NCBI GenBank assembly: GCA_965215565.1 | Contig: CBDCDZ010000004.1 | Coordinates: 1,248,001-1,312,000 of the forward strand | Reading direction: 5' to 3' | Source of the DNA: Trueperaceae bacterium | GTDB lineage: Bacteria > Deinococcota > Deinococci > Deinococcales > Trueperaceae | DNA: 64,000 nt | Shown here: in pieces, positions 1 through 64,000 of the stretch | Layout of the letters: each line of letters starts with the position of its first letter | Numbering within the stretch: position 1 is the first letter of the stretch | The notes under the pieces: model-generated | Told to the model about the DNA's origin: nothing | Seen by the model: the letters and a program-made list of their open reading frames with translations, nothing else | The model's database searches: none | Translations under genes and position numbers: made by a program

Positions 1-116
1 CTGCCTCAAACGTGTTTTGATAATTGAGTCTACCTCTACTCCTCTTGTCAAGACCGTTGTTTCAAACTATCTCGCGTTTTTACCGCTCCAAGAGGTAGCA
101 ACGCTCGAGTAGCGCC

Positions 117-1166
117 CTACGAATCCGCTACTCCAGCTTCTGAAAACGTCGCCATATTACAGAGGACGGCGGCGGCGCTCTCCAAAATACTAAAGGCTAA
201 CACCGCGCCCGAGCCTTCCCCCAGGCGCATGTCGAACGCGAAGAGCGGCTCCAAGCCTAGATGCGCCAACTGCCTCTTATGCCCCGGCTCCTGCGACAGG
301 TGCGAGGCGAAGAGGTAGTCCGTAACGTTTGGGCTGAGCGCGGCGGCGACGAGCACGGCGGAGGTGGCGATGAACCCGTCTAAGATGACCGGGACGCGCT
401 GCGCGGCCGAGGCGAGGTAGAAACCCGTGAGCGCGGCGATCTCGAGCCCGCCCACTTTTGCCAAAACCTCGAGAGGCTGAGCCGAGTTGGGCTGATGCTT
501 ACCTAAAGCCCGTTCGATGACGCGGACCTTGTGCGCCAACCTCTCGTCGTCTACGCCTGTTCCGCGCCCCGTGACCTCTTGCACGCTGCCCCTCGTAAAA
601 ACAGCCGTCAGCGCCGCCGCCGCCGTCGTGTTGCCGATGCCCATCTCGCCGCCAGCGAGGAGCGTCGCGCCCTCTCGGATGAGCTTGCGAGCAACCTCTA
701 TGCCGACGCCGCACGCCCGCGCGACCTCTTCGGGCGTCATCGCGGGTTCGTCCACCATGTTTTTCGTGCCTGGCGCAACCTTTCGGCTCAGCAGCGAGGC
801 GTGAGGCTCCAGGTCCGCTTCGACGCCGACGTCTACAACCAGGAGCGACGCGCCCGCGACTTTGGCCAGGGCGTTGACAGCCGCGCCGCCGCGCAAGAAG
901 TTCGCCACCATCTGCGCCGTAACCTCTTTAGGGAACGCCGACACGCCCGCCGCCGTAACGCCGTGGTCTGCCGCGAAAACAGCGACGCCTTTGCCCGTTA
1001 CGAGAGGTTGAGACGTGCCATAAACTGAAGCGAGGCGGACGCCTAGAGGCTCGAGCCGCCCCAAACTCCCCGGTGGCTTGGTGAGTTCGTCATGGCGTGC
1101 CCGCGCCTGTGACGCGACCTCTCGGTCCGCAGGCTGAATTTTCGCCACAACCTCTTCAAATGTCAA
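117..1166 (-). CDS. cobT: Nicotinate-nucleotide--dimethylbenzimidazole phosphoribosyltransferase
   Basis: Motifs LTKPPGSLGRLE, FAADHGV, GEMGIGNTT, DMRLGEGSGA, MATFSEAGV. Confidence 0.95.
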   Translation of the reverse strand: MTFEEVVAKIQPADREVASQARARHDELTKPPGSLGRLEPLGVRLASVYGTSQPLVTGKGVAVFAADHGVTAAGVSAFPKEVTAQMVANFLRGGAAVNALAKVAGASLLVVDVGVEADLEPHASLLSRKVAPGTKNMVDEPAMTPEEVARACGVGIEVARKLIREGATLLAGGEMGIGNTTAAAALTAVFTRGSVQEVTGRGTGVDDERLAHKVRVIERALGKHQPNSAQPLEVLAKVGGLEIAALTGFYLASAAQRVPVILDGFIATSAVLVAAALSPNVTDYLFASHLSQEPGHKRQLAHLGLEPLFAFDMRLGEGSGAVLAFSILESAAAVLCNMATFSEAGVADS

Positions 1167-1319
1167 TTGTACTCTCCGAAACTGCGCCTAAAGCGTCCAA
1201 GGTGGCGGTGCATGTTAATACTTTACCTTCAGGCTGGCTGGCAAAATGCGCCGCTTTCATGTAATACGCCTCCGCGTGGTGCGGCTTGCCTGAGCGTGCT
1301 CCGGTTGTAGTGAAGAGCT

Positions 1320-1955
1320 TCAACGCGGTCCCGTCTGCAAATCGCCCAAATGCGAGGTGTCGTTCACCTTGCTGACGATGATGCCCATGTCGCCGATCAC
1401 AAGCTTGGACACGCTGCCGATATCCACCTGGAAGCGCCACGACTGACCGTGCGGCAAGCCCGTCACGTGGTAGAGCGCGCTGCGAATCGTGCCGCCGTGC
1501 GTAAAGGCGACTGCGCGCCCCGACTTGGGCAGCTCGCCCAGCCACTCGCGCACGCGCCCCAAGAGGTCTTCGTACGACTCGCCCTCGGGTGCGCGGTTAC
1601 GGTAAGGGTCTTTGAACCAGGCGTCCAAAGCGCGTTTGTCCGCGCCTTCTAACTCGCGCCAATACTTGCCCTCCCACGCGCCAAAGTCGATCTCGCGCAA
1701 CCGAGGCTCGAGCCTAACCTCCGCCGCTGGCAAGACCAAACGAGAGGTGTAGCGCGTGCGCGAGAGGTCCGAAGCGTACACCGCGTCGAAGCGCAGATGC
1801 CCGATGCGTTTGCCGAGGCGCTCCGCCTGCTGGATGCCGAGTTCGTTTAAGGGCGGGTCACTCTGCCCCAACGCGCGCCCCTCGCGGTTCCACAAGGTTT
1901 CGCCGTGGCGCACGAGCCAGAGTTCTAGGACATTATTAGACGTGGGGTCAGGCAT
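1320..1955 (-). CDS. Histidine phosphatase family protein (CobC/phosphoglycerate mutase-like)
   Basis: LVRHGET, LREIDFGAWEG, FTHGG, NDTSHL; directly upstream of cobT. Confidence 0.85.
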   Translation of the reverse strand: MPDPTSNNVLELWLVRHGETLWNREGRALGQSDPPLNELGIQQAERLGKRIGHLRFDAVYASDLSRTRYTSRLVLPAAEVRLEPRLREIDFGAWEGKYWRELEGADKRALDAWFKDPYRNRAPEGESYEDLLGRVREWLGELPKSGRAVAFTHGGTIRSALYHVTGLPHGQSWRFQVDIGSVSKLVIGDMGIIVSKVNDTSHLGDLQTGPR

Positions 1956-2559
1956 GATGCTCCTCTGAAGTTGTCAGATGCGAGGTGTCGTTGACAGTTT
2001 CAATGAGCGTTCGCCCCTCTTCAAAGCGCAATCTTGTAAGGCTCGTGTTGCCGAAAACGAAATGCCAATGTTGCGAGTGCGGCGCGTTCAAAATCGAGAG
2101 GATAAGAGCGCGAATCGTACCGCCGTGAGAGAAGGCAGCGACGCGCCCCTCTGTAGGTAAACTGCCCAGCCACGCCGTGACCCTCGTCTGTATATCCGCC
2201 CAAGACTCACCCTGTGGCAAGGCAACGGCGTAGGGGTCAGCGCGATGCGCTTCGTAAGCCTGGCGCTCACCTTCGGTGAATTCCGCGGGCGTTTTACCTT
2301 CTAAAATGCCGAAGTGTATCTCGCGCAGACGTTTGTCCAAACAGATGTCGCGCTCACCTAAGACAATTTTCGCCGTGTGATGCGCCCTCTCAGAATCCGA
2401 AGCGTAGACCTTGTCAAAAGACTGCGACGCTAAACGCTCTTTCAACCTCTCTGCTTGCCGCGTACCCAAATTATTAAGAGGTCTATCGGTCTGACCTTGA
2501 ATACGCCTCTCAAAATTCCAATCCGTCTCACCATGTCGTATAAGCCATAGGTCTAACAC
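1948..2559 (-). CDS. Histidine phosphatase family protein (tandem paralog)
   Basis: LIRHGET, LREIHFGILEG, FSHGG, NDTSHL; GTG start preceded by TGnTACAGT. Confidence 0.85.
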   Translation of the reverse strand: MLDLWLIRHGETDWNFERRIQGQTDRPLNNLGTRQAERLKERLASQSFDKVYASDSERAHHTAKIVLGERDICLDKRLREIHFGILEGKTPAEFTEGERQAYEAHRADPYAVALPQGESWADIQTRVTAWLGSLPTEGRVAAFSHGGTIRALILSILNAPHSQHWHFVFGNTSLTRLRFEEGRTLIETVNDTSHLTTSEEHHA

Positions 2560-2701
2560 GCTCTCAACTGTAACAGGTACAAGTTAGCGCGGTGTTTGTT
2601 CAGCCTGACGGGAGTTTCACTAAGGCGTGCTTGGGGGGAAGAAGCGTGTCAGCACTTCAACTCGTCAGGAGAACCGGAGTCAATTTGCTACAGTGACGCT
2701 T

Positions 2702-3700
2702 ATGAACCTTGTGAAAACCCGTCCTCTCGGCACAACCGACCTCACGGTCTCCCCCATCGGCTTGGGTCTCGCCGCTTTGGGCCGACCGGGCTACATCAAT
2801 CTGGGTCACGCGAACGATCTGGAGCAGAACTACGACGTGGAGGCGATGCGAGCGCACGCCCATACGATGCTCAGCGCTGCCTATGAAAACGGCGTCCGCT
2901 ACTTCGACGCCGCCCGCTCTTACGGACGCGCCGAGGCGTTTTTGGGGAGTTGGTTAGAATCCAAGAAGTACGACGACTGCGTCGTGGGCTCCAAGTGGGG
3001 CTACACCTATACGGCGGGCTGGCAGGTGGACGCGGACGAGCATGAGGTCAAAGAGCATTCGCGCGCCAAGTTGGACGAGCAGTGGCGGGAGAGCCAGACC
3101 TTTTTAGGCAAGCACCTCAACCTCTACCAGATTCATTCGGCGACGTTGGAAACGGGCGTGTTAGAAAATGAAGAGGTTTTGGCAAAGCTCGAGGAGATTA
3201 GAACGTTGGGCGTCTACATCGGTTTGTCGTTGAGTGGACCAACGCAAGCGCAAACCTTAGAGAAAGCGTTAGAGGTAGAGGTTGAAGGGAAACGCTTATT
3301 CGACACCGTCCAGGCAACCTGGAACGTGCTCGAGCCCTCCGCAGGCGCAACCCTCGCCGCCGCGCATAGCGAAGGCTTAGGCGTCATCATCAAGGAGGCG
3401 CTGGCAAACGGGCGGCTGACACGCCGCAACGACGCGCCTGAGTTCGCAGCTAAGCTGGGGGTGCTAAAGACTCAAGCGAAGCGGTTGGAGACGACCGTCG
3501 AGACGTTGGCGCTCGCAGCCGTTCTCAACCAACCTTGGGTCAGCGTCGTTTTGAGCGGGGCGGCGCGAGAGGCGCACCTGCTCGAGAACCTGACCGCCTT
3601 AGATGCTCCTTGGGATGAAGAGGTCGAAGACGCATTAGCGCAACTCGCCGAACCGCCCGAGAGGTATTGGAAGGTGCGTTCGGGGCTCGAGTGGAGCTAA
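2702..3700 (+). CDS. Aldo/keto reductase
   Basis: RPLGTTDLTVSPIGLG, FDAARSYG, LYQIHS; ATG at 2702 lies 7 nt after TACAGT. Confidence 0.88.
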   Translation: MNLVKTRPLGTTDLTVSPIGLGLAALGRPGYINLGHANDLEQNYDVEAMRAHAHTMLSAAYENGVRYFDAARSYGRAEAFLGSWLESKKYDDCVVGSKWGYTYTAGWQVDADEHEVKEHSRAKLDEQWRESQTFLGKHLNLYQIHSATLETGVLENEEVLAKLEEIRTLGVYIGLSLSGPTQAQTLEKALEVEVEGKRLFDTVQATWNVLEPSAGATLAAAHSEGLGVIIKEALANGRLTRRNDAPEFAAKLGVLKTQAKRLETTVETLALAAVLNQPWVSVVLSGAAREAHLLENLTALDAPWDEEVEDALAQLAEPPERYWKVRSGLEWS

Positions 3701-3705
3701 GACAC

Positions 3706-3793
3706 CAATGAGCAACGAGCAATGAGTAGAAAAGCAAAAACTCATTGCTCACCGTTCGTCCAGCTCGACTGGATTGCTTTTCACTCATTGCTC
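3706..3793. repeat. Heptamer-based (GAGCAAT) palindromic repeat, copy 1
   Basis: agcaacgagcaatgagt...actcattgctcaccgttcgtcc...ggattgct...actcattgctc, shared with 13418-13505. Confidence 0.75.
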
Positions 3794-5116
3794 CCTCTCA
3801 GGCAACTCGTTCTGACTGATGACCTCTTGAAACCACTCGAACGACCGCTTAGGCGTCCGTTTCTGCGTCGCGAAGTCCACGTGGACCAGCCCAAACCTCG
3901 CCGTGTAGCCTTCCGCCCACTCGAAGTTGTCCAGCAGGGTCCAAGCGAAGTACCCTTTGAGGTTCGCGCCCTCGCCTATCGCTTTTTGAGCAGCTTCTAA
4001 ATAATCATGGTAAAACGCAATTCGTTTGGGGTCATTGACCTCTTCGTCGTCAAGTTCATCGGGGAAGGCCGCGCCGTTCTCGGTCACGTAGACGTCGGGG
4101 TTGCCGTAGTCGTTTTTAAGCTCCATCAGTTGCTCATAGAGCGCGCCTGGGTAGACTTCCCAACCCATATCGGTCAGTTGGGCGTCTTTTGGCGGCGGCG
4201 CTTGCCCCATCCCGAGCAGGCTGTTGTCCGCCTGAATGAGCGTGCGGCTATAGAGGTTGAGCCCGAAGAAGTCTAAGGGTTGCTTTGTTTTGTCCAAGTC
4301 ACCGTCGTGGATAAACGGCTCGATGATCGCTTGCGTTTGCTCGGGGTAGCGTCCCTTAAAGAGCGGGTCCGCGAAGTTTCGGTTCCACACCGCGTCAAAG
4401 AGGGCGGCGGCCTGCGCGTCCTCCTCCGTGTCGCTCCTCGGATGGACGGGCTGCATGTTCAAGACCGTGCCGAGGTGCCACGCTGAGTTCATCTCCCTCA
4501 AACGTGAGAGCGCCTCCCCTTGCGCTAAGTTGAGGTGATGGACGCTCGCCGCGTACGCCCTGATATCTTGCAAGCCCGGCGCGTGAATCCCCAAGAGGTG
4601 CCCAAAGAGCGCCACCACGTTGGGCTCGTTGAGCATGGCGAAGTGCGTGACCCTGTCGCCATACTGCTCGGCGGTATAGCCGGCGTAGTCGGTGAACCAA
4701 TAGGTGATGTCGCGCTCTGTCCAGCCGCCCTTGTCCTGTAAAGCTTGCGGCAAGTCCCAGTGGTAGAAGCAGAGCCACGGTGCGATGTCCGCCTCTAAGA
4801 GCGTGTCGATGAGCTTGTCGTAAAAGTCGCGCCCACGGCGGCTGGGCTTGCCGCTGCCGTCAGGGAAAAGCCGCGCCCACGCCGCCGAGAAACGGTAGGC
4901 GTCAACGCCTAACGCCTTCATCAGCGCGACGTCTTCAGGGTAACGGTGATAGTGGTCACACGCCTCGTCGCCGGTGTGCCCCTTCGCTACCTTTCCTGGC
5001 GTGTGCGAAAACGTGTCCCAGATGCTGCGCCCTTTGCCGTCTTCGTCCCACGCGCCCTCGATCTGGTAGCTCGAGGTCGATATGCCCCACATAAAATCCT
5101 CTGGAAAGCTCATCAT
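3785..5116 (-). CDS. GH1 beta-glucosidase
   Basis: WGISTSSYQIEG, acid/base NEP, nucleophile TENG, DNFEWAEG. Confidence 0.95.
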   Translation of the reverse strand: MMSFPEDFMWGISTSSYQIEGAWDEDGKGRSIWDTFSHTPGKVAKGHTGDEACDHYHRYPEDVALMKALGVDAYRFSAAWARLFPDGSGKPSRRGRDFYDKLIDTLLEADIAPWLCFYHWDLPQALQDKGGWTERDITYWFTDYAGYTAEQYGDRVTHFAMLNEPNVVALFGHLLGIHAPGLQDIRAYAASVHHLNLAQGEALSRLREMNSAWHLGTVLNMQPVHPRSDTEEDAQAAALFDAVWNRNFADPLFKGRYPEQTQAIIEPFIHDGDLDKTKQPLDFFGLNLYSRTLIQADNSLLGMGQAPPPKDAQLTDMGWEVYPGALYEQLMELKNDYGNPDVYVTENGAAFPDELDDEEVNDPKRIAFYHDYLEAAQKAIGEGANLKGYFAWTLLDNFEWAEGYTARFGLVHVDFATQKRTPKRSFEWFQEVISQNELPEREQ

Positions 5117-5169
5117 GCCTCCTGATTCTCGCTCACTTTAACCTACTCAAGACACCTCTTTAATAGGGT

Positions 5170-5347
5170 TAGCAGGTATCATCTGGTCAGAGTGTACGAA
5201 GTTTTGCGAAGCAACACTCTCACTTTGTGAAACGCTGTTTCACTGCGTGAAAACTTCGTAATTAGCACGCACTTCAAGGGATGATACCCTTGCCAGAGGC
5301 AAAACTTCGTAAGCGTTCAACTGTCTCAGTGTGTCGTGGAACTGCTA
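5170..5347 (+). mobile_element. MITE-like repeat family A, copy 1
   Basis: Starts TAGCAGGTATCATCTGG and ends GGAACTGCTA; homologous to 20808, 32192, 35106, 42704, 42875 and 51685. Confidence 0.8.
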
Positions 5348-5396
5348 GGTAATCTCCCACGGTCATCATTTAGAGCAAAAGCTTACTTATTCAGAG

Positions 5397-5493
5397 TAGT
5401 AATACGAGGTTGCATGACTTGGCGCAGACATCATCTCCAAACGTGAGTGTTGATCAATCGTTTTCGCGAGTGAGAGCGTCGATGACCAGATGA
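5397..5493 (-). repeat. Degenerate family A MITE copy (boundaries approximate)
   Basis: gcgcagacatcatc...gtgagagcgtc...accagatga aligns with the 42704-42814 copy. Confidence 0.5.
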
Positions 5494-5535
5494 AGTCGCG
5501 TGGTCCCGCGTTTCGCAAAAGCGAAAACTGCGTAA

Positions 5536-5659
5536 TATCAAAGTGATTTAAGGGTGTCACAACGTGACATCCTTAAACGCTCTATGTTCAGCTTGCTAAC
5601 GCGCAGCGCGGGTAACTTCGAACGCCCACACATTGTGACACCCCCTTTTCAGTCTGGTA
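5536..5659. mobile_element. MITE-like repeat family B (124 bp), copy 1
   Basis: Near-identical to 55385-55508 (4 differences seen); TA termini, imperfect terminal IR, internal gggtgtcaca/tgtgacaccc IR. Confidence 0.8.
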
Positions 5660-5714
5660 TAACACTTCGTTCCCACTGGCCCGCCAGACCTGCTACCTAC
5701 GTTAAACTGAACAG

Positions 5715-6917
5715 GTGAAAATCCTCCACACCGCCGACTGGCACGCCGGACGCACCCTGCACGGCGTACCGCGCACCGCTGAAATCCGCGAAGTCTTACA
5801 AGAAATCGCCGAGTTAGCCAAGAGCGAAGCCGTTGACCTCATCTTAGTGGCGGGCGACCTCTTCGACACCCGCAACCCCAGAGCCGACGCCGAAGCCGCC
5901 GTGTACGAGTTTTTCGTGACGACGGGGCGAGCGGGCATCCCAAGCGTGGTCATTGCGGGCAATCACGATTCGCCGAGCCGGATAGACGCCTCGAGCAGCC
6001 TCCTCAGCTTGACGAACACGCACGCTTTTGGCGAGGTCAGAGTGGCGGGGCAAGGGGGCGCGTTCAGTCTTCACATAGGCGATGAGGTGGCGCAAATCGC
6101 CGCGCTGCCCTTTATCTCCGAGCGGCGCATCGTCAGGGTGGCGGAGCTTTTAGAGGAAGACCCCGGCAGGTGGCGCGAGCGTTATCAGGAGGGGATGAGA
6201 AAGCTCATCGGCAACCTCACGAAGCCCTTTAGACCTGACGCTGTGAACCTACTCGTCACCCACACGACCATGAACGGCGCGACTTTGTCGAACTCAGAAT
6301 ACCAATTTCACTCGACGGAGAACTACAGCCTCAGTTCTGACCTCTTCCCGGAGCGGTGCAACTACGTGGCGCTTGGGCACATCCACAAGCCGCAAGCCAT
6401 TGACGGGTATCCCGAGAACGCCGGACGCTACTCGGGCAGCATCCTTCAGCTCGACTTCGGGGAGCAGGGGGATACGAAGTACGTCTATATCGTGGAGGCG
6501 AGGGCGGGCAAACCGACGACGCTCGTGAAGCAGCATGAGATTAGAGCAGGAAGAAGATTGCGGCGGGTCAAGGTGGCGTTGGAGGAGTTGGACAGGCGCA
6601 CGGCGGAGTTAGCAGACTTCGACGGGTGGCTCAAGGTGTCGGTTAGGCTCGAGCACCCCCTCCCCGGACTCAAAGACCGCATCCGCCGCCATCTGCCGAA
6701 CGCCCTAGCCATCGAACTCGACTTACCCGATCAACAAGAAGAGATAAGGCAAGGCGTAGACCTGGAAAAAATCTCGATGAGCGAGGCGTACGCGCAGTTT
6801 TACGAGGAGACGAGAGGTCAGGGCTTACCGGACGCGCTCAAAACCGCCTTCGACACTCTCTACGAAGCGAGTGACGCGAAGGACGAGCCCACTGAAACAG
6901 TCGCGGAGACTGCGTGA
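5715..6917 (+). CDS. sbcD: Exonuclease SbcD
   Basis: LHTADWH, AGDLFD, GNHD, LGHIH, YSGS. Confidence 0.95.
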   Translation: MKILHTADWHAGRTLHGVPRTAEIREVLQEIAELAKSEAVDLILVAGDLFDTRNPRADAEAAVYEFFVTTGRAGIPSVVIAGNHDSPSRIDASSSLLSLTNTHAFGEVRVAGQGGAFSLHIGDEVAQIAALPFISERRIVRVAELLEEDPGRWRERYQEGMRKLIGNLTKPFRPDAVNLLVTHTTMNGATLSNSEYQFHSTENYSLSSDLFPERCNYVALGHIHKPQAIDGYPENAGRYSGSILQLDFGEQGDTKYVYIVEARAGKPTTLVKQHEIRAGRRLRRVKVALEELDRRTAELADFDGWLKVSVRLEHPLPGLKDRIRRHLPNALAIELDLPDQQEEIRQGVDLEKISMSEAYAQFYEETRGQGLPDALKTAFDTLYEASDAKDEPTETVAETA

Positions 6918-9703
6918 GACCCCTTAGATTAAAGCTCAGCGGCTTCACCTGCTTTCGCGAGGAGACTTTGGTCAATTTTGATGACTTAGACCTCTTCGCC
7001 ATTGAAGGACCCACAGGCTCGGGCAAGTCCACCCTGTTGGACGCGCTGACCTACACGCTTTACGGGCAGACGCCGCGCTTGGGTGGGCGCGGTCTGGACG
7101 CGCTGCTGAGTCCGGGGCTCGAGCAGATGCTAGCGAGTTTGGAGTTCGAAGTCGGCGCGAACGCCTACCGCGCCACGCGCACGCTCGTTAAAAAAGCGAG
7201 CCGCGTCGAGCCGCAGGTGCGCGTGGAGCGGCTTAACGGCGGCAACTGGAAGCAGCTTCCCGAAACGGAGAAGATTAAGGAGGCGGGTGCGGCGCTAGAG
7301 CGCATTGTCGGCTTGGATTACGACAGTTTTACCAGGGCTGTGATGCTGCCGCAAGGCGCGTTCGACACCTTTTTGCGCGGCGACGCTTCGAAGCGGCGCA
7401 AGCTGCTCGTCAACCTCTTAGGCTTGGACCGCATCGAGCGGATGCAGAAAGAGGCGGGGCAGCGCTCCCGCGACGCCGAGAGGGAGCAGAAGGGCATCGA
7501 ACTGAGGTTGGCGCAAGACTACCAGGGCGCAACCCCCGACAAACTGCGAGCCCTGAAGGACGAGCGGGCAAGTTTGGAAACCGAGCGCGAACGCTTGATG
7601 GCGTTGCGTCAAGAAGCGCAGAAAGAACTCGCAGGCTTAGAAGAGGTCAAGTCTCTTTTGGATACGCAGAAAGAGGTGGGGCGGAAGTTGGAAGGGGTGC
7701 AGGCTCGAGCCCCCCAAATCGAAGCCGACAAGGGCGCGTTAGAGCGAGCGAAGCGGGCGGCGCTACTGACGCCGCAGTTGGAGACCCTAGCCACCCAAGA
7801 GGTCAAACTAAAGCGCGTGTTGGACGAGACAAGGACGTTAGAAGGCGCGTTAGGCGCACGGCGGCAAGAGGTTGAACGGGCTGAAACGTCGTTGGCAGTG
7901 GCGGAGAAAGAGGCACAGCGTCTCCCTGAGATTCAAACCCAACTCGGAGAACTCAGAGCGGCGGAACCGCTTCTCAAACAGCTTAGAGCGCGAAAAGGAA
8001 CGCTGAAACTCGCGGAGAGGGACACGGCGCAATCCTATAGCGATGAAGCGTGGGACGCGTTGCAGAGTAAAAGCGCACAAGTGCCGAGTTTGAAACGCGC
8101 CGCGCAACGCGAAGCGGAGGCGGCGCGGTCTGTGGAAGTGGCGCGGAAAGCGGTGAAGGCAACCGAGGCGGAAATCAAGTCGCTTAAAGAGAGACTCGAG
8201 TCCCTCAAAGCTGAAGGCACAGTCGCAAAAGAGGTGTTTGAAAAGGCAGCCAAAACGTACGAACATGCTGTCGTCGAAAATCAAGCCCTCGCCCTAAGAC
8301 CGCATCTCCATGAAGGCGACGCCTGCCCTGTCTGCGAGCAAGAGGTCAAACGACTTCCCAAGCGGCGTGAAAATGAAGTTGATTTAGAATCTTTAGCCAG
8401 AGCAAAGAAAAAAGCTGAGGCGAAACTTCTCGAGCTACGCGAGTCCTACTCTGCTACCAAAGCACGCAAAGACGCCGAAGAAACGTACTTGAAAGAGCGT
8501 CAACAAGAGGTTGAGAAGGCGGCGCGTCAACTTGAAGAGGTCAAAGAGGAGCGGCTCGAGCTTGCCAATCTCTTTACGGATGAACCGGAGAGGCTCGAGC
8601 TAAACACCTTGACGAACGACTTGGAAACCCAGCGCTTAGACCTCTTGGCAGGTTTGGCGAGAGAGGTTGTCGCGAAGGCAAACGGCTTGGACCCCGAACG
8701 CGCTCCGGCGCAGCTTGCAGCGGAGGCGAAACAGATTGAAACGAGCCTTAAAAAAGCGCAAGAAGCGCAGACAAGGGCGAAAGCTGAGTTAGACAAACTG
8801 GTGACGAAGTTCGAGTCGTTGACCGAACGAAAAAGTGAGTTAGAGGAAGAGGTTGCGGGGGGTAGGGAGAAGTTAGAGCGAGCTTTACAAAACGCGGACT
8901 TTCACAACGCCGAAGCGGTACGTGAGTCAGCACTGAGCGACGCGGAGCAGAAGAGGTTAGCGGAAGGGATTCAGACCTTTACCTCGCAACGTGCGACGTT
9001 GGAACAGCGCGAGAAGGAACTCAGCGAGCAACTCGCCGGACGCATTTTAGACGAAGCGATTTATAAAACGCTCAAATCTCAGGTTAGCGAAGCAGAAGAG
9101 GGTTTGAACCAGGCACAGCAGCGTTTGGGCGGGGTGGCGAAGGAGTTGGAGCACATAGAGGGGCAACTCGAGCGAGCCTCCCACCTGCGTAAAGAACTCA
9201 CCCGTTTAGGCCGCGACTACGACACCTACCGCCAACTCCACCAAGACCTGCGCGGCAATCAGTTTCAGGACTACCTCATGACCCGCGTGCAGAGTGACTT
9301 AGCGGTACGCGCCTCGCAGATTTTGCGCGACGCGACTGAAGGGCGCTACGACTTGCGCCTCAAAGACAGCGAGTATCACGTGTTGGACGCTTGGCACACG
9401 GGCGAGCTTCGCAACGTCAAGACGCTCTCGGGCGGCGAGACTTTTATCGCGAGCTTGGCGCTGGCGCTCGCGCTATCTGATTCGGTGGCGGGCAACGCGA
9501 CGTTGGGGGCGCTCTTTTTGGATGAGGGCTTCGGGACGCTCGATCTTGAAACGTTGGATTCGGTGGCGAAGGTGTTGGAGGCGTTGACCGAACAGGGGCG
9601 CATGGTCGGGGTGGTGACGCACGTGACGGCGCTGAGTAGTCGGCTTCCCTCGAGGCTCAAGGTGCGCAAACAACCGGAGGGGTCTGTTGTCTACTGGGAC
9701 TAG
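6914..9703 (+). CDS. sbcC: SMC-family ATPase SbcC
   Basis: Walker A GPTGSGKS, CPVC zinc hook, LSGGE signature, FLDEGFG; coupled to sbcD. Confidence 0.95.
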   Translation: MRPLRLKLSGFTCFREETLVNFDDLDLFAIEGPTGSGKSTLLDALTYTLYGQTPRLGGRGLDALLSPGLEQMLASLEFEVGANAYRATRTLVKKASRVEPQVRVERLNGGNWKQLPETEKIKEAGAALERIVGLDYDSFTRAVMLPQGAFDTFLRGDASKRRKLLVNLLGLDRIERMQKEAGQRSRDAEREQKGIELRLAQDYQGATPDKLRALKDERASLETERERLMALRQEAQKELAGLEEVKSLLDTQKEVGRKLEGVQARAPQIEADKGALERAKRAALLTPQLETLATQEVKLKRVLDETRTLEGALGARRQEVERAETSLAVAEKEAQRLPEIQTQLGELRAAEPLLKQLRARKGTLKLAERDTAQSYSDEAWDALQSKSAQVPSLKRAAQREAEAARSVEVARKAVKATEAEIKSLKERLESLKAEGTVAKEVFEKAAKTYEHAVVENQALALRPHLHEGDACPVCEQEVKRLPKRRENEVDLESLARAKKKAEAKLLELRESYSATKARKDAEETYLKERQQEVEKAARQLEEVKEERLELANLFTDEPERLELNTLTNDLETQRLDLLAGLAREVVAKANGLDPERAPAQLAAEAKQIETSLKKAQEAQTRAKAELDKLVTKFESLTERKSELEEEVAGGREKLERALQNADFHNAEAVRESALSDAEQKRLAEGIQTFTSQRATLEQREKELSEQLAGRILDEAIYKTLKSQVSEAEEGLNQAQQRLGGVAKELEHIEGQLERASHLRKELTRLGRDYDTYRQLHQDLRGNQFQDYLMTRVQSDLAVRASQILRDATEGRYDLRLKDSEYHVLDAWHTGELRNVKTLSGGETFIASLALALALSDSVAGNATLGALFLDEGFGTLDLETLDSVAKVLEALTEQGRMVGVVTHVTALSSRLPSRLKVRKQPEGSVVYWD

Positions 9704-11378
9704 CGAAAATACGCTGCGCCGCTACTGGAGAAAGCTATCCTACATCACGCGATCTTGGGGAAGGTCCCTGCGGCTGGCCGAGCACGGCGCTATTCTGTTC
9801 CTCTACGCGGCCTCCTTCTTCGCACTGACCTGGCCGTCGGTCCTCCGTTTCGGCACGCACATCATGAGCGACCGGGGGGACGGCTTACAGATGTACTGGA
9901 ACGTGTGGTGGGTTCGTCACGCTGTACTCAATGGCGCGCAGCCCTTCGAGACGTCCCTGCTCTTCTACCCGGAAACGCCTAGTCTAATCGTGCACAGCCT
10001 TCACGCATTCGGCGGCTTTCTCACGGTTCCTTTTGCGGGGCTATTGAACGACGTCGCGCTCTTTAACGTCGTGGTGACGTTCGGCTTCGTGGCGTCCGGC
10101 TGGGGGGCGTATCTGCTCACCCAGCATTTTGTAAAGGGCACTCTACCCGCCTTCGTCGCCGGGTACATCTTCACGTTTTCCAACTACCACTTTGCGCACG
10201 CCACGGGGCACCTCAACCTCGTTCTGATGCAGTGGATTCCCTTTTACTTTCTCTTCCTGCTACGACTTTTGCGTGGGGGGCGTGAACGTGACGCGGTATT
10301 CGCGGCGCTCTTTCTCTTTCTGACCCTGCTCTGCGACCACTACTACTTCCTTTTCTGCGTGCTCGCCTCCGCCATTTTCATATTGTGGGGAGTCTGGACG
10401 AAGATCGCCTTAAATGTGCGCACCGCACGAGCTTTTGCGCTCTTTGGTGGACTTTCGCTCGTCACCTCTGGCGTGTTTCTTCTCGCTTTTTTGCGCGCGG
10501 CTGCCGGTGAAGTCACAGGTCACGACCCTCGAGGCGGCGGTATGAACCCCTTCGCTCTACTTGTACCGGGGGGTCACTGGCGCTTCCGAGAGCTAACTGA
10601 GCTGTACTGGGGGGGTAGCAACATCCACGAGACGAGCGTGCACCTCGGGCTAGGCGTGCTCACGCTCGCAGCGTGTGGCTACTACCTTTTGTATAGACGG
10701 CGTGACGACGCGCGCACTCTGCTGATCGCGCTCGCGCTCGCCTTTTTCTACTTAGCTCTTGGGAAAGGTCCGCAGTTAGCAGGCGTCACCCTATTTGCGC
10801 CCTACGACCTGCTCGAGTACGCCCTGCCCCCTATCCGAGCGGGCGGCGTGCCGGTGCGCTTCGTCGTCGTGACTATCCTTATGTTGGCTGTTCTTGCGGC
10901 TTGCGGGGTACGGTTGCTTTGGGACTCTCGGCGCGGACGTCTGCCGCTGGCTTTGTTGTTATGCCTCGCGTTCACCGAACTTCTCCCCTATCCCGTCCCG
11001 AGCACCCTAGTAACCTTTCCGCCTGAGATTGAGGTTTTGGCGAAGCGAGCAGCGGCTCAGCCGGGCGCGGTGCTCGACCTGGCGCACTCCCGTCAGCTCG
11101 CCATGCTCTACCAAACCCGCCACAAACAACCCATCCAGACGGGCTATCTCGCGCGGATGCAGGGTGCGACGGAGCGCAGCTACGCGCAGGTCCAGCGGCT
11201 CATCCGCACGGACCGCTTTGCTGAACTCGGCTCGACTTGGGGCTTTCGTTACGTCCTCTCCGAAGCGCCGCTCGACTGCTGCCGCCTCCTCTACGTCGGT
11301 TCGGTTCGGCTGTATGAGATTCCGCTCGCACCAGACGCGCGTAGTGACATAGGGGTCCCGCTGCGACCCTCGCGGTAG
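9687..11378 (+). CDS. Multi-TM membrane protein, probable GT-C/YfhO-like glycosyltransferase
   Basis: DGLQMYWNVWW loop, many TM segments, GYIFTFS..H..H..GHLNL. Confidence 0.6.
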   Translation: MSTGTSENTLRRYWRKLSYITRSWGRSLRLAEHGAILFLYAASFFALTWPSVLRFGTHIMSDRGDGLQMYWNVWWVRHAVLNGAQPFETSLLFYPETPSLIVHSLHAFGGFLTVPFAGLLNDVALFNVVVTFGFVASGWGAYLLTQHFVKGTLPAFVAGYIFTFSNYHFAHATGHLNLVLMQWIPFYFLFLLRLLRGGRERDAVFAALFLFLTLLCDHYYFLFCVLASAIFILWGVWTKIALNVRTARAFALFGGLSLVTSGVFLLAFLRAAAGEVTGHDPRGGGMNPFALLVPGGHWRFRELTELYWGGSNIHETSVHLGLGVLTLAACGYYLLYRRRDDARTLLIALALAFFYLALGKGPQLAGVTLFAPYDLLEYALPPIRAGGVPVRFVVVTILMLAVLAACGVRLLWDSRRGRLPLALLLCLAFTELLPYPVPSTLVTFPPEIEVLAKRAAAQPGAVLDLAHSRQLAMLYQTRHKQPIQTGYLARMQGATERSYAQVQRLIRTDRFAELGSTWGFRYVLSEAPLDCCRLLYVGSVRLYEIPLAPDARSDIGVPLRPSR

Positions 11379-11435
11379 CCCGGCCTATTCGAGCCGCCCC
11401 TACTCAGCACGACGATGGCAAAGCGGCGTAACTAC

Positions 11436-11564
11436 ATGGTCAAGAGAGAGAGTGAGGATACGCCGTTCAAGAGGTTGCGCGGCGTCGCTACGGTGGCGAT
11501 GAGCACGGACGAGATTATAGCACTAACTCGTAACGATATGACCCGCAACGATGGCGAAGCCTAA
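11436..11564 (+). CDS. 42-aa truncated antitoxin (C-terminal tail of AbrB/MazE-type VapB)
   Basis: MVKRESEDTPFKRLRGVATVAMSTDEIIALTR...; overlaps the PIN gene start; not in the ORF track. Confidence 0.5.
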   Translation: MVKRESEDTPFKRLRGVATVAMSTDEIIALTRNDMTRNDGEA

Positions 11565-11964
11565 ACTGCTCGTAGATAGCAACGTCTTATTGGATATCTT
11601 TTCGGATGACCCCGTTTGGTTTACCTGGTCCGAGCAGACGCTGAGCCGCTACGCCCAAACGCACGACCTCGTGATTAACCCGGTCATCTATATAGAGCTT
11701 TCCATCAGCTTTGAAAGAATTGAGGAACTCGAGGCGTCGTTGCGCGCTGCCTCTATAGGCGTAGCGACGCTGCCGAGAGAAGCCCTCTTTTTAGCAGGCA
11801 AGGTGTTTTTGAGCTATCGGCGGCGGGGCGGCGCGAAGGCGTCCACCTTACTAGACTTCTTTATCGGGGCTCAGGCGGCGGTTCAGAAGCTTCCCCTTTT
11901 GACGAAAGATGTTGAGCGCTACAAGACTTATTACCCGACGGTAGAGCTGATAAGCCCGGTTTAG
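11551..11964 (+). CDS. VapC/PIN-domain toxin
   Basis: LVDSNVLLD, DFFIGAQA, LLTKD. Confidence 0.88.
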   Translation: MAKPKLLVDSNVLLDIFSDDPVWFTWSEQTLSRYAQTHDLVINPVIYIELSISFERIEELEASLRAASIGVATLPREALFLAGKVFLSYRRRGGAKASTLLDFFIGAQAAVQKLPLLTKDVERYKTYYPTVELISPV

Positions 11965-12013
11965 GCTCGAGCCCCCTCTACCTTCAAACGCTCATCTCGG
12001 TTACAATCAAGGG

Positions 12014-12451
12014 GTGCGCAAGCTGACCTCTCCCGCTAAGCCGCTCTCCCTAAAGGAGCATCTGCCCGCTTTAGAGACAATCTTCGCAGATTCGGGTGTG
12101 GTAGCGCTCTATCTCTATGGCTCGCACGGAACGCCGCAGCAAACGCCGCTGAGCGATATTGATCTGGCGGTGGTTGCACCCCTTGGTCAGCGGGTGGATG
12201 AACCTGAGCTGCTCAGCAAGGTCACAGACCTCTTGGGTGATGATGTCTCCCTCACGATACTTAACCGTGCGCCGCTCCCTTTCCGCTTCCTCGTCCTCGA
12301 GACGGGGCGACCTCTTTTCGTCTTCGACAAGGACGCCCTAGCCGACTTCACTGAGCAAACACTCGTGTATTATCACGACTTTCGACCCGATTACGAGGCG
12401 ATGGTGCGCGATTACGACAGCGCATTGCGAGAGCGCTATGGCGGTCCATAA
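12014..12451 (+). CDS. MNT minimal nucleotidyltransferase antitoxin (MntA-like)
   Basis: YLYGS-x9-SDIDLAV motif. Confidence 0.88.
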   Translation: MRKLTSPAKPLSLKEHLPALETIFADSGVVALYLYGSHGTPQQTPLSDIDLAVVAPLGQRVDEPELLSKVTDLLGDDVSLTILNRAPLPFRFLVLETGRPLFVFDKDALADFTEQTLVYYHDFRPDYEAMVRDYDSALRERYGGP

Positions 12452-12860
12452 GGACAAATTACGCCAGAAGCTGCATTACATCCGTGAGTCTGTTGAGCAC
12501 TTGGAGGACATCCGCAGTCGGGGGCGTGATGCGTTTGTCCGCGACTGGCTCCTACGAGCTGCCGCTGAGCGCTCGTTGCAGGTTGCGATTGAGGCTGTTT
12601 TAGACGTTGCGAATCACCTTATCGCCCAAGAGGGTTGGGGTCTGCCAAATAGCTATAGGGAGGCGCTCGAGATACTGCTACGTGAGGGTGTGTTGCCCCA
12701 AGAGAAATCACAGGACTATCTGCAAATGGTGAGCTTTCGCAATCGCATCGTCCATCTTTATGACCAAATTGACCCTGAAGAGGTTTTTACTATCGTTGAA
12801 AATAGCCTGGGCGACTTAGAGGTGTTTATCCGCGCTATTGTTCAACGTTACTTGAGCTAG
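12438..12860 (+). CDS. HEPN/DUF86 toxin (HepT-like)
   Basis: RNRIVHLY (R-x4-H-x-Y); overlaps the MNT gene. Confidence 0.9.
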   Translation: MAVHKDKLRQKLHYIRESVEHLEDIRSRGRDAFVRDWLLRAAAERSLQVAIEAVLDVANHLIAQEGWGLPNSYREALEILLREGVLPQEKSQDYLQMVSFRNRIVHLYDQIDPEEVFTIVENSLGDLEVFIRAIVQRYLS

Positions 12861-12937
12861 GGCTCGAGCCTACAACCATCCTCTACAACGTGAAGAAGTG
12901 CGAGAATAAACCTCTGCGCACCTCTTCACTTCAACCC

Positions 12938-13306
12938 TCAGCCCATCGAATGCAGCCCGACCCTATTCCCCTCCGAATCCACAAACAGCGCGATAAAGCC
13001 GTTTTCGCCGATGCCCATCTTATCTTGGATGATTTCACCGCCCGCCGCTTTCACTTTGCCTAAAGGGACGCTCAAATCGTCGCCGCCGTTGAGGTAGATG
13101 ATGCTTGCATTACGGCTCGGCACATAGTCCCACTTTGCGCTCTTGACGAGTCCGCCGCCGACACCCTCACTGGCTGGAAACATCGTCATCTCACCCCCGT
13201 CCATCTCTGCGTCAATCAGTTCAGTATCCATGACCGTTTCGTAGAACGCCTTTGCTCTGTCCAAATCCGTCACAGGAATCTCGAACCAGTTGAGTGCGTT
13301 TGCCAT
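12938..13306 (-). CDS. VOC/glyoxalase family protein
   Basis: NWFEIPVTDLDRAKAFY...DSEGNRVGLHS. Confidence 0.9.
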   Translation of the reverse strand: MANALNWFEIPVTDLDRAKAFYETVMDTELIDAEMDGGEMTMFPASEGVGGGLVKSAKWDYVPSRNASIIYLNGGDDLSVPLGKVKAAGGEIIQDKMGIGENGFIALFVDSEGNRVGLHSMG

Positions 13307-13417
13307 TGTCTACCTCCGTGATGGGGTGTAGTTTCGGAACCTGTCTCGAGCCCATCTACCTTAAATTTTAAGGTGCGCAAGTGACAGCGTTATGTCAGTA
13401 AGACAAAAGCAGTTGAA

Positions 13418-13505
13418 AGCAACGAGCAATGAGTTGAAAGTAAAAAGCCTTGACTCATTGCTCACCGTTCGTCCCCGAAAGGGGATTGCTCGGAACTCAT
13501 TGCTC
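13418..13505. repeat. Heptamer-based palindromic repeat, copy 2
   Basis: Shares blocks with 3706-3793. Confidence 0.75.
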
Positions 13506-14436
13506 TTAACGTCACCTCGAGTTCCAACTTCAAGAGGTCTTTCAAACTTTTGGGGGCTAGGACACGCACGCTCGAGCCCCAACTCAGTATCCAGGAAAGC
13601 GCTTCTTCAAGTCGGTGAACTTTCAGGGTGACGCGCAGACCTTCGGGCGTTTCGCAAGTGTCGTGAACGAAATAAACGGGACGCTCCTTCACCCACTGCG
13701 TGACGCCTTTGTCGAAAAGAAGTGCAACCTCTTGCCCAGACGGATTCGGCTCGTCGTGCACGTTCACGCTGTACCCTACTTGTCGCTCGAACATTTGCGG
13801 AAGCACGCTAACCTCTTGGATGCGGTCGAGGCGAAAGGTGCGCATAGCGCGGCGCAGATGGCAATAAGCGGAGAGCACCCAAGCGTCTTTGAAGTGAATC
13901 AGCGCGTGCGGGTCTACGGTGCGCTCGCTCAGCTCGCCCGCTGTTCTGTCCAAACGTTTGAAGTAGCGAAGGTGTAAGGGGTGTTGCTCCAAAATCGCCT
14001 TCCTAACAAGCTGCAACGTTTCCGAGGTATCAATCAGCACATCCGAATCCATCTGCACGAAACGGATGTTATCTTTTAAGTAGGCGACGTCCTTAGCCAC
14101 CGCCCCACTCAACACGGCTTCAATTTTACGACTGGCAGATTTCGCAGCGGCGCGGTACTGCGTGTCAAAGCTCTGCGCCATCACCTCACTGCCGAGCGTC
14201 AACATCATCGCTTCGTCCGGGCTGAGCGAAACGGGCGGCAAGAAGTAGCCTTCCATCAGCCAGTAGCCCTGACCCGCTGCCGAGACGACGGGCACGCCCG
14301 ACTCATTGAGCGCCAAAATGTCGCGGTAAATGGTGCGCTTGGTAACGCCGAAGGTGTGCGCCAAAGCTTCCGCTGTGACGCGCTCGCGCCCCTGGAGTTC
14401 TAAAACGATGGCTAGAAGTCTATCCGTACGGTTCAT
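13462..14436 (-). CDS. YafY-family HTH-WYL transcriptional regulator
   Basis: MNRTDRLLAI, RTIYRDI, WVLSAYCHLR, RTFRLDRI. Confidence 0.92.
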   Translation of the reverse strand: MNRTDRLLAIVLELQGRERVTAEALAHTFGVTKRTIYRDILALNESGVPVVSAAGQGYWLMEGYFLPPVSLSPDEAMMLTLGSEVMAQSFDTQYRAAAKSASRKIEAVLSGAVAKDVAYLKDNIRFVQMDSDVLIDTSETLQLVRKAILEQHPLHLRYFKRLDRTAGELSERTVDPHALIHFKDAWVLSAYCHLRRAMRTFRLDRIQEVSVLPQMFERQVGYSVNVHDEPNPSGQEVALLFDKGVTQWVKERPVYFVHDTCETPEGLRVTLKVHRLEEALSWILSWGSSVRVLAPKSLKDLLKLELEVTLRAMSSEQSPFGDER

Positions 14437-14839
14437 GGTTGCCCGTCATTCCAAGAGGTCATAGCGTACCTTTAGAAATCGTTAGAGGTTCAGCCGTCAC
14501 CTCGTTCTCTTCATTGCAGTTCATCTCACTATACAGCGTCGCAGTCACATGGAGATGAGCATAAAGTTATACTAAATTTTATGCAGTACAACAACCAATG
14601 ATGTCTATCTCTTAGCGCTATCCTCTTCTGCATGGTGTCATACTTTAGCGCAAAAGCTAAACTATTTAGAGTAGCAGAGGTCTGAATATGAGAGAAATTG
14701 GATCATATTCTTCAATTTTGTGATCGACCCTTCCCAGTCCAACTGAGATAAAGGCTGACCGTCTACGGCTTGAGCTAAATCGTCGAGCGGCATCATACGT
14801 AACTGGTCGCTCCAGAGGTGTGATGCAATCTTGCTGACA

Positions 14840-14900
14840 GCGGTACCGAGCTTCTAGCCGACAGCGGCTATCAAGGTGTGGCTAAGTATCATCCTAACGA
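14840..14900 (+). pseudogene. IS5/ISL2-type transposase fragment
   Basis: Translates to ELLADSGYQGVAKYHPN, the DDE_Tnp_4 second-Asp motif; no intact ORF. Confidence 0.45.
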
Positions 14901-15055
14901 ACAGGAGCGCCACGGAAATTTTCAGGCTGTTCATAATGTCCCCCTCAGATGAAGAGCCTGGACAGATGGAGGTGTCCCGTTTTGCGTGGTCGCAAAGAGC
15001 GATTGACGTCTCTCGCGAATGTCGTTGGAAGTGCTCATTTAACCAGACTTGCAGG

Positions 15056-15352
15056 TTAAGGTCCGACCAAGCCGCGCTCCCGCGCCCACACGATGACTTC
15101 AGCGCGAGAATGGACCCCGACTTTGTCATAGAGCGTCGCGAGGTAGTTGCGCACCGTCTGCGGCGCTAAGCCGAGGTCAGCGGCGATCTGGGCGTTGCTC
15201 AGCCCCTTGGCGACGAGTACGAGCACCTGCTGCTCGCGGGGGGTCAGCGCGGCTATCCCGGTCTGATCGAGGTCGCCCGAGCGAATCTGGGCGAGCTTCT
15301 CGATGACCCGGCGGCTGAACCAAGAGGCGTCTGTGCTTGTACCAGCAAGCAT
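15056..15352 (-). pseudogene. LuxR-type HTH, C-terminal remnant of a response regulator
   Basis: LTPREQQVLVLVAKGLSNAQIA...TVRNY; receiver domain absent. Confidence 0.7.
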
Positions 15353-15419
15353 AGGTTATGAAGGCAGTTGCGTCGCGGTCGGCGGACGCGCGCGTCCGCC
15401 CTCCTAGAAGTGCTCCCTA

Positions 15420-15999
15420 ACGCATAATTACGTCGTCGCGGCATTAGTCTTATGCTCGCCACGCAGGAACGGGCACGCCTAGAGCCCGGTTGATGAGCCA
15501 GCTCGTTAGGGTGAGGAGTATACGACGCTCAGCGCCATCATAAAGAGCGCGTGGGGCGTAGTGAGCAGCCCTAAGCTCACGATGAGGGTGGTGGCTCCGC
15601 GGGTGGGTGGGAGTCTTTAGCGAGCAGCATCGCTGCCCCCGTCATCCCTACCGAAAGCGTCGCTACGCCTATTCGGATAGGGGTGACCCCCGCTTGTAAG
15701 ACGTTGGGAGCGTCTAATAGACCAAAAACGGCAAGCGCAACGTACCCGGCTGAGAGCGCGATGAAGTGACCCAAGAGGGTGCTGCGCGGGCTCGAGCCAC
15801 TAGAGAGCGGCTGCTCGAAAAAGAGGTACACCGTCGGACCTAAGCTAGGGAAGAGAAAAGGCTCCTTTAGAGCGTAAGCCGCTAGCCCACTCACCGTGAT
15901 AGCGAGCGACCCGGCGAGGAAGAGGTAAAGCGCGTCGCCTACCCTACTGAGCCGCCCGTATAGCCACCTGTGAAGCCCGTAACGCTCATGAATATTCAA
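15420..15999 (-). pseudogene. HPP family membrane protein, frameshifted (3' boundary approximate)
   Basis: FPSLGPT, HPPA; the C-terminal ATTLIVSLGLL continues in another frame. Confidence 0.65.
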
Positions 16000-16040
16000 T
16001 CTCGCGCTGTCATAGGTGTAAGCTCGACGGAGGGGGTGTC

Positions 16041-16442
16041 ATGACCGACCAAATCGTACAGATCAAGACTTTACTGGCTGTAGCGTTCGCCATCCTCACC
16101 TCATCTTCACCGCGTTGCGGGCGACCCAGCCGGTGGCGCTGCCACTCGCTTTTGCGGCGGTGCTCCTGCTCTTTTTTCGGCCGCTACAAAAGCGCCTCAG
16201 CCGGCACGTCCCGAACTGGCTGAGCGCTGTGCTCGTGATGTTCCTCGTGTTCGCGCTCTTGGCGCTCTTTTTCGCCGCTATCAGCTACGCCGTGTCGGTG
16301 GTCGCGCCGCAGGTGCCTCAGTATGTAGACCAGTTGCAACAGCAGGTGCAGCGCTGGCGCTCCAACTTGGGGGTGCCGCTCCCCTCGCTGCAAGGGGGCG
16401 CGGAGTCGCTGAACGGGCTGCTCGGACCGCTGGGCTCTTTTC
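16041..16442 (+). pseudogene. AI-2E family transporter, N-terminal remnant (frameshifted)
   Basis: PVALPLAFAAVL..FRPLQKRL..VPNWLSAV...PQY; truncated. Confidence 0.6.
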
Positions 16443-16586
16443 TCGGCGGTCTGCCCCCACCTTGGCTGCGTCGTCCACTGGAACGGCGCGGAAGCGAGCT
16501 GGGACTGCCCCTGCCATGGTAGCCGTTTCGCGCCCACGGGCGAGGTGTTAGTCGGCCCAGCGCTGGCGGGGCTCAAATCGCGCTAG
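16443..16586 (+). pseudogene. Rieske [2Fe-2S] domain C-terminal remnant
   Basis: [40 protein letters not shown]; contains both Rieske boxes. Confidence 0.8.
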
Positions 16587-16614
16587 AACGCGGCTGCCTG
16601 AAGGGGGAAAAGCC

Positions 16615-17997
16615 ATGATTTTAGAAACCGTCAAGTCCGATGGGCTCGCGCACCTCTCTTACCTTTTAGGGGACGACGGCGCGGGCGTCTGCGCGGTGAT
16701 CGACCCGCGCCGCGACGTCGAGGTTTACTTAGGGCTGGCCCAGCACCATCAGCTCCGCATCACACACGTTTTAGAGACTCACATCCACGCCGACTTCGTC
16801 TCAGGGAGTCGCGAGCTGGCCGCACGGACAGGCGCAACTATTTATGGGGGAGAAGGCGACTACGGCTTCGAGATAGAGGCGCTAAAAGAGGGCGACACGC
16901 TCTCTGTTGACCCCTTTACCCTCGAGGTGCTGCACACGCCGGGGCACTCCCCGGAGCACATCTCTTTCGTGGTGCGCGGCGGTAAAGGAGCGGAGGAACC
17001 CTGGGCTCTGTTCACAGGCGACACGCTTTTCGCCAGCGAGGTGGGGCGACCTGATCTCGCCACCGGTGAAAGCAAGGAGGAGCTAGCCCGCGACCTCTAC
17101 AGCTCGCTCGAGAAGTTGCTCGGCCTGCCGGAGACGCTCGAGGTCTATCCCGCCCACGGCGAGGGCTCACCCTGCGGCGGCAGCATCGGGGTGAGAGACC
17201 GCACAACCTTGGGGTATGAAAGGGCGCATAACGCCAAGCTGCAACTTGGTAGCGAGGCCGAATTTACCAAACAGGTCTTGGCGGAGCTGTCGCCGGAGCC
17301 GCGCTACTACCCCCGGATGAAAAGGCTGAATACCCAGGGTCCCGAACCGCTAGGCCCGCGCCCCCACCTGAGCGCCTTGTCGCCGGACCGGGTGGACGAC
17401 CTGCGACGGCGAGAGGACGTATTGCTCCTCGACACCCGCGAGATCGACGCCTTCGCGGGAGCGCACATTGAAGGCAGCCTCAATATCGCGCTGCGCTCGT
17501 CCTTCCCCATCTGGTGCGGCTGGATGCTGGACTCGGAGCAGCGCCTGGTGCTCATCAGTGAGGACGGCGCGGCGGCAGCACAGGCGCAAACCCACCTGCT
17601 GAGCACCGGTTTCGATAAGGTCATAGGTTACTTGCGGGGCGGGATGCGTACCTGGAGCGAAGCGGGGCGCGAGTTTGCAACGTCCGGGCGTATGAGCGTC
17701 CACGACTTGAACGCTAAGGTGGTAGCGGACAACGTCGGTCAGCTCCTCGACGTGCGGCGCGAGGACGAGTGGCAGGCGGGTTTCATCCCCGGCGCACAGC
17801 ACATTTTCCGGCCCTTTCTGGACGATCATCTGGGGACGTTGGACAAGGAGAGACCGGTGACGGTCTACTGCGGCAGCGGCTACCGGGCGAGTATCGCGGT
17901 GAGTCTGCTTGAACAACGCGGTTTTGGAAAAGTGACGAACGTTCTAGGGAGCATGAAAGCGTGGCGGGCGGCGGGCTTCGGTACGGTGAAGGAGTAG
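16615..17997 (+). CDS. MBL-fold hydrolase with two rhodanese domains (persulfide dioxygenase-sulfurtransferase type)
   Basis: THIHADFVSG, HTPGHSPEH, YCGSGYR. Confidence 0.9.
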   Translation: MILETVKSDGLAHLSYLLGDDGAGVCAVIDPRRDVEVYLGLAQHHQLRITHVLETHIHADFVSGSRELAARTGATIYGGEGDYGFEIEALKEGDTLSVDPFTLEVLHTPGHSPEHISFVVRGGKGAEEPWALFTGDTLFASEVGRPDLATGESKEELARDLYSSLEKLLGLPETLEVYPAHGEGSPCGGSIGVRDRTTLGYERAHNAKLQLGSEAEFTKQVLAELSPEPRYYPRMKRLNTQGPEPLGPRPHLSALSPDRVDDLRRREDVLLLDTREIDAFAGAHIEGSLNIALRSSFPIWCGWMLDSEQRLVLISEDGAAAAQAQTHLLSTGFDKVIGYLRGGMRTWSEAGREFATSGRMSVHDLNAKVVADNVGQLLDVRREDEWQAGFIPGAQHIFRPFLDDHLGTLDKERPVTVYCGSGYRASIAVSLLEQRGFGKVTNVLGSMKAWRAAGFGTVKE

Positions 17998-18114
17998 AGT
18001 CTGCCTTGTGCGAGACGTGGAAAAGACGTACGCGCACGTCTGACAGAGAGTTGAGACAGATGCACCTCTTTGATAGCTTTCAAAAACCCACGTGGCTTAG
18101 GTAGGAGGGACGAA

Positions 18115-18471
18115 GTGACTGAAATTGTAAGACCAGCAGCAGAGTGGTGCGCGGCGGCTATTGAGGCGCTCGGCGTCGGCATCATCACCGTGCTCTCGCT
18201 CTACGCACTCGCCCTAGCGGTGGTGCAGCTCATCAAGCGAACCGACGCCGAGACGATCTTCCACGAGGCCCGGCAGCGCCTCGCCCGCAGCATCTTGCTC
18301 GGTTTAGAGTTCTTAGTCGCGGCCGATATTGTCCATACGGTGGCAGTCGAGCTGAACTTCAGTACCGTAGGGGTACTGGCTATTATCGTACTGATCCGCA
18401 CCTTTCTCAGTTTTACGCTGGAGCTGGAGTTAACCGGCCGCTGGCCCTGGCAGGACGAGCGGCAGACCTAG
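18115..18471 (+). CDS. DUF1622 family membrane protein
   Basis: ILLGLEFLVAADIV, IRTFLSFTLELE, GRWPWQ; GTG start after AGGAGG. Confidence 0.85.
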   Translation: MTEIVRPAAEWCAAAIEALGVGIITVLSLYALALAVVQLIKRTDAETIFHEARQRLARSILLGLEFLVAADIVHTVAVELNFSTVGVLAIIVLIRTFLSFTLELELTGRWPWQDERQT

Positions 18472-18929
18472 CTTGTGACGTGCCGCCGGTGCGAAGGCCC
18501 ACTCACAAGCCGAAGCGTTCGTCTGGCGTTCAGGAAGTTTGCTTGCTAGCCCCGCCGTCAAGCAGTAGGGGAAGCCCCTAAGCTGGGAACACGCTCAACC
18601 CATCAAGGCTGTACGCTTACAAGTCCGGTACACCTCAGACGCCCAGGCGACTCATGCGCTCAGTCTTGACGGGGGCGGTTCGACCCAAATGTTTTGGGCT
18701 CGGGCGCTGTCTTCTCGGGCGCTGACACGAGACGACGAACGGTCACGTCATATGACCGGCTTGTACCCAACGCTTTACTGCTGAGATGAGGGCCTCATAT
18801 ACACAGCAGGATAAGAAGTCTAATGCGGTTAACGCGCGCGTCTGTTGCACAGAAGCAGAAAGGCTCAAAATAGCTTTGAGCCCGCGATACGTTGAGGTTT
18901 ACTCGACATAGTACCGTCAAATTCCAAGT

Positions 18930-20714
18930 TCACTCGCGACCGCTACGCGCTGTTTCCTGCACCTCGAGGAGGAGGCTACTTAGCGCCTCAGCAAGCACCT
19001 CAGGGTGATCCTCGGGCGTGAAATGCTTGCCTCCCTCGATACGCTGGAGAGTCGTCCCTAGGTCACGCGCGAACCGCTCACCGTAGCGGACCTTCTGGAA
19101 CTGGTCGGCTGCGCCCCAGACCACCCTGGCAGGGACACGCAGTTGGGACAGAGCGTCCTGCACGTTCAAGGTGTCCTTCACATCGAGTGAGCGAACTTGA
19201 CGTATAAACGCTTCTCCTGCATCCTGGCGTGCATAGTGTTGCCAGTGAACCGCAAACGCCTCCCGCGCCTCCGCTACGTCATCATGCCCAAGGCGAAAGA
19301 GCAACCAGTGTATCAGCTTAACAGCGGGGTTCGGCAGTCGGCGGATAAGACCGCCTAAAGCCCGAATAGCCTCCACCTCCGGGATAGGCCAAGAGTCGTA
19401 GCCGATGGCGTTGGTGAGCATGAGCCCCGCGCACCGCTCTGGATGGCGGACAGCCAAGTTTTGAACTACACCTCCGCCCAAATCGTGCCCGACCAGCACA
19501 GCGCGTTCTATAGCGAGGTGATTCAGCCAAGCGGCGAGGTAGTCCGCTTGCTTCGCAACCGAGATGTCGCGACCCTCTCCCTCAGATATAGATTTTCCGT
19601 AACCAATCATCTCCCACGCTAAGGTGCGGGCACCAAGGCGCGGCATCACCTCTCGCCACAGCTCGGGGGAGGTAGGAATGCCGTGTACAAATACCACTGG
19701 CCGACCCTGCCCGTGCTCGAGCCAGCGCATCCTGATACCATCAATCACAGCAGTTCTTTCGGCGAGGGCAGTTACTTCGGTATGACGTGCACTATCCGGC
19801 GAACGCAGCACTGCTCTGATGAGCGCTGCAGCAGCTATCCCTAGAACAGCCGTCAGCACCCCCCAAGCGACCCGCCTCGGCAGCGGGTCGGGTACAGGCG
19901 GTGGTAACGCCACGCCCCCCCGTGCGTCGGTGCGGGCTGGGCTGTGGGCGTAACGTCCCCGTTGCGGCGGCGAGAAGTTGGCGGCAAAGTGCCTTAGCCG
20001 CGTCGCCAACTCAGGTCCAGACAAGGACCTGCCGTGACCCGCCGCGAGGGTAAAGGGCTCGAGTTCAGCGAGGCTCGAGACCGAACGTCGAGCTGCGACC
20101 CAGTCAGGCGTAAAGGGCGTAGGCGGGCGGCTCAGCTCGCGCGCGTGTGTAAGCTGGGATGTCCAAGAATCCAGGTTCATCGTAGCGAGCGCGTCGCCCG
20201 CGATGAGGGTCCGGTCCGCCTCGCGCCACAAGGACACATGACCGGGTGTGTGACCCGGCGTGTGAACCGCACGCCACCCCGGTAGCCCCGGTACGCTGCC
20301 GTTCGTCGGGAGGGGCTGCACCCGAACACCGAAATCGTAACCGCGGTGCGGGAAGGCTCGAGACATCATCGCGAGTGCGCCGCCCACGGTCGGGTCTTGC
20401 GGCGGGTAGTCCGACGCGCCTGTCAAGTAGGACAGCTCGAGCAAATGTGCGTAGATAGGAACGTCCCAGGTCCTGGCTAACTCGAGCGCCGTGCCCGCGT
20501 GGTCAAAGTGTCCATGGGTGAGCACGATGGCTTCAGGCTTAGCGCTCTGACCGTAGCGCTCTTCAGCCGCCTTGCGAAGATAGCGCTCTGAGTCGGGCAG
20601 CCCCGTATCGACCAAGACCCAGCCCCCCTGCGGCGCACCAACCAGATAAGCGTTGACAAAGACTATGGGCACGCGCACGACGCCCGGCGCGACCGGTTCT
20701 GTTCTGACGTTCAT
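18930..20714 (-). CDS. MBL-fold metallo-hydrolase fused via a hydrophobic helix to an alpha/beta hydrolase
   Basis: THGHFDH and HTPGH; then HGIPTS, GHDLGGG, GKHF. Confidence 0.8.
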   Translation of the reverse strand: MNVRTEPVAPGVVRVPIVFVNAYLVGAPQGGWVLVDTGLPDSERYLRKAAEERYGQSAKPEAIVLTHGHFDHAGTALELARTWDVPIYAHLLELSYLTGASDYPPQDPTVGGALAMMSRAFPHRGYDFGVRVQPLPTNGSVPGLPGWRAVHTPGHTPGHVSLWREADRTLIAGDALATMNLDSWTSQLTHARELSRPPTPFTPDWVAARRSVSSLAELEPFTLAAGHGRSLSGPELATRLRHFAANFSPPQRGRYAHSPARTDARGGVALPPPVPDPLPRRVAWGVLTAVLGIAAAALIRAVLRSPDSARHTEVTALAERTAVIDGIRMRWLEHGQGRPVVFVHGIPTSPELWREVMPRLGARTLAWEMIGYGKSISEGEGRDISVAKQADYLAAWLNHLAIERAVLVGHDLGGGVVQNLAVRHPERCAGLMLTNAIGYDSWPIPEVEAIRALGGLIRRLPNPAVKLIHWLLFRLGHDDVAEAREAFAVHWQHYARQDAGEAFIRQVRSLDVKDTLNVQDALSQLRVPARVVWGAADQFQKVRYGERFARDLGTTLQRIEGGKHFTPEDHPEVLAEALSSLLLEVQETARSGRE

Positions 20715-20807
20715 ACTCTTTCCCCCTCGAGTCAAGGGTGACACCTGAAGCGCGGTTTGGAACTTAAAACTTGTAGCTTCAGCAAAGACCCTAAGATAAC
20801 GTTGCAC

Positions 20808-20969
20808 TAGCAGGTATCATCTGGTCAGAAACGCTCTTATCTTACAAAACAATGTTTAGCACATACTTTAAGGGACGACGCCTTTGGCGTTGCCAAAACT
20901 TCCGTCTCCCGCCTTTGGCGGAAGCCTACGGAAAGCGCTCAACTGTTTCAATACGTCGTGGAACTACTA
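20808..20969 (+). mobile_element. MITE-like repeat family A copy
   Basis: TAGCAGGTATCATCTGGTCAG...GTCGTGGAACTACTA. Confidence 0.8.
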
Positions 20970-21086
20970 CACATAGCAAAGATTTATCACCATGAAGTGC
21001 GATCGAAAAAGGCGAGGCAGCCTCTAACTGCTTCGCCTCCCGTCTTTTGGTAGGAACTGAGCCGCGATACCTCCTAAAGCCGCGTT

Positions 21087-22646
21087 CTAATCGCCGCTCA
21101 CACTGATATCTCCGCGCATACTCCCCGTGTGCACACCGCAGTTGTAGCGCTGCAATTCATCCGCCAACTCAGCCGTGAGTGTAAAAATGATGTAGTCATC
21201 TTCAGTTTGGAAATTCACCGCGTCGTCGTCTTCGAAGCTGCCTGTCAGCGCATTCTGGGCGAGCAAGAGGTTCTCGTCCCCCTCGCCGTTTAGCTCGAAA
21301 GGGTGTACGTCGCTGTTGACGCCGCTCAGGTCGAACTGGTAGCGCGTGCCGACCTCGAGCTGCAACGCCGCGTTCTCCTCACCCGTCTCGGCGAAGTCGT
21401 CCGCCCCCTCAACCGAGGTCACTTGCCACGCGGTTGTCCCGACGTTAGTAAAGGTCGCGGTAACGTCCGGCTCTTCATTCTCACCGTCACCCGGTTCGCT
21501 CGGCTCTTCCGGTTCGCTCGGCTCGGCTTCACTCAGTTGAGCACGCAGCTCGCCGTCTTGGTAGTTCTCGGTGTGCACATTGATGTAGTAACCGCCCGCT
21601 CTAAAGACCGCTTGCTCGTCGGTAGAGAGCCGCTGGGTGAGTGAGAAGCTGCCGCCTTGCGCGTCGTCATCGGCGGAAACCTCTAAAGGAAAGGCAATCG
21701 GACCGTTTTCGCCCGCATCGCCTACATGGATATGTGCGGGGCTACCGTCCACGTCGTAGAGGTCGCTTGAAAGGTCGTCAAAGTCACCCGTCACGTTGAG
21801 GGTGTTGCCTTCTAAGGTCGCCGTCGCGCTGCCGCTCGCGTCCGTATCCACCGAAGGAACTTCGGAGCTGCCCGCCAGTTCGACCTCGTAGGTCACATCG
21901 TCTTCGCTCGGCTGATCGTCGCTCAGTTGCCCGCGCAGTTCGCCGCCATTAAAGGCGTCTGTATGGAAGTTGATGTAGTAGCCGCCCGCCTCGAGCGTCG
22001 CAATCTCGTCTACGGTAAGAGTTTGCTCGCCCGTAAACGAACCGCTCCGCCGCCCCTCGTCCAGTTTGACATTCAGCGCGAAGAAGATGTCGCCGTTCTT
22101 GCCCGCTTTGCCAAAATGGATGTGTGAGGGGCTGCCGTCAATGGGAAAGGGGTCGCCCTCCAAGTCGTAAAAGTTGCCGTTCACGGTGAGGGTGTCGCCG
22201 ATGAGCGTGGCGCTCGCCGTGCCGTAGGCGCTTGTCTCGATGGGCGGCACTTCGTTCTCGCCGGAGAGGACGATATTTCTGTACGTGAGCGTCTTCTCCG
22301 CTGGCTCGCCACTCTGACCGCTCACCTCGACAACTAAGGAGCGGTTGCGCGTGCCTCGGTTGTTGTTGGCGATGAGCATGTATTCGGTGGTTTCGGTCGG
22401 GTTCACGGTGACACTGCTGCGCCCTGTCACGTCGCCGATGCCCGGTAAGAGGGTGAGGGTGATGGGGCTCGAGCCGCTCACCTGCCAGTTCAGAGTCGTG
22501 TTTTCACCCGCGCTGATGGTGCTCTCCGAGGCGGTAAAGGTCGCGATGGTGGGCGCAGTAAAGCGCGGCAGGGCGTCGCCGAGACCCAAATCGCAGGCAG
22601 TCAGTAAGAGCGTAAGTAAGACAGTACTATAGAGTGCTCGTTTCAT
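21087..22646 (-). CDS. Lipoprotein: Ig-like domain, two CHRD domains, C-terminal cupredoxin-like domain
   Basis: LTAC lipobox; twice HIH...GYYIN.HT...GELR.QL; HPFEL...YNCGVHTGSMRG. Confidence 0.75.
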   Translation of the reverse strand: MKRALYSTVLLTLLLTACDLGLGDALPRFTAPTIATFTASESTISAGENTTLNWQVSGSSPITLTLLPGIGDVTGRSSVTVNPTETTEYMLIANNNRGTRNRSLVVEVSGQSGEPAEKTLTYRNIVLSGENEVPPIETSAYGTASATLIGDTLTVNGNFYDLEGDPFPIDGSPSHIHFGKAGKNGDIFFALNVKLDEGRRSGSFTGEQTLTVDEIATLEAGGYYINFHTDAFNGGELRGQLSDDQPSEDDVTYEVELAGSSEVPSVDTDASGSATATLEGNTLNVTGDFDDLSSDLYDVDGSPAHIHVGDAGENGPIAFPLEVSADDDAQGGSFSLTQRLSTDEQAVFRAGGYYINVHTENYQDGELRAQLSEAEPSEPEEPSEPGDGENEEPDVTATFTNVGTTAWQVTSVEGADDFAETGEENAALQLEVGTRYQFDLSGVNSDVHPFELNGEGDENLLLAQNALTGSFEDDDAVNFQTEDDYIIFTLTAELADELQRYNCGVHTGSMRGDISVSGD

Positions 22647-22673
22647 CTTTTCTCCTTCTTGTTAGCTAGAACG

Positions 22674-22718
22674 AAAAAGGGGCAGAGGGCACGGGGAGGC
22701 CGTGCGCCCTCTGCCTTG
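22674..22718 (-). terminator. Probable intrinsic terminator
   Basis: ggcagagggcacg/cgtgcgccctctgcc stem followed by a U tract on the minus strand. Confidence 0.55.
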
Positions 22719-22729
22719 CTATTTAACGT

Positions 22730-24262
22730 TTAGTCGTCGTCTTCAGCCGTTATCGTGACCGTAACCTTCGCCGTCGCGCTGTAGTCGCCGTAGTAGAAGG
22801 TGTACTCGTACTCATCTTGCGGATAGTAGGTATCTTCATTGGGCTCGTACTCGATGTAGTCGTAGTCGTCGGAGACTTCAACCTTGCCGTAGAGCGGCGC
22901 TTTGGTGACTTCTACGCGGAGTTGATCCTTGGAAACGTAGTACATGTCATTCGACAGTACGTCGGTCTCGACAGACTCACCCTGTTCGGTCTGAGCGCTG
23001 TCGTCGTTCGCTTGCGGCCTCTTGTCTTCATCAGCTTGGTTGATTTTGACCGTGACCTTAGCGGTTGCACTGTACTCGCCGTAATAGAGCGTGTACTCGT
23101 AGGAATCTTCCGGGTAGTAGGTCGAGCTAGGAGTGTAGGTGATGTACTCGTAAGAGTTGAAGACCTCTGCTTTACCGTACTGCGGAGCCTTCGTGACCTC
23201 TAAACGAATCTCGCTCTTGTCTACGTAGTATTCGTCGTTCTCGAGCACGTCCGTATTGACTGATTCACCTTGCTTGGTCTCAGCGTTGTCGTCGTTCGCC
23301 TTAGGCTCTTTCTCCTCCTCGACCTTGTTAATGACAACAGTCACGGTCGCCGTCGCGCTGTATTCGCCGTAATAGAAGGTGTACTCGAACGAATCTTCCG
23401 GGTAGTACGTCTCAGCGGGCGTATAGGTTACGTACTCGTAAGAGTTGAAAACTTCCGCCTCACCGTACTGGGGCGCTTTGGTGATTTCGATGCGAATCTC
23501 TTCTTTAGGGACGTAGTAGCTGTCGTTGGAGAGCACGTCGATGTTGATGGGCTCGCCCTGGTCGGTGGTGGCGCGGTAATCACGGGCTTCGGGCTTTTGC
23601 TCCTCACCCTGCCGGTTGATGGATATGGTGACGGTGGCGCTCACCGCGTACTCGCCATAGTAGAGCGTATATTCGTAGGAGTCTTGCGGCTGATAGTCAC
23701 CGCTCGGCATGTAGGTGATGTACTCGTAGCCGCCCACGACCTCGGTGCTGCCGTACTGCGGCGCTTTGGTGACCTCTAAGCGGACTTGGCTCTTATCGAC
23801 GTAGTACTCGTCATTGGCGAGCACGTCCGTGTTGACGGAGCTGCCCTCTTGAGTGGTGGCGGTGTCGTCAACAGCTTTGGGCTCCTCTGCGGGCTCCGGC
23901 TGCTGGTTCTCTCCGCTCACGGTGATGGTAATGCTCCGCTCGCGCGTGCCCCGGTTGTTGTTCGCGGTGAGCTTGTAGGTCGTCGTCTCGGTTGGGCTGA
24001 CCGTCACGCTGCTGCGTCCGGTTACGTCGCCGGGCTCGGGCGTGAGGGTCAGGGTGACGGGACTCGAGCCGCTCACCTGCCAGGTCAGCACGGTGCTTTC
24101 GCCAGCAGCGATGGTGTCGTCTGAGGCGGTCAAGGTCGCAATCGTCGGCGCTTCGAAGCGGGGCAAGGCGTCGCCTAAGCCCAAGTCACAAGCGGTGAGG
24201 AAGAGGAGTAGCGGAGCGAAGAAGATGCTCAGGCGTCTTGTGAGTTTCGCGTTTTGTTTCAT
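22730..24262 (-). CDS. Lipoprotein with four Tyr-rich Big_9/cadherin-like Ig repeats
   Basis: LTAC lipobox; 4x P.A.DD.A.T.QG..V..DVL.ND...YG...Y.P...D.YEYT. Confidence 0.8.
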   Translation of the reverse strand: MKQNAKLTRRLSIFFAPLLLFLTACDLGLGDALPRFEAPTIATLTASDDTIAAGESTVLTWQVSGSSPVTLTLTPEPGDVTGRSSVTVSPTETTTYKLTANNNRGTRERSITITVSGENQQPEPAEEPKAVDDTATTQEGSSVNTDVLANDEYYVDKSQVRLEVTKAPQYGSTEVVGGYEYITYMPSGDYQPQDSYEYTLYYGEYAVSATVTISINRQGEEQKPEARDYRATTDQGEPINIDVLSNDSYYVPKEEIRIEITKAPQYGEAEVFNSYEYVTYTPAETYYPEDSFEYTFYYGEYSATATVTVVINKVEEEKEPKANDDNAETKQGESVNTDVLENDEYYVDKSEIRLEVTKAPQYGKAEVFNSYEYITYTPSSTYYPEDSYEYTLYYGEYSATAKVTVKINQADEDKRPQANDDSAQTEQGESVETDVLSNDMYYVSKDQLRVEVTKAPLYGKVEVSDDYDYIEYEPNEDTYYPQDEYEYTFYYGDYSATAKVTVTITAEDDD

Positions 24263-24332
24263 CTTTAGTCTCCCTAAGAGGATTCGAGTTGGTTGTCCGG
24301 TTTATTATCTAGACGGCAAAAGAATTTGAAGG

Positions 24333-24809
24333 TCAGTCGATCTGCCCGCGCAGCTCGCCCGCAGGGTTGCTCTGCGAGTGCAGATTGATGTAGTAAAGAC
24401 CCGCTTTGAGGTCGTCCACTTGTGCGTCGGTGAGTTCCGTGCGCAGCTTGAACGCACCCGTGCGCTTTTCGGGTTGGACGAGGTCGAGTTTGAGCAAGAT
24501 GGGTCCGTTCGTCCCCTCCGCGCCTCTATGGATGTGCGCAGGCGTGCCTGCTACAAACCTCGGATCGGAGCTGAGCTTTTTATAGGTGCCGTTGACGATG
24601 AGGCGGTTACCTTTGAGGATGACAGTCGCCCTGCCTGAAGCGTCGCTCGTGACGGCGCTGCCGTCCGCACGGACTTCGTTCTCGCTCGAGAGGTCCACCT
24701 TAAAGACGTGCGGGGCGGCGGTCGTCTCTAGCTGGGTGGTCGCAACCTCACCGCAGGCGCTGAGTACGAAAAGTAGAACAGCGCTTACGACGATGTACGG
24801 TATCTTCAT
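24333..24809 (-). CDS. CHRD-domain lipoprotein
   Basis: LSAC lipobox, AHIHRG, YYINLHS, GELRGQI. Confidence 0.85.
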   Translation of the reverse strand: MKIPYIVVSAVLLFVLSACGEVATTQLETTAAPHVFKVDLSSENEVRADGSAVTSDASGRATVILKGNRLIVNGTYKKLSSDPRFVAGTPAHIHRGAEGTNGPILLKLDLVQPEKRTGAFKLRTELTDAQVDDLKAGLYYINLHSQSNPAGELRGQID

Positions 24810-25165
24810 CTTGTTTCCTTTCTGAACTAGACTTGAGGTTTTTCACAACCTGGCTTGAAGTAGCGTTCTATATGAAATTACTCATTGACATCCCCCTCTA
24901 TAAGAAGAGACGTACAGAAATGCCAACTGTATGCATCTATTGAGAAAGGGTGAAGGTGCAGCAATAAAAGGCGTGACGAATGCACGTCCGTCACGCGAAA
25001 AATCGAGTAAAACTGTGACTGAACTGAAAGGGTTAAAGTTGGAACTTGACCTTAATAAAATCTTAATGAAGTTTGAAACCTTCCCCACGAAGCAGCGTTA
25101 GTTCTGTAGGGGTACTCAGCGGTGCAAAGGGTGAAGGAACACTTCATGAATAGAGCGTCGGCACG

Positions 25166-25198
25166 AAAAAAGCACTGCGGCTTGACCGCAGTGCTTTT
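25166..25198. terminator. Bidirectional intrinsic terminator
   Basis: aaaaaagcactgcgg-cttga-ccgcagtgctttt. Confidence 0.65.
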
Positions 25199-25216
25199 AG
25201 CTACTAAAGAATCAGC

Positions 25217-26335
25217 TTATGGCGTGTCGGATGCAGGCAGCATCAGCAGCGACTCCGGCTTAACGACGGTGAGCGCACCCGTAGGCGCGAGGTCCACCGC
25301 GCCGGACAGCGCCAGTACGTCCTCAAAGCGCAACACCGCGTCGAGCGCCTTCTCGCCCACGTAGATGTCTGAGCCGTCGAAGGCTAAATCCGAGGGGTTG
25401 CCCAACCCTGAGTTCGGTCCGGCAATCTGCGCCTTCACCTCGGTTTCGCCGTCGGCGCTACTGGCGTTCTCGATGAAGAGGAGCTTGCCGTCCGTGTTGA
25501 AGCCTGGCTCATCGGAGTCCTTGGCGGGACCGAAGTCTGCGACAACGAGAATGTCCTCTTCCGGCAAGTAGAGGATGCCGTGTAGGTTTGCAGACGCCTG
25601 CTCACCTTTAAATGTCGGCACGATGACGCGGTCTGCGCCGCCCTGACCGCGCCCTAACAAGTAGTCGTCGAATACCAGCACGACGCCGTCCGTCATCGCC
25701 ACGAAGAGCCGACCCTGCGCCTCGTCCACCTCGACACCCCACGGCTGACGCGGCTCGCCCGCCTCAGTCTGCCCCAGATTGGTGATGTCGAAAAGGGGTG
25801 CGGCGTCGCCGCTCGCGCTCGTGTCGAAACCTTTCACTGTGCTCGTTGCGAAGTCCGCGACCACAGCCACGCCCAGATTGCCGTCCACCGCCAACCCTTT
25901 AGGCTCGTCCAAGCCCGTCCGGGGTCCGCTGATGCGCCTGTCGCGCTGGGGGTTAAAGGTCATCTCGCCCGTAGCGCGTTCCGCGAAATTCGGTATGGCT
26001 AAGATGCCGCCGGGGGCGTCCTCCGTCTCGCCTACATCGTAGCTGAGAAAGCCGGTGCCGTTATCCGCGAAGCGGAGATATTCCAGGCTCAGCACCTCCT
26101 CTAGGTTCAGCACTCCGGTAGCGACGGAGAGGTCAGGCTCAACGCTGAAGACCGCCGACACCGGGTCGGACTCGAGCACCGCGAGCGGCGGTTTGCTGAC
26201 CGCCCAGAGGGTTGACTCGCCCTGCGCCGATTCGTTCTGCGCCAAACCTACGGGTAGTGAGAGCGAAAAGCTCATCACAAGTAGCGTCTTCGAGACTTGT
26301 CCGAACAGGGACGTGAAATTTTGAGGTGGATACAT
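25217..26335 (-). CDS. Secreted acidic beta-propeller (NHL-like) protein
   Basis: Signal peptide; repeats GLDEPKGLAVD, QPWGVEVD, GLGNPSDLAFDG. Confidence 0.6.
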   Translation of the reverse strand: MYPPQNFTSLFGQVSKTLLVMSFSLSLPVGLAQNESAQGESTLWAVSKPPLAVLESDPVSAVFSVEPDLSVATGVLNLEEVLSLEYLRFADNGTGFLSYDVGETEDAPGGILAIPNFAERATGEMTFNPQRDRRISGPRTGLDEPKGLAVDGNLGVAVVADFATSTVKGFDTSASGDAAPLFDITNLGQTEAGEPRQPWGVEVDEAQGRLFVAMTDGVVLVFDDYLLGRGQGGADRVIVPTFKGEQASANLHGILYLPEEDILVVADFGPAKDSDEPGFNTDGKLLFIENASSADGETEVKAQIAGPNSGLGNPSDLAFDGSDIYVGEKALDAVLRFEDVLALSGAVDLAPTGALTVVKPESLLMLPASDTP

Positions 26336-26480
26336 GGATTCCCCTTCTTAAACGTTTCGTTGATAGCGCCTATTCTATCCACATCTCACTGCCTTACCAA
26401 TGTATACGCACTCACGTTCCCTTCTCAATCAATCTCTCATGCAAGTTGTTCAGTCCTCTCACTTTGTGCTTTTGCCCCTG

Positions 26481-27599
26481 TCAGGGCGCGTCACTTTCTA
26501 CATTCAACGTGAGAACTCGCGACACCTCTTCCCCTTGCGCGGGGGTTGCGAGCAGCTCGAGGCGGTTTTCCCCCTCGCGAAGCCCCGACACGGTGAACAT
26601 GAAGCGTCCGCCTGAGAAGATAATCGGAACGCTTTCGCCACCGTTGAGGCGGTAGCGCAGCTCACGCACGCTGCTGTCTATTTGCCCGCGCACGATGGTC
26701 GAGGTCGCTTGTAAGGTCTCGCCGTCCGTTGGGCTCAGCAGCTCGAGCACGCCCACAGCCGAACCTGGCGCGGCGTCCGAAAGCGAGACGCGGCTCAGCG
26801 GGTCGGTCGGCTGCGGGCTGCCGCCGGGCGGCTCGAGGCTCAAGTAGAGCGACGCGAAGCCCTGCGTCGAAACCTCAAACACCTCGTCTCGCGACACCTC
26901 CAATGAGGTAAGCTGTTCGCTGCTCGAGGGCTCCCAATCGTCGTTGACGTGACCCCAAGCTTGGTAGACGCGCCCGCCGGGGGGCGGCTCGGCGAGGACG
27001 AAGAGGGCGCGGTTCTCGAGGTTGGCGTCTTGCGGTTCACCTCGCGCGACGAGCGTGTTGCCGATGAGGGTGTCCGACTCATCGTAGAGCGCCACGGCTT
27101 GCACCGTTCCGGCGCTCAAAAAGCGCGTGATGAGCGCCTGCTCAGCCCGCAGCGCTAGATTAGTGCGCCCAGTCTGATAGCCAAAGACCCCGGTGACGAG
27201 GAGCAGCGCGGCGCACGCGGCGATGAGCCAGGGGGCGATTTGGGGGCTCGAGGGGACAGGGTACGGGACACCCTGGCTCGGCGTTTCAGATGGCACACCT
27301 TTAGACGGCGTCTCTTCGTACGGTATAGCTCGGCGTGGAGGGAGCGTGAGGGTGTCGTCCGGGAAGGTCGGCTCACGCTCCTCGCGCAAGCGCTCAAAAA
27401 GGCGTTCGTGCGGGCGCTCGCTCGGGATCATCTCGGGCAGGGCGTCCACCCAATCCGCGAAGACTTGATCCAACTCTCTCACCTCCTCCATACACGCTTC
27501 GCAAGACGCCAGGTGCGCCTCGACTTGGGCGCGTTCCGCCTCGTCCAAAAGTCCGGCGGCGTAGTCTGGCAGGAGGTCTTTAGGATGATCCATCAGCAT
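26481..27599 (-). CDS. Anti-sigma factor (zinc-finger ZAS, TM helix, RskA-like domain, C-terminal Ig-like domain)
   Basis: HLASCEAC, TM helix, VYQAW, SLEPPGGSPQPT. Confidence 0.85.
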   Translation of the reverse strand: MLMDHPKDLLPDYAAGLLDEAERAQVEAHLASCEACMEEVRELDQVFADWVDALPEMIPSERPHERLFERLREEREPTFPDDTLTLPPRRAIPYEETPSKGVPSETPSQGVPYPVPSSPQIAPWLIAACAALLLVTGVFGYQTGRTNLALRAEQALITRFLSAGTVQAVALYDESDTLIGNTLVARGEPQDANLENRALFVLAEPPPGGRVYQAWGHVNDDWEPSSSEQLTSLEVSRDEVFEVSTQGFASLYLSLEPPGGSPQPTDPLSRVSLSDAAPGSAVGVLELLSPTDGETLQATSTIVRGQIDSSVRELRYRLNGGESVPIIFSGGRFMFTVSGLREGENRLELLATPAQGEEVSRVLTLNVESDAP

Positions 27600-28167
27600 C
27601 CTCCTCGCCTTCTACATCTTCTACGCCTTCTTTCATCACGTCGCGCAACTTCAAGATTGCCCGCCGTATCTTGCTCCTGACCGTGCCGAGCGGCTTTTGG
27701 GTGTGCTCGGCGAGTTCCGAGTAGCTGTACCCTCCGAAGTAGGCGTGCTCGATGAGTTGCCGCTCTTCGCCAGTTAGGTGCGCCAAGCCGCGCTCGAGCC
27801 AAATCTTGTCTGTCACCTCAAGTCCGAGGGACGCTTCAAAAGGTGCGCTCGGGTCGTAAACATCCCATTCCTCCGCATTGACGGGGCGCGAGCGCCGCCT
27901 GCGAAGTTTAGAGAGCGCCTCGTTGCGTGCCAAGGTGTAGATAAAGGGTCTCGGTGAGCGCTCCCGAATGTGAACGTCGTCTTTCATCGTGTACAGTTTG
28001 TAAAAGGTCTCCTGTAAGACCTCTTCAGCTTCCTCCCGGTTGCCTAGTAGCTTAAATGCCAAGGTGTAAACCTTGCCTTTGAGTCGGTGATAGAGTTCGT
28101 CAAGCGCGGCTTCGTCACCCTGACGGATGCGCGCGAGCAGTACAGCTTCGGGGTCCATGTGCCTCAA
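27580..28167 (-). CDS. ECF sigma-70 factor (SigK-like)
   Basis: AEEVLQE, AYFGGYSYSELA, PLGTVRSKIRRA; coupled to the anti-sigma gene. True start may be 28158. Confidence 0.9.
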   Translation of the reverse strand: MRHMDPEAVLLARIRQGDEAALDELYHRLKGKVYTLAFKLLGNREEAEEVLQETFYKLYTMKDDVHIRERSPRPFIYTLARNEALSKLRRRRSRPVNAEEWDVYDPSAPFEASLGLEVTDKIWLERGLAHLTGEERQLIEHAYFGGYSYSELAEHTQKPLGTVRSKIRRAILKLRDVMKEGVEDVEGEEDADGSS

Positions 28168-28677
28168 TGCTAGGGTTGGAGTCGTGCAACATTAATGAGT
28201 ATAGCAAGGGGACTCGTCGCGCTTTAGCGCGCGTGTCACGTCACTTTGGCGTGGAGTAGGGGTGGCGTGACACGCGCCGCGAGGCTCGAGCCGCTCCCAT
28301 TGGCAAAGAAAGAACGTTAGTAGTGTAGACATGTGCGCCTCCAAGAGAGCCCTTCACTCTAAGAGACGCGGCAAAGTATGATTTGTATGCGCAGTTCAGG
28401 ACAGGGATACTCAGTGCGAAGTATCGCTGTCCCTCTGCAGGTAGCGGTGTCGGGGCAGGTATGCCTGTGGTGCAAGGGGATGGGTTTTCAGCCTTGAGTA
28501 TTGATGTTTTCCCTGCATGAAGGACAGATAGCTACGTCTCTTCGGATTGTCCGGTATCTTCTCTCAGCATTTGCATCTGTTATTGGCACACTGCGAGCGT
28601 TCGTTGGTACTCGTATCCGCTCGGGCAAGGTTGACACAGGTGTGTCAACCTTGCCTGCAAACGCTATCTATAAGGCG

Positions 28678-29109
28678 TTATTTTCGGTATCTATGTAACG
28701 CTTCTGCAGCAGACACGCGCGTTTTGCGCATTACGAGGTCAGCCTCCATTTGGAGAAGTACAGTGCATTTCTTTCCTATTGACAGTTGACTGATTGCGTT
28801 TATTTTGACTCGCGCTGCTCGGTTGAGATTGTTGCGTAAGTCAGCGCGGATGTGGTCGCAAGGGACGACGCCTGCTTCGCGTAGCCTCAGGATGTCGCCG
28901 ATGTCAGCCAAGGTGAAGCCCAAAGCTTGGGCGCTGCGGATAAAGGCGACGCGCTGAGGGGTGTCTTGTGAGTAGTAGCGGTAGTTATTCGCGCCCCGCT
29001 CTGCTTTTAGGAGACCCTGGTCAGTCCAGTAGCGCAGGGTTTTGACGCGCTCGTGGGTCAAGGTGGCGAGGTCGCCGATACTGAGGGGCATAGCCCAAGC
29101 GTAGTTCAT
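28678..29109 (-). pseudogene. MerR-family heavy-metal regulator, C-terminus apparently replaced
   Basis: SIGDLA, TLRYW, NYRYY, FIRSAQALGFTLADI, PC; similarity is lost after about aa 95. Confidence 0.7.
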
Positions 29110-29222
29110 TCTGAGATGCAGTGCGTCTAAAGCCGTAACGAAAGCTCGTTTGATTTATTGGTCCATCCGCCAAATACGTGCAGGGTGTAGAGCAGGGTTC
29201 ACTTCACGAAGGAGGCCGCGCT

Positions 29223-30127
29223 ATGCGCTCTTACGCTCGTGTTCGCAAGTTGACCGAGGAGGAGTATCAAGAACGCAAGCGCTGAGAACGTTCCAGGACA
29301 ATGGCGGCAGGTAAGGTCAAGCGGGCTCGGACGGTGCTGTGCTCGAACCAAGGTTATACCTGCACCGAGATTACGCAGAAGCTCGAGATGGGTGAACGCA
29401 CAGTAAGATGGTGGGTGACGCGCTTCAACAAGCTGGGTATCCCAGGACCAGAAGAAGAGCAGCGCCCGGGACGCCCACGAGTTTTTACTGCCGAGCAAGT
29501 GGGAGCAGTGATTGAAACGGCGTTGACGAAACCTGACGAGTTGGGGCTGCCCTTCGGTGCTTGGACCCTAGCTAGGCTCGTTGCCCATCTCAGCAAAGAG
29601 AAGGGCGTCGAGATGAGCCGCAGCCGCATAAGCGAGATTTTTAGGCGTGAAGGACTTAGGACAGGTGATCGCCTAAAGCGAAGTCGCGTGGTCCCGCTCC
29701 CGCTAGCCGCCGTTGGCGGTAACCTTTGGCGGCAGCAGGAGAGCTGGTTTGATAAGCGTGTCGATCCTGAGTTCGCCAAAAAAAGGGTGCCACCCTACGG
29801 CTTTATACGGCACCCCCGGCAGAAAGCGTCGTCCTCTGCATAGACGAGATGGGTCCCTTGTCAGTGCGGACCTATCAGGGTAAGGAACTCGTCAAGGTTC
29901 ACGGTCCCCCTGCCGGACGCGCGAAAGCTGACCTCATCTACACCGGGCAGCCGTTCGGCGGTTACGTCTACGGCGCATTAGAACCCGCCACAGGTGCAGT
30001 GTTCACCGAGGTCTATTCGCGTCGCAACGTCGGGTATTACGTCGAGTTCTTAGAAAAAGTCGAGCAGTGGGTCTCACCCGAGATCAAACGCATCTACGCC
30101 ATCGTCGACAACTTGGCGGCGCACTGA
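29223..30127 (+). mobile_element. IS630-family transposase pseudogene
   Basis: ATG 29223 after AGGAGG; in-frame TGA at 29283; RPGRPR, WTL, slippery AAAAAAAAG near 29778, DEMGP, IVDNLAAH; truncated. Confidence 0.8.
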
Positions 30128-30385
30128 GGTTGCCCCTCAAGCTGTTGATCTCGTCACCCCGCGCCGCAGAGACCAACTTCCCCCACCTAAGCGTGAGCAA
30201 CGCCTCTACAAAGGTCATCGCATCGTAGAAACCGTGTTCTCTTCGCTCGACAGGCTAGGGCTCTCCAACAGACCTTACCGCTCCACTAAGGGTCGCGTAT
30301 TGCACATCTACACCACTATTCTCGCTTATCAGCTCTCTCGTTCAGGTGCCTTCGAAGTCTGGTTCTACCTTTTCCGAATTGAGGT
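30128..30385 (+). mobile_element. IS982-family 3' remnant
   Basis: LVTPRR...RIVETVFSSL...RSTKG...ILAYQL; ends in cgaattgaggt, a candidate right end. Confidence 0.6.
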
Positions 30386-31783
30386 TATTTCGTATTTCCA
30401 TGTCGACGCTGGATAAGTGGGTAGCTCGAGCGCGGAGGGGTGGCGATGCAGCGTTAGCGGATAAAAGAAGAGACCAGGTGCCCATTAAATACGGGGGTGC
30501 GAAAGAGCAGGTCGATGTAATAGCAAATAAGGCGAAGTTTCGTGCCATGAATGTAACAGAAGCTGCTAAAGCCATACATCAGGAGCTGCACGACCCTGCT
30601 TATGGTCTCGACAACGTACCTAGCGTTAGCACTATTTACAATTGGATCAGGCGCACCGAGAAAAAAATCCCTAGCAACTCAACGGCGTACGAGAAACCGA
30701 CAGCGGCAGGTCAGGTTGATTAGGTCGACAGCACGACGCTGGCACATGACGTTTTTGATGAAGACGGTAGATTTATAGGTCGGGGGACGGTAAGGCTGGT
30801 GGTAGACGCTTACACCCGGTACATCAAAGGCTATGCGTTCAATCTCTCTGGGGAATCTGTCGCTCAGATCGCTGAGGCGCTCACACACGCTTTTTTTCAA
30901 AGAGAGCTACCCTGATTGGTCGAGCTTTAAGTGCGCGATGGTATTCGTGGACAACTGCTCTGCGCACCGCAGCAAAGTGGTTAATGACGCACTAATCAAG
31001 CGTGCCAGCAAACGCTTCTGACTGAAGTTCCGCGTTATCGGTCGACCCGAAAGCGGCGGCATCGTGGAGCGGACGCTTCAAACGATCGAAAAAAGAGCCT
31101 CTGAGTTCGGCGGCAAGCCGACGCTCGCCGACGTAAGAAATATCCTCACCGAGGTTTGCCAGACGTTCAATCACACGGTCCACAGCACCATAAGAACTAC
31201 TCCCGCAATGGCCCTCGCTGTAAGTAGAAGCGGTTCTAAGACCCGCCCAGCCGTAGGTAGAAAGTTAGACCCGTTGCCACTCGAGGATAGAGAGACCTTT
31301 CTCCTAGACCTCCTTCGAATAGTTAGAACACCCCAGGTGCGTCGTTCCTGCATCATATTCAACAACCTCATCTACCGTCATCCCGAGCTTTCTGACCTCC
31401 ATAAAGAGAAAGTTTCTGTCAAAGTGTCACCGGATCGGTGGCGGCACTTCGTTCACGCCTACCATCCCCAAAAAAAGGAATACCTGAAAGTGCCTCTCGA
31501 CTACAACGCCACCTTCGCTTTTACCGAGGCAGAGGTCAATGAGGCTGTCAAGGCAGCTAATTTGAGGGGAAAAAAGCTGTCCAATAGAACGGTCGTTGAC
31601 ATCATAAAAGAGGGGGCGACTAAAGCTCCCACTACAAAGAAGGGGCATCGTGACAAGGCGCAAAAGGACCTGGCAACTGAGCCGCTAAAACAGGAAGAGC
31701 AAAAGGAGCGCAACGAGCCGCGCAAAAAGGTTAGCTTTCCCGGAAGCGTTAAGACGCTCGAAACTGGGCTGACTGATGAGTAA
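30386..31783 (+). pseudogene. TnsB/TniA (Mu-like DDE) transposase, multiply disrupted
   Basis: PSVSTIYNWI, VDSTT, LVVDAYTRYIKG, VDN, GGIVERTL, FNHTVHSTIRTTP, IIFNNLIY; stops and frameshifts present. Confidence 0.7.
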
Positions 31784-31920
31784 TCCACAACCGTTCGAAC
31801 ATCTAAGTCCTGGTGCGATCAAAATGCTCCATAAGAGCAGAAAGGAACGTATCGATTACGTGACTGGGAACACTTGGACGATTAAATATCTCCATTTGCT
31901 CAAGGTAGAAAAATGGGTGG
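31776..31920 (+). pseudogene. TniB/TnsC-like ATPase N-terminal remnant
   Basis: HLSPGA...ERIDYV...W.IKY resembles the TniB N-terminus; overlaps the transposase stop; no Walker A retained. Confidence 0.5.
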
Positions 31921-32191
31921 AGAAGGTTCCGCCGTTCTTCGACTCGCCGACTCTCCAACCCGTTATGGTCTACCCAGACGTCGACCGGGCTCTACAGAAC
32001 ACAGTCCACCAGGTCGCCCTGCCCACTTACGACCGGCTCAAGCTGCGCCGACTCGTCCAAACATCCGAAAGGACGATGCGCGACGCCTGCTACACACGCA
32101 AGGCGGATAGAAGATGAGTAGAAAAGCTTCCGGCACTAAGCGAGCCCCAAACTTCAACCGTGCGGCTTTAGAGGCACAAGCCGCGAGTTTA

Positions 32192-32448
32192 TAGCAATTA
32201 ACCTAAGTACTGATTGGAATAGCGCAAGTCTCAGCCGTAGCCATCCCGCTCTCAGGCAAAGCCTAGCGGGACGGCTTCGCCTGAGAGCGGGATTTCATTC
32301 TCAAATGTGCGTGCTGCTTTCTGAAAGCCCGTAGGGACGAAGTTTTCGCAAAGCGAATGACGTAGTTTGCCGTTAAGCAACGGTGTTCTACATCGTGAGA
32401 GCGTCTCTTCGCATAACTTCGTTCACTCAAACCAAATGATACTTGCTA
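32192..32448 (-). mobile_element. MITE-like repeat family A copy (long variant)
   Basis: Near-identical to 35106-35302 plus internal hairpin insertions; ends aaccaaatgatacttgcta. Confidence 0.85.
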
Positions 32449-32799
32449 TAATTCCCTGGGCACTAGGCTTAGGGCACGACTTCGATATCGCTGCTGGCCT
32501 GCAAGCTAGCATTGACGCTTGGTACCGAGTTGAACCCCGCTTGCCTCCCTTACACGAACGTCCCGATCCCATCGACTACGCCTTCATCTCCTACCTGCAA
32601 AACCTCGACAATAAGGACATCCACCGTTTCCGCCACCTTCCAGACTCGCCCGACTTCCCCACTAGATACATCGTCGGCTTCCTAAGATGGGACACGACCC
32701 CGAAAGAGCGTCGACCTTACATGCTCACGGCTCACCTTTACGCCTCGAGTCTGTAACCCAACACTCGTCCGGGCATAGTAGACCTGGCGCTACCGGATG

Positions 32800-32970
32800 A
32801 CTGGGGCGCGGCGGCGCACCTGCTACGACATCACGCCAGAACGACAGGGTGAGTACAAGTTGGTCTTCTAGGCATAGAGCAGGTGGTCTACCGCTTCGCT
32901 TTTTGACGTCTTCTCTGTCTCTAAGTGCTTCTCGCATCTTCTTAAATGTCTGCTTCTTGACGCCCAGCTT
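32800..32970 (-). pseudogene. IS5/ISL2-type transposase N-terminal (HTH) remnant
   Basis: GVKKQTF...GRPPALCLEDQLVLTLSFWR. Confidence 0.6.
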
Positions 32971-33325
32971 GTGACCGCAGGAAATCCTTTAGGGCGCTTG
33001 AACTTAGCTGAAGACAGGCTTAGGCTCCGTTTCGTTTGCTCGCGCATCTCTACAGTTTGACACAGCTTCTCCTATTTTCGCCGGAGGTCTAATCAAATGA
33101 CGCAGCGATAAGCCGTAGCTCAACCTCAAAAAGAAGCTATGCCCCGGCTCCCCGACGTAAGGCTTGGAGCGGAAGGGTAGAACTTGCACTTCAAGAAAGA
33201 TACCTCAAGATTGAGAAGGCTCTGTTTCCAGAATTTGGTATTTGTGGTAGTATAATAATATACATGAGTTGTAACGCAACCCTAAAAAACAGCAGTTTCT
33301 TAAATACTGTACATTGACTCTAAAT

Positions 33326-34321
33326 ATGACAATGGATGACATTAGACAACCCGTACAGGGTCTCCACCACATCACCGTCATGGCGAGTGACCCGCAACGC
33401 AACATCGACTTTTACACGCAGGTCTTAGGGCAGAGGATGGTCAAGACGACGGTCAATTTTGATGACCCCGGCACCTATCACCTCTACTATGGCGACGAAG
33501 TCGGCACGCCGGGTACGATCATGACCTTTTTCCCGTGGTTACACGCGATGAGAGGTGAGGTAGGCAATGGGGAGACGACGGCGGTGGCGTATGGGATTTC
33601 GGAGGATTCGCTCGAGTATTGGCAAACTAGACTCCACGAGCACGAGGTTGACTTCGAGACCATCACACGTTTCGGCAGCGACGGACTCAGCTTTGCAGAC
33701 CCCGACGGGCTGAGGCTCGAGCTTATCACCCAAGAGGGCGCGGATGTACCGCATTGGACAAATAGCCCTGTTCCGCAAGAACACGCCTTGACCGGCTTTC
33801 ACGGCGTGACGTTGTGGCTCTCGAGCAAGGACGCCACCGAAGACCTCTTGCTGAATCACCTGGGTTTTAGCAAAGTCGGCGAAGAGGATGATGCGGAGGG
33901 AAAGCGGACACGTTATGAGGGTGACGCAGATAGTGACTCAGGCGGTGTCGGGCTCTTTATCGACGTTGTGGAGCGCCCCGGCAAGTTTTCTGGACGCTCC
34001 GGCGCGGGCACGGTGCATCACATCGCGCTGCGCACGAGGAACGATACGGAGCAGCAAGCCTATCTAGACTACTTGCGCGAGCAGGGTCAGCATGTCACGC
34101 CCGTGCAGGACAGGCAGTACTTTCACTCCATCTACTTCCACGAACCCGGCGGCGTGCTCTTCGAAATTGCCACCGACGCGCCCGGCTTTCCCGACGACGA
34201 AGCGGTAGAGCGGTTGGGAAGCGAGCTTAAACTACCCGAGTGGCTCGAGCCCCACCGCGCCCAAATCGAAGCGAAACTGCCCGAGATTCGCAATCCCGAG
34301 TATGATGAGGTGACACCGTGA
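33326..34321 (+). CDS. Ring-cleaving dioxygenase (MhqO/MhqA family)
   Basis: GLHHIT, TVNFDDPGTYHLYYG, DRQYFHSIYF, LFEIATD. Confidence 0.92.
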   Translation: MTMDDIRQPVQGLHHITVMASDPQRNIDFYTQVLGQRMVKTTVNFDDPGTYHLYYGDEVGTPGTIMTFFPWLHAMRGEVGNGETTAVAYGISEDSLEYWQTRLHEHEVDFETITRFGSDGLSFADPDGLRLELITQEGADVPHWTNSPVPQEHALTGFHGVTLWLSSKDATEDLLLNHLGFSKVGEEDDAEGKRTRYEGDADSDSGGVGLFIDVVERPGKFSGRSGAGTVHHIALRTRNDTEQQAYLDYLREQGQHVTPVQDRQYFHSIYFHEPGGVLFEIATDAPGFPDDEAVERLGSELKLPEWLEPHRAQIEAKLPEIRNPEYDEVTP

Positions 34322-34331
34322 AGGTCATCTT

Positions 34332-34976
34332 GTGAGTCAACTTCATGAACATCAAGAGGTTGTCAGGGCGGGCAAATCTTTAGAAGAGGCGGACGCTGCC
34401 ATTATTGTGATTCATGGGCGCGGCGCTACGGCGCAGAGCATGATTCCGCTGGCGCAAGCCCTAAACGCTGAACATCTAGCCATCCTCGCGCCCCAAGCCG
34501 CCAACTACGAATGGTATCCGCAACGCTTCACCGCGCCCAAAGCGCAGAACGAACCTTATTTGACTTCGGCGCTGAGCATGCTCACGCAGCTTGTCGCTAC
34601 CGTGAACGATGCAGGGATTGCCAAAGACCGCCTTATCCTCTCGGGCTTTTCGCAGGGCGCGTGTTTAACGAGTGAATTTGCGGCGCAGAACCCAGCGCGT
34701 TACGGCGGGCTGCTCATCTTTAGCGGTGGGTTAATTGGCGACGGACCGGAAGTATACGAAGAGAAGTACGGGGGCTCCTTGGAAAGTACACCTGTCTTCA
34801 GCGGCTGTAGCGACCGCGACCCGCACATCCCTCTTACGCGCGTGCAGGAGACGACGCGGCTTTTGACCTCTTTGGGAGCGGACGTGACCGAAAAGATTTA
34901 TCCCGCGATGGGGCACACCATCAACGAGGATGAGTTGGTGCGGGCTAGAGAGGTAGTGGGACGTTTACGTCGGTGA
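34332..34976 (+). CDS. Phospholipase/carboxylesterase (MhqD-like)
   Basis: HGRG, GFSQG, DPHIP, MGH. Confidence 0.88.
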   Translation: MSQLHEHQEVVRAGKSLEEADAAIIVIHGRGATAQSMIPLAQALNAEHLAILAPQAANYEWYPQRFTAPKAQNEPYLTSALSMLTQLVATVNDAGIAKDRLILSGFSQGACLTSEFAAQNPARYGGLLIFSGGLIGDGPEVYEEKYGGSLESTPVFSGCSDRDPHIPLTRVQETTRLLTSLGADVTEKIYPAMGHTINEDELVRAREVVGRLRR

Positions 34977-35105
34977 AGAAGCGCGTCTCTTAAATCTCGA
35001 GAATGAGAGAGAGAATAGAGAATGAGGCGTGTGACCTTCTACCTTCTCAATTTTCTCTTCTTGTCTCGCGAAGAGGTTGAACACGCATAGAGCGCATACA
35101 CACTA

Positions 35106-35302
35106 TAGCAATTAACCTAAGTATTGATTGGAATAGCGCAAGTCTCAGCCTGCTAAGGCTAGCGGGATTTCATTCTCAAATGTGCGTGCTGCTTTCTGAA
35201 AGCCCGCAGGGACGAAGTTTTCGCAAAGCGAATGACGTAGTTTGCCGTTAGGCAACGGTGTTCTACATCGTGAGAGCGTCTCAAACCAAATGATACTTGC
35301 TA
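35106..35302 (-). mobile_element. MITE-like repeat family A copy
   Basis: tagcaattaacc...aaccaaatgatacttgcta. Confidence 0.85.
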
Positions 35303-35316
35303 TATAATCTACAACG

Positions 35317-35766
35317 ATGCCGCCTTTCTCCACCAAGCTCGAGGACCAACTCTGCTTCGCGCTCTACACCACTTCAAACGCGCTCACAAGGTTTTACCGC
35401 CCGCACCTCGAGAGGTTGGGCCTCACCTATCCGCAGTACCTGGTGATGCTCGCACTCTGGGACGAGGACAACCGCATAGTCAAAGATTTAGGAGCGCGGC
35501 TCGGGCTCGATTCGGGGACGATGACGCCGCTGCTCAAACGCTTAGAAGGTGCTGGGCTCGTGCGCCGAGCGCGCGACGCGCAAGACGAGCGGCGCGTGAT
35601 GATTTCGCTGAGCGCACAAGGCAGCGCCCTAGCCGCGCAAGCTGCCGACTTGCCGACGACGATTGCTAAGGCGACGGGTCTGTCTACCGCTGAGATTGGA
35701 GCACTCGTCGAACAGTTGGAAACAGTGCGGCGCAACCTAAAGGTCGCCATATCTGACGAAGATTAA
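35317..35766 (+). CDS. MarR-family regulator, OhrR-like
   Basis: LEDQLCFALY, LTYPQYLVM, LDSGTMTPLLKRLE, DERRV. Confidence 0.88.
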   Translation: MPPFSTKLEDQLCFALYTTSNALTRFYRPHLERLGLTYPQYLVMLALWDEDNRIVKDLGARLGLDSGTMTPLLKRLEGAGLVRRARDAQDERRVMISLSAQGSALAAQAADLPTTIAKATGLSTAEIGALVEQLETVRRNLKVAISDED

Positions 35767-35889
35767 AGCCTCTAGCGAAAGGTTGTGCACAAGTTAATTG
35801 TTCGCCAAACCAATGTTTGAAAGGTGGAGGCTGGGTATAAAAGGTCTACGTTCTTACATATGAAGAACCCAATTTCCGAGGAGGAATTC

Positions 35890-36720
35890 ATGCCCTATAT
35901 TCAAGTTGCCACCGAACGAGACCACCCCGTCAACGTCTACTTCCAAGATTACGGCGAAGGCCCGCCCGTCGTGCTCATTCACGGCTGGCCCCTCAGCCAC
36001 CGCATGTGGGAGTACCAGATCAACGCGCTGACCGAGGCGGGCTACCGCTGCGTCGCGCTCGATAGGCGCGGTTTCGGCGAATCGGACAAGCCCTGGGGCG
36101 GCTACGACTACGACACGATGGCGAACGACGTGCATGAAATGATCAAAGCGCTAGACCTGCAAGACGCAACCCTAGCGGGCTTCTCGATGGGCGGCGGCGA
36201 GGTGGCGCGTTACTTTGGTCAGTTCGGCGCGGACCGGGTTTCTAAAGCGATGCTAATTAGCGCGGTGACGCCCTACATGCTCCAGACGGACGACAACCCT
36301 GACGGCGTACCGCAAGAGGTATTCGACGAGTTCATGGAAAACGTCAAGAAAGACCGGATTGCCTTTTTGGACACCTTCGGCAAGCAGTTCGTCAACTATG
36401 ACGATGGCGACTCCATCAGTGACGACTTGCTTCACTACAACAAGATGATCGCCGCGTTCTGCTCGCCTAGAGCGATGCAGCGCTGCATCACCGCGTTCGG
36501 CACCACGGACTTTCGCCCCGACATGGAGAAGATCACGGTGCCGACGCTGATTGTTCACGGCGACGCCGATGAGATCGTCCCGATCGGTGTGAGCGCGAAG
36601 CAAGCTGCCGAGATGATCTCCAACAGCCGCTTAGAGGTCATCGAGGGTGCACCGCACGGGCTTCAGTACACGCATACCGAGAAGCTCAACGAGTTGATGT
36701 TGGACTTTTTGCGCTCTTAA
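35890..36720 (+). CDS. Non-heme haloperoxidase-like alpha/beta hydrolase
   Basis: HGWPLS, GFSMGGGE, HGDAD, GAPHG. Confidence 0.88.
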   Translation: MPYIQVATERDHPVNVYFQDYGEGPPVVLIHGWPLSHRMWEYQINALTEAGYRCVALDRRGFGESDKPWGGYDYDTMANDVHEMIKALDLQDATLAGFSMGGGEVARYFGQFGADRVSKAMLISAVTPYMLQTDDNPDGVPQEVFDEFMENVKKDRIAFLDTFGKQFVNYDDGDSISDDLLHYNKMIAAFCSPRAMQRCITAFGTTDFRPDMEKITVPTLIVHGDADEIVPIGVSAKQAAEMISNSRLEVIEGAPHGLQYTHTEKLNELMLDFLRS

Positions 36721-36736
36721 AAATAGCGTTGTGTCA

Positions 36737-36771
36737 AGGAGCGAGGGATAGCTTATCCCTCGCTCCTTTTT
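36737..36771 (+). terminator. Intrinsic terminator
   Basis: aggagcgagggata-gct-tatccctcgctcct followed by tttt. Confidence 0.75.
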
Positions 36772-36881
36772 ATCTTTTAAGCTCGAGCCATGCTCCAAAC
36801 CTACTCTGAAAAGTCTCTTGCATTTAGAGTATCTTATACTGGTAGACCCCGCTGAAAAAGTCACAGAAGGAGGCAAATGTT

Positions 36882-36909
36882 GTAGGGGTGATTCATGAAT
36901 CACCCCTAC
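36882..36909. repeat. REP-like perfect 28-nt palindrome (GTAG type)
   Basis: GTAGGGGTGATTCATGAATCACCCCTAC. Confidence 0.7.
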
Positions 36910-37248
36910 GCCGCGCACTCCCTCGCTAAGAAAAATGATTGCGACTTTTCTAAGGTGGTGGGGCAGTGTTACCCATTACAAATGAGAAAAATATCACTGC
37001 AAAGGAGGCAACGTTGTATATGAGAGCGTTTCTATTCGTACCGAACGTACCTCGTGCACACCCTGTCAAAACGCAACCCCTCGGTCACAAATAGCGTCTT
37101 CTTCATTCAGCATGTATAGAATAAGGTTCTGTTCGCTCTCTTCCTCGCACTCTTGCTACGCAAATTCTTCACGTAAAATGAACGCGCTACGCTCCGAGGA
37201 AGCTTTCGGCACACTGACACGACTCTCGAAAAAACGAAAGGGATACCC

Positions 37249-38007
37249 ATGAAAAGCACCGCCCTCGCCCTTCTCTCCGCCGCTTGCCTCCTACTCAGCG
37301 CTTGCGACGCCCGGACCGAATCCGAAGTGACGGTAGAGACGGGCGCGTCCGCCTCGGCAGATAACCTCAGCACCGAAACGCGCGACGTCAGAGACTTTAA
37401 CCGCGTGCGCTTAGAGACCTTGGGTGACCTGAATATCACACAAGGTGATGAGGTCAACGTGGTGCTCGAGCTGTCTCCCAAATACGAGGGCGTCATCGAG
37501 ACCGAGGTGCAGGGCGACACCCTCGTCATCAGCAGTAACCGGCGCAACATGACCCAAATCAACCGTGACGTGCTGCGCTACGACATCACCATGCCGGAGC
37601 TTGAAGCGGTGACGCTAGACGGCTCGGGCGATATGAACGTGGGCAGCTTCAGCGCAGAAGATATCCTCTTAGCGGTAGACGGCTCGGGCGACATCGTAGC
37701 GGAGGACTTGCAGGTGGAGAGGCTCGAGCTAGCCATTAGCGGCTCGGGCGACGCACGTTTAGCGGGGCGCACGGACACCTTTATAGCCGGCATCGACGGC
37801 TCCGGCGAGATAGACGCCCAGGGTCTCCAGGCGCAGGAGGTCAGGCTCGGCATTTCGGGCGCGGGCGAGGCGGAGGTTTGCGCGCTCGTGGCGCTGGACG
37901 TCAGCGTGTCGGGCAGCGGCGACATCACCTACTACGGCGAACCGAGCGAGCCGAGCGTCGACATCTCGGGCGCGGGCAATGTAGAGGCGGGCGGCGACTG
38001 CCCGTGA
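37249..38007 (+). CDS. Head GIN domain (DUF2807) lipoprotein
   Basis: LSAC lipobox; repeated xGSGD units. Confidence 0.85.
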   Translation: MKSTALALLSAACLLLSACDARTESEVTVETGASASADNLSTETRDVRDFNRVRLETLGDLNITQGDEVNVVLELSPKYEGVIETEVQGDTLVISSNRRNMTQINRDVLRYDITMPELEAVTLDGSGDMNVGSFSAEDILLAVDGSGDIVAEDLQVERLELAISGSGDARLAGRTDTFIAGIDGSGEIDAQGLQAQEVRLGISGAGEAEVCALVALDVSVSGSGDITYYGEPSEPSVDISGAGNVEAGGDCP

Positions 38008-39191
38008 GCGACGCCGCGCAAGCCGCGCCGAGCCGTGCGCCCTCCACCCTCATCGCCCCGACGCAGCAAAAAGACCGCATCATCACCTTAGACGCTCTGC
38101 GCGGCTTCGCGCTTCTGGGTGTGCTCATTACGAACATGCTCCAAGGCTATTCGTTTGTCAATACGCGAGTGGATGAGATAGTCGCCACGCTCATTCGCGC
38201 TTTCGCCGAGGGGAGTTTCTTCCCGATGTTCTCCTTTTTATTCGGGCTCGGCTTCGCGCTGCAACTGCGCAAGGGTGAGGCTGCGTTGCCGCGCTTTCGG
38301 CGGCGCTTGACCGTCCTCTTAGGCATCGGTCTCATCCACCTGCTGCTCATCTGGTCAGGCGACATCTTGTTTATGTACGCGGTCTTGGGCTTCGTGCTGA
38401 TCCTCTTTCGCAACAAGAGTGAGCGCACGCTCGTCATCACTGCGTTGACGCTGTGGCTCGGTATGACGAGCGTCCTTTCGTTTCTCGGCGGCGACGACCT
38501 CTTACCGGCGGCGAAGCCTGCCGAGGGTATCGCGCCCGTAGGCGACACCTACCTCTCGGCGGTCGTGGGCAGGTTGGAATTTTTTCCCATCAATCTCCTC
38601 AACCTCTTTTTCACCGGTCTCATCGTCCTCGCGCTCTTCATCTTAGGCTACCTCATCGGGTGTAGAGGTGTGCGGGACGTGCTCTCAAACAAGCGGTTTC
38701 TACGCCGCGTTCTCCTTATTTCGCTTCTCATTGCCGCGCCCTTTACGCTCTGGTTCTTAGGAGCGATTCCCATCTTCGAAGGGGCGAGTTGGCTGTATGG
38801 GCTCGAGTACCTCTTCGCCGGCCCCTTCATCGCCTTCGCCTACCTCGCAGGCTTGTCGCTCTACGCGAAACCTCTTGACACCTTCTTGAGACCCTTCGTC
38901 CCCGTCGGGCAGATGGCTTTGAGCAACTACCTCGGGCAGTCTTTAATTTGCACGACACTCTTCTACCCTTACGCTTTTAACCTCTGGGGTTTGGGCGCAG
39001 CCGCGACCTTGCCTATCAGCTTAGCGATTTTTGGCTTTCAGATTATTTTCAGCGCGTGGTGGCTGAGGCGCTACCGCTTCGGCCCGGCGGAGTGGGTGTG
39101 GCGAAGCCTGACGTACGGGAAAGTACAACCGCTCCGCCGGAGCGCGGACAATATACAAAAGGTCAAGTCTCACAAAAACAAAACCACCTGA
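38004..39191 (+). CDS. DUF418 family membrane protein
   Basis: RIITLDALRGFALLG, GQMALSNYLGQS, FGPAEWVWRSLTY. Confidence 0.9.
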   Translation: MSDAAQAAPSRAPSTLIAPTQQKDRIITLDALRGFALLGVLITNMLQGYSFVNTRVDEIVATLIRAFAEGSFFPMFSFLFGLGFALQLRKGEAALPRFRRRLTVLLGIGLIHLLLIWSGDILFMYAVLGFVLILFRNKSERTLVITALTLWLGMTSVLSFLGGDDLLPAAKPAEGIAPVGDTYLSAVVGRLEFFPINLLNLFFTGLIVLALFILGYLIGCRGVRDVLSNKRFLRRVLLISLLIAAPFTLWFLGAIPIFEGASWLYGLEYLFAGPFIAFAYLAGLSLYAKPLDTFLRPFVPVGQMALSNYLGQSLICTTLFYPYAFNLWGLGAAATLPISLAIFGFQIIFSAWWLRRYRFGPAEWVWRSLTYGKVQPLRRSADNIQKVKSHKNKTT

Positions 39192-39494
39192 GCACATTTC
39201 AGGATCGAAGTAAGGTCAACAGCAGCGTTTGAGACTGCGAAACGCGCCCATCAGCCATTGTAGTTATCTCTACAGGGTTACTCCGCTCAGATTAAACGGA
39301 TTTCAACGCTTAATATCTTAAATGTCTATTGCGGTAGCTTATTGCGAATTTGACGTAACCTTGCGAAGGGAAGGTAACCAAACATATGATTTTCATGATA
39401 TAAACGTGAGAAACTTCACTTTGTTTCACATGAATATCTATGTCACTCTTGAACGTGCTGTTGCAAAATCCCAATCTATCCAGGAGGATCGTCG

Positions 39495-41333
39495 ATGACG
39501 AAGCACTATCTCATTCACAGTCTACTCGTCTGCGCGCTGCTACTACTCACAGCCTGCGGTACCCCAGATTCCACAGAAACGCCTGAGACACCCTCGAACG
39601 AAGCTATCGTAGGGTTTGAAGAGCAAGAGGTCGTCTGGGAAGCGTGCGACCCGAGCATCTTCTTGGAAGACTGGCGCGAACTGCTCGCTACGCTGGGTGA
39701 TCGCCTTGAATGCGCTACGCTTAGCACCCCCCTGGATTGGGGCGAGCCCGAGCTAGACACGATCAATCTAGGCGTGCTGCGCGTCCGCGCAGGCAACGAC
39801 GCGGAGCGTAAAGGGGCTATTTTCCTCAATCCGGGTGGGCCAGGAGGGGACGGGCTCGAGGTCGGCGCGATCTTCGGACTTATCTTCGCCAGTAGCGATC
39901 TCGCGAGCGAGATAACTGCCGCATCGGACCTTTTGACTCAAGTCTCCGAGCAGTATGACGTGATAGGCTTCTCGCCGCGCGGCGTCGGCGGCTCCTTTCA
40001 GCTCTTTTGCGGCAGCAATGAACAGTATGTGGACGCCAACTTTTACACTGACCGTTCCGACGAAAACGTCCAAGCTCTCTTAGCTGGTGCGAAGCAAGAA
40101 GCTGACGCTTGCCTCAACACGCCGCTCTACAAGCACATTAGCACTGAACAGACGGCGCGAGATATGGACCTTATTCGTCAGGTGTTGGGTGACGACAAGC
40201 TCAACTACTTGGGTTACTCTTACGGCACTTGGTTGGGCTCTTGGTACGCCAAGCTCTTCCCTGAGCACGCAGGCAACATGGTTTTAGATGCAAACTTAGA
40301 TTTTTCTGCGGGCTGGCCCGAGGCGGAGCAGTTGGATTTTTTGGGATTCCAGCGTGCGTTCGAGGACGTAGCACTCGCCTACGCCGCCCGCAACGACGCG
40401 CTTTTCGAACTCGGCGCGACTCAAGAGGAAGTTTATGCGGTTTACGAGGGTCTACCTACAGAGATGAAAGAGGCGCTAAACGATATCGGTCTCATCAGTA
40501 CCCTCTACAGCTCGCAGCGTGTTCAAGAAACCGCAGCGAGTCTCATCGCGGCTGAGGGCGTGAGCACCGTGCTCAGCAGTCTCGAGACGTCCCCATCACC
40601 CGACGCGCCTGAGACCTACGGTGCGTTTTTAGAGGCGGTGGCAGCGTACACATATGTTAGCGACGAAGCGCTCAACGAGGAGGTCGTGAATCTCGCAGTC
40701 TCCCTGGCTGAGGTTTACCTCTTCTATCTGGACCCACCGCCCGAGCCTATCACGTTACTACCCGGCCACGCCGTTCTTCACGCGGTACATTGCAATGAGA
40801 GTGATTATAACAATGACCCTAACTACTGGATTCAGCAAGGCGATCAGTTGAACCAGCAGTATCCTCTTTTAGGTGGGAGAATCACTTTCCAAGTCTGTGC
40901 TTACTGGGATGAGCCCAACGCTCAAATGCCCGACGTGCCCGAGAACATACCCCCCGTTCTGATGGTGCAGACGGGGTTCGACGCCGCAACAGCTGTCGAG
41001 GGTGCGCGTAGAGGCTTTGAGTCGCTACCGAACGCGAAGCTTATCTACGTCGAAAATGAGATGACACACGCCATCTTTCCTTACAACACACCTTGTGTAG
41101 ATGAAAAAGTGGCCGCCTACCTGCTCGACGGCACCTTGCCGGAAGAGGATATCTCGAGCTGCGACGCTAAACCCCTCCCCGGCGAAGACCAAGTCTACCC
41201 GCCGGGCGGCGTGCCAAGCTTCGGCACGCAGAGCTTGAGCACGCAGGCAGCGGAGACATTCGAACCCAACCCACTCTACGACCTCGTCCATGAGATGATC
41301 CGCGAAAACGCCGCCGACTTCTTTGGTCACTAG
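39495..41333 (+). CDS. TAP-like alpha/beta-fold peptidase lipoprotein (S33)
   Basis: LTAC lipobox, NPGGPG, GYSYGT, DAAT, H near the C-terminus. Confidence 0.88.
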   Translation: MTKHYLIHSLLVCALLLLTACGTPDSTETPETPSNEAIVGFEEQEVVWEACDPSIFLEDWRELLATLGDRLECATLSTPLDWGEPELDTINLGVLRVRAGNDAERKGAIFLNPGGPGGDGLEVGAIFGLIFASSDLASEITAASDLLTQVSEQYDVIGFSPRGVGGSFQLFCGSNEQYVDANFYTDRSDENVQALLAGAKQEADACLNTPLYKHISTEQTARDMDLIRQVLGDDKLNYLGYSYGTWLGSWYAKLFPEHAGNMVLDANLDFSAGWPEAEQLDFLGFQRAFEDVALAYAARNDALFELGATQEEVYAVYEGLPTEMKEALNDIGLISTLYSSQRVQETAASLIAAEGVSTVLSSLETSPSPDAPETYGAFLEAVAAYTYVSDEALNEEVVNLAVSLAEVYLFYLDPPPEPITLLPGHAVLHAVHCNESDYNNDPNYWIQQGDQLNQQYPLLGGRITFQVCAYWDEPNAQMPDVPENIPPVLMVQTGFDAATAVEGARRGFESLPNAKLIYVENEMTHAIFPYNTPCVDEKVAAYLLDGTLPEEDISSCDAKPLPGEDQVYPPGGVPSFGTQSLSTQAAETFEPNPLYDLVHEMIRENAADFFGH

Positions 41334-41433
41334 AACTTAGAAGTTGATGAAGGGGCGCTCAGCAGTTTAGGGCGTCCCTTTCACGTCCGCGTTCTAACGT
41401 GAGACGTACCTCGGCGTACGTAGGAGTGTCATC

Positions 41434-41988
41434 TTGAAACGTATGAATTTGTTACTTATCCTCGCTATTGCTGCCTGCGCGCCCAGCATACAGGAGCGTG
41501 CGGAACCAGAGGGGACGGCGCAAATGCCCGCGCCTCAAGTCACTGAATTCAAAACACAACTCCTCGGCAACACCCTAAGCGTGCCTGGCACAAAGAGCAC
41601 CGTCGCCATAGACACGCCTTTTTTACAGGGCGAGCTGGCTCCTTTTGAAGCAGGGCAAGACAAGGGCACGGTGCGCCTCTTGTCACAGGGTATGCGCGTG
41701 AGACAAGGTGAACAGGCGTTCCTGGTCTTACCTGTCGAAATTTTGCGCGTATCCGGGGCGGGTGGACTCTACCTCATGCTTTTAGAGGAGGTAGGCGAAA
41801 CCTACACGCAGCGTGACGCTGAGCGTTTAGGTCAGCGGGTGAGCTTGCTCAGGTTAGAACTCGAGAACAACCTCATCACCGCCACCACCGTCGATTCGCG
41901 TCTCGGCAAAGCGCCTGACTTCGAGGTGACGCGGGGCGGCGTCAAGCGCTTTGAACTGCGGGAGGGTGAGTTGGTGGAGTCGAGCTAA
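41434..41988 (+). CDS. Hypothetical lipoprotein
   Basis: IAAC lipobox; AGGAG upstream. Confidence 0.6.
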   Translation: MKRMNLLLILAIAACAPSIQERAEPEGTAQMPAPQVTEFKTQLLGNTLSVPGTKSTVAIDTPFLQGELAPFEAGQDKGTVRLLSQGMRVRQGEQAFLVLPVEILRVSGAGGLYLMLLEEVGETYTQRDAERLGQRVSLLRLELENNLITATTVDSRLGKAPDFEVTRGGVKRFELREGELVESS

Positions 41989-42221
41989 GCGTCGTAGAAC
42001 CTTGTAAGAGCTACGCGCGAGCGTCCTCAACAGCGTTTCTCACCCCCAACAGCGGTAGGTTGAGTCGGTGTAGAGGGTGGGGACGGAGCGCTCGAGCCCC
42101 CTCTCAATCTCATCTCTCGAACCTTGTTTATAGCGAAGTTTATAGCGAACGAGAGCCGCGAATGAAACACCTCATAGACGCCCCCCTCCATATCCTCTAC
42201 CATGCGCGCTAGGAGGCAATT

Positions 42222-42575
42222 TTGAAGCGTCTAATCTCTCTACTCGCTCTCACGAGCACCCTCATTTTGAGCGCCTGCGATCCGGCTGTCCGGGTTGAAA
42301 ATAACGTTTTACCCACTCTCTACTCGACCAGCGTACCGCAGACCCAAGGCGAGCCCTTGGTCTTGCAGGGGCGCTACTTCGGCGGCGGTCAAAATAGCGA
42401 GAGCTACGTCATCTTGGGAGCCGACATCAGCGGTCAGGGCGGCGTCACCGTCAGACCTGACGACTGGAACGCCAAGCGCATCCGCGTCGACGTGCCCGAG
42501 GGCGCGGGTCCGGGTTACGTGTTCGTCGTCGCGAACGGCACCCGCAGCAACGGTCTACCTGCAAACCTTCGCTGA
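42222..42575 (+). CDS. IPT/TIG-like domain lipoprotein
   Basis: LSAC lipobox; LQGRYFG, W...I...VP.GAG.G.VFV...SN; AGGAGG RBS. Confidence 0.7.
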   Translation: MKRLISLLALTSTLILSACDPAVRVENNVLPTLYSTSVPQTQGEPLVLQGRYFGGGQNSESYVILGADISGQGGVTVRPDDWNAKRIRVDVPEGAGPGYVFVVANGTRSNGLPANLR

Positions 42576-42703
42576 GCCGAAGACGAGACAATATGTAACG
42601 TTGAAGAGGTGGTCCAACCACCTCTTCTCTCTTTGATTTGCGCAGCTTTCGCGTAGCGAATGACAACGTTTTTGCTGCAAGCAAAACGGACTCGAGCGGT
42701 GTA

Positions 42704-42814
42704 TAGCGGTTATTAGAAGTATTAAATTGAAATAGCGCAGATATCATCCTACAATGTGCGTGCTAGTCGTTGTTCTATCATGTGAGATTGGCTCAAACCA
42801 GATGATACCTGCTA
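42704..42814 (-). mobile_element. MITE-like repeat family A copy (short variant; unoccupied IS110 target)
   Basis: tagcggtt...ctcaaaccagatgatacctgcta. Confidence 0.8.
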
Positions 42815-43046
42815 TAAACGTTTCCCCGAGCGCTTTTCTCGGTGATATGGGATGAAGCGGAATCCGTATCGGGTTAGCAGTTCCAAAACATACTGAGACA
42901 GATTACTGCAGGTCTCTGTCCGTAGGACTAGCGGGATTTCATCTCCGCAAGTGCGTGCCAGTTACGCAGTTTGCTGCCTAGCAACGGTAACTCGCATAGT
43001 GAGAATGTGAGAATGTCTCAAACCAGATGAACTTAGTATAGAGTTG

Positions 43047-43985
43047 TCAAGCCCCCTTCCACCTCTGTGGGTGCTGCTGAGTGACTTGCAGCATGAAACG
43101 AAAGAGTTCTCTTGCGAGATAGGTTTTGAGACTTCTTAGAGCAGCCCGGCGGGTCTTGCCTTGCTGCTGTTTCTTGTCGAGATAGGCTCTTGTCGGTTCG
43201 CTGTGGCGCAGTCTGACTTGGGCAATCATGTGAAAGGTGCGGTTGAGCCGACGGTTGCCGCCGATGTTGAGTTGCCTTCTCTTCTGACCACCAGAAGAGC
43301 GCTCGACAGGCGCACAACCTGAATACATGGCAAAGGCGTGTTGTGAACGAAAGCGTCGGATGTCACCTGCTTCAGCAAGTAGCGTGGCGGCGTGAACGAC
43401 GCCGACGCCAAAGACCTCTAAGAGTTCAGGCATCAGTTCGTCAACGAGGGCTTTCATCGCCTGCTCGAGCGTCTTGAGTTGTTCTTTAAGCACTGCAATA
43501 ACGGCTTCGACGGCTTGGCGAGCCACCTCTAGCTCAAGGCTCGCTAAGCTCAGCTTGTGCGCTGTAAGCTGTTTAGCTAGCGCTTCTCGGGTGCGGGTCA
43601 GATGTTTGAGGTCTTCAACCGCTTGCCGAGGTGCAAACGTAGTCAGCTCAGGATTAGCCAAAGCAGCCCGAGCTACGTTTTCAGCGTCTACCTCATCACT
43701 CTTCTTGCGTCCTCTTTTGCTGCGGTACTGACTCGTCAGACTCGGACTAATGTCCACAACCTTATGGTCCTGCCCGAGCAACGCTTGACTCAACCTCCGA
43801 GCAAAGGGGTTATTCGCCCCTTCAATAGCGCACCGCTGAACGTCATAGCGCTTTATCCAGTGCTCCAAAGTTGCCAAGCCCTCAGCCGTATTCGTAACGG
43901 TGCAGTGACCTAATACCTTGCCCTGTTTATCTAACGCTGCTGCGGTATGGCTCTGCGGATGTGGATCAACCCCTATAATGACCAT
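43047..43985 (-). CDS. IS110-family DEDD recombinase/transposase
   Basis: IGVD, IEG, KSDEVDA (DEDD); GVGVVHAA, F..YSG.AP..RSSG (catalytic Ser), GGNRRLN. Confidence 0.95.
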   Translation of the reverse strand: MVIIGVDPHPQSHTAAALDKQGKVLGHCTVTNTAEGLATLEHWIKRYDVQRCAIEGANNPFARRLSQALLGQDHKVVDISPSLTSQYRSKRGRKKSDEVDAENVARAALANPELTTFAPRQAVEDLKHLTRTREALAKQLTAHKLSLASLELEVARQAVEAVIAVLKEQLKTLEQAMKALVDELMPELLEVFGVGVVHAATLLAEAGDIRRFRSQHAFAMYSGCAPVERSSGGQKRRQLNIGGNRRLNRTFHMIAQVRLRHSEPTRAYLDKKQQQGKTRRAALRSLKTYLARELFRFMLQVTQQHPQRWKGA

Positions 43986-44004
43986 ACAACCTCCTTAGGT
44001 TGCT

Positions 44005-44143
44005 GCTCACGGTAGCTGCTTATCCGTCTATGAGGCTACTAAGCGTCTTAGTATCAGGCAAGCTCCGTGTAGCTTAGTGAGCGAGGTGTGCAGTTCATCT
44101 GTTAGCCCTAAAGCTGATACTTGCTGGGCATCACCTCGCTTCT
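44005..44143 (-). ncRNA. Predicted bridge RNA (target-binding loop and donor-binding loop)
   Basis: Two stems with internal loops. Loop segments AGCAAGUAUC and CAGAUGA match the target; AUACUAAG and AUAGACGGA match the donor junction. Confidence 0.82.
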
Positions 44144-44185
44144 CTTAATATACGGATACCTGCTAAGGTGTTAGACTCAGGACTT

Positions 44186-45436
44186 ATGACCCTCCGAACT
44201 GCCAGAGGCACCTTTGATATTTTGCCCGAGGACCAACCTCGTTATAGGGCGCTCTACAGCGCGGCTGAGCGCGTGCTAGGGGGCGCGGGCGTTTTAGAAA
44301 TCGCTACGCCCATCTTCGAATATACCGAGGTCTTTACCAAGTCAGTCGGCGCGTCGTCGGACCTCGTGGTGCAAAAGGAGATGTACACCTTTGAGAAGGG
44401 CGAGCGCTCCTTGACCTTGCGTCCCGAATTTACGGCGGGCGTCCTGCGCGCCTATATCGAGAACGGGCTGAGTAGCCGCCGGACGCCTGTCAAGCTGTGG
44501 AGCAAGGGTCCGGTCTTTCGCGCCGAACGCCCTCAGCGCGGCAGGTTCCACCAGTTCCACCAGGTCAACTGTGAGTTGTTGGGGCTCGAGACGCCCCTCA
44601 TCGACGCCGAGGCGGTTGCGCTCCTCTACACGGTCCTGAGGGAATGTGGGCTCAGCGAACTGCGCGTCAAACTCGGCTCGGTAGGTGACCCCGAAGATAG
44701 GGCGCGCTACAACGATTACTTGAGAAACGAGCTTCGCGCGGCGGACCTTTCCGAAACCTCGCGAGAACGCCTGCGCCTCAACCCGATGCGCATTTTGGAC
44801 TCTAAAGACGAAAAGGACCAGGGCGTCATCCGCGATTTGAAACGTCCGCTGGACTTTCTCAACGAGGACGCTGCCGCGCACTTCGGGGCGGTCAAGGGCT
44901 ATTTGGAAGCGTGGCGTATTCCCTTCGACGTGGACGACAGCATCGTGCGCGGGCTCGACTACTACCGCCGCACCGCCTTTGAGATTCACCACGGCAGTAT
45001 CGGCGCGCAGTCCGCGCTCTGCGGCGGCGGACGTTACGACGGCCTAGTCGAGAGCATGGGCGGGCCGCCGACGCCCGGCGTCGGCTGGGCGTTCGGTGCG
45101 GAGCGCGTCTTGGACGCTATGAACGAAGAGAACGTCGCCCTCCCCGCTGCCCCGCGCCCCGCGCTCTTTCTCGTGCCGATGGACGAATTTGCTATAGGAG
45201 AGGTTGCGCAGACCGCGCTGCGCCTCCGCCCCACCTTTTGGGTTGAACATGCGTATACTAAGCGCAACCCCGGCAAGGGGCTTAAAGAGGCGGACCGCGC
45301 CGGGGCCCACTACGCCGCCCTGCGCGGCTCCAAAGAGCGCCAAGAAGGGGTTTACAGCGTGAAGCACCTGGGGTCGGGCGAGCAGACGCAGGTGCCAGAA
45401 GGTGAATTAGGGGCGTTCCTAAAAGCGCATACTTAA
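44186..45436 (+). CDS. hisS: Histidine--tRNA ligase
   Basis: KEMYTF, LRPEFTAG, FRAERPQRGR, VRGLDYY, GGGRYDGL. Confidence 0.97.
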   Translation: MTLRTARGTFDILPEDQPRYRALYSAAERVLGGAGVLEIATPIFEYTEVFTKSVGASSDLVVQKEMYTFEKGERSLTLRPEFTAGVLRAYIENGLSSRRTPVKLWSKGPVFRAERPQRGRFHQFHQVNCELLGLETPLIDAEAVALLYTVLRECGLSELRVKLGSVGDPEDRARYNDYLRNELRAADLSETSRERLRLNPMRILDSKDEKDQGVIRDLKRPLDFLNEDAAAHFGAVKGYLEAWRIPFDVDDSIVRGLDYYRRTAFEIHHGSIGAQSALCGGGRYDGLVESMGGPPTPGVGWAFGAERVLDAMNEENVALPAAPRPALFLVPMDEFAIGEVAQTALRLRPTFWVEHAYTKRNPGKGLKEADRAGAHYAALRGSKERQEGVYSVKHLGSGEQTQVPEGELGAFLKAHT

Positions 45437-45473
45437 AATAGAGGTTACTGAAAATAGAGGTTAATGAGGACTT

Positions 45474-47318
45474 ATGAAACGAACACACACCTGCGGCGAA
45501 CTGCGCCCCGAACATGCTGGACAAGAGGTCACGTTACAAGGTTGGGTCAACCGCCGCCGCGACTTGGGCGGGCTCATCTTTCTGGACTTGCGAGACCGTA
45601 CGGGTCTGGTGCAAATCGTTATCGACCCTGAGCAGGCAGAAGCGTTCGCCGTCGCCGAGAGGTTGCGCAGCGAATACATCGTCCAGATTCGCGGAGAGGT
45701 GCGGCTGCGCCCCGAAGACCAACGCAGCGAGCGCATGGCGACGGGCGAGGTGGAGGTGCTCGCCGGGAGCGTCACCCTCCTCTCCGAAGCGAAAACACCG
45801 CCCTTTCAGGTGGACGGCTCGGTGGACGCTTCTGAGGTCAACGAGGAGTTGCGCTTAAAGCACCGCTACCTCGATTTGCGCCGCCCCGAAGCGCTGAGCC
45901 CGCTCGTGTTGCGCCACAAGGTCTCTAAAGCGATTTGGGACTATCTGGACGCTCAGGGCTTCTTGCAGATTGAGACGCCACTGCTGACCCTCTCCACGCC
46001 GGAGGGCGCACGGGACTTCGTCGTCCCGGCGCGGCAACGCGCGGGCAGTTTCTACGCGCTGCCGCAGTCGCCGCAGCTCTTTAAGCAGATGCTGATGATG
46101 GCGGGCGCGGAGCGCTACTTTCAGATTGCGCGCTGCTTTCGCGACGAGGACTTGCGCGCGGACCGCCAGCCCGACTTTACGCAGCTCGACATCGAGATGT
46201 CGTTTGTGGACCAAGAGGACATCTTGGCGCTCAACGAGGCGCTCATGACGCACGTTGTTAAAGCCGCAACGGGGCGCGATATTACGATGCCCTTTCCGCG
46301 TCTAACCTATCAGGACGCCATGAACCGTTACGGCTCAGACAAGCCCGACGTGCGCTTTGGTTTAGAGATGACGGACGTATCCGACCTCTTCACAGGCACC
46401 GAGTTTCGCGGCTTCGCGTCCGCGCTGGACGCGGGCGGCGTCATCAAGGCGCTCGCTGTACGGGGTGAGCAGGCGCAAGGCTTGAGCCGCAAAGTTTTGG
46501 GTGAGTTGGAGAATCAAGCGAAGACCTACGGCGCGAAAGGGATGGCGTGGGTCAAGCGTAGCGGCGCACATAACCAGGGTGGCGTGAGCGGACCAATCGG
46601 GAAGTTTTTATCCGAGCAAGAGGTGGCGGGACTATTGGAGCACCTTCCCAACGAAAACGACACCCTGCTCCTCGTGGCGGACACCTGGCGCACCGCGTGC
46701 GAAGCTTTGGGCGCGGTGCGGCTCAAGCTGGGGCGTACCCTGTTTGTAGACGCGGGCTTGACGGAAGGTGAGGGGCTCGAGTTCCTCTGGGTGGTGGACT
46801 TTCCCCTTTTGGAGCGAGACGATGAAGGCGGCTACACCTACATGCACCACCCCTTCACCCAACCTCACGAAAAGGATTTGGAACGCTTGGAGGATGACCC
46901 CGCCAGCGTCCGCGCCTGGGCGTACGACCTCGTCTTGAACGGCTCGGAAGTCGGCGGCGGCTCGCTCCGTATCCACCGTTTAGAGGTGCAGAAGCGGATG
47001 TTCGAGGCGCTAGGTTTTAGTGAAGAGGAGGCGCAAGCCCGCTTCGGCTTCTTTTTGGACGCGCTCGAGTACGGCGCACCGCCGCACGGCGGCATCGCTT
47101 GGGGCTTGGACCGCTTGGTGATGCTCCTAGCAGGCGCGAGCAGCCTGCGCGACGTCATCGCCTTTCCTAAAAATCAGCGCGGCGCGGACCCCTTGACGGG
47201 CGCACCTGCCGCCTTGGATGAGGTGCAACTCGGTGAATTCCTACGTGTGCTGGACGAGGTAGACAACAAAAAGGTAGATAACAAAAAGGTAGACGAAGCA
47301 GACAAGGAGCCCGCATGA
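45474..47318 (+). CDS. aspS: Aspartate--tRNA ligase
   Basis: [38 protein letters not shown]. Confidence 0.97.
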
Positions 47319-48121
47319 TTCCGCTCATCCTCTTAGATTTAGACGGCACGCTCATCGGGGCGTCCGGGACGGTCAAGGACTGCGTGTGGAACGCTGCTGA
47401 GAGGGTGCGCGAGGCGGGCGTCAGGCTCGCGGTTTGCACGGGGCGTCCGTGCGGCGGCGTGGCGCAGAAGGTGGCGGCGCGGCTCGGTCCCTCGACGCCG
47501 CACATCTTTCAGAGCGGCGCGCTCATCACCTACGCCGACGGCGAGGCAGTGCAAGTTTACGCGCTCAAAGACGCAAATACGGAGCGCCTCATCGAGCACG
47601 CCAGAGACAACGGGCTCACTTTAGAGCTTTACTCGCCCAACGCGCTCTTCGTCGAGCGCAAAACGCCACTGAGCGAAGCGCACGCCAAGATGCTCGGCAT
47701 GAACGCCATCGTACGCGACCTCTTTGACGTAATGGAGAACGAGCCCGTGGTGCGCGCGCAGTGGGTCGTCTCGAGGGAAAAGGCTCCCATCGCCATGTCC
47801 CTAAAGCTCGAGACCGCCCAGTTCAGCCGCGCCACCTCGCCCGCGCAAGAGGGCACCTTTTTCATCAGTGTGACGCAGAAGGGCGTCTCGAAGGGCACGG
47901 CGGCGCGCCGGCTCGCCGAAGAACTCAAGGTGGACCTAAAGAACGTCATAGGCGTCGGCGATACCTCGGGGGACGAGCCGATGTTGGACGTCGTCGGGCA
48001 TCCCTTCATCATGGGAGGTGCCTCAAACGAACTCAGAGAGAAGTACGAGGCGTTGGACGACGTCGAGGCGTGCGGGGCGGTGGCGGCACTGGAAAGGGCG
48101 CTCGAGCTACCCGTCGCTTGA
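47315..48121 (+). CDS. Cof-type HAD hydrolase
   Basis: DLDGTL, CTGR, SKG, GDTSGD. Confidence 0.9.
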
Positions 48122-48435
48122 CCTTCCGCAACGTTCGAAAGAGCGTTCCCCGCTGCCGAACGCTCCGTTTTCCAGTTCTATCCGAGAGGCAGCGCGAGTA
48201 CAGAGACTCTTTATTCAGCATCAGGGCAACTTATTTCATCACTCACGCAACACTGTAAAAAATCTCACATCAACGTCACAAGAGGTCCTTTCGCTCCGTA
48301 AGAGACGTTGCGGAGCCCTCTTTACGCGCCTTACTACACCTCTAGCCTTCTTTTCGGGGTATTTTTAACGCGCTTTATGCCGCGTTCTGTCCAAACCACG
48401 TTTCACCCCTCATCCGTCCCTGGACCCCACGCCTA

Positions 48436-49440
48436 ATGCCTCGCCGCGTCCTCCTCACGCTCGCCTCGTCACTGCTCCTCAGCGCGTTGGGCATCGGTCT
48501 CGTCGTCGTTCTGACGGGTGAACGGGGCAGCTTGGCGCAACTCGGCTCGCTGAGTTCACGCGCGCTCCTCTTGGGACTCGGCTCGCTCGCACTACACTAC
48601 CTCGCAGGCGGTGTGCGCCTGACGCTCTTGGCGCGCTTCTGCGGGACGCCCGTCTCGCTCCTAAGCGGGACGCGGGCGTTTATCTTAGGGCTCTTTTGCG
48701 CGGCGCTCACGCCGAGTGGCGGCGGCAACGCGCCCGCGATTGCCCTCTCCTTGCGGCGCGACGGTGTAAGCGGATCGCTCGCGTTAGCGCTCGCCATCTA
48801 CACGAGCGTGCTCGACATGCTCTTTTTCGCGTGGGCGGTGCCCGCCGCCGCGCTCGTTCTCGGACTGAGCGGTTCGCTGCCCCCGGCGCTTCTGTGGCTC
48901 AGCGTGCTTGCGACGCCCATCTGTCTGCTTCTCTGGTACGCCCTCTCCTTCGAACTGGGACGCTTTAAGCGGCTGCTCCTGCGCCTCTTCACGCTGCCGC
49001 TCCTCAAACGCTGGCAGCGCACCTCGAGCCGCTTCTTAAACCAACTCGACGAAACCTCGCAGTTCGTCGCGCGGCAACCTTTAGGGCGGCAGCTCAGTTT
49101 GCAGGGAGTCACGGCGCTGCTCCACTTGGTGCTCTACGCTATTTTCTTCTTCGTGGCGAACGATTTAGGTTTACAGGTTACGTTTGCCGAGACGCTCGCG
49201 CTGCTCCTGCTCGTCTCCGTGACCTCTTACGTCGTGCCGACGCCGGGCTCGAGCGGCTACCTAGAAATCGCGCTCGCTTACGCTTTCGCGGCGAACGGCG
49301 ACGCCGCGCTCGTCATTCCGGCGGTGCTCGCTTGGCGCGCTTTCAGTTTCTATCTGTCTATTGCGATAGGCGCAACCTTAGGGGGAGGCATTCTTATCAG
49401 AGAGATTGCAGCACGTCCAAAGGGAGAGGTTCGTGTCTAG
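48436..49440 (+). CDS. Lysylphosphatidylglycerol synthase TM / flippase-like protein
   Basis: ALTPSGGG, VPTPGSSGYLE, LAWR; multi-TM. Confidence 0.82.
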   Translation: MPRRVLLTLASSLLLSALGIGLVVVLTGERGSLAQLGSLSSRALLLGLGSLALHYLAGGVRLTLLARFCGTPVSLLSGTRAFILGLFCAALTPSGGGNAPAIALSLRRDGVSGSLALALAIYTSVLDMLFFAWAVPAAALVLGLSGSLPPALLWLSVLATPICLLLWYALSFELGRFKRLLLRLFTLPLLKRWQRTSSRFLNQLDETSQFVARQPLGRQLSLQGVTALLHLVLYAIFFFVANDLGLQVTFAETLALLLLVSVTSYVVPTPGSSGYLEIALAYAFAANGDAALVIPAVLAWRAFSFYLSIAIGATLGGGILIREIAARPKGEVRV

Positions 49441-50788
49441 GTCAGCGCATGGACCCAAAGGCAGACTACCCGGAGGCACCTTACGCCTCGCCTTCGCAAC
49501 CATCGAGTATCCGCCCGACCCACTCAGCTCGGGCATCGGCACGTACACCCAGACCGTCGCGACGCAGCTCGCCGCGCGCGGACACCGCGTCTTCGTCGTA
49601 ACTAGAAACCACATCGGCGAAGGGAGCGTCACCGAGGAAAATGGCGTCACCGTCTACCGCCTGACGCCCAGACGCCCCACCCTGCCCGACAACTTGGGCA
49701 AAGCTCAACTCGCCCACCTCATCCTCTCAAACGCCGTGGACGAGGTGCACTACCGCCGCAACCTCGCCCGGACGCTCCACATGCTCGTTACGGAGGAGCG
49801 CGTGGACCTCATCGAAGCCGCCGACCACTTCGCCGAGCCGAACCTCTACCGCCCGGCGCGCCACCCCCACGTGCCCTTCGTCGTGCGACTCCACACGCCG
49901 ATGGCGTTCAGCGAGACGATTGACAAGAACATCTCCGAACCCGTGAGGCGTGGGGTGGGCTGGTTTGAGCGCAACCTCATGGAGCGGGCGACGCACTTGA
50001 GCGCTCCGAGCGAAAGCGCAGCAGAGGCGTTTTTAGGGATGTTTGGGCTCGAGCGCCCCGTTGCCGTCTTTCCCAATCCCACCTCTTATGAAATTCGTAA
50101 TGGGCACGGCAACGAGCAAGAGGATAACGACCCTAGCGTGCTCTTTGTCGGACGGGTAACACGCTGGAAGGGTGCGCACCTTCTTATGAAGGCGGTTCCT
50201 GCCGTGCTCGAGCAGGTGCCCAACGCGCGCTTTACTGTAGCGGGCTCAGCGCACGTGCCGACGAACGGGTTTCCCTCGACTGAGGCGTACCTTCTCTCGC
50301 TCGTACCCGAACAATACCAGAGCCGCATTACCTTTTTAGGGCGCGTACCTCACAAGCAACTTACCGAATATTACGAGCGTGCTACCGTCTGCGTCTTTCC
50401 TTCTCTATTCGAAGCGTTTGGCTACACCTGTTTAGAAGCCATGTCCCTTGGTAAAGCAGTTGTAGGAAGTCGAAACGGAGGCATGGCGGACCTTTTAGAA
50501 AATGGCAAAGCGGGTAAACTCTTCACCCCGCCCGACGTGGACGAACTCGCGCGGCACATCGTGACGCTCCTCCAGGATGACACTCTGCGAACCGAACTCG
50601 GCGCACGCGCTTTGGAACGTGTGAAAACGCACTACGCACCGGAGGTGGTGATGGCGCAGACTGAGGCGTTTTACCGTCAAACGGTAGCGGAGCGCGCAGG
50701 TGCGAGTCAAGAAACCTCGAGCCGTTCGGGTCAAAACGTGAGGCGCGGCGAAACAGGGTTCGAGGAAACCACCCTCGACAAGACGTAA
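49433..50788 (+). CDS. GT4 glycosyltransferase
   Basis: EYPP..GIGTY, FVGR..WKG, PSLFEAFGYTCLEAM. Confidence 0.9.
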   Translation: MSRSAHGPKGRLPGGTLRLAFATIEYPPDPLSSGIGTYTQTVATQLAARGHRVFVVTRNHIGEGSVTEENGVTVYRLTPRRPTLPDNLGKAQLAHLILSNAVDEVHYRRNLARTLHMLVTEERVDLIEAADHFAEPNLYRPARHPHVPFVVRLHTPMAFSETIDKNISEPVRRGVGWFERNLMERATHLSAPSESAAEAFLGMFGLERPVAVFPNPTSYEIRNGHGNEQEDNDPSVLFVGRVTRWKGAHLLMKAVPAVLEQVPNARFTVAGSAHVPTNGFPSTEAYLLSLVPEQYQSRITFLGRVPHKQLTEYYERATVCVFPSLFEAFGYTCLEAMSLGKAVVGSRNGGMADLLENGKAGKLFTPPDVDELARHIVTLLQDDTLRTELGARALERVKTHYAPEVVMAQTEAFYRQTVAERAGASQETSSRSGQNVRRGETGFEETTLDKT

Positions 50789-50880
50789 CCCAGATTAGCG
50801 CACCCGTAGCGAGACACGTTATGCTAGGCACGTTGGCGGGCGTGACCACCACCTCGCCGACGCCGCCAGGGAGCCTAACC

Positions 50881-51639
50881 ATGCCTTCGACTATCGACCG
50901 TCCTAAAGACCAACGCAGCGCCGTCCACGCCGACGCGCTCAGCAAGCGCTTTCACTTGGGGAGCGAAGTCGTGGACGCGCTTATCGAGGTTGACTTGAGC
51001 GTGCCCAAGGCTGAGTTTTTGGCGGTGATGGGTCCCTCGGGCAGCGGCAAGAGTACCTTATTACACATTTTAGGGCTTTTGGAAAAGCCCGACGCAGGCG
51101 AGGTCCGCTTGGACGGACAGGCGACGGGCGCTTTGGACGACGACGCCTTGACCAAAATCCGCCGCGAGCAACTTGGCTTCATCTTTCAAAACTTTGAACT
51201 CATCCCGAACTTGAGCGCGAAAGAGAACATCTTGCTGCCCGCTGAGGTGGCGGGCCGCAAGAAGGAAGCGGAGCGCAGGCTGCAGGATTTGGCGGCGCAG
51301 CTAGGTCTGGAGAGCCGCTTGAACCACCGTCCGAATCAACTTTCGGGCGGTCAGCAGCAGCGCGTGGCGATTGCGCGGGCGCTCATCAACGAGCCCGTCG
51401 TGATCTTGGCGGACGAGCCCACGGGCAACCTGGATACGAGTACGGGCAATGAGGTCTTGGACCTCTTACGGCGCGGCGTCCGGGAAGAGGGCTGGACCGT
51501 CATCATGGTCACGCACGATCCGAAAGCGGCGCTGTTTGCAGAGCGCATCATCTTCTTGCGCGATGGGCGCATCGTCGGCGAGACGCGCACGGACGAGGCG
51601 GAGGCGAGAACGCGCATCGAGGACTTCGTCGGCGTATAA
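50881..51639 (+). CDS. ABC transporter ATP-binding protein (LolD/MacB type)
   Basis: GPSGSGKS, LSGGQQQR, ADEPTGNLD, VTHD. Confidence 0.93.
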   Translation: MPSTIDRPKDQRSAVHADALSKRFHLGSEVVDALIEVDLSVPKAEFLAVMGPSGSGKSTLLHILGLLEKPDAGEVRLDGQATGALDDDALTKIRREQLGFIFQNFELIPNLSAKENILLPAEVAGRKKEAERRLQDLAAQLGLESRLNHRPNQLSGGQQQRVAIARALINEPVVILADEPTGNLDTSTGNEVLDLLRRGVREEGWTVIMVTHDPKAALFAERIIFLRDGRIVGETRTDEAEARTRIEDFVGV

Positions 51640-51684
51640 CTCACTTGGTTGAGATTCGTTGCGTTCAAGCTCGAGCCCATCTCC

Positions 51685-51875
51685 TAACGGTTCCACAACA
51701 CACTGAGACAAAGTGTCACAGGTACCATCTCAGAATGTACGTGCGAATTTCTGAAAGCTGCGCAGCAGTCTGAAAGCCCGCAGGGACGGAGTTTTCCGAT
51801 TACGTAGTTTTTGCGCAGCAAAAGGAAACGGTGCTTCGTGTAGTGAGAGCGTTTCCGACCAGATGATACCCACTA
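51685..51875 (-). mobile_element. MITE-like repeat family A copy
   Basis: taacggttcc...gaccagatgatacccacta. Confidence 0.78.
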
Positions 51876-52075
51876 TCTAATATAATTTTTCGCACTGATA
51901 TGTAGCCTCATCTTCTTTTCGGGTTATACTCTTAAAGATATTTGGGGCACACTTTATATTCTTATGGCTTTCTCTATACGCTGTTTACCTCTCGATCCTA
52001 TCCGACCCTTCTTTTCGGCTCCGTGCGGCTTGATTCAAGGCGGTCAACCTCGTCAGTCTCACCTCGGGAGCGCGC

Positions 52076-54379
52076 ATGTTTAGAGCCATCGGACGTTTCT
52101 GCAGCGCCTATCCGCGCCTGGTCCTCCTCCTCTGGATACTCATGTTCGCGCTCGCCTTGCCGCTGGCGGGGCGCGTCGGCGAGGTGCTTACGCCGGACGC
52201 GGGCATCGCGCCCGAAAGCGAGGCGCAGCGCGTCGAGGGGACTGTAGCGGACAGCTTCGAGGCGCAGCGCTCGCAGGTCCTCCTCGTGGCGCGTTCAAAC
52301 GTGGAGGATGGCGCGGCGGGTGACGCTGAGGACGAACGCGCCGCGCAGAGCCGCGCGCTCGAGGACGCTTTAGACAGCGTCGCGGCGCTCCCCGGCGTCA
52401 AGGTGACCGACAGCCGCAGCAGCGGCGCGTTTCCCATCCCTACCTTGGAGGACGCAGGGGCGAGCGTCGCGCTCCTCGACCTCTCGGGTTCACAGGCGAA
52501 CTTAGGACACGTCGCGGCGCGGCTGCCGGAAGTGGCGGGGCTCGAGGTCTACCTCACCGCCAACTCGACGGTTGAACATGAGATTCGCGAGATCAGCGAG
52601 CGCGACGCGCTGAGAGCGGAGCGTTACGGCTTGCCGCTCAGCTTGGCAGTTTTAGCTGTCGCTTTCGGCGCGCTCGTCGCCGCGAGCTTGCCACTCGTCG
52701 TCGCGCTCTTCTCCGTCACGCTCTCATTCGCGTTTCTCTTTTTGCTCGGTCAGTTTTTTACGTTCGCCACTTTCGCGCAGATCATCGTGACGATGCTCGG
52801 GCTCGCCACGGGCATCGACTACGCGCTCCTCATCGTCAACCGCTTCCGCGAGGAACTTGGGCGCTCAGAAACCGCTAAGGACGCCGCCATCTTCACCACC
52901 GAAACGGCGGGCAAAGCCGTCGCCTTTAGCGGGCTCACTGTGCTCATTGCACTTTCAGCGCTGCTGGTGCCGCCCCTGCCCTTCGTGCGCTCGATGGGCG
53001 TCGCGAGTATCACCGTCATCCTATTCAGCATGGTGGTTTCGGTCACTGCGCTCCCTGCCGCGCTCACCTTGCTCGGGGCGCGGGTCAACGCGCTTAGGCT
53101 CACGCGCGTGAGCCCCGGCGTGAGGAGCCGCGCCTTTTGGGAGGCTCAGGCGCGGCGCGTGACGCACCGCCCGCTGCTCTGGAGCGTTTTGGGCGTCGCC
53201 GCGCTGCTCCTGATCAGCTTGCCCGCCAAGGAGATGCAGTTGGGCTTTTCGGGCGTGCGCGGGCTCACGCAGAATACCGACACGCGCAAGGCGCACGAAA
53301 TCTTGGACACCCTCGGCTTCAGCAGTTTATTACGCTCCTTCGACGTGCTCATCGACTTCGGCGAGACGGGTTTTTATCACCCTGAGTCGGTGCGCGGTAC
53401 GTCTAAGCTGACGCGGCAGGCCCTAGCTTTAGACGACGTCGACAAGGTCTACTCCCCTACGACGGCGGGGAGCTTCCCCGCGCTTCTCCTCAACAGCTAC
53501 TACGCCACGCAAGCAACGGCGCTGGCGAGCCCAGCCCGTGACCTCGTGAACGCCACGGTCAGCCAAGACGGTCGCTACGCTCTCGTGCGCGTCTTTCCGC
53601 CGAGCGGTATCGCGCCCGCCGAGAGCAACCGGCTCGCGGACACGCTGCGCCTCAGCGCCTACGAACTCGGTCTAGACGTCTCAGTTGGCGGTCCTTACGT
53701 CACGCAGCGCGAGTGGACGAGGACGCTCTACCGGACCTTTCCGTGGGCGCTCAGCCTCGTCTATCTAGCAACCTTCGTCCTCTTGGGACTCGCCTTTCGC
53801 TCGCTCCTCATCCCCATCAAGTCGATTGCGCTCAACACGCTCACCGTGGGCGCGGCGTTCGGCGCGATCACGCTGGTCTTTCAGTTCGGCTGGGGCGGCT
53901 CGCTTCTGGGGCTGGGGGGGGCGCTCGGCTTCGTCGAGTCGAGCGTGCCGATCTTTATCTTCGCCGTCGTCTTCGGTCTCAGCATGGACTACGAGGTCTT
54001 TTTAGTCTCGCGCATCGCCGAGAATCACCGGCGCGGTTTGAGCGACAAAGACGCCGTCGTGCGCGCTGTCGGCACGACGGGCGGCGTCATCACGAGCGCG
54101 GCGCTCATCATGGGCGTGGTCTTTTCGGTTTTTCTCTTCAGCGGCGTCGTTTTTATCAAGACGCTCAGCTTGGGGCTGCTTATAGCCGTGCTCTTAGACG
54201 CGACATTGGTGCGGCTCGTGCTCGTGCCCGCCGTAACGCTCCTCGCGGGAAGGTGGAACTGGTGGCTGCCGCGCCCCCTCGCGCGCTTAGCGGAGCGCAT
54301 CGACTTGAGCCACGATGCGCCGGAACGCGGTGCGTTAGGTCCTGATTCGTTGGGTCCCGAATCGCTGAGCCACGACTGA
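52076..54379 (+). CDS. MMPL family transporter
   Basis: GIDYALLIVNRFREE, FGLSMDYEVFL, DATLVR. Confidence 0.93.
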   Translation: MFRAIGRFCSAYPRLVLLLWILMFALALPLAGRVGEVLTPDAGIAPESEAQRVEGTVADSFEAQRSQVLLVARSNVEDGAAGDAEDERAAQSRALEDALDSVAALPGVKVTDSRSSGAFPIPTLEDAGASVALLDLSGSQANLGHVAARLPEVAGLEVYLTANSTVEHEIREISERDALRAERYGLPLSLAVLAVAFGALVAASLPLVVALFSVTLSFAFLFLLGQFFTFATFAQIIVTMLGLATGIDYALLIVNRFREELGRSETAKDAAIFTTETAGKAVAFSGLTVLIALSALLVPPLPFVRSMGVASITVILFSMVVSVTALPAALTLLGARVNALRLTRVSPGVRSRAFWEAQARRVTHRPLLWSVLGVAALLLISLPAKEMQLGFSGVRGLTQNTDTRKAHEILDTLGFSSLLRSFDVLIDFGETGFYHPESVRGTSKLTRQALALDDVDKVYSPTTAGSFPALLLNSYYATQATALASPARDLVNATVSQDGRYALVRVFPPSGIAPAESNRLADTLRLSAYELGLDVSVGGPYVTQREWTRTLYRTFPWALSLVYLATFVLLGLAFRSLLIPIKSIALNTLTVGAAFGAITLVFQFGWGGSLLGLGGALGFVESSVPIFIFAVVFGLSMDYEVFLVSRIAENHRRGLSDKDAVVRAVGTTGGVITSAALIMGVVFSVFLFSGVVFIKTLSLGLLIAVLLDATLVRLVLVPAVTLLAGRWNWWLPRPLARLAERIDLSHDAPERGALGPDSLGPESLSHD

Positions 54380-54429
54380 TAGGGATTCTGATTGATTCGC
54401 TAACATAGCGAATCAATCAGAATCCCTAT
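54379..54429. terminator. Perfect 24-bp hairpin between convergent genes
   Basis: atagggattctgattgattcgcta-aca-tagcgaatcaatcagaatccctat. Confidence 0.65.
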
Positions 54430-54435
54430 TAACCC

Positions 54436-55329
54436 CTAGCGCAAAAGCCCCGACACTAGACTTTGCGCCGCGAAATCCTGATCCAAAATACCCGGTAAGT
54501 CGAGCGCGAAGCCGCCCAAAATCGCGAACTCCAACCCCCGTCCTGTTTGTAACGTCGCCAGTTGCGAGGCGAGCGTGATCGGGTTGACGTCAATCTGCAA
54601 ACTGAGCGGCGCGCTTCCGCCCGCAGGTAGCGCCTGCGTCACGGCGCGTCCAACGCCGACACGCGCCCCGCCGAGTCTCATATCGAGTTCGGGCGCGCGG
54701 AAGACGTAACCGAGCGGTGTGGGGTTGGACAGCTCGAGTTCCACCCCAATCGTCGCCCTGGTGAGCCCGACGTCGCGCAGTCCTGAACGTTCAGGGACGA
54801 AACGAATGTCGGGCGCGGCCAAGCGAATCGGCTGCGTGATCGTCCCCGACACGAGCGTCGTACTCGGCAGCGTCTGGCGCGTCCCTAAAACCTCTACAGC
54901 AACAGTTCCGTCAAGCTGATAGCGCGTCGGCTCACCGATGATAAGCCCAGCTAAGTCCGCGAGCAGGCTGACACCTCTTTCCAACGGCACGTCCACCTCC
55001 AAAGGTAATTGGGTTGACCCATTCGCCGCCAATGTAAACCCTTCAGTAAAGCTACTTCTAACTGACCTCTTCCCGTTCACAAAGAGGTCGAAGTCCAGCC
55101 CTGCCAACGAAAATCCGAACGAGTTCGGATTCTGCACCTCTAGGTTGAACAAGAACGTCGCACTCGGCGAGCCCACGCCAGGTGGGTTGAGCCGCACCAG
55201 CCCCGAGTTTTGAGTGAGGAGTTTGAAGTTGGGCGCTCTGACAAAGTTATCTACACCAGGAACGCAAGCGTTGAGGAGGAGCGCGAGCAGAAGCAGCGCG
55301 ACGATTCGTAAGGTGCGAAGTCGTTTCAT
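54436..55329 (-). CDS. LEA type 2 (WHy) domain lipoprotein, two domains
   Basis: LNAC lipobox; VQNPNSFG and LSNPTPLG motifs. Confidence 0.8.
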   Translation of the reverse strand: MKRLRTLRIVALLLLALLLNACVPGVDNFVRAPNFKLLTQNSGLVRLNPPGVGSPSATFLFNLEVQNPNSFGFSLAGLDFDLFVNGKRSVRSSFTEGFTLAANGSTQLPLEVDVPLERGVSLLADLAGLIIGEPTRYQLDGTVAVEVLGTRQTLPSTTLVSGTITQPIRLAAPDIRFVPERSGLRDVGLTRATIGVELELSNPTPLGYVFRAPELDMRLGGARVGVGRAVTQALPAGGSAPLSLQIDVNPITLASQLATLQTGRGLEFAILGGFALDLPGILDQDFAAQSLVSGLLR

Positions 55330-55384
55330 GCGCTCAGCTTAACTGAGGGGTTTTTCGCAGGGTTTGAAAAAGTTTACGTTGTGG

Positions 55385-55508
55385 TACCAAAGTGATTTAA
55401 GGGTGTCACAACGTGACATCCTTATACGCTCTATGTTCAGCTTGCTAACGCGCAGCGCGGGTAACTTCGAACGCTCACACACTGTGACACCCCCTTTTCA
55501 GTCTGGTA
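55385..55508. mobile_element. MITE-like repeat family B, copy 2
   Basis: Near-identical to 5536-5659. Confidence 0.8.
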
Positions 55509-55897
55509 TGACGTTGGGCTGAGGTTGAATATTGCTTTTGCACCGTCTTGAATTCGGCGAGCACCAAACTTGAAGAGGTTAGGGGCGTTGCAGCCTCGAG
55601 GTTCAAATTTATTAAACAAGAAGCAATATAATTTAGAAGTGCCTCTTGAGCTGTCTGCAATTTTTGCATTTTGTATGTTTTGTTGACAACATTGAGCCGC
55701 TTTCACCTTGACGCTCTTTCTCGAGACCTGGTATATTTGCACCTTACAGTGCGGATGAGTTCTGTTACTCCCGCTACAGTTAGAGAGGTCTACACAGCTT
55801 TACAGCGAAACTGACGTGCGCGTATAATGCCGCATATTCATAAGCTGAATAGTTTCTACTCGTCAACGCAGTCCAAAAGGTTTACTTTAGGAGGCAC

Positions 55898-56764
55898 ATG
55901 GCACGCACCGTTAAAGGCGGCTTGATTCAAGCGTCGAACCCCATCCCAGGTGACAAAGACCTTCAGAAGATAAAAAAAGCGATGCTGGATAAGCACATCC
56001 CGCTGATTGAAGAGGCCGGCGAACAGGGCGTCGAGGTCTTGTGCCTGCAAGAGATTTTCTACGGTCCCTACTTTTGCCCCTCCCAAGACAGCCGCTGGTA
56101 CACCACCGCCGAGCCTATTCCCGACGGCGAGACCACCCAGATGATGATGGAACTCGCCAAGCAGTACGGCATGGTTATCGTCGTACCCATCTACGAAGAG
56201 GAGATGACGGGCGTCTACTACAACACCGCCGCTGTGATTGACGCGGACGGCAAATACTTGGGTAAGTACCGCAAGACGCACATCCCGCAAGTGGCAGGTT
56301 TTTACGAGAAGTTCTTCTTCCGCCCCGGCAACTTGGGCTATCCCGTCTTCGACACGGCAGTCGGTAAAGTCGGCGTGTATATCTGCTATGACCGTCACTT
56401 TCCTGAGGGGGCTCGAGCCTTAGGGCTCAACGGCGCGGAAATCGTCTTCAACCCGAGCGCGACCGTTGCAGGACTCAGTGAGTATCTGTGGCGGCTCGAG
56501 CAGCCCGCCCACGCCGTCGCGAATGGCTACTTCGTCGGCGCAATCAACCGCGTCGGACACGAAGAGCCCTGGGACATCGGCGAGTTCTATGGTCAGAGCT
56601 ACTTTGTCAACCCGAGAGGTCAGTTCGTAGCCGAGGGCAGCCGCGACCAGGACGAACTCATCGTCGCGGATTTGGATATGTCGATGGTGCGCGAGGTGCG
56701 GGATTTGTGGCAGTTCTACAGGGACAGACGCCCGGAGACGTACGACGAATTGGTGGAGCTTTAG
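55898..56764 (+). CDS. Nitrilase-family beta-ureidopropionase
   Basis: LQEIF, YRKTHIP, ICYDRHFPE; heads the preTA-hydA operon. Confidence 0.88.
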   Translation: MARTVKGGLIQASNPIPGDKDLQKIKKAMLDKHIPLIEEAGEQGVEVLCLQEIFYGPYFCPSQDSRWYTTAEPIPDGETTQMMMELAKQYGMVIVVPIYEEEMTGVYYNTAAVIDADGKYLGKYRKTHIPQVAGFYEKFFFRPGNLGYPVFDTAVGKVGVYICYDRHFPEGARALGLNGAEIVFNPSATVAGLSEYLWRLEQPAHAVANGYFVGAINRVGHEEPWDIGEFYGQSYFVNPRGQFVAEGSRDQDELIVADLDMSMVREVRDLWQFYRDRRPETYDELVEL

Positions 56765-56850
56765 GGAGCGGGTCAGCTAGTCAGCCAGTCAGCACTTCAG
56801 GTTTTTCCCTGACAAGCTGACTAGTTGAAATGCTGAGTTGCCTTTTCGCT

Positions 56851-57240
56851 ATGGACCTTTTACAGCAAGTAGAGAATGCGTTAGCCATTGAAGATGTCTC
56901 ACTTTCACTGACGTCAAAGAATCCAGATGCACTCGCTAGCTTTTACGCCTCTGTCTTCAAGGTTGAGTTTGCGACGCTCATGAGCTTGCGCGGCCCTGAA
57001 TACCATCACGGAAAGTTGGGGGTACTGAAGCTCATAATCAGATGTGATGAAGTTAGAGAAAGCAACGACGAATATGAAGGTGTAAGTCTAGCCTTCACGA
57101 TGAAAGGTATTGAGAAAGTGTACCGAAACGCGCTCGCTCACGGCGCAACACCTGTTGCGGAACCTGGCGAGTTCCTCTCCGCGCAGTTTCGTGACCCGGA
57201 CGGAAACCTGATAGAGATTGTAGAGGCGTTGCCCTTCTGA
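56851..57240 (+). CDS. VOC family protein
   Basis: LASFY, FRDPDGNLIEI. Confidence 0.75.
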   Translation: MDLLQQVENALAIEDVSLSLTSKNPDALASFYASVFKVEFATLMSLRGPEYHHGKLGVLKLIIRCDEVRESNDEYEGVSLAFTMKGIEKVYRNALAHGATPVAEPGEFLSAQFRDPDGNLIEIVEALPF

Positions 57241-58607
57241 TGAATAGCACTCCTTTAGACCTCACCGATTTAGAAACCCGCTTCACCGAACTCAAACCGC
57301 CGATGTCTAAAAATGAGGCTCGAGTCGAAGCCAACCGCTGCTTGTACTGCTTCGACGCGCCTTGCATCACCGCCTGCCCGACCTCGATTGACGTGCCGAC
57401 CTTCATCCGCAAAATCTCCACGGATAATGTTCTGGGCGCGGCGACGACCATCTTGGAAGCCAACCTCATGGGTGCGAGTTGCAGCCGCGTCTGCCCTGTC
57501 GAAGAACTCTGCGAGGGCGCGTGCGTGTTGACAAGCGAACATAAACCCATTGAGATTGGACGCTTGCAGCGCTACGCGATGGACTACATTTACGAGAAAG
57601 GCAAAGTTCCTTTCAAACCTGCGGAGAAGAACAGTAAAAAAGTCGCCATCGTCGGCGCGGGACCCGCTGGGCTCACCTGCGCGGGCGAACTCGCCAAGTT
57701 CGGTTATGACGCTACCGTCTTCGAAAAGAACGATTTACCGGGTGGGCTCTCTACCTATGGCATCGTAGTGATGCGCGAACCGATTCGCGTGGCGCTGCAA
57801 GAGGTTGAATTTGTCAAGAAGCTGGGCGTTGAGGTTAAGACGGGTGTCGCCATTGGGCAAGACATCTCCGCCGATGACCTCTTGAATGACTACGACGCGG
57901 TTTTCATCGGGGCGGGGATGGGCAAGGTTCCGAACTTAGGCATCCCTGGTGAAGATTTGGAAGGCGTCACCGAAGCCCTTTCTTTTATCGCAGAAACCAA
58001 GCTCGCAGAAAAAGAGGGTTTGGACCAACTTAAAAATCTTCCTATCGGTCAAGAGGTTGCGGTTATTGGCGCAGGCAATACGGCGATTGACGCGGCGACG
58101 ATTGCGAAGAGGTTAGGCGCGGAGCGCGTCACTATCGTCTACCGCCGCAGCGAGTTGGAGATGCCTGCGTATACCTTTGAATACGACTTCATCAAGAATG
58201 AGGGCGTCGAGTTTAGGTTTTTGAATCAGCCGCTCGAGATTCAAGGCGAAAACGGCGCAGTCACAGGTCTCAAATGTATCCGCATGGAACTAGGCGAGCC
58301 TGACACGGATGGACGCCGCCGCCCAACTCCGATTGAAGGTAGCGAGTGGGTTTTACCTTGTGACCATGTGATTAAAGCCATCGGACAGGAGAAGCTCACA
58401 CCTCTTCATGAGGCGTTTGGGCTCGAGACCCAAAGTGGCTACATCAAGGTAGACGAAACGCTCCGAACCTCTAAACCCCACGTCTTCGCGGGCGGCGACT
58501 GCATCCGTTTAGAAGGCGACGCGATGACGGTAACAGCGACGGAGGACGGCAAGATTGCAGCGCGGTCTATTCATCAAATGTTGAGCGAAAGTATTTCCAG
58601 TGATTAG
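57240..58607 (+). CDS. preT: Dihydropyrimidine dehydrogenase subunit PreT
   Basis: RCLYCFDAPC...CP, GAGPAG, GAGNTAID; upstream of preA. Confidence 0.9.
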   Translation: MNSTPLDLTDLETRFTELKPPMSKNEARVEANRCLYCFDAPCITACPTSIDVPTFIRKISTDNVLGAATTILEANLMGASCSRVCPVEELCEGACVLTSEHKPIEIGRLQRYAMDYIYEKGKVPFKPAEKNSKKVAIVGAGPAGLTCAGELAKFGYDATVFEKNDLPGGLSTYGIVVMREPIRVALQEVEFVKKLGVEVKTGVAIGQDISADDLLNDYDAVFIGAGMGKVPNLGIPGEDLEGVTEALSFIAETKLAEKEGLDQLKNLPIGQEVAVIGAGNTAIDAATIAKRLGAERVTIVYRRSELEMPAYTFEYDFIKNEGVEFRFLNQPLEIQGENGAVTGLKCIRMELGEPDTDGRRRPTPIEGSEWVLPCDHVIKAIGQEKLTPLHEAFGLETQSGYIKVDETLRTSKPHVFAGGDCIRLEGDAMTVTATEDGKIAARSIHQMLSESISSD

Positions 58608-58680
58608 AGAGGGAAGGTTAAAGAGGAAAGAGAAAAGAAGGACCTACTTTAACCTTTTCTCTTTCCTCTTTTCTCTTCAA
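58608..58680. repeat. Purine/pyrimidine heptamer hairpin, inverted copy of 60477-60538
   Basis: aaggttaaagaggaaagagaaaagaag...actttaacc matches the reverse complement of 60477-60538. Confidence 0.75.
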
Positions 58681-58696
58681 GCTGGAGGCGTCACGA

Positions 58697-60052
58697 ATGG
58701 CTGATCTAAGCATCAACTTCGCAGGTATCAAGAGCCCTAACCCCTTCTGGCTCGCCTCCGCCCCGCCGACGAACACCGCCTATCAAGTCAACAAAGCGTT
58801 CGAGTACGGCTGGGGCGGCGCGGTTTGGAAGACCATTGGAGAGCCCGTTTTGAACGTCTCCTCGCGCTACGGCGGCTTTGAGTACAGCGGCAACAAGCTC
58901 GTGGCGATTAACAACGTTGAACTCATCTCAGATAGACCTTTAGAAACAAATTTACGAGAAATCAAAGAGGTCAAAGAACTCTGGTCAGACCGCGCCGTCA
59001 TCGCCTCGGCAATGGTGGCGTCCGAGCCGAAGGCGTGGCACGATATTATTCAGAAGATCGAGGACACAGGCGCGGACGGTATCGAACTCAACTACGGCTG
59101 CCCGCACGGGATGAGCGAGCGCGGCATGGGCGCGGCGGTAGGGCAGGTGCCGGAATATTGCTCGATGATTACGGAGTGGGTGACGGACGTGGCGAGCATC
59201 CCTGTGATCGTCAAGCTCACGCCGAACGTCACCGACATCGGCAAGCCTGCGCAGGCTGCCGTAAAGGGTAAGGCGGACGCGCTCTCACTGATTAACACCA
59301 TCAATTCCATCGTCGGGGTGAATTTAGACAGTTTTCAGCTCGAGCCCAACATCGGCGGCAAAGGCTCGCACGGGGGCTACGCGGGTCCGGCGGTGAAACC
59401 CGTCGCCTTGCACCTCTTGTCCGTCGTGGCAAATGACGAAGAGGTCCAGCGGGCGAACTTGCCCATCTCTGGTATGGGCGGCATCCAGACCTGGCGCGAC
59501 GCGGCAGAATTTCTTCTTTTAGGCGCGACGAGTTTGCAAGTGTGTACGGCGGTCATGCACTACGGCTTTCGCATCATTGAAGATTTGACGGATGGGCTCT
59601 CGAACTGGCTAGACGAGAAAGGCGCGGCGTCCATCAATGAGATTATCGGGGCGTCGGTGCCGAGGGTAAGCAGCTTCGGTGACTTCGACCTCAGCTATAA
59701 AGTCGTCGCCCGCATCAACCCTGAGACCTGTATCAACTGCAACCTCTGTTACGTCGCCTGCGATGAGGGTGCGCACCAGTGCATCGACCTGACGGTAGAC
59801 GGCGCGAAAATCGACCCCGCGACCTACACCGGCAGCGTCAAGCCGCAGCCCGTCGTGCGCGAAGAGGATTGTGTTGGATGTAACCTCTGCTCGCTGGTCT
59901 GTCCGGTGGATGAATGCATCTCGATGGTGGAGATGCCGCCGGAGCATGAAAGTGTCACTTGGAATGAGTTAAGCACGAATAAGCCGGAGGTGACGCGGGA
60001 TTGGGAGGCGATGGAGCGGTATCGGGAAGAGGTTGGAATTGATATTCATTAG
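58697..60052 (+). CDS. preA: Dihydropyrimidine dehydrogenase subunit PreA
   Basis: NPFWLASAPPT, NNVELISDR, NYGCPHGMSERGMG, two 4Fe-4S motifs. Confidence 0.95.
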   Translation: MADLSINFAGIKSPNPFWLASAPPTNTAYQVNKAFEYGWGGAVWKTIGEPVLNVSSRYGGFEYSGNKLVAINNVELISDRPLETNLREIKEVKELWSDRAVIASAMVASEPKAWHDIIQKIEDTGADGIELNYGCPHGMSERGMGAAVGQVPEYCSMITEWVTDVASIPVIVKLTPNVTDIGKPAQAAVKGKADALSLINTINSIVGVNLDSFQLEPNIGGKGSHGGYAGPAVKPVALHLLSVVANDEEVQRANLPISGMGGIQTWRDAAEFLLLGATSLQVCTAVMHYGFRIIEDLTDGLSNWLDEKGAASINEIIGASVPRVSSFGDFDLSYKVVARINPETCINCNLCYVACDEGAHQCIDLTVDGAKIDPATYTGSVKPQPVVREEDCVGCNLCSLVCPVDECISMVEMPPEHESVTWNELSTNKPEVTRDWEAMERYREEVGIDIH

Positions 60053-60073
60053 GACTGAGAGAAAAGGGTAAAG

Positions 60074-60478
60074 ATGAAAGAGGAAAGAGATGAGACAAAA
60101 GAAAAAGTCAATCGTTTCGAGGACCTGGTAGCGTGGCAGAAGGCTCGAGCTTTGACCAAATCGGTGTATCAAGTCACGAAAAGAGGCGAATTCGCTAAAG
60201 ACTTTGGGCTGACAAATCAGATACAGCGAGCTGCCGTTTCAGTTATGTCGAATATCGCCGAAGGATTTGAACGTGGACGCCGCACCGAATTTCATCAGTT
60301 TTTGTCCATCGCTAAATCTTCTTGTGGAGAGGTAAGATCGCAACTTTATGTTGCTTTCGATGTTGGCTATCTGCAAAAGCCAACCTTCAACGCCCTCTTA
60401 ACCCAAGCTGAAGAGGTTTCACGGGTTGTAGGCGGACTAAAAACCGCTGTCCAAAAACAAAAAGTGAGAGGAAAATGA
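60074..60478 (+). CDS. Four-helix-bundle protein (23S rRNA intervening-sequence family)
   Basis: [37 protein letters not shown]. Confidence 0.92.
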
Positions 60479-60538
60479 AGAGAAGAGGTTAAAGTGGGTT
60501 CTTCTTTTCTCTTTCCTCTTTAACCTTTTCTCTCTTTT
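60477..60538. repeat. Purine/pyrimidine heptamer hairpin downstream of the four-helix-bundle gene
   Basis: Complementary to the AG-rich tract at 60057-60095 and to 58608-58680. Confidence 0.7.
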
Positions 60539-60556
60539 ACCCTACAGGAGGACACT

Positions 60557-61930
60557 TTGAGCTTGCTCATCCGCAACGCCGACATCATCACCGCCGACTC
60601 GCGTACGACGGCCGACATCTACTGCGAAGGCGAAACCGTCACCCGCATCGGTCAGAACTTGGACGCTTCCGCCGATGAGGTCATCGACGCCTCTGGCAAA
60701 CTCGTCTTCCCCGGCTTCATCGACCCCCACGTCCACATCTACCTGCCCTTCATGAGCACCTACGCCAAAGATTCCCACGCGACGGGCAGCCGCGCCGCGC
60801 TCATGGGCGGTACGACGACCTTTATCGAGATGTGTGCGCCGAATAAGGGCGAAGACCTTTTGGAGGGTTACGAGCTGTGGAAGGGTAAAGCCGAGGGCGA
60901 GAGCGCCTGCGACTACACCTTTCACATGGGCGTGCCTAAGTTCGACGAGAAGAGCGAGGGGCAACTTCGTGAAATCGTCGCGGACGGTATTTCATCCTTT
61001 AAGGTCTTTTTAGCGTACAAGGGCTTTTTCGGCGTGAATGACGAAGAGCTTTTCAAAACGCTAACGCTGGCAAAAGAACTCGGCGTCATCGTCACGGCGC
61101 ACTGCGAGAACCCTGAACTCGTCGCGCAGCTTCAAGCGAAGCTCTTAGCAGAGGGCAAGACCGGACCCGGCTACCACGAGCCGAGCCGCCCCGAGTGGGT
61201 GGAGGCGGACGGGACGCATCACTTCGCGACCTTTTTGGAGGCGACGGGCGCGAAGGGTTATGTCGTTCACCTCTCGTGTGCGCCCGCCCTGAAAGCGGCG
61301 CTAGACGCGAAAGCTCGAGGCGTAGACCTCTCCATCGAAGCGGTCATCCCGCACCTCTTGTTGGATAAAACGCTCGCCGAGCAGGACGGGTTAGAGGGCG
61401 CGAAGTACGTCATGTCGCCGCCCTTGCGGAAGAAGTCAAATCAAAAGGTCTTGTGGGATGCGCTGGCGCAAGGGTTTATTGACACGGTAGGCACAGATCA
61501 CTGCCCCTTTGATACCGAGCAAAAAGAGATGGGGTTAGACGACTTCACTAAGATTCCTAATGGGATTCCCGCGTTAGAGGACCGCGTCAGGCTCCTCTAC
61601 ACCTACGGCGTGAGTCGCGGCGACTTGGACGTGCACCGCTTCGTAGAGGCAGCCTCAACCAAAGCCGCCAAGCTCTTCGGGCTCTTTCCGCGTAAGGGAA
61701 CGGTTGCGGTGGGGAGTGACGCCGACTTGGTGATTTATGACCCGAATGCAAAAGGTACGATTTCAGCTCAGAATCAAACGATGAACGTCAACTACAGCGG
61801 ATTTGAAGGGACGGAAGTTGATGGGCGCGTCGAGACAGTGACGGTAAGAGGTAAGGTGCAAGTTAAAGAGGGTGAGTTCGTTGGTGAGCAGGGGTGGGGA
61901 ACGCTACTGAGACGAGAGGCGGGTGCTTAG
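60557..61930 (+). CDS. hydA: Dihydropyrimidinase
   Basis: PGFIDPHVH, SSFKVFLAYK, HCEN, GTDHCPF, IPNG. Confidence 0.95.
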   Translation: MSLLIRNADIITADSRTTADIYCEGETVTRIGQNLDASADEVIDASGKLVFPGFIDPHVHIYLPFMSTYAKDSHATGSRAALMGGTTTFIEMCAPNKGEDLLEGYELWKGKAEGESACDYTFHMGVPKFDEKSEGQLREIVADGISSFKVFLAYKGFFGVNDEELFKTLTLAKELGVIVTAHCENPELVAQLQAKLLAEGKTGPGYHEPSRPEWVEADGTHHFATFLEATGAKGYVVHLSCAPALKAALDAKARGVDLSIEAVIPHLLLDKTLAEQDGLEGAKYVMSPPLRKKSNQKVLWDALAQGFIDTVGTDHCPFDTEQKEMGLDDFTKIPNGIPALEDRVRLLYTYGVSRGDLDVHRFVEAASTKAAKLFGLFPRKGTVAVGSDADLVIYDPNAKGTISAQNQTMNVNYSGFEGTEVDGRVETVTVRGKVQVKEGEFVGEQGWGTLLRREAGA

Positions 61931-62604
61931 GTGTTGACTTTCACTTCTAACCTCTCCACAAACCTCTCGTGTGCTTCGCTTTGCAGGGCGTTTTGCAACG
62001 TCGTCATCACCGCTTGCATATCATCCTCGAGTAGCGCATCCACCTGGAGCACCAGCCCCGGAAAGGTGCGACTTTCTAAGGTTCCATCTTGGGGCTCGAG
62101 CCTCACATACCGTCCTTCGTTCAAAACAAACCAGTCAAACGCCCTCTCTTCCACGCGCCACACCAGATACTCTTTCACGGCGTTGCGGCGGTACGCATGA
62201 AGTTTGTCGTGCAAATCGTAGGAGGCGGTGCTTGAAGCGATTTCGACCACCAACTCGGGTGGACCTTCGATATAGTCGTCCGCGCTTACCGAAGAGGTTC
62301 CGCCAACCGCTGGCTCGAGCCTTAGAAGCGCATCGGGTTGGGGTTCGTTGTCCATGTCAAGGCGAACGGTTGCATCATTGCCAAAGGCAACAAAGGGCGT
62401 TTGCAATTTATAGGTTCCTAGCCACATGATGATATTCGCGTGAGGTTCACTATGCTTGTTGAAACGAACAGGAGACGGCATGTAGACAACCCCTTCGATG
62501 AGTTCGGCTTTTTCAAGGCGCGGCATAGCGTGGTAGCGCCGCTCGAACTCCGCACGGGTGAGCCTGTCGCCGTTCGCCAGTATGGGAATATTTGCTACGA
62601 CCAT
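61927..62604 (-). CDS. Uma2 family (DUF820) endonuclease-like protein
   Basis: AELIEGVVYM, EPQPD, PELVVEI, KEYLVW. Confidence 0.92.
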   Translation of the reverse strand: MVVANIPILANGDRLTRAEFERRYHAMPRLEKAELIEGVVYMPSPVRFNKHSEPHANIIMWLGTYKLQTPFVAFGNDATVRLDMDNEPQPDALLRLEPAVGGTSSVSADDYIEGPPELVVEIASSTASYDLHDKLHAYRRNAVKEYLVWRVEERAFDWFVLNEGRYVRLEPQDGTLESRTFPGLVLQVDALLEDDMQAVMTTLQNALQSEAHERFVERLEVKVNT

Positions 62605-62644
62605 GTACGTATTTTACGACATTTCGAATCTATGAGGTATCCGC

Positions 62645-63439
62645 TTGATTGCCACTAAACCCAAGAAAGACGTTCAAACTGTCATCAGTATCCGCGACCT
62701 CAACATGGTTTATACAGGGCGCGGTACGGAAACCGTCGCGCTCAAAAACGCGAACTTAGAAATCAAAGAGGGCGAATTCATCTCGCTGATTGGTCCGTCG
62801 GGCTGTGGAAAGACAACGCTTCTGCGCCTCATCGCTGACCTCATCCAGCCGACTTCGGGCGAGATTACGGTGGCGGACAAAACGCCGAGAGAAGCGCGGG
62901 AAAGTCGCGAATACGGTTACGTCTTCCAAGCCCCGGTGCTCTACGACTGGCGCACGGTGCTCAAAAATGTGACGTTACCGCTCGAGATTATGAACTTCTC
63001 CAAAGCGGAGCGCAAAGAGCGGGCGGCGAACCTCTTAGAAATGGTGGGTCTCCAAGACTTCCACAACCAATACCCCTGGCAGCTTTCGGGCGGGATGCAG
63101 CAGCGCGTTTCGATTGCTCGGGCGCTCGCCTTTGACCCCAAACTCCTCTTGATGGATGAACCGTTTGGCGCGTTAGACGAAATCACCAGGGAGCAGATGA
63201 ACCATGAACTCTTAACCATCTGGCAGGAGACGAAAAAGACCGTCGTCTTCGTCACCCACTCCATCGCCGAAGCCGTCTTCCTCTCCTCGCGCATCATCGT
63301 GATGACGCCGCGCCCCGGTAAGATTGAAAAGGTCATCCCGGTAGACTTGCCTTATCCGCGTGATAACGATACGCGGGAGTCAAAAGCGTTTTTTGACCTG
63401 GCGACTGAGGTGCGCGAATCGCTCCGAGGGGTTCACTGA
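62645..63439 (+). CDS. ABC transporter ATP-binding protein (NitT/TauT type, probable pyrimidine uptake)
   Basis: GPSGCGKT, LSGGMQQR, MDEPFGALD, VTHS. Confidence 0.92.
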   Translation: MIATKPKKDVQTVISIRDLNMVYTGRGTETVALKNANLEIKEGEFISLIGPSGCGKTTLLRLIADLIQPTSGEITVADKTPREARESREYGYVFQAPVLYDWRTVLKNVTLPLEIMNFSKAERKERAANLLEMVGLQDFHNQYPWQLSGGMQQRVSIARALAFDPKLLLMDEPFGALDEITREQMNHELLTIWQETKKTVVFVTHSIAEAVFLSSRIIVMTPRPGKIEKVIPVDLPYPRDNDTRESKAFFDLATEVRESLRGVH

Positions 63440-64000
63440 TGCAGGGGAAGAGGTCAGCGGAGGCTCGAGAAGACACTTTTCTCACCTCTCTCTTCAACCT
63501 TCTTCCTTCGTTCAAATCTTACCTCCCCGTTCTCACCGTCCTCGCGCTGCTCATCCTCTTAGGCTATCCGCTCGCGCTCGTATTTGGGCTACCGCTCGCC
63601 TACCGCGACATGCAAGACATCAGGAAATGGGAGAAGGAGACCGTTACACAGAATCAATCTCTTCAGGGAGAAGTCAATGGTGAAAACCGCGTCTTCACTT
63701 TTCCTGCTGACAACCTTGTAGAAAACGACGGAGACCGCACGCTGTTTGTGGGCAATACACTCCTCGAGTACGACAACGAACGACCCGAAGAGCGGGTAGA
63801 TGGCGAAACGCGCACCTTTACCTTTGAGAGTGAAGCGGGACTCGTGACGTTGGACGGAAGGTTGATGGAAGAAGGCGAGGACTTCTCTCGAGCCGGAAAC
63901 ACCCTCACCTTTTCACGTGCGCCGCCGCGCAACGCGCAGCTTAGGCAGTATCCAGACTACGCGGTGACGAACCCGGCGGAGGGAGAGGTCACGTTGGCGG
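63439..64000 (+). CDS. Membrane protein, possibly ABC permease with a large extracytoplasmic domain (runs off the window)
   Basis: TGATG coupling; open frame MQGKR...LPVLTVLALLILLGYPLALVFG...GEVNGENRVFTF... to the window end. Confidence 0.55.
   Translation, partial: MQGKRSAEAREDTFLTSLFNLLPSFKSYLPVLTVLALLILLGYPLALVFGLPLAYRDMQDIRKWEKETVTQNQSLQGEVNGENRVFTFPADNLVENDGDRTLFVGNTLLEYDNERPEERVDGETRTFTFESEAGLVTLDGRLMEEGEDFSRAGNTLTFSRAPPRNAQLRQYPDYAVTNPAEGEVTLA

Follow-up and report, generated by a model that had tools for sequence, protein, structure and literature searches.

The described systems closest to the element analysed here are IS621 and ISCro4 (IS622), both with a CT core. The accessible text on IS621 (PMC11208160, PMC11208158, PMC13626964) describes a 326-aa recombinase, a 14-nt target footprint and a handshake at position 7, and orthologues that hardly depart from T at the second core base and are reprogrammed at the first base only. 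The ISCro4/IS622 screen, in the available part of its preprint (bioRxiv 10.1101/2025.05.14.653916), drew on the IS621-like clade. Bridge RNAs are reported as predicted in 85.7% of catalogued IS110-group elements, and the homing targets given in the available literature are REPs, attC sites, IS3 genes and Tn21 inverted repeats. ISPpu10 and ISPpu9, of another protein clade, are described as present in multiple copies, all within one intergenic repeat family (REPs). IS4321/IS5075 (IS1111-group) home into a conserved part of other mobile elements (Tn21 inverted repeats) and ISEc21 into IS3 transposase genes (PMC11187229), the target as described being a non-autonomous MITE in neither case. Natural reprogramming is reported for relatives of ISEc21 and ISEc11 in the same source (PMC11187229), and retention of the donor copy is disputed in recent preprints, as far as these are accessible.

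The window, i.e. the whole 64,000-nt stretch of Trueperaceae DNA analysed, carries an IS110-group insertion sequence inside a miniature inverted-repeat element (MITE). Its main features are:

43029..44156, minus strand: intact IS110-group insertion sequence, 1128 bp including both TC cores; ends set by shared flanks
43047..43985, minus strand: DEDD recombinase, 312 aa (D7, E55, D97, D100; S231), PF01548 plus PF02371
44155..44156, minus strand: left core TC, positions 8-9
43029..43030, minus strand: right core TC
43031..43039, minus strand: left donor arm in the right end, forming with the left end a 5-bp sub-terminal inverted repeat (TATAC/GTATA); read from the sequence
44157..44165, minus strand: start of the host MITE, 9 bp comprising terminal repeat and left target
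42875..43028, minus strand: remainder of the host MITE, 165 bp once rejoined; flanking 3-mers unlike at this copy
42704..42814, minus strand: neighbouring empty 111-bp MITE with an exact, unused target; read from the sequence

The genome carrying this element (G000) contains seven full copies, six identical and one with a single change. All seven lie at the same site, TAGCAGGTA-TC-ATCTG, in the conserved 5′ end of the MITE, as expected from the initial annotation, which proposed insertion into another mobile repeat. TC is the sole duplication: as is typical of the IS110 family, all seven copies lack terminal inverted repeats and any duplication beyond the short core. Excision of the element with one TC had been claimed to restore a MITE end, and the resulting 16-mer indeed has 211 exact occurrences in the genome. 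The long left non-coding end (171 nt, vs 18 nt after the stop codon) and the 5-bp sub-terminal repeat correspond to the IS110-group rather than the IS1111 layout. The recombinase has an N-terminal DEDD RuvC domain (PF01548, E 6e-22) and a C-terminal Tnp domain (PF02371, E 1e-20). The DEDD residues and catalytic serine, recognised in the initial annotation, are invariant (D7/E55/D97/D100) or nearly so (S231) in an alignment of 50 homologues, and E55, D97/D100 and S231 align with E60, D102/D105 and S241 of IS621. Foldseek searches with a predicted model (pLDDT 88.8) gave IS621 and ISCro4 as best matches (TM 0.75-0.79, 24-26% identity), with TM 0.78 to IS621.

Two pairs of copies (G000:C4:2530236-2531363 with 3105977-3107104, and G000:C4:638751-639878 with 681664-682791) share 87 and 63 nt of identical host-MITE sequence that is absent from empty copies, which share at most 33 nt with them; two such pairs arise in 0.05% of random draws. 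In one of these hosts the far end of the MITE is missing. The shared stretches could stem from gene conversion among the copies or from flanking sequence carried along, and the seven copies may represent five independent insertion events. Elsewhere, a scar at G000:C4:3341785-3341813 has 25 nt from the start of the IS left end lodged within a MITE end, with MITE sequence following, and a partial IS copy with many small deletions (G000:C4:3452590-3453450; decay or an assembly artefact) lies between duplicated MITE sequence.

Identification of the resident repeat as a MITE holds up: it is a short, non-coding, multicopy unit with 6-bp terminal repeats (TAGCAG/CTGCTA), and a 3-bp direct repeat flanks 137 of 268 copies (8.3 expected), with a matching 5-bp gap at paralogous empty sites. 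The 268 are those with a recognisable far end among 399 genomic sites that match the 16-mer target with two or fewer mismatches, and 106 of them are 111-bp units. The 3-bp duplication is intact in four of the seven occupied hosts, that of the copy at 43029-44156 not being among them. The MITE end motif was found in six of the 41 genomes searched, all six from one family, and the orthologous loci of two congeners lack both MITEs and the IS. A REP/RAYT reading of the host repeat was rejected because of its terminal repeats and 3-bp duplication; the only Y1 domain found (Y1_Tnp, HUH; locus L185, G000:C4:3786234-3786551) is part of a frame of 1322 codons that, by our reading, resembles a restriction-modification methyltransferase and whose coding sequence contains AAGGGG/CCCCTT palindromes. 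IS630-type TA duplication was likewise rejected, TA being part of the element itself. A search of G000 and of the transposase loci retrieved turned up no autonomous partner sharing these ends; there are IS5-type elements that end in TAG, with other termini.

Genome-wide, the MITE copies are mosaics with modular inserts of ~21-24 bp, and one 52-copy variant has two changes, its small terminal hairpin still paired. Tandem arrays of the MITE 5′ end at 21-32-bp spacing occur at G000:C4:179865-179946 and 1994338, and in genomes G046 and G020. In the window, the MITEs and IS lie ~20 bp upstream of the likely hisS start (44165-44186) and have displaced the native upstream region ~1.46 kb from hisS-aspS, at a locus that is empty in congeners.

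The left non-coding end of the element contains a predicted bridge RNA, with the following parts:

44004..44140, minus strand: predicted bridge RNA core from consensus folds; target-binding loop, then donor-binding loop; no 5′ stem-loop
44139-44132/44088-44081, minus strand: first stem
44116..44125, minus strand: left target guide (LTG), positions 1-9; one mismatch, at position 4, to occupied sites
44104..44115, minus strand: hairpin within the target loop, its GC/GC pairs the same in all 21 sequences compared
44095..44101, minus strand: right target guide (RTG), 7 nt, positions 8-14
44093..44094, minus strand: handshake bases of the target loop (AC), able to pair with donor positions 7 and 6
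44073-44005, minus strand: second stem
44047..44054, minus strand: left donor guide (LDG), donor positions -1 to 6; core unpaired in this element
44023..44031, minus strand: right donor guide (RDG); conserved part is the core plus 10-12
44021..44022, minus strand: handshake bases of the donor loop (UA), able to pair with target positions 7 and 6

Both stems and all four guides had been named in the initial annotation and were found in place, in the LTG/RTG plus LDG/RDG arrangement of bridge RNAs; the handshake bases had been overlooked there. The target loop begins ~17 nt after the core. The left end (172 nt) folds more stably than any of 200 shuffles (z = -3.4). Of the two-stem fold originally proposed, the two guide loops are recovered in consensus folds, where all four guides are in open loops between stems with compensatory changes (13/41 pairs with 6 sequences, 23/30 with 21 sequences), while the minimum-energy fold of the single sequence partly pairs the guides. 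When the left end was dinucleotide-shuffled 20,000 times, each guide match taken singly occurred in 0.7-1.5% of the shuffles, two together in nine and three together in none. Rfam gave no match at E <= 1. The donor guides partly bear out their first description: the LDG segment matching the element end is present, although its pairing does not reach the core in this element, and the 8/9 RDG match is present, although across the clade only the core and positions 10-11 (28 and 27 of 29), and less so position 12 (18/29), are retained. The proposed compactness applies to one component, the RNA, since the recombinase (312 aa) is only slightly smaller than that of IS621.

The LTG mismatch at position 4 is seen with all occupied sites; the 52-copy MITE variant fits the LTG perfectly on the left, and none of the seven copies uses it. 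Guide pairing might be necessary without being sufficient, with the MITE hairpin or bases past position 14 gating insertion. The target forms one arm of a 12-bp internal inverted repeat within the MITE, GTT follows position 14 in 7/7 hosts vs 90/211 empty exact sites, and a stem-loop gate is reported for the ISPpu10 target in the available part of a preprint. The GTT bias, however, could reflect two extra RTG bases with a bulge, or non-independent copies, and many homologues have target sites without a hairpin, as far as checked. We regard such gating as possible but somewhat doubtful; it is also compatible with the main reading, that of an RNA-guided recombinase whose guides specify the MITE end.

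Comparison of homologous loci supports RNA guidance. From 185 loci examined, 103 had both gene ends and enough flank, of which 70 were >=41% identical; 58 had both end motifs, which were matched without fixing the core letters (12 lacked one and were dropped), and 49 had TC at both ends (nine with a non-TC call dropped), including six copies of this element. These gave 29 distinct guide sets, with guides taken from alignment columns and flanks not used. The end motifs were written after the loci had been viewed, and related elements share history and are not independent. Of 348 target-guide positions compared with the flanks of the same element, 282 matched; 5,000 permutations gave a mean of 129 and at most 173. 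With one element per 70%-identity protein cluster (14 clusters) 132/168 matched (permuted 60.9, maximum 99), and with 60%-identity clusters (nine) 87/108 (permuted 42.3, maximum 69), so that the covariation suggested as a check on the initial annotation persists after clustering. The pairing signal extends over positions 1-14, is weak at 15 and is at chance level at 0 and 16; several homologues have partly matching sites (e.g. L132, L128 and L108).

The handshake base is the base following each right guide and pairs with position 7 of the other substrate. This pairing was found in 27/29 sets in both loops (16.9 and 17.9 expected; cognate pairing in 1 and 0 of 29), and in 14/14 and 9/9 after clustering; it corresponds to the handshake described for IS621, in the form that favours insertion. 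The second handshake base (position 6) did not covary (6 and 11 of 29). In the donor guides, covariation was seen at the variable columns LD3, LD5 and RD10; most donor columns are invariant and so provide no such test. Across the 29 sets the LDG skips position 7 (5/29), pairs the core T (25/29) and does not pair the core C at position 9 (0/29).

The main departure from characterised systems would appear to be the TC core, which the initial annotation named without seeing its significance. The left core is TC in 57/58 loci, and both cores are TC in 49/58; the other nine are mostly apparent wrong motif picks or tandem copies, with one TT and one offset by a base. The core is also encoded in the guides: LTG ends in TC (48/49), RTG has GA (49/49) and RDG has GA (47/49). 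Its register is less directly given, because cuts after T or after C yield identical junctions and sequence alone cannot separate them. A register shifted by one, with the cut between T and C, T at position 9 as in IS621 and C fixed at 10, would fit those junctions equally, as well as LDG pairing of T (25/29) and never C, and the near-invariant T9 of IS621 orthologues, described in the available text as read by the G63 backbone. With TC at 8-9, on the other hand, the IS621 positions are reproduced by the LTG (1-9), the RTG (8-14), the handshake (7) and the 14-nt footprint alike, 48/49 LTGs end in TC, and the left end reads TC-[CT]GTAT across the clade where the accessible IS621 supplement row gives CT-TGTAT. 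Guide footprint, handshake position and left-end register thus favour positions 8-9, and we consider the shifted register unlikely. N58, at the position of IS621 G63, was rejected as a reader of C9 (G/A/N in 20/13/10 of 49 in the clade); the Asn immediately after it is nearly fixed and provides a lead for C9 reading.

That targeting is instead due to the protein or to homologous recombination between repeats, with loop matches as by-products, is hinted at by the right-flank sequence common to the two copy pairs, but is hardly credible given that the repeat left of the element is only 9 bp and that covariation, the handshake signal and the re-aimed guides of a relative (below) would be unexpected without RNA-DNA pairing.

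Relatives at 92% and 71% identity have the same target guides and target as this element. In genome G054, a relative with 75% identity has guides aimed at a second TC, 3 nt deeper in the same repeat end, and all three of its copies are found there. G000 itself carries a second TC-core IS110 element (G000:C4:420860-421990) at 56% identity, which is interrupted by one in-frame stop and has guides that match a target of its own. Homologues of <41% identity have other end motifs. The 92% orthologue (L002:1413-1500, G002) has a 78-bp insertion just past the start codon, also a loose end in run X7. A remnant of a diverged sibling (L190, G002:C2:2075273-2075332), comprising the left end and target loop only, is at the same MITE site, and at the right end of L031 the core is separated from MITE sequence by a palindromic segment of 21 bp that ends in TC. 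Clade members L138, L083, L088 and L033 are found at TGTC/CGTC-led or other palindromic repeats, a possible link to the CGTC-tagged REPs described in the available part of PMC3733652 being a lead.

Taken together, the locus very probably encodes a bridge recombinase of the IS110 group, active now or until recently, that belongs to a TC-core clade and is guided into a MITE end. Sequence comparison supports a two-loop RNA encoded in the left end, with a target loop that specifies 14 bp of the conserved MITE 5′ end (positions 1-14, TC core at 8-9) and a donor loop that matches the element ends once joined; in both loops the first handshake base pairs with position 7 of the other substrate. By analogy with IS621, the element would circularise, and the circle junction would build a sigma-70 promoter from two hexamers:

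43045..43050, minus strand: -35 hexamer TTGACA of the predicted circle-junction promoter; overlaps the stop codon
44147..44152, minus strand: -10-like hexamer TATATT, separated by 18 nt from the -35 once circularised

The joined ends read TTGACA, 18 nt, TATATT; a promoter scan of the linear locus gave one match vs 0.6 expected, i.e. chance level. Neither the circle joint, in contigs of four runs (contigs drop rare forms), nor the joined donor ends, in the assembly, were found. On the IS621 model, RNA and a recombinase tetramer would then bind both circle and target, the top strands would be cut 3′ of TC by S231 together with the DEDD site, and strand exchange, with handshake pairing favouring insertion, would leave the element between two TC cores without other duplication. 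The MITE would supply the landing sites, which are intergenic and number >200.

The element thus resembles IS621, as the latter is described in its accessible text, in the RuvC DEDD and Tnp serine architecture, the RNA in the long left end with target loop before donor loop, the strand logic of LTG, RTG, LDG and RDG, the 14-nt target with position-7 handshake, the junction promoter (predicted here) and the target in a multicopy intergenic repeat. It differs in identity (~25%), in core (TC vs CT), in an RNA of ~137 nt (vs 177 nt) without a 5′ stem-loop, in a natural RTG of 7 nt (vs 4), in an LDG that spans -1 to 6 and skips the core (that of IS621 pairs through core position 8) and in targeting a MITE end rather than a REP. 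Three traits of the IS621-like clade, an N-T core with T at 9, a 5′ stem-loop and an LDG through position 8, appear to be absent. ISCro4/IS622, as far as its preprint is accessible, has the same fold (TM 0.78, predicted model) and guide layout, with a CT core and 24% identity. ISPpu10 and ISPpu9 share confinement of multiple copies to one repeat family, and IS4321/IS5075 and ISEc21 share homing into other mobile elements, whereas re-aiming here amounts to a 3-nt shift within one and the same repeat end, unlike that described for ISEc21 and ISEc11 relatives.

An unnamed cluster of the IS110 tree (PMC11208160, Supplementary Table 1 row 391) shares the clade motifs GVDPH and EGAGN; it has no ISfinder protein, and the row gives no core or RNA. 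The searchable part of the PMC11208160 supplements gave no match to the donor ends of the clade. No report of an IS110 ‘TC core’ was found in the literature searched; such elements may be described in sources beyond it, such as subscription papers, patents, figures, ISfinder or bioRxiv supplements. Titles and abstract openings on bridge RNA and Deinococcota yielded nothing on such a clade, the sole match concerning bacterial editing. Bridge RNAs and repeat targeting being already known, what sets the element apart is the clade-wide TC core, the short RNA and an LDG that stops short of the core.

We lean, with some reserve, towards a clade of bridge recombinases, not described so far, that occurs in Deinococcota, Acidobacteriota and Chloroflexota and is characterised by a TC core with C at position 9, a minimal ~137-nt two-loop RNA and an altered donor register, with access to sites closed to IS621/ISCro4 and orthogonality to both. 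In Trueperaceae it would be a parasite of MITE ends, re-aimed by a 3-nt guide slip, that may sometimes carry host-MITE sequence.

Characterised bridge recombinases, in the sources as accessible, need T as the second core base, which limits their reach. A natural clade with TC in both DNA ends and three guides is a ready route to other sites and to enzyme pairs that do not cross-react: if the reading is true, it opens sites closed to IS621/ISCro4 and is orthogonal to both, and TC joining could widen the reach of RNA-guided gene-editing tools. The question of what reads the core becomes directly testable, with an element that offers decoded guides, identical recent copies, naturally reprogrammed relatives and many empty targets. 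For the biology of the family, the locus would be that of a real, recently mobile IS110-group bridge system, probably working like IS621, and a clear example of a mobile element that takes the ends of a different one as its target.

Follow-up and report, generated by a model that had tools for sequence, protein, structure and literature searches.

The element analysed here belongs to the IS110 family of insertion sequences, and the closest known system is IS621 of E. coli (PMC11208160, PMC11208158, PMC13626964), together with its orthologue IS622/ISCro4. Our element shares with IS621 a recombinase that combines a DEDD motif with a serine, a long left and a short right end, and a promoter across the joined ends with a predicted start about 14 nt past the core; IS621 itself has a 191-bp left end and a 177-nt RNA. 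Also common to both are predicted target and donor lobes with a nine-over-seven discontinuous right donor guide and handshake bases, an ATA/TAT subterminal repeat, and insertion in a dispersed intergenic repeat. The two systems differ in several respects: the proteins are only distantly related; the core is TC here and CT in IS621; a 5' stem-loop is lacking here, the target lobe beginning at nt 34 in IS621 but at nt 1 (predicted) in our element; the right target guide is 7 nt long as opposed to 4; the left donor guide mismatches positions 7-8 and reaches two bases further 5'; and the phylum of the present host can use promoters made of a -10 motif only.

Further systems bear comparison. ISPpu10 and ISPpu9 of P. 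putida (10.64898/2026.03.19.712850, PMC12288879) are likewise multi-copy IS110 elements lodged in repeated extragenic sequences, and ISPpu10 likewise has a hybrid junction promoter that takes its -35 from the right end and its -10 from the left end (10.64898/2026.03.19.712850); their core is CT and their target a REP sequence, whereas the target here is a TA-bounded repeat of 100-220 bp. CazIS110-1 (10.1101/2025.10.25.684509) likewise has an upstream non-coding RNA, of ~170 nt with two loops (77 and 87 nt), as does ISEc21 (PMC11187229), which also has a junction promoter and for which a 58-74-nt RNA suffices for transposition; hosts and targets of both differ from ours.

Set against these systems, the locus in the window (the whole 64,000-nucleotide stretch of DNA that was analysed) is very probably an IS110 element that occupies one kind of host repeat, and whose ends would build a strong sigma-70-type promoter on the circle, which likely drives a compact two-lobe RNA starting at the target stem. 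The mechanism is known, and the features in which this element varies (TC core, no 5' hairpin, possible activity of a lone -10) are modest.

An IS110 Element at One Position of a Host Repeat

The element is 1,124 bp long (window positions 43031..44154) and lies on the minus strand, as do all features of the element and of its target given below, with one TC core at each boundary. Seven full copies are present on the chromosome, each of 1,124 bp; six are identical and one carries a single substitution. All seven have TAGCAGGTA-TC as their left flank and TC-ATCTGGTTTGAG as their right flank, and the insertion point is the same in 7/7 copies, at the same position of a dispersed host repeat. The left (44155..44156) and right (43029..43030) core dinucleotides are identical in all seven copies, and unoccupied target sites hold a single TC. 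Since the bases beside the core are unlike in target and donor on the left as well as on the right, the shared core is exactly TC. The element boundaries proposed in an earlier, sequence-only reading are borne out by this one insertion point shared by seven copies with TC at both edges.

The left end (169 bp) contains the RNA, and the right end comprises only the 16 bp after the stop codon (43031..43046), which hold the left-donor sequence and the left arm (43040-43036) of a 5-bp subterminal inverted repeat, TATAC/GTATA, that surrounds the donor. Characteristic of the IS110 group are the long left and short right ends, the shared short core and the ATA/TAT subterminal inverted repeat, to which computation adds a predicted bridge RNA whose target- and donor-binding loops are complementary to both DNAs, and sequence with conservation adds a promoter sequence reconstituted across the joined ends. 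Members of the IS1111 group have subterminal repeats of 7-17 bp and an RNA in a long right end; the repeat here is 5 bp and the right end 16 bp. IS621-like elements have a CT core with a near-invariant T at position 9 and a 5' stem-loop ahead of the target lobe; all 18 tabulated elements of our set have a TC core, and the predicted start leaves no such stem-loop. Judged by these sequence features, the element is an intact IS110-group insertion sequence and an ordinary member of a known family.

The recombinase (312 aa, 43047..43985) contains the Pfam domains PF01548 and PF02371 and scores 171 bits against NCBIfam model NF033542 (cut-off 140). The alignment shows that D7, E55, D97 and D100, corresponding to a RuvC-like DEDD motif, and S231, the C-terminal catalytic serine, are all conserved. 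Comparison with the IS621 and ISCro4 structures gave a distant match only (E 3e-16). Residues 55-58 (window 43812-43823) are invariant E-G-A-N in the clade, and their counterpart in IS621, E60-A-T-G63, is the loop that reads core position 9 (PMC11208158). The E-G-A-N residues may explain the TC core.

Other traces of the element were found on the same chromosome. In a damaged copy (L031, G000:C4 3452691-3453307) the right end is intact and the 5' part is disrupted. At another site (L032, G000:C4 about 3341776-3341813), a repeat copy keeps only the first ~23 bases of the element's left end, including the -10, and is what a deletion has left of an eighth or ninth insertion. A paralogue with 56% identity (L030, G000:C4 421041-421970) differs in its target guide and in the position of its promoter boxes, and its coding sequence contains an internal stop. 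The close relatives of the element, found with an alignment query of genome contigs, are labelled Trueperaceae, and the host is accordingly taken to be a member of Deinococcota. One relative (92% identical, L002:1414-1500) carries an insertion of ~80 bp just past its start codon, and is probably inactive.

A Conserved Promoter Sequence across the Joined Ends

Promoters that form at the circle junction are an established, textbook feature of IS110 elements. When the right end, core and left end of the present element are joined, the sequence TTGACA-18-TATATT results, with a spacer of 14+2+2 = 18 nt. The sequence-only reading had described a perfect -35 at the recombinase stop codon, an 18-nt spacer and a -10 matching at 5/6 positions, and each of these holds. 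The -35 box TTGACA (43045..43050) overlaps the TGA stop codon, while the -10 box TATATT (44147..44152) lies wholly within the left end, is conserved in relatives, and overlaps right-donor bases and the right arm of the TATAC/GTATA inverted repeat. Given the composition of the element, the chance that a perfect -35 falls at any of three offsets is about 6e-4. In the host genome as a whole, TTGACA with a -10 of at least 5/6 is found at 22 sites with 17-nt spacing and 15 sites with 18-nt spacing, and at 2-7 sites for each of the other spacings from 10 to 25 nt.

The same geometry recurs in relatives. TTGACA overlies the TGA stop in 20 of the 21 elements examined, the exception (L039) having been missed by the search pattern. 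A -10 of at least 5/6 is located at exactly 18 nt in 12/15 elements with both ends (the window's included; protein identity 47-100%), which are kin and not independent samples; this set excludes duplicate loci and counts L054, whose right end is without the TC core. The three that fall short are L040 and L041, with 3/6, and L043, with 4/6 at 17 nt. In the paralogue L030, the -35 is 6 nt nearer the core and the -10 is 6 nt deeper in, so that the spacing is still 18. Three elements of Deinococcus sp. QL22 have 5/6, 4/6 and 4/6 at 18 nt; the two with 4/6 boxes are shifted as in L030, and the remaining one is laid out as in the window. Because both boxes are shifted jointly and 18 nt are kept, we argue that the spacing itself is selected. 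Part of the conservation of the boxes is owed to their other roles, TGA being the stop codon and the first -10 bases being part of the donor and the inverted repeat. The conserved geometry supports the proposed boxes as the junction promoter of the element. The circle junction itself was not found in this genome. It was also absent from the contigs of 4/10 listed runs, from viral contigs, and from 363 genomes of the order (0/363); contigs drop rare variants, and these absences are thus no evidence.

A Predicted Two-Lobe Bridge RNA without a 5' Hairpin

Transcription is predicted to start at A44140, a position derived from the fold and from the modal 6-nt spacing after TANNNT in the host. Pairing of the target-binding stem begins at this base, in agreement with the original proposal of a start near 44140 at the base of that stem. 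Fold and guide matches together define a target-binding lobe (44080..44140) and a donor-binding lobe (44005..44073) of the predicted RNA. The left target guide (44125-44116) matches the target at 9/10 positions and the right target guide (44101-44095) at 7/7, with handshake bases AC at 44094-44093. In the donor lobe, the left guide (44054-44045) has 8 matches and then 2 mismatches, and the right guide (44031-44023) is discontinuous as in IS621, with handshake bases UA at 44022-44021. The pairing scheme for guides and handshake bases is that of IS621 (PMC11208158), and under it neither handshake pair fits before strand exchange (0/4), while both fit afterwards (4/4). Across relatives, the left target guide varies along with the left flank.

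The left-end fold beats all 200 shuffles (z = -3.7). In an alignment of 10 short-leader left ends, chosen from 18, with related rows and a structure derived from the same alignment, 17 of the 34 consensus pairs of the two-lobe fold have changes in both partners, and pairing is seen in 95.8% of cells, compared to 26-44% with slid partners; we regard this covariation as support for the predicted fold, not proof. A predicted 3' hairpin (43986..44003) would enclose the Shine-Dalgarno sequence AAGGAGG (43996-43990); 90% of its cells are paired in the 10 left ends, and only 1/5 pairs is changed on both sides. The sole Rfam match, to SNORD60 (E 1.4), is below threshold and was dismissed as chance. 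The left donor guide may also pair alternatively with the bases just 3' of it (UACUAAG/CUUAGUA, window 44040-44056), an arrangement present in the window and in L002 and absent in L051 and L033, and such pairing might make the guide inaccessible as long as the RNA is free.

The sequence-only reading had held that the RNA lacks the 5' accessory hairpin and is minimal compared with IS621, and the predicted structure agrees on both counts. The lobes span about 136 nt with no 5' stem-loop, the target lobe begins at nt 1, and 13 of the 18 aligned left ends share the window's hairpin-less layout, leaving no room for such a structure. Among the other layouts, the leader of L004 is about 9 nt longer and those of L005, L040 and L041 are about 38 nt longer, L005 and L040 folding a hairpin there; L035 has an extra segment that resembles a second left-end start. 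As read from these left ends, the clade contains both forms, with and without room for a 5' hairpin. In the tree, 10/17 inner branches are open, and the sole supported group among the leaders is the long-leader trio L005/L040/L041; with the tree mostly unresolved, we claim no direction for the loss or gain of the hairpin. Recombination by IS621 is only slightly lower when its 5' stem-loop is deleted (PMC11208158), and IS622 functions without it (10.1101/2025.05.14.653916). Our literature search found no description of this element and no report of natural hairpin loss; Fig. 6d of PMC11208160, which presents six diverse RNAs, and the supplements may show cases.

Pairing with the donor beside the core is imperfect, as had been remarked from the sequence: after 8 matched nucleotides the guide reads AC against TT in the donor, and a donor-guide mismatch is common in relatives. 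By the IS621 scheme, this amounts to two mismatches (positions 7 and 8), because the IS621 guide also leaves position 9 unpaired; core position 8 is paired there (PMC11208158). Among 18 elements (2/20 were dropped as unparsed), the donor guide equals the donor over the first 8 nt in 16, and it matches position 7 in only 5 and the first core base in 10. Position 7 is a tolerant position in IS621 (PMC11208160). Judging from the seven near-identical copies, the mismatch has apparently been no bar to recent spread, which marks it as a clade trait rather than damage.

Integrated Copies and the Role of the Circle

According to the sequence-only reading, the promoter is assembled only on circularisation. 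This stands for the full -35/-10 pair, which is confined to the junction, but "only" is probably too strong, because the -10 lies wholly in the left end. In its strict form, the claim denies the integrated element any promoter and makes its transcription dependent on the circle or on host read-through. Several observations agree with it: integrated left ends match at most 3/6 at the -35 in 6/7 copies, no integrated right end exceeds 3/6 at the -10, and the element -10 is not preceded by a TGn extension. The one remaining copy, that in the window, has 4/6 at the -35 (CTAACA, spacing 16), which is at chance level, as 31/220 empty target sites give at least 4/6; CTAACA is the complement of TGTTAG in the promoter of the neighbouring hisS-like gene, and we rejected it as a special feature of this copy. 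IS621 also fits, its excision having required read-through transcription (PMC13626964).

We nevertheless consider such a strict switch unlikely. A -10 motif by itself is reported to suffice as a promoter in D. radiodurans, with higher output when a -35 is present at 17 bp (PMC12340547). In the present host, TANNNT has its peak 6 nt ahead of the first ATG, at 197 of 2,611 ORFs (crude first-ATG calls) against 20-42 at distances of 10-30, and a -35 of at least 4/6 accompanies only 23 of these 197, no more often than the background of 10.5%; the host thus appears to use many -10-only promoters. Moreover, the nearest outside ORF is directed away from the left end in 5/7 copies, so that read-through is not at hand there. 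Linear IS621, too, shows weak transcription, in its case through read-through (PMC13626964). As the left end carries a -10, and promoters of the -10-only type function in Deinococcota and seemingly in this host, basal transcription from integrated copies is likely, and circularisation is more likely an amplifier than an on/off switch.

In the cycle that we propose, integrated copies would be transcribed weakly, via the -10 alone or by read-through. Rare excision would join the ends and add the -35, leading to more bridge RNA and recombinase, and the circle would enter a host repeat at the TC near the left edge of that repeat, in its left end. The handshake pairing, complete only after strand exchange, would favour insertion over excision, and the 3' hairpin may damp translation of the recombinase. 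An equivalent life cycle has been shown for IS621 (PMC11208160; PMC13626964).

Two other alternatives compete with this cycle. Spread mainly by direct transfer without a circle, the junction promoter being seldom used, is improbable: such a pathway has been reported for CazIS110-1 (10.1101/2025.10.25.684509) and the donor guide has mismatches at positions 7-8, but a junction-only promoter would not be conserved unless circles (or tandem junctions) arise and are of consequence. Even harder to credit is a promoter match that arose as a by-product of stop codon, donor and inverted repeat, with the RNA starting elsewhere, for example within the right end of the circular form, from which a 5' hairpin could come; TGA and TAT do have those other roles (PMC11208160, Extended Data Fig. 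10 legend), but the T and CA flanking the stop persist, as does the 18-nt distance, though the spacer varies, the boxes move jointly in L030, L076 and L077, and the right end is merely 16 bp.

The element adds a recently expanded, compact bridge system whose TC core falls outside the CT/GT/AT/TT range of IS621. Its predicted guide is naturally in the trimmed form that engineers obtain by deleting the 5' hairpin, and it could widen the set of orthologues for genome editing. Should the lone -10 be active, it would provide a second answer to the source of the first bridge RNA of IS110 elements. We tentatively put forward, as plausible though somewhat short of probable, a Deinococcota TC-core clade that combines a minimal ~136-nt guide, weak firing of the lone -10 with the -35 as amplifier and no need for read-through, and homing to the ends of a 250-copy repeat that we call MITE-like, a label read from its sequence and not from a family search.

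The Target Repeat and the Neighbouring Gene

The left target half (44157..44165) is the first 9 bp of the dispersed host repeat and is identical in all seven copies; the rest of the interrupted repeat, from the right target half onward, occupies 42875..43028 and ends in GGAACTGCTA. The 13-mer target, which is the left end of the repeat, has 257 unoccupied occurrences on the chromosome. When one mismatch at most is allowed, 312 left ends are counted, and for 169 of them a matching right end lies no more than 300 bp away. The repeat is present in more than 250 copies in this genome and looks undescribed; copies are mostly 100-220 bp long, TA-bounded, with a terminal inverted repeat TAGCAG/CTGCTA, an internal palindrome and modular inserts. 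Its motif occurs in 6/40 other genomes of the family. The window contains two copies, one at 42704-42814 and the interrupted one at 42875-43028 plus 44157-44165.

A search of the genome for an autonomous partner of the repeat gave three IS630-type matches and one Y1 match; repeat-matching ends were not found at the two IS630 regions examined, and no autonomous partner emerged there. The presence of one repeat copy (L068, G000:C4 1933083-1933193) inside an IS630-like pseudogene, which it interrupts, suggests mobility of the repeat itself.

Next to the element, a hisS-like gene, so named from a reading of its sequence and not from a family search, has an extended -10, TG-N-TAGACT (window 44169-44188), 8 nt above its ATG, which is probably a leaderless promoter. 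We considered whether the element disrupts hisS expression and rejected this, as the promoter is outside the repeat and is conserved in 3/3 relatives, which at that site have neither repeats nor IS.
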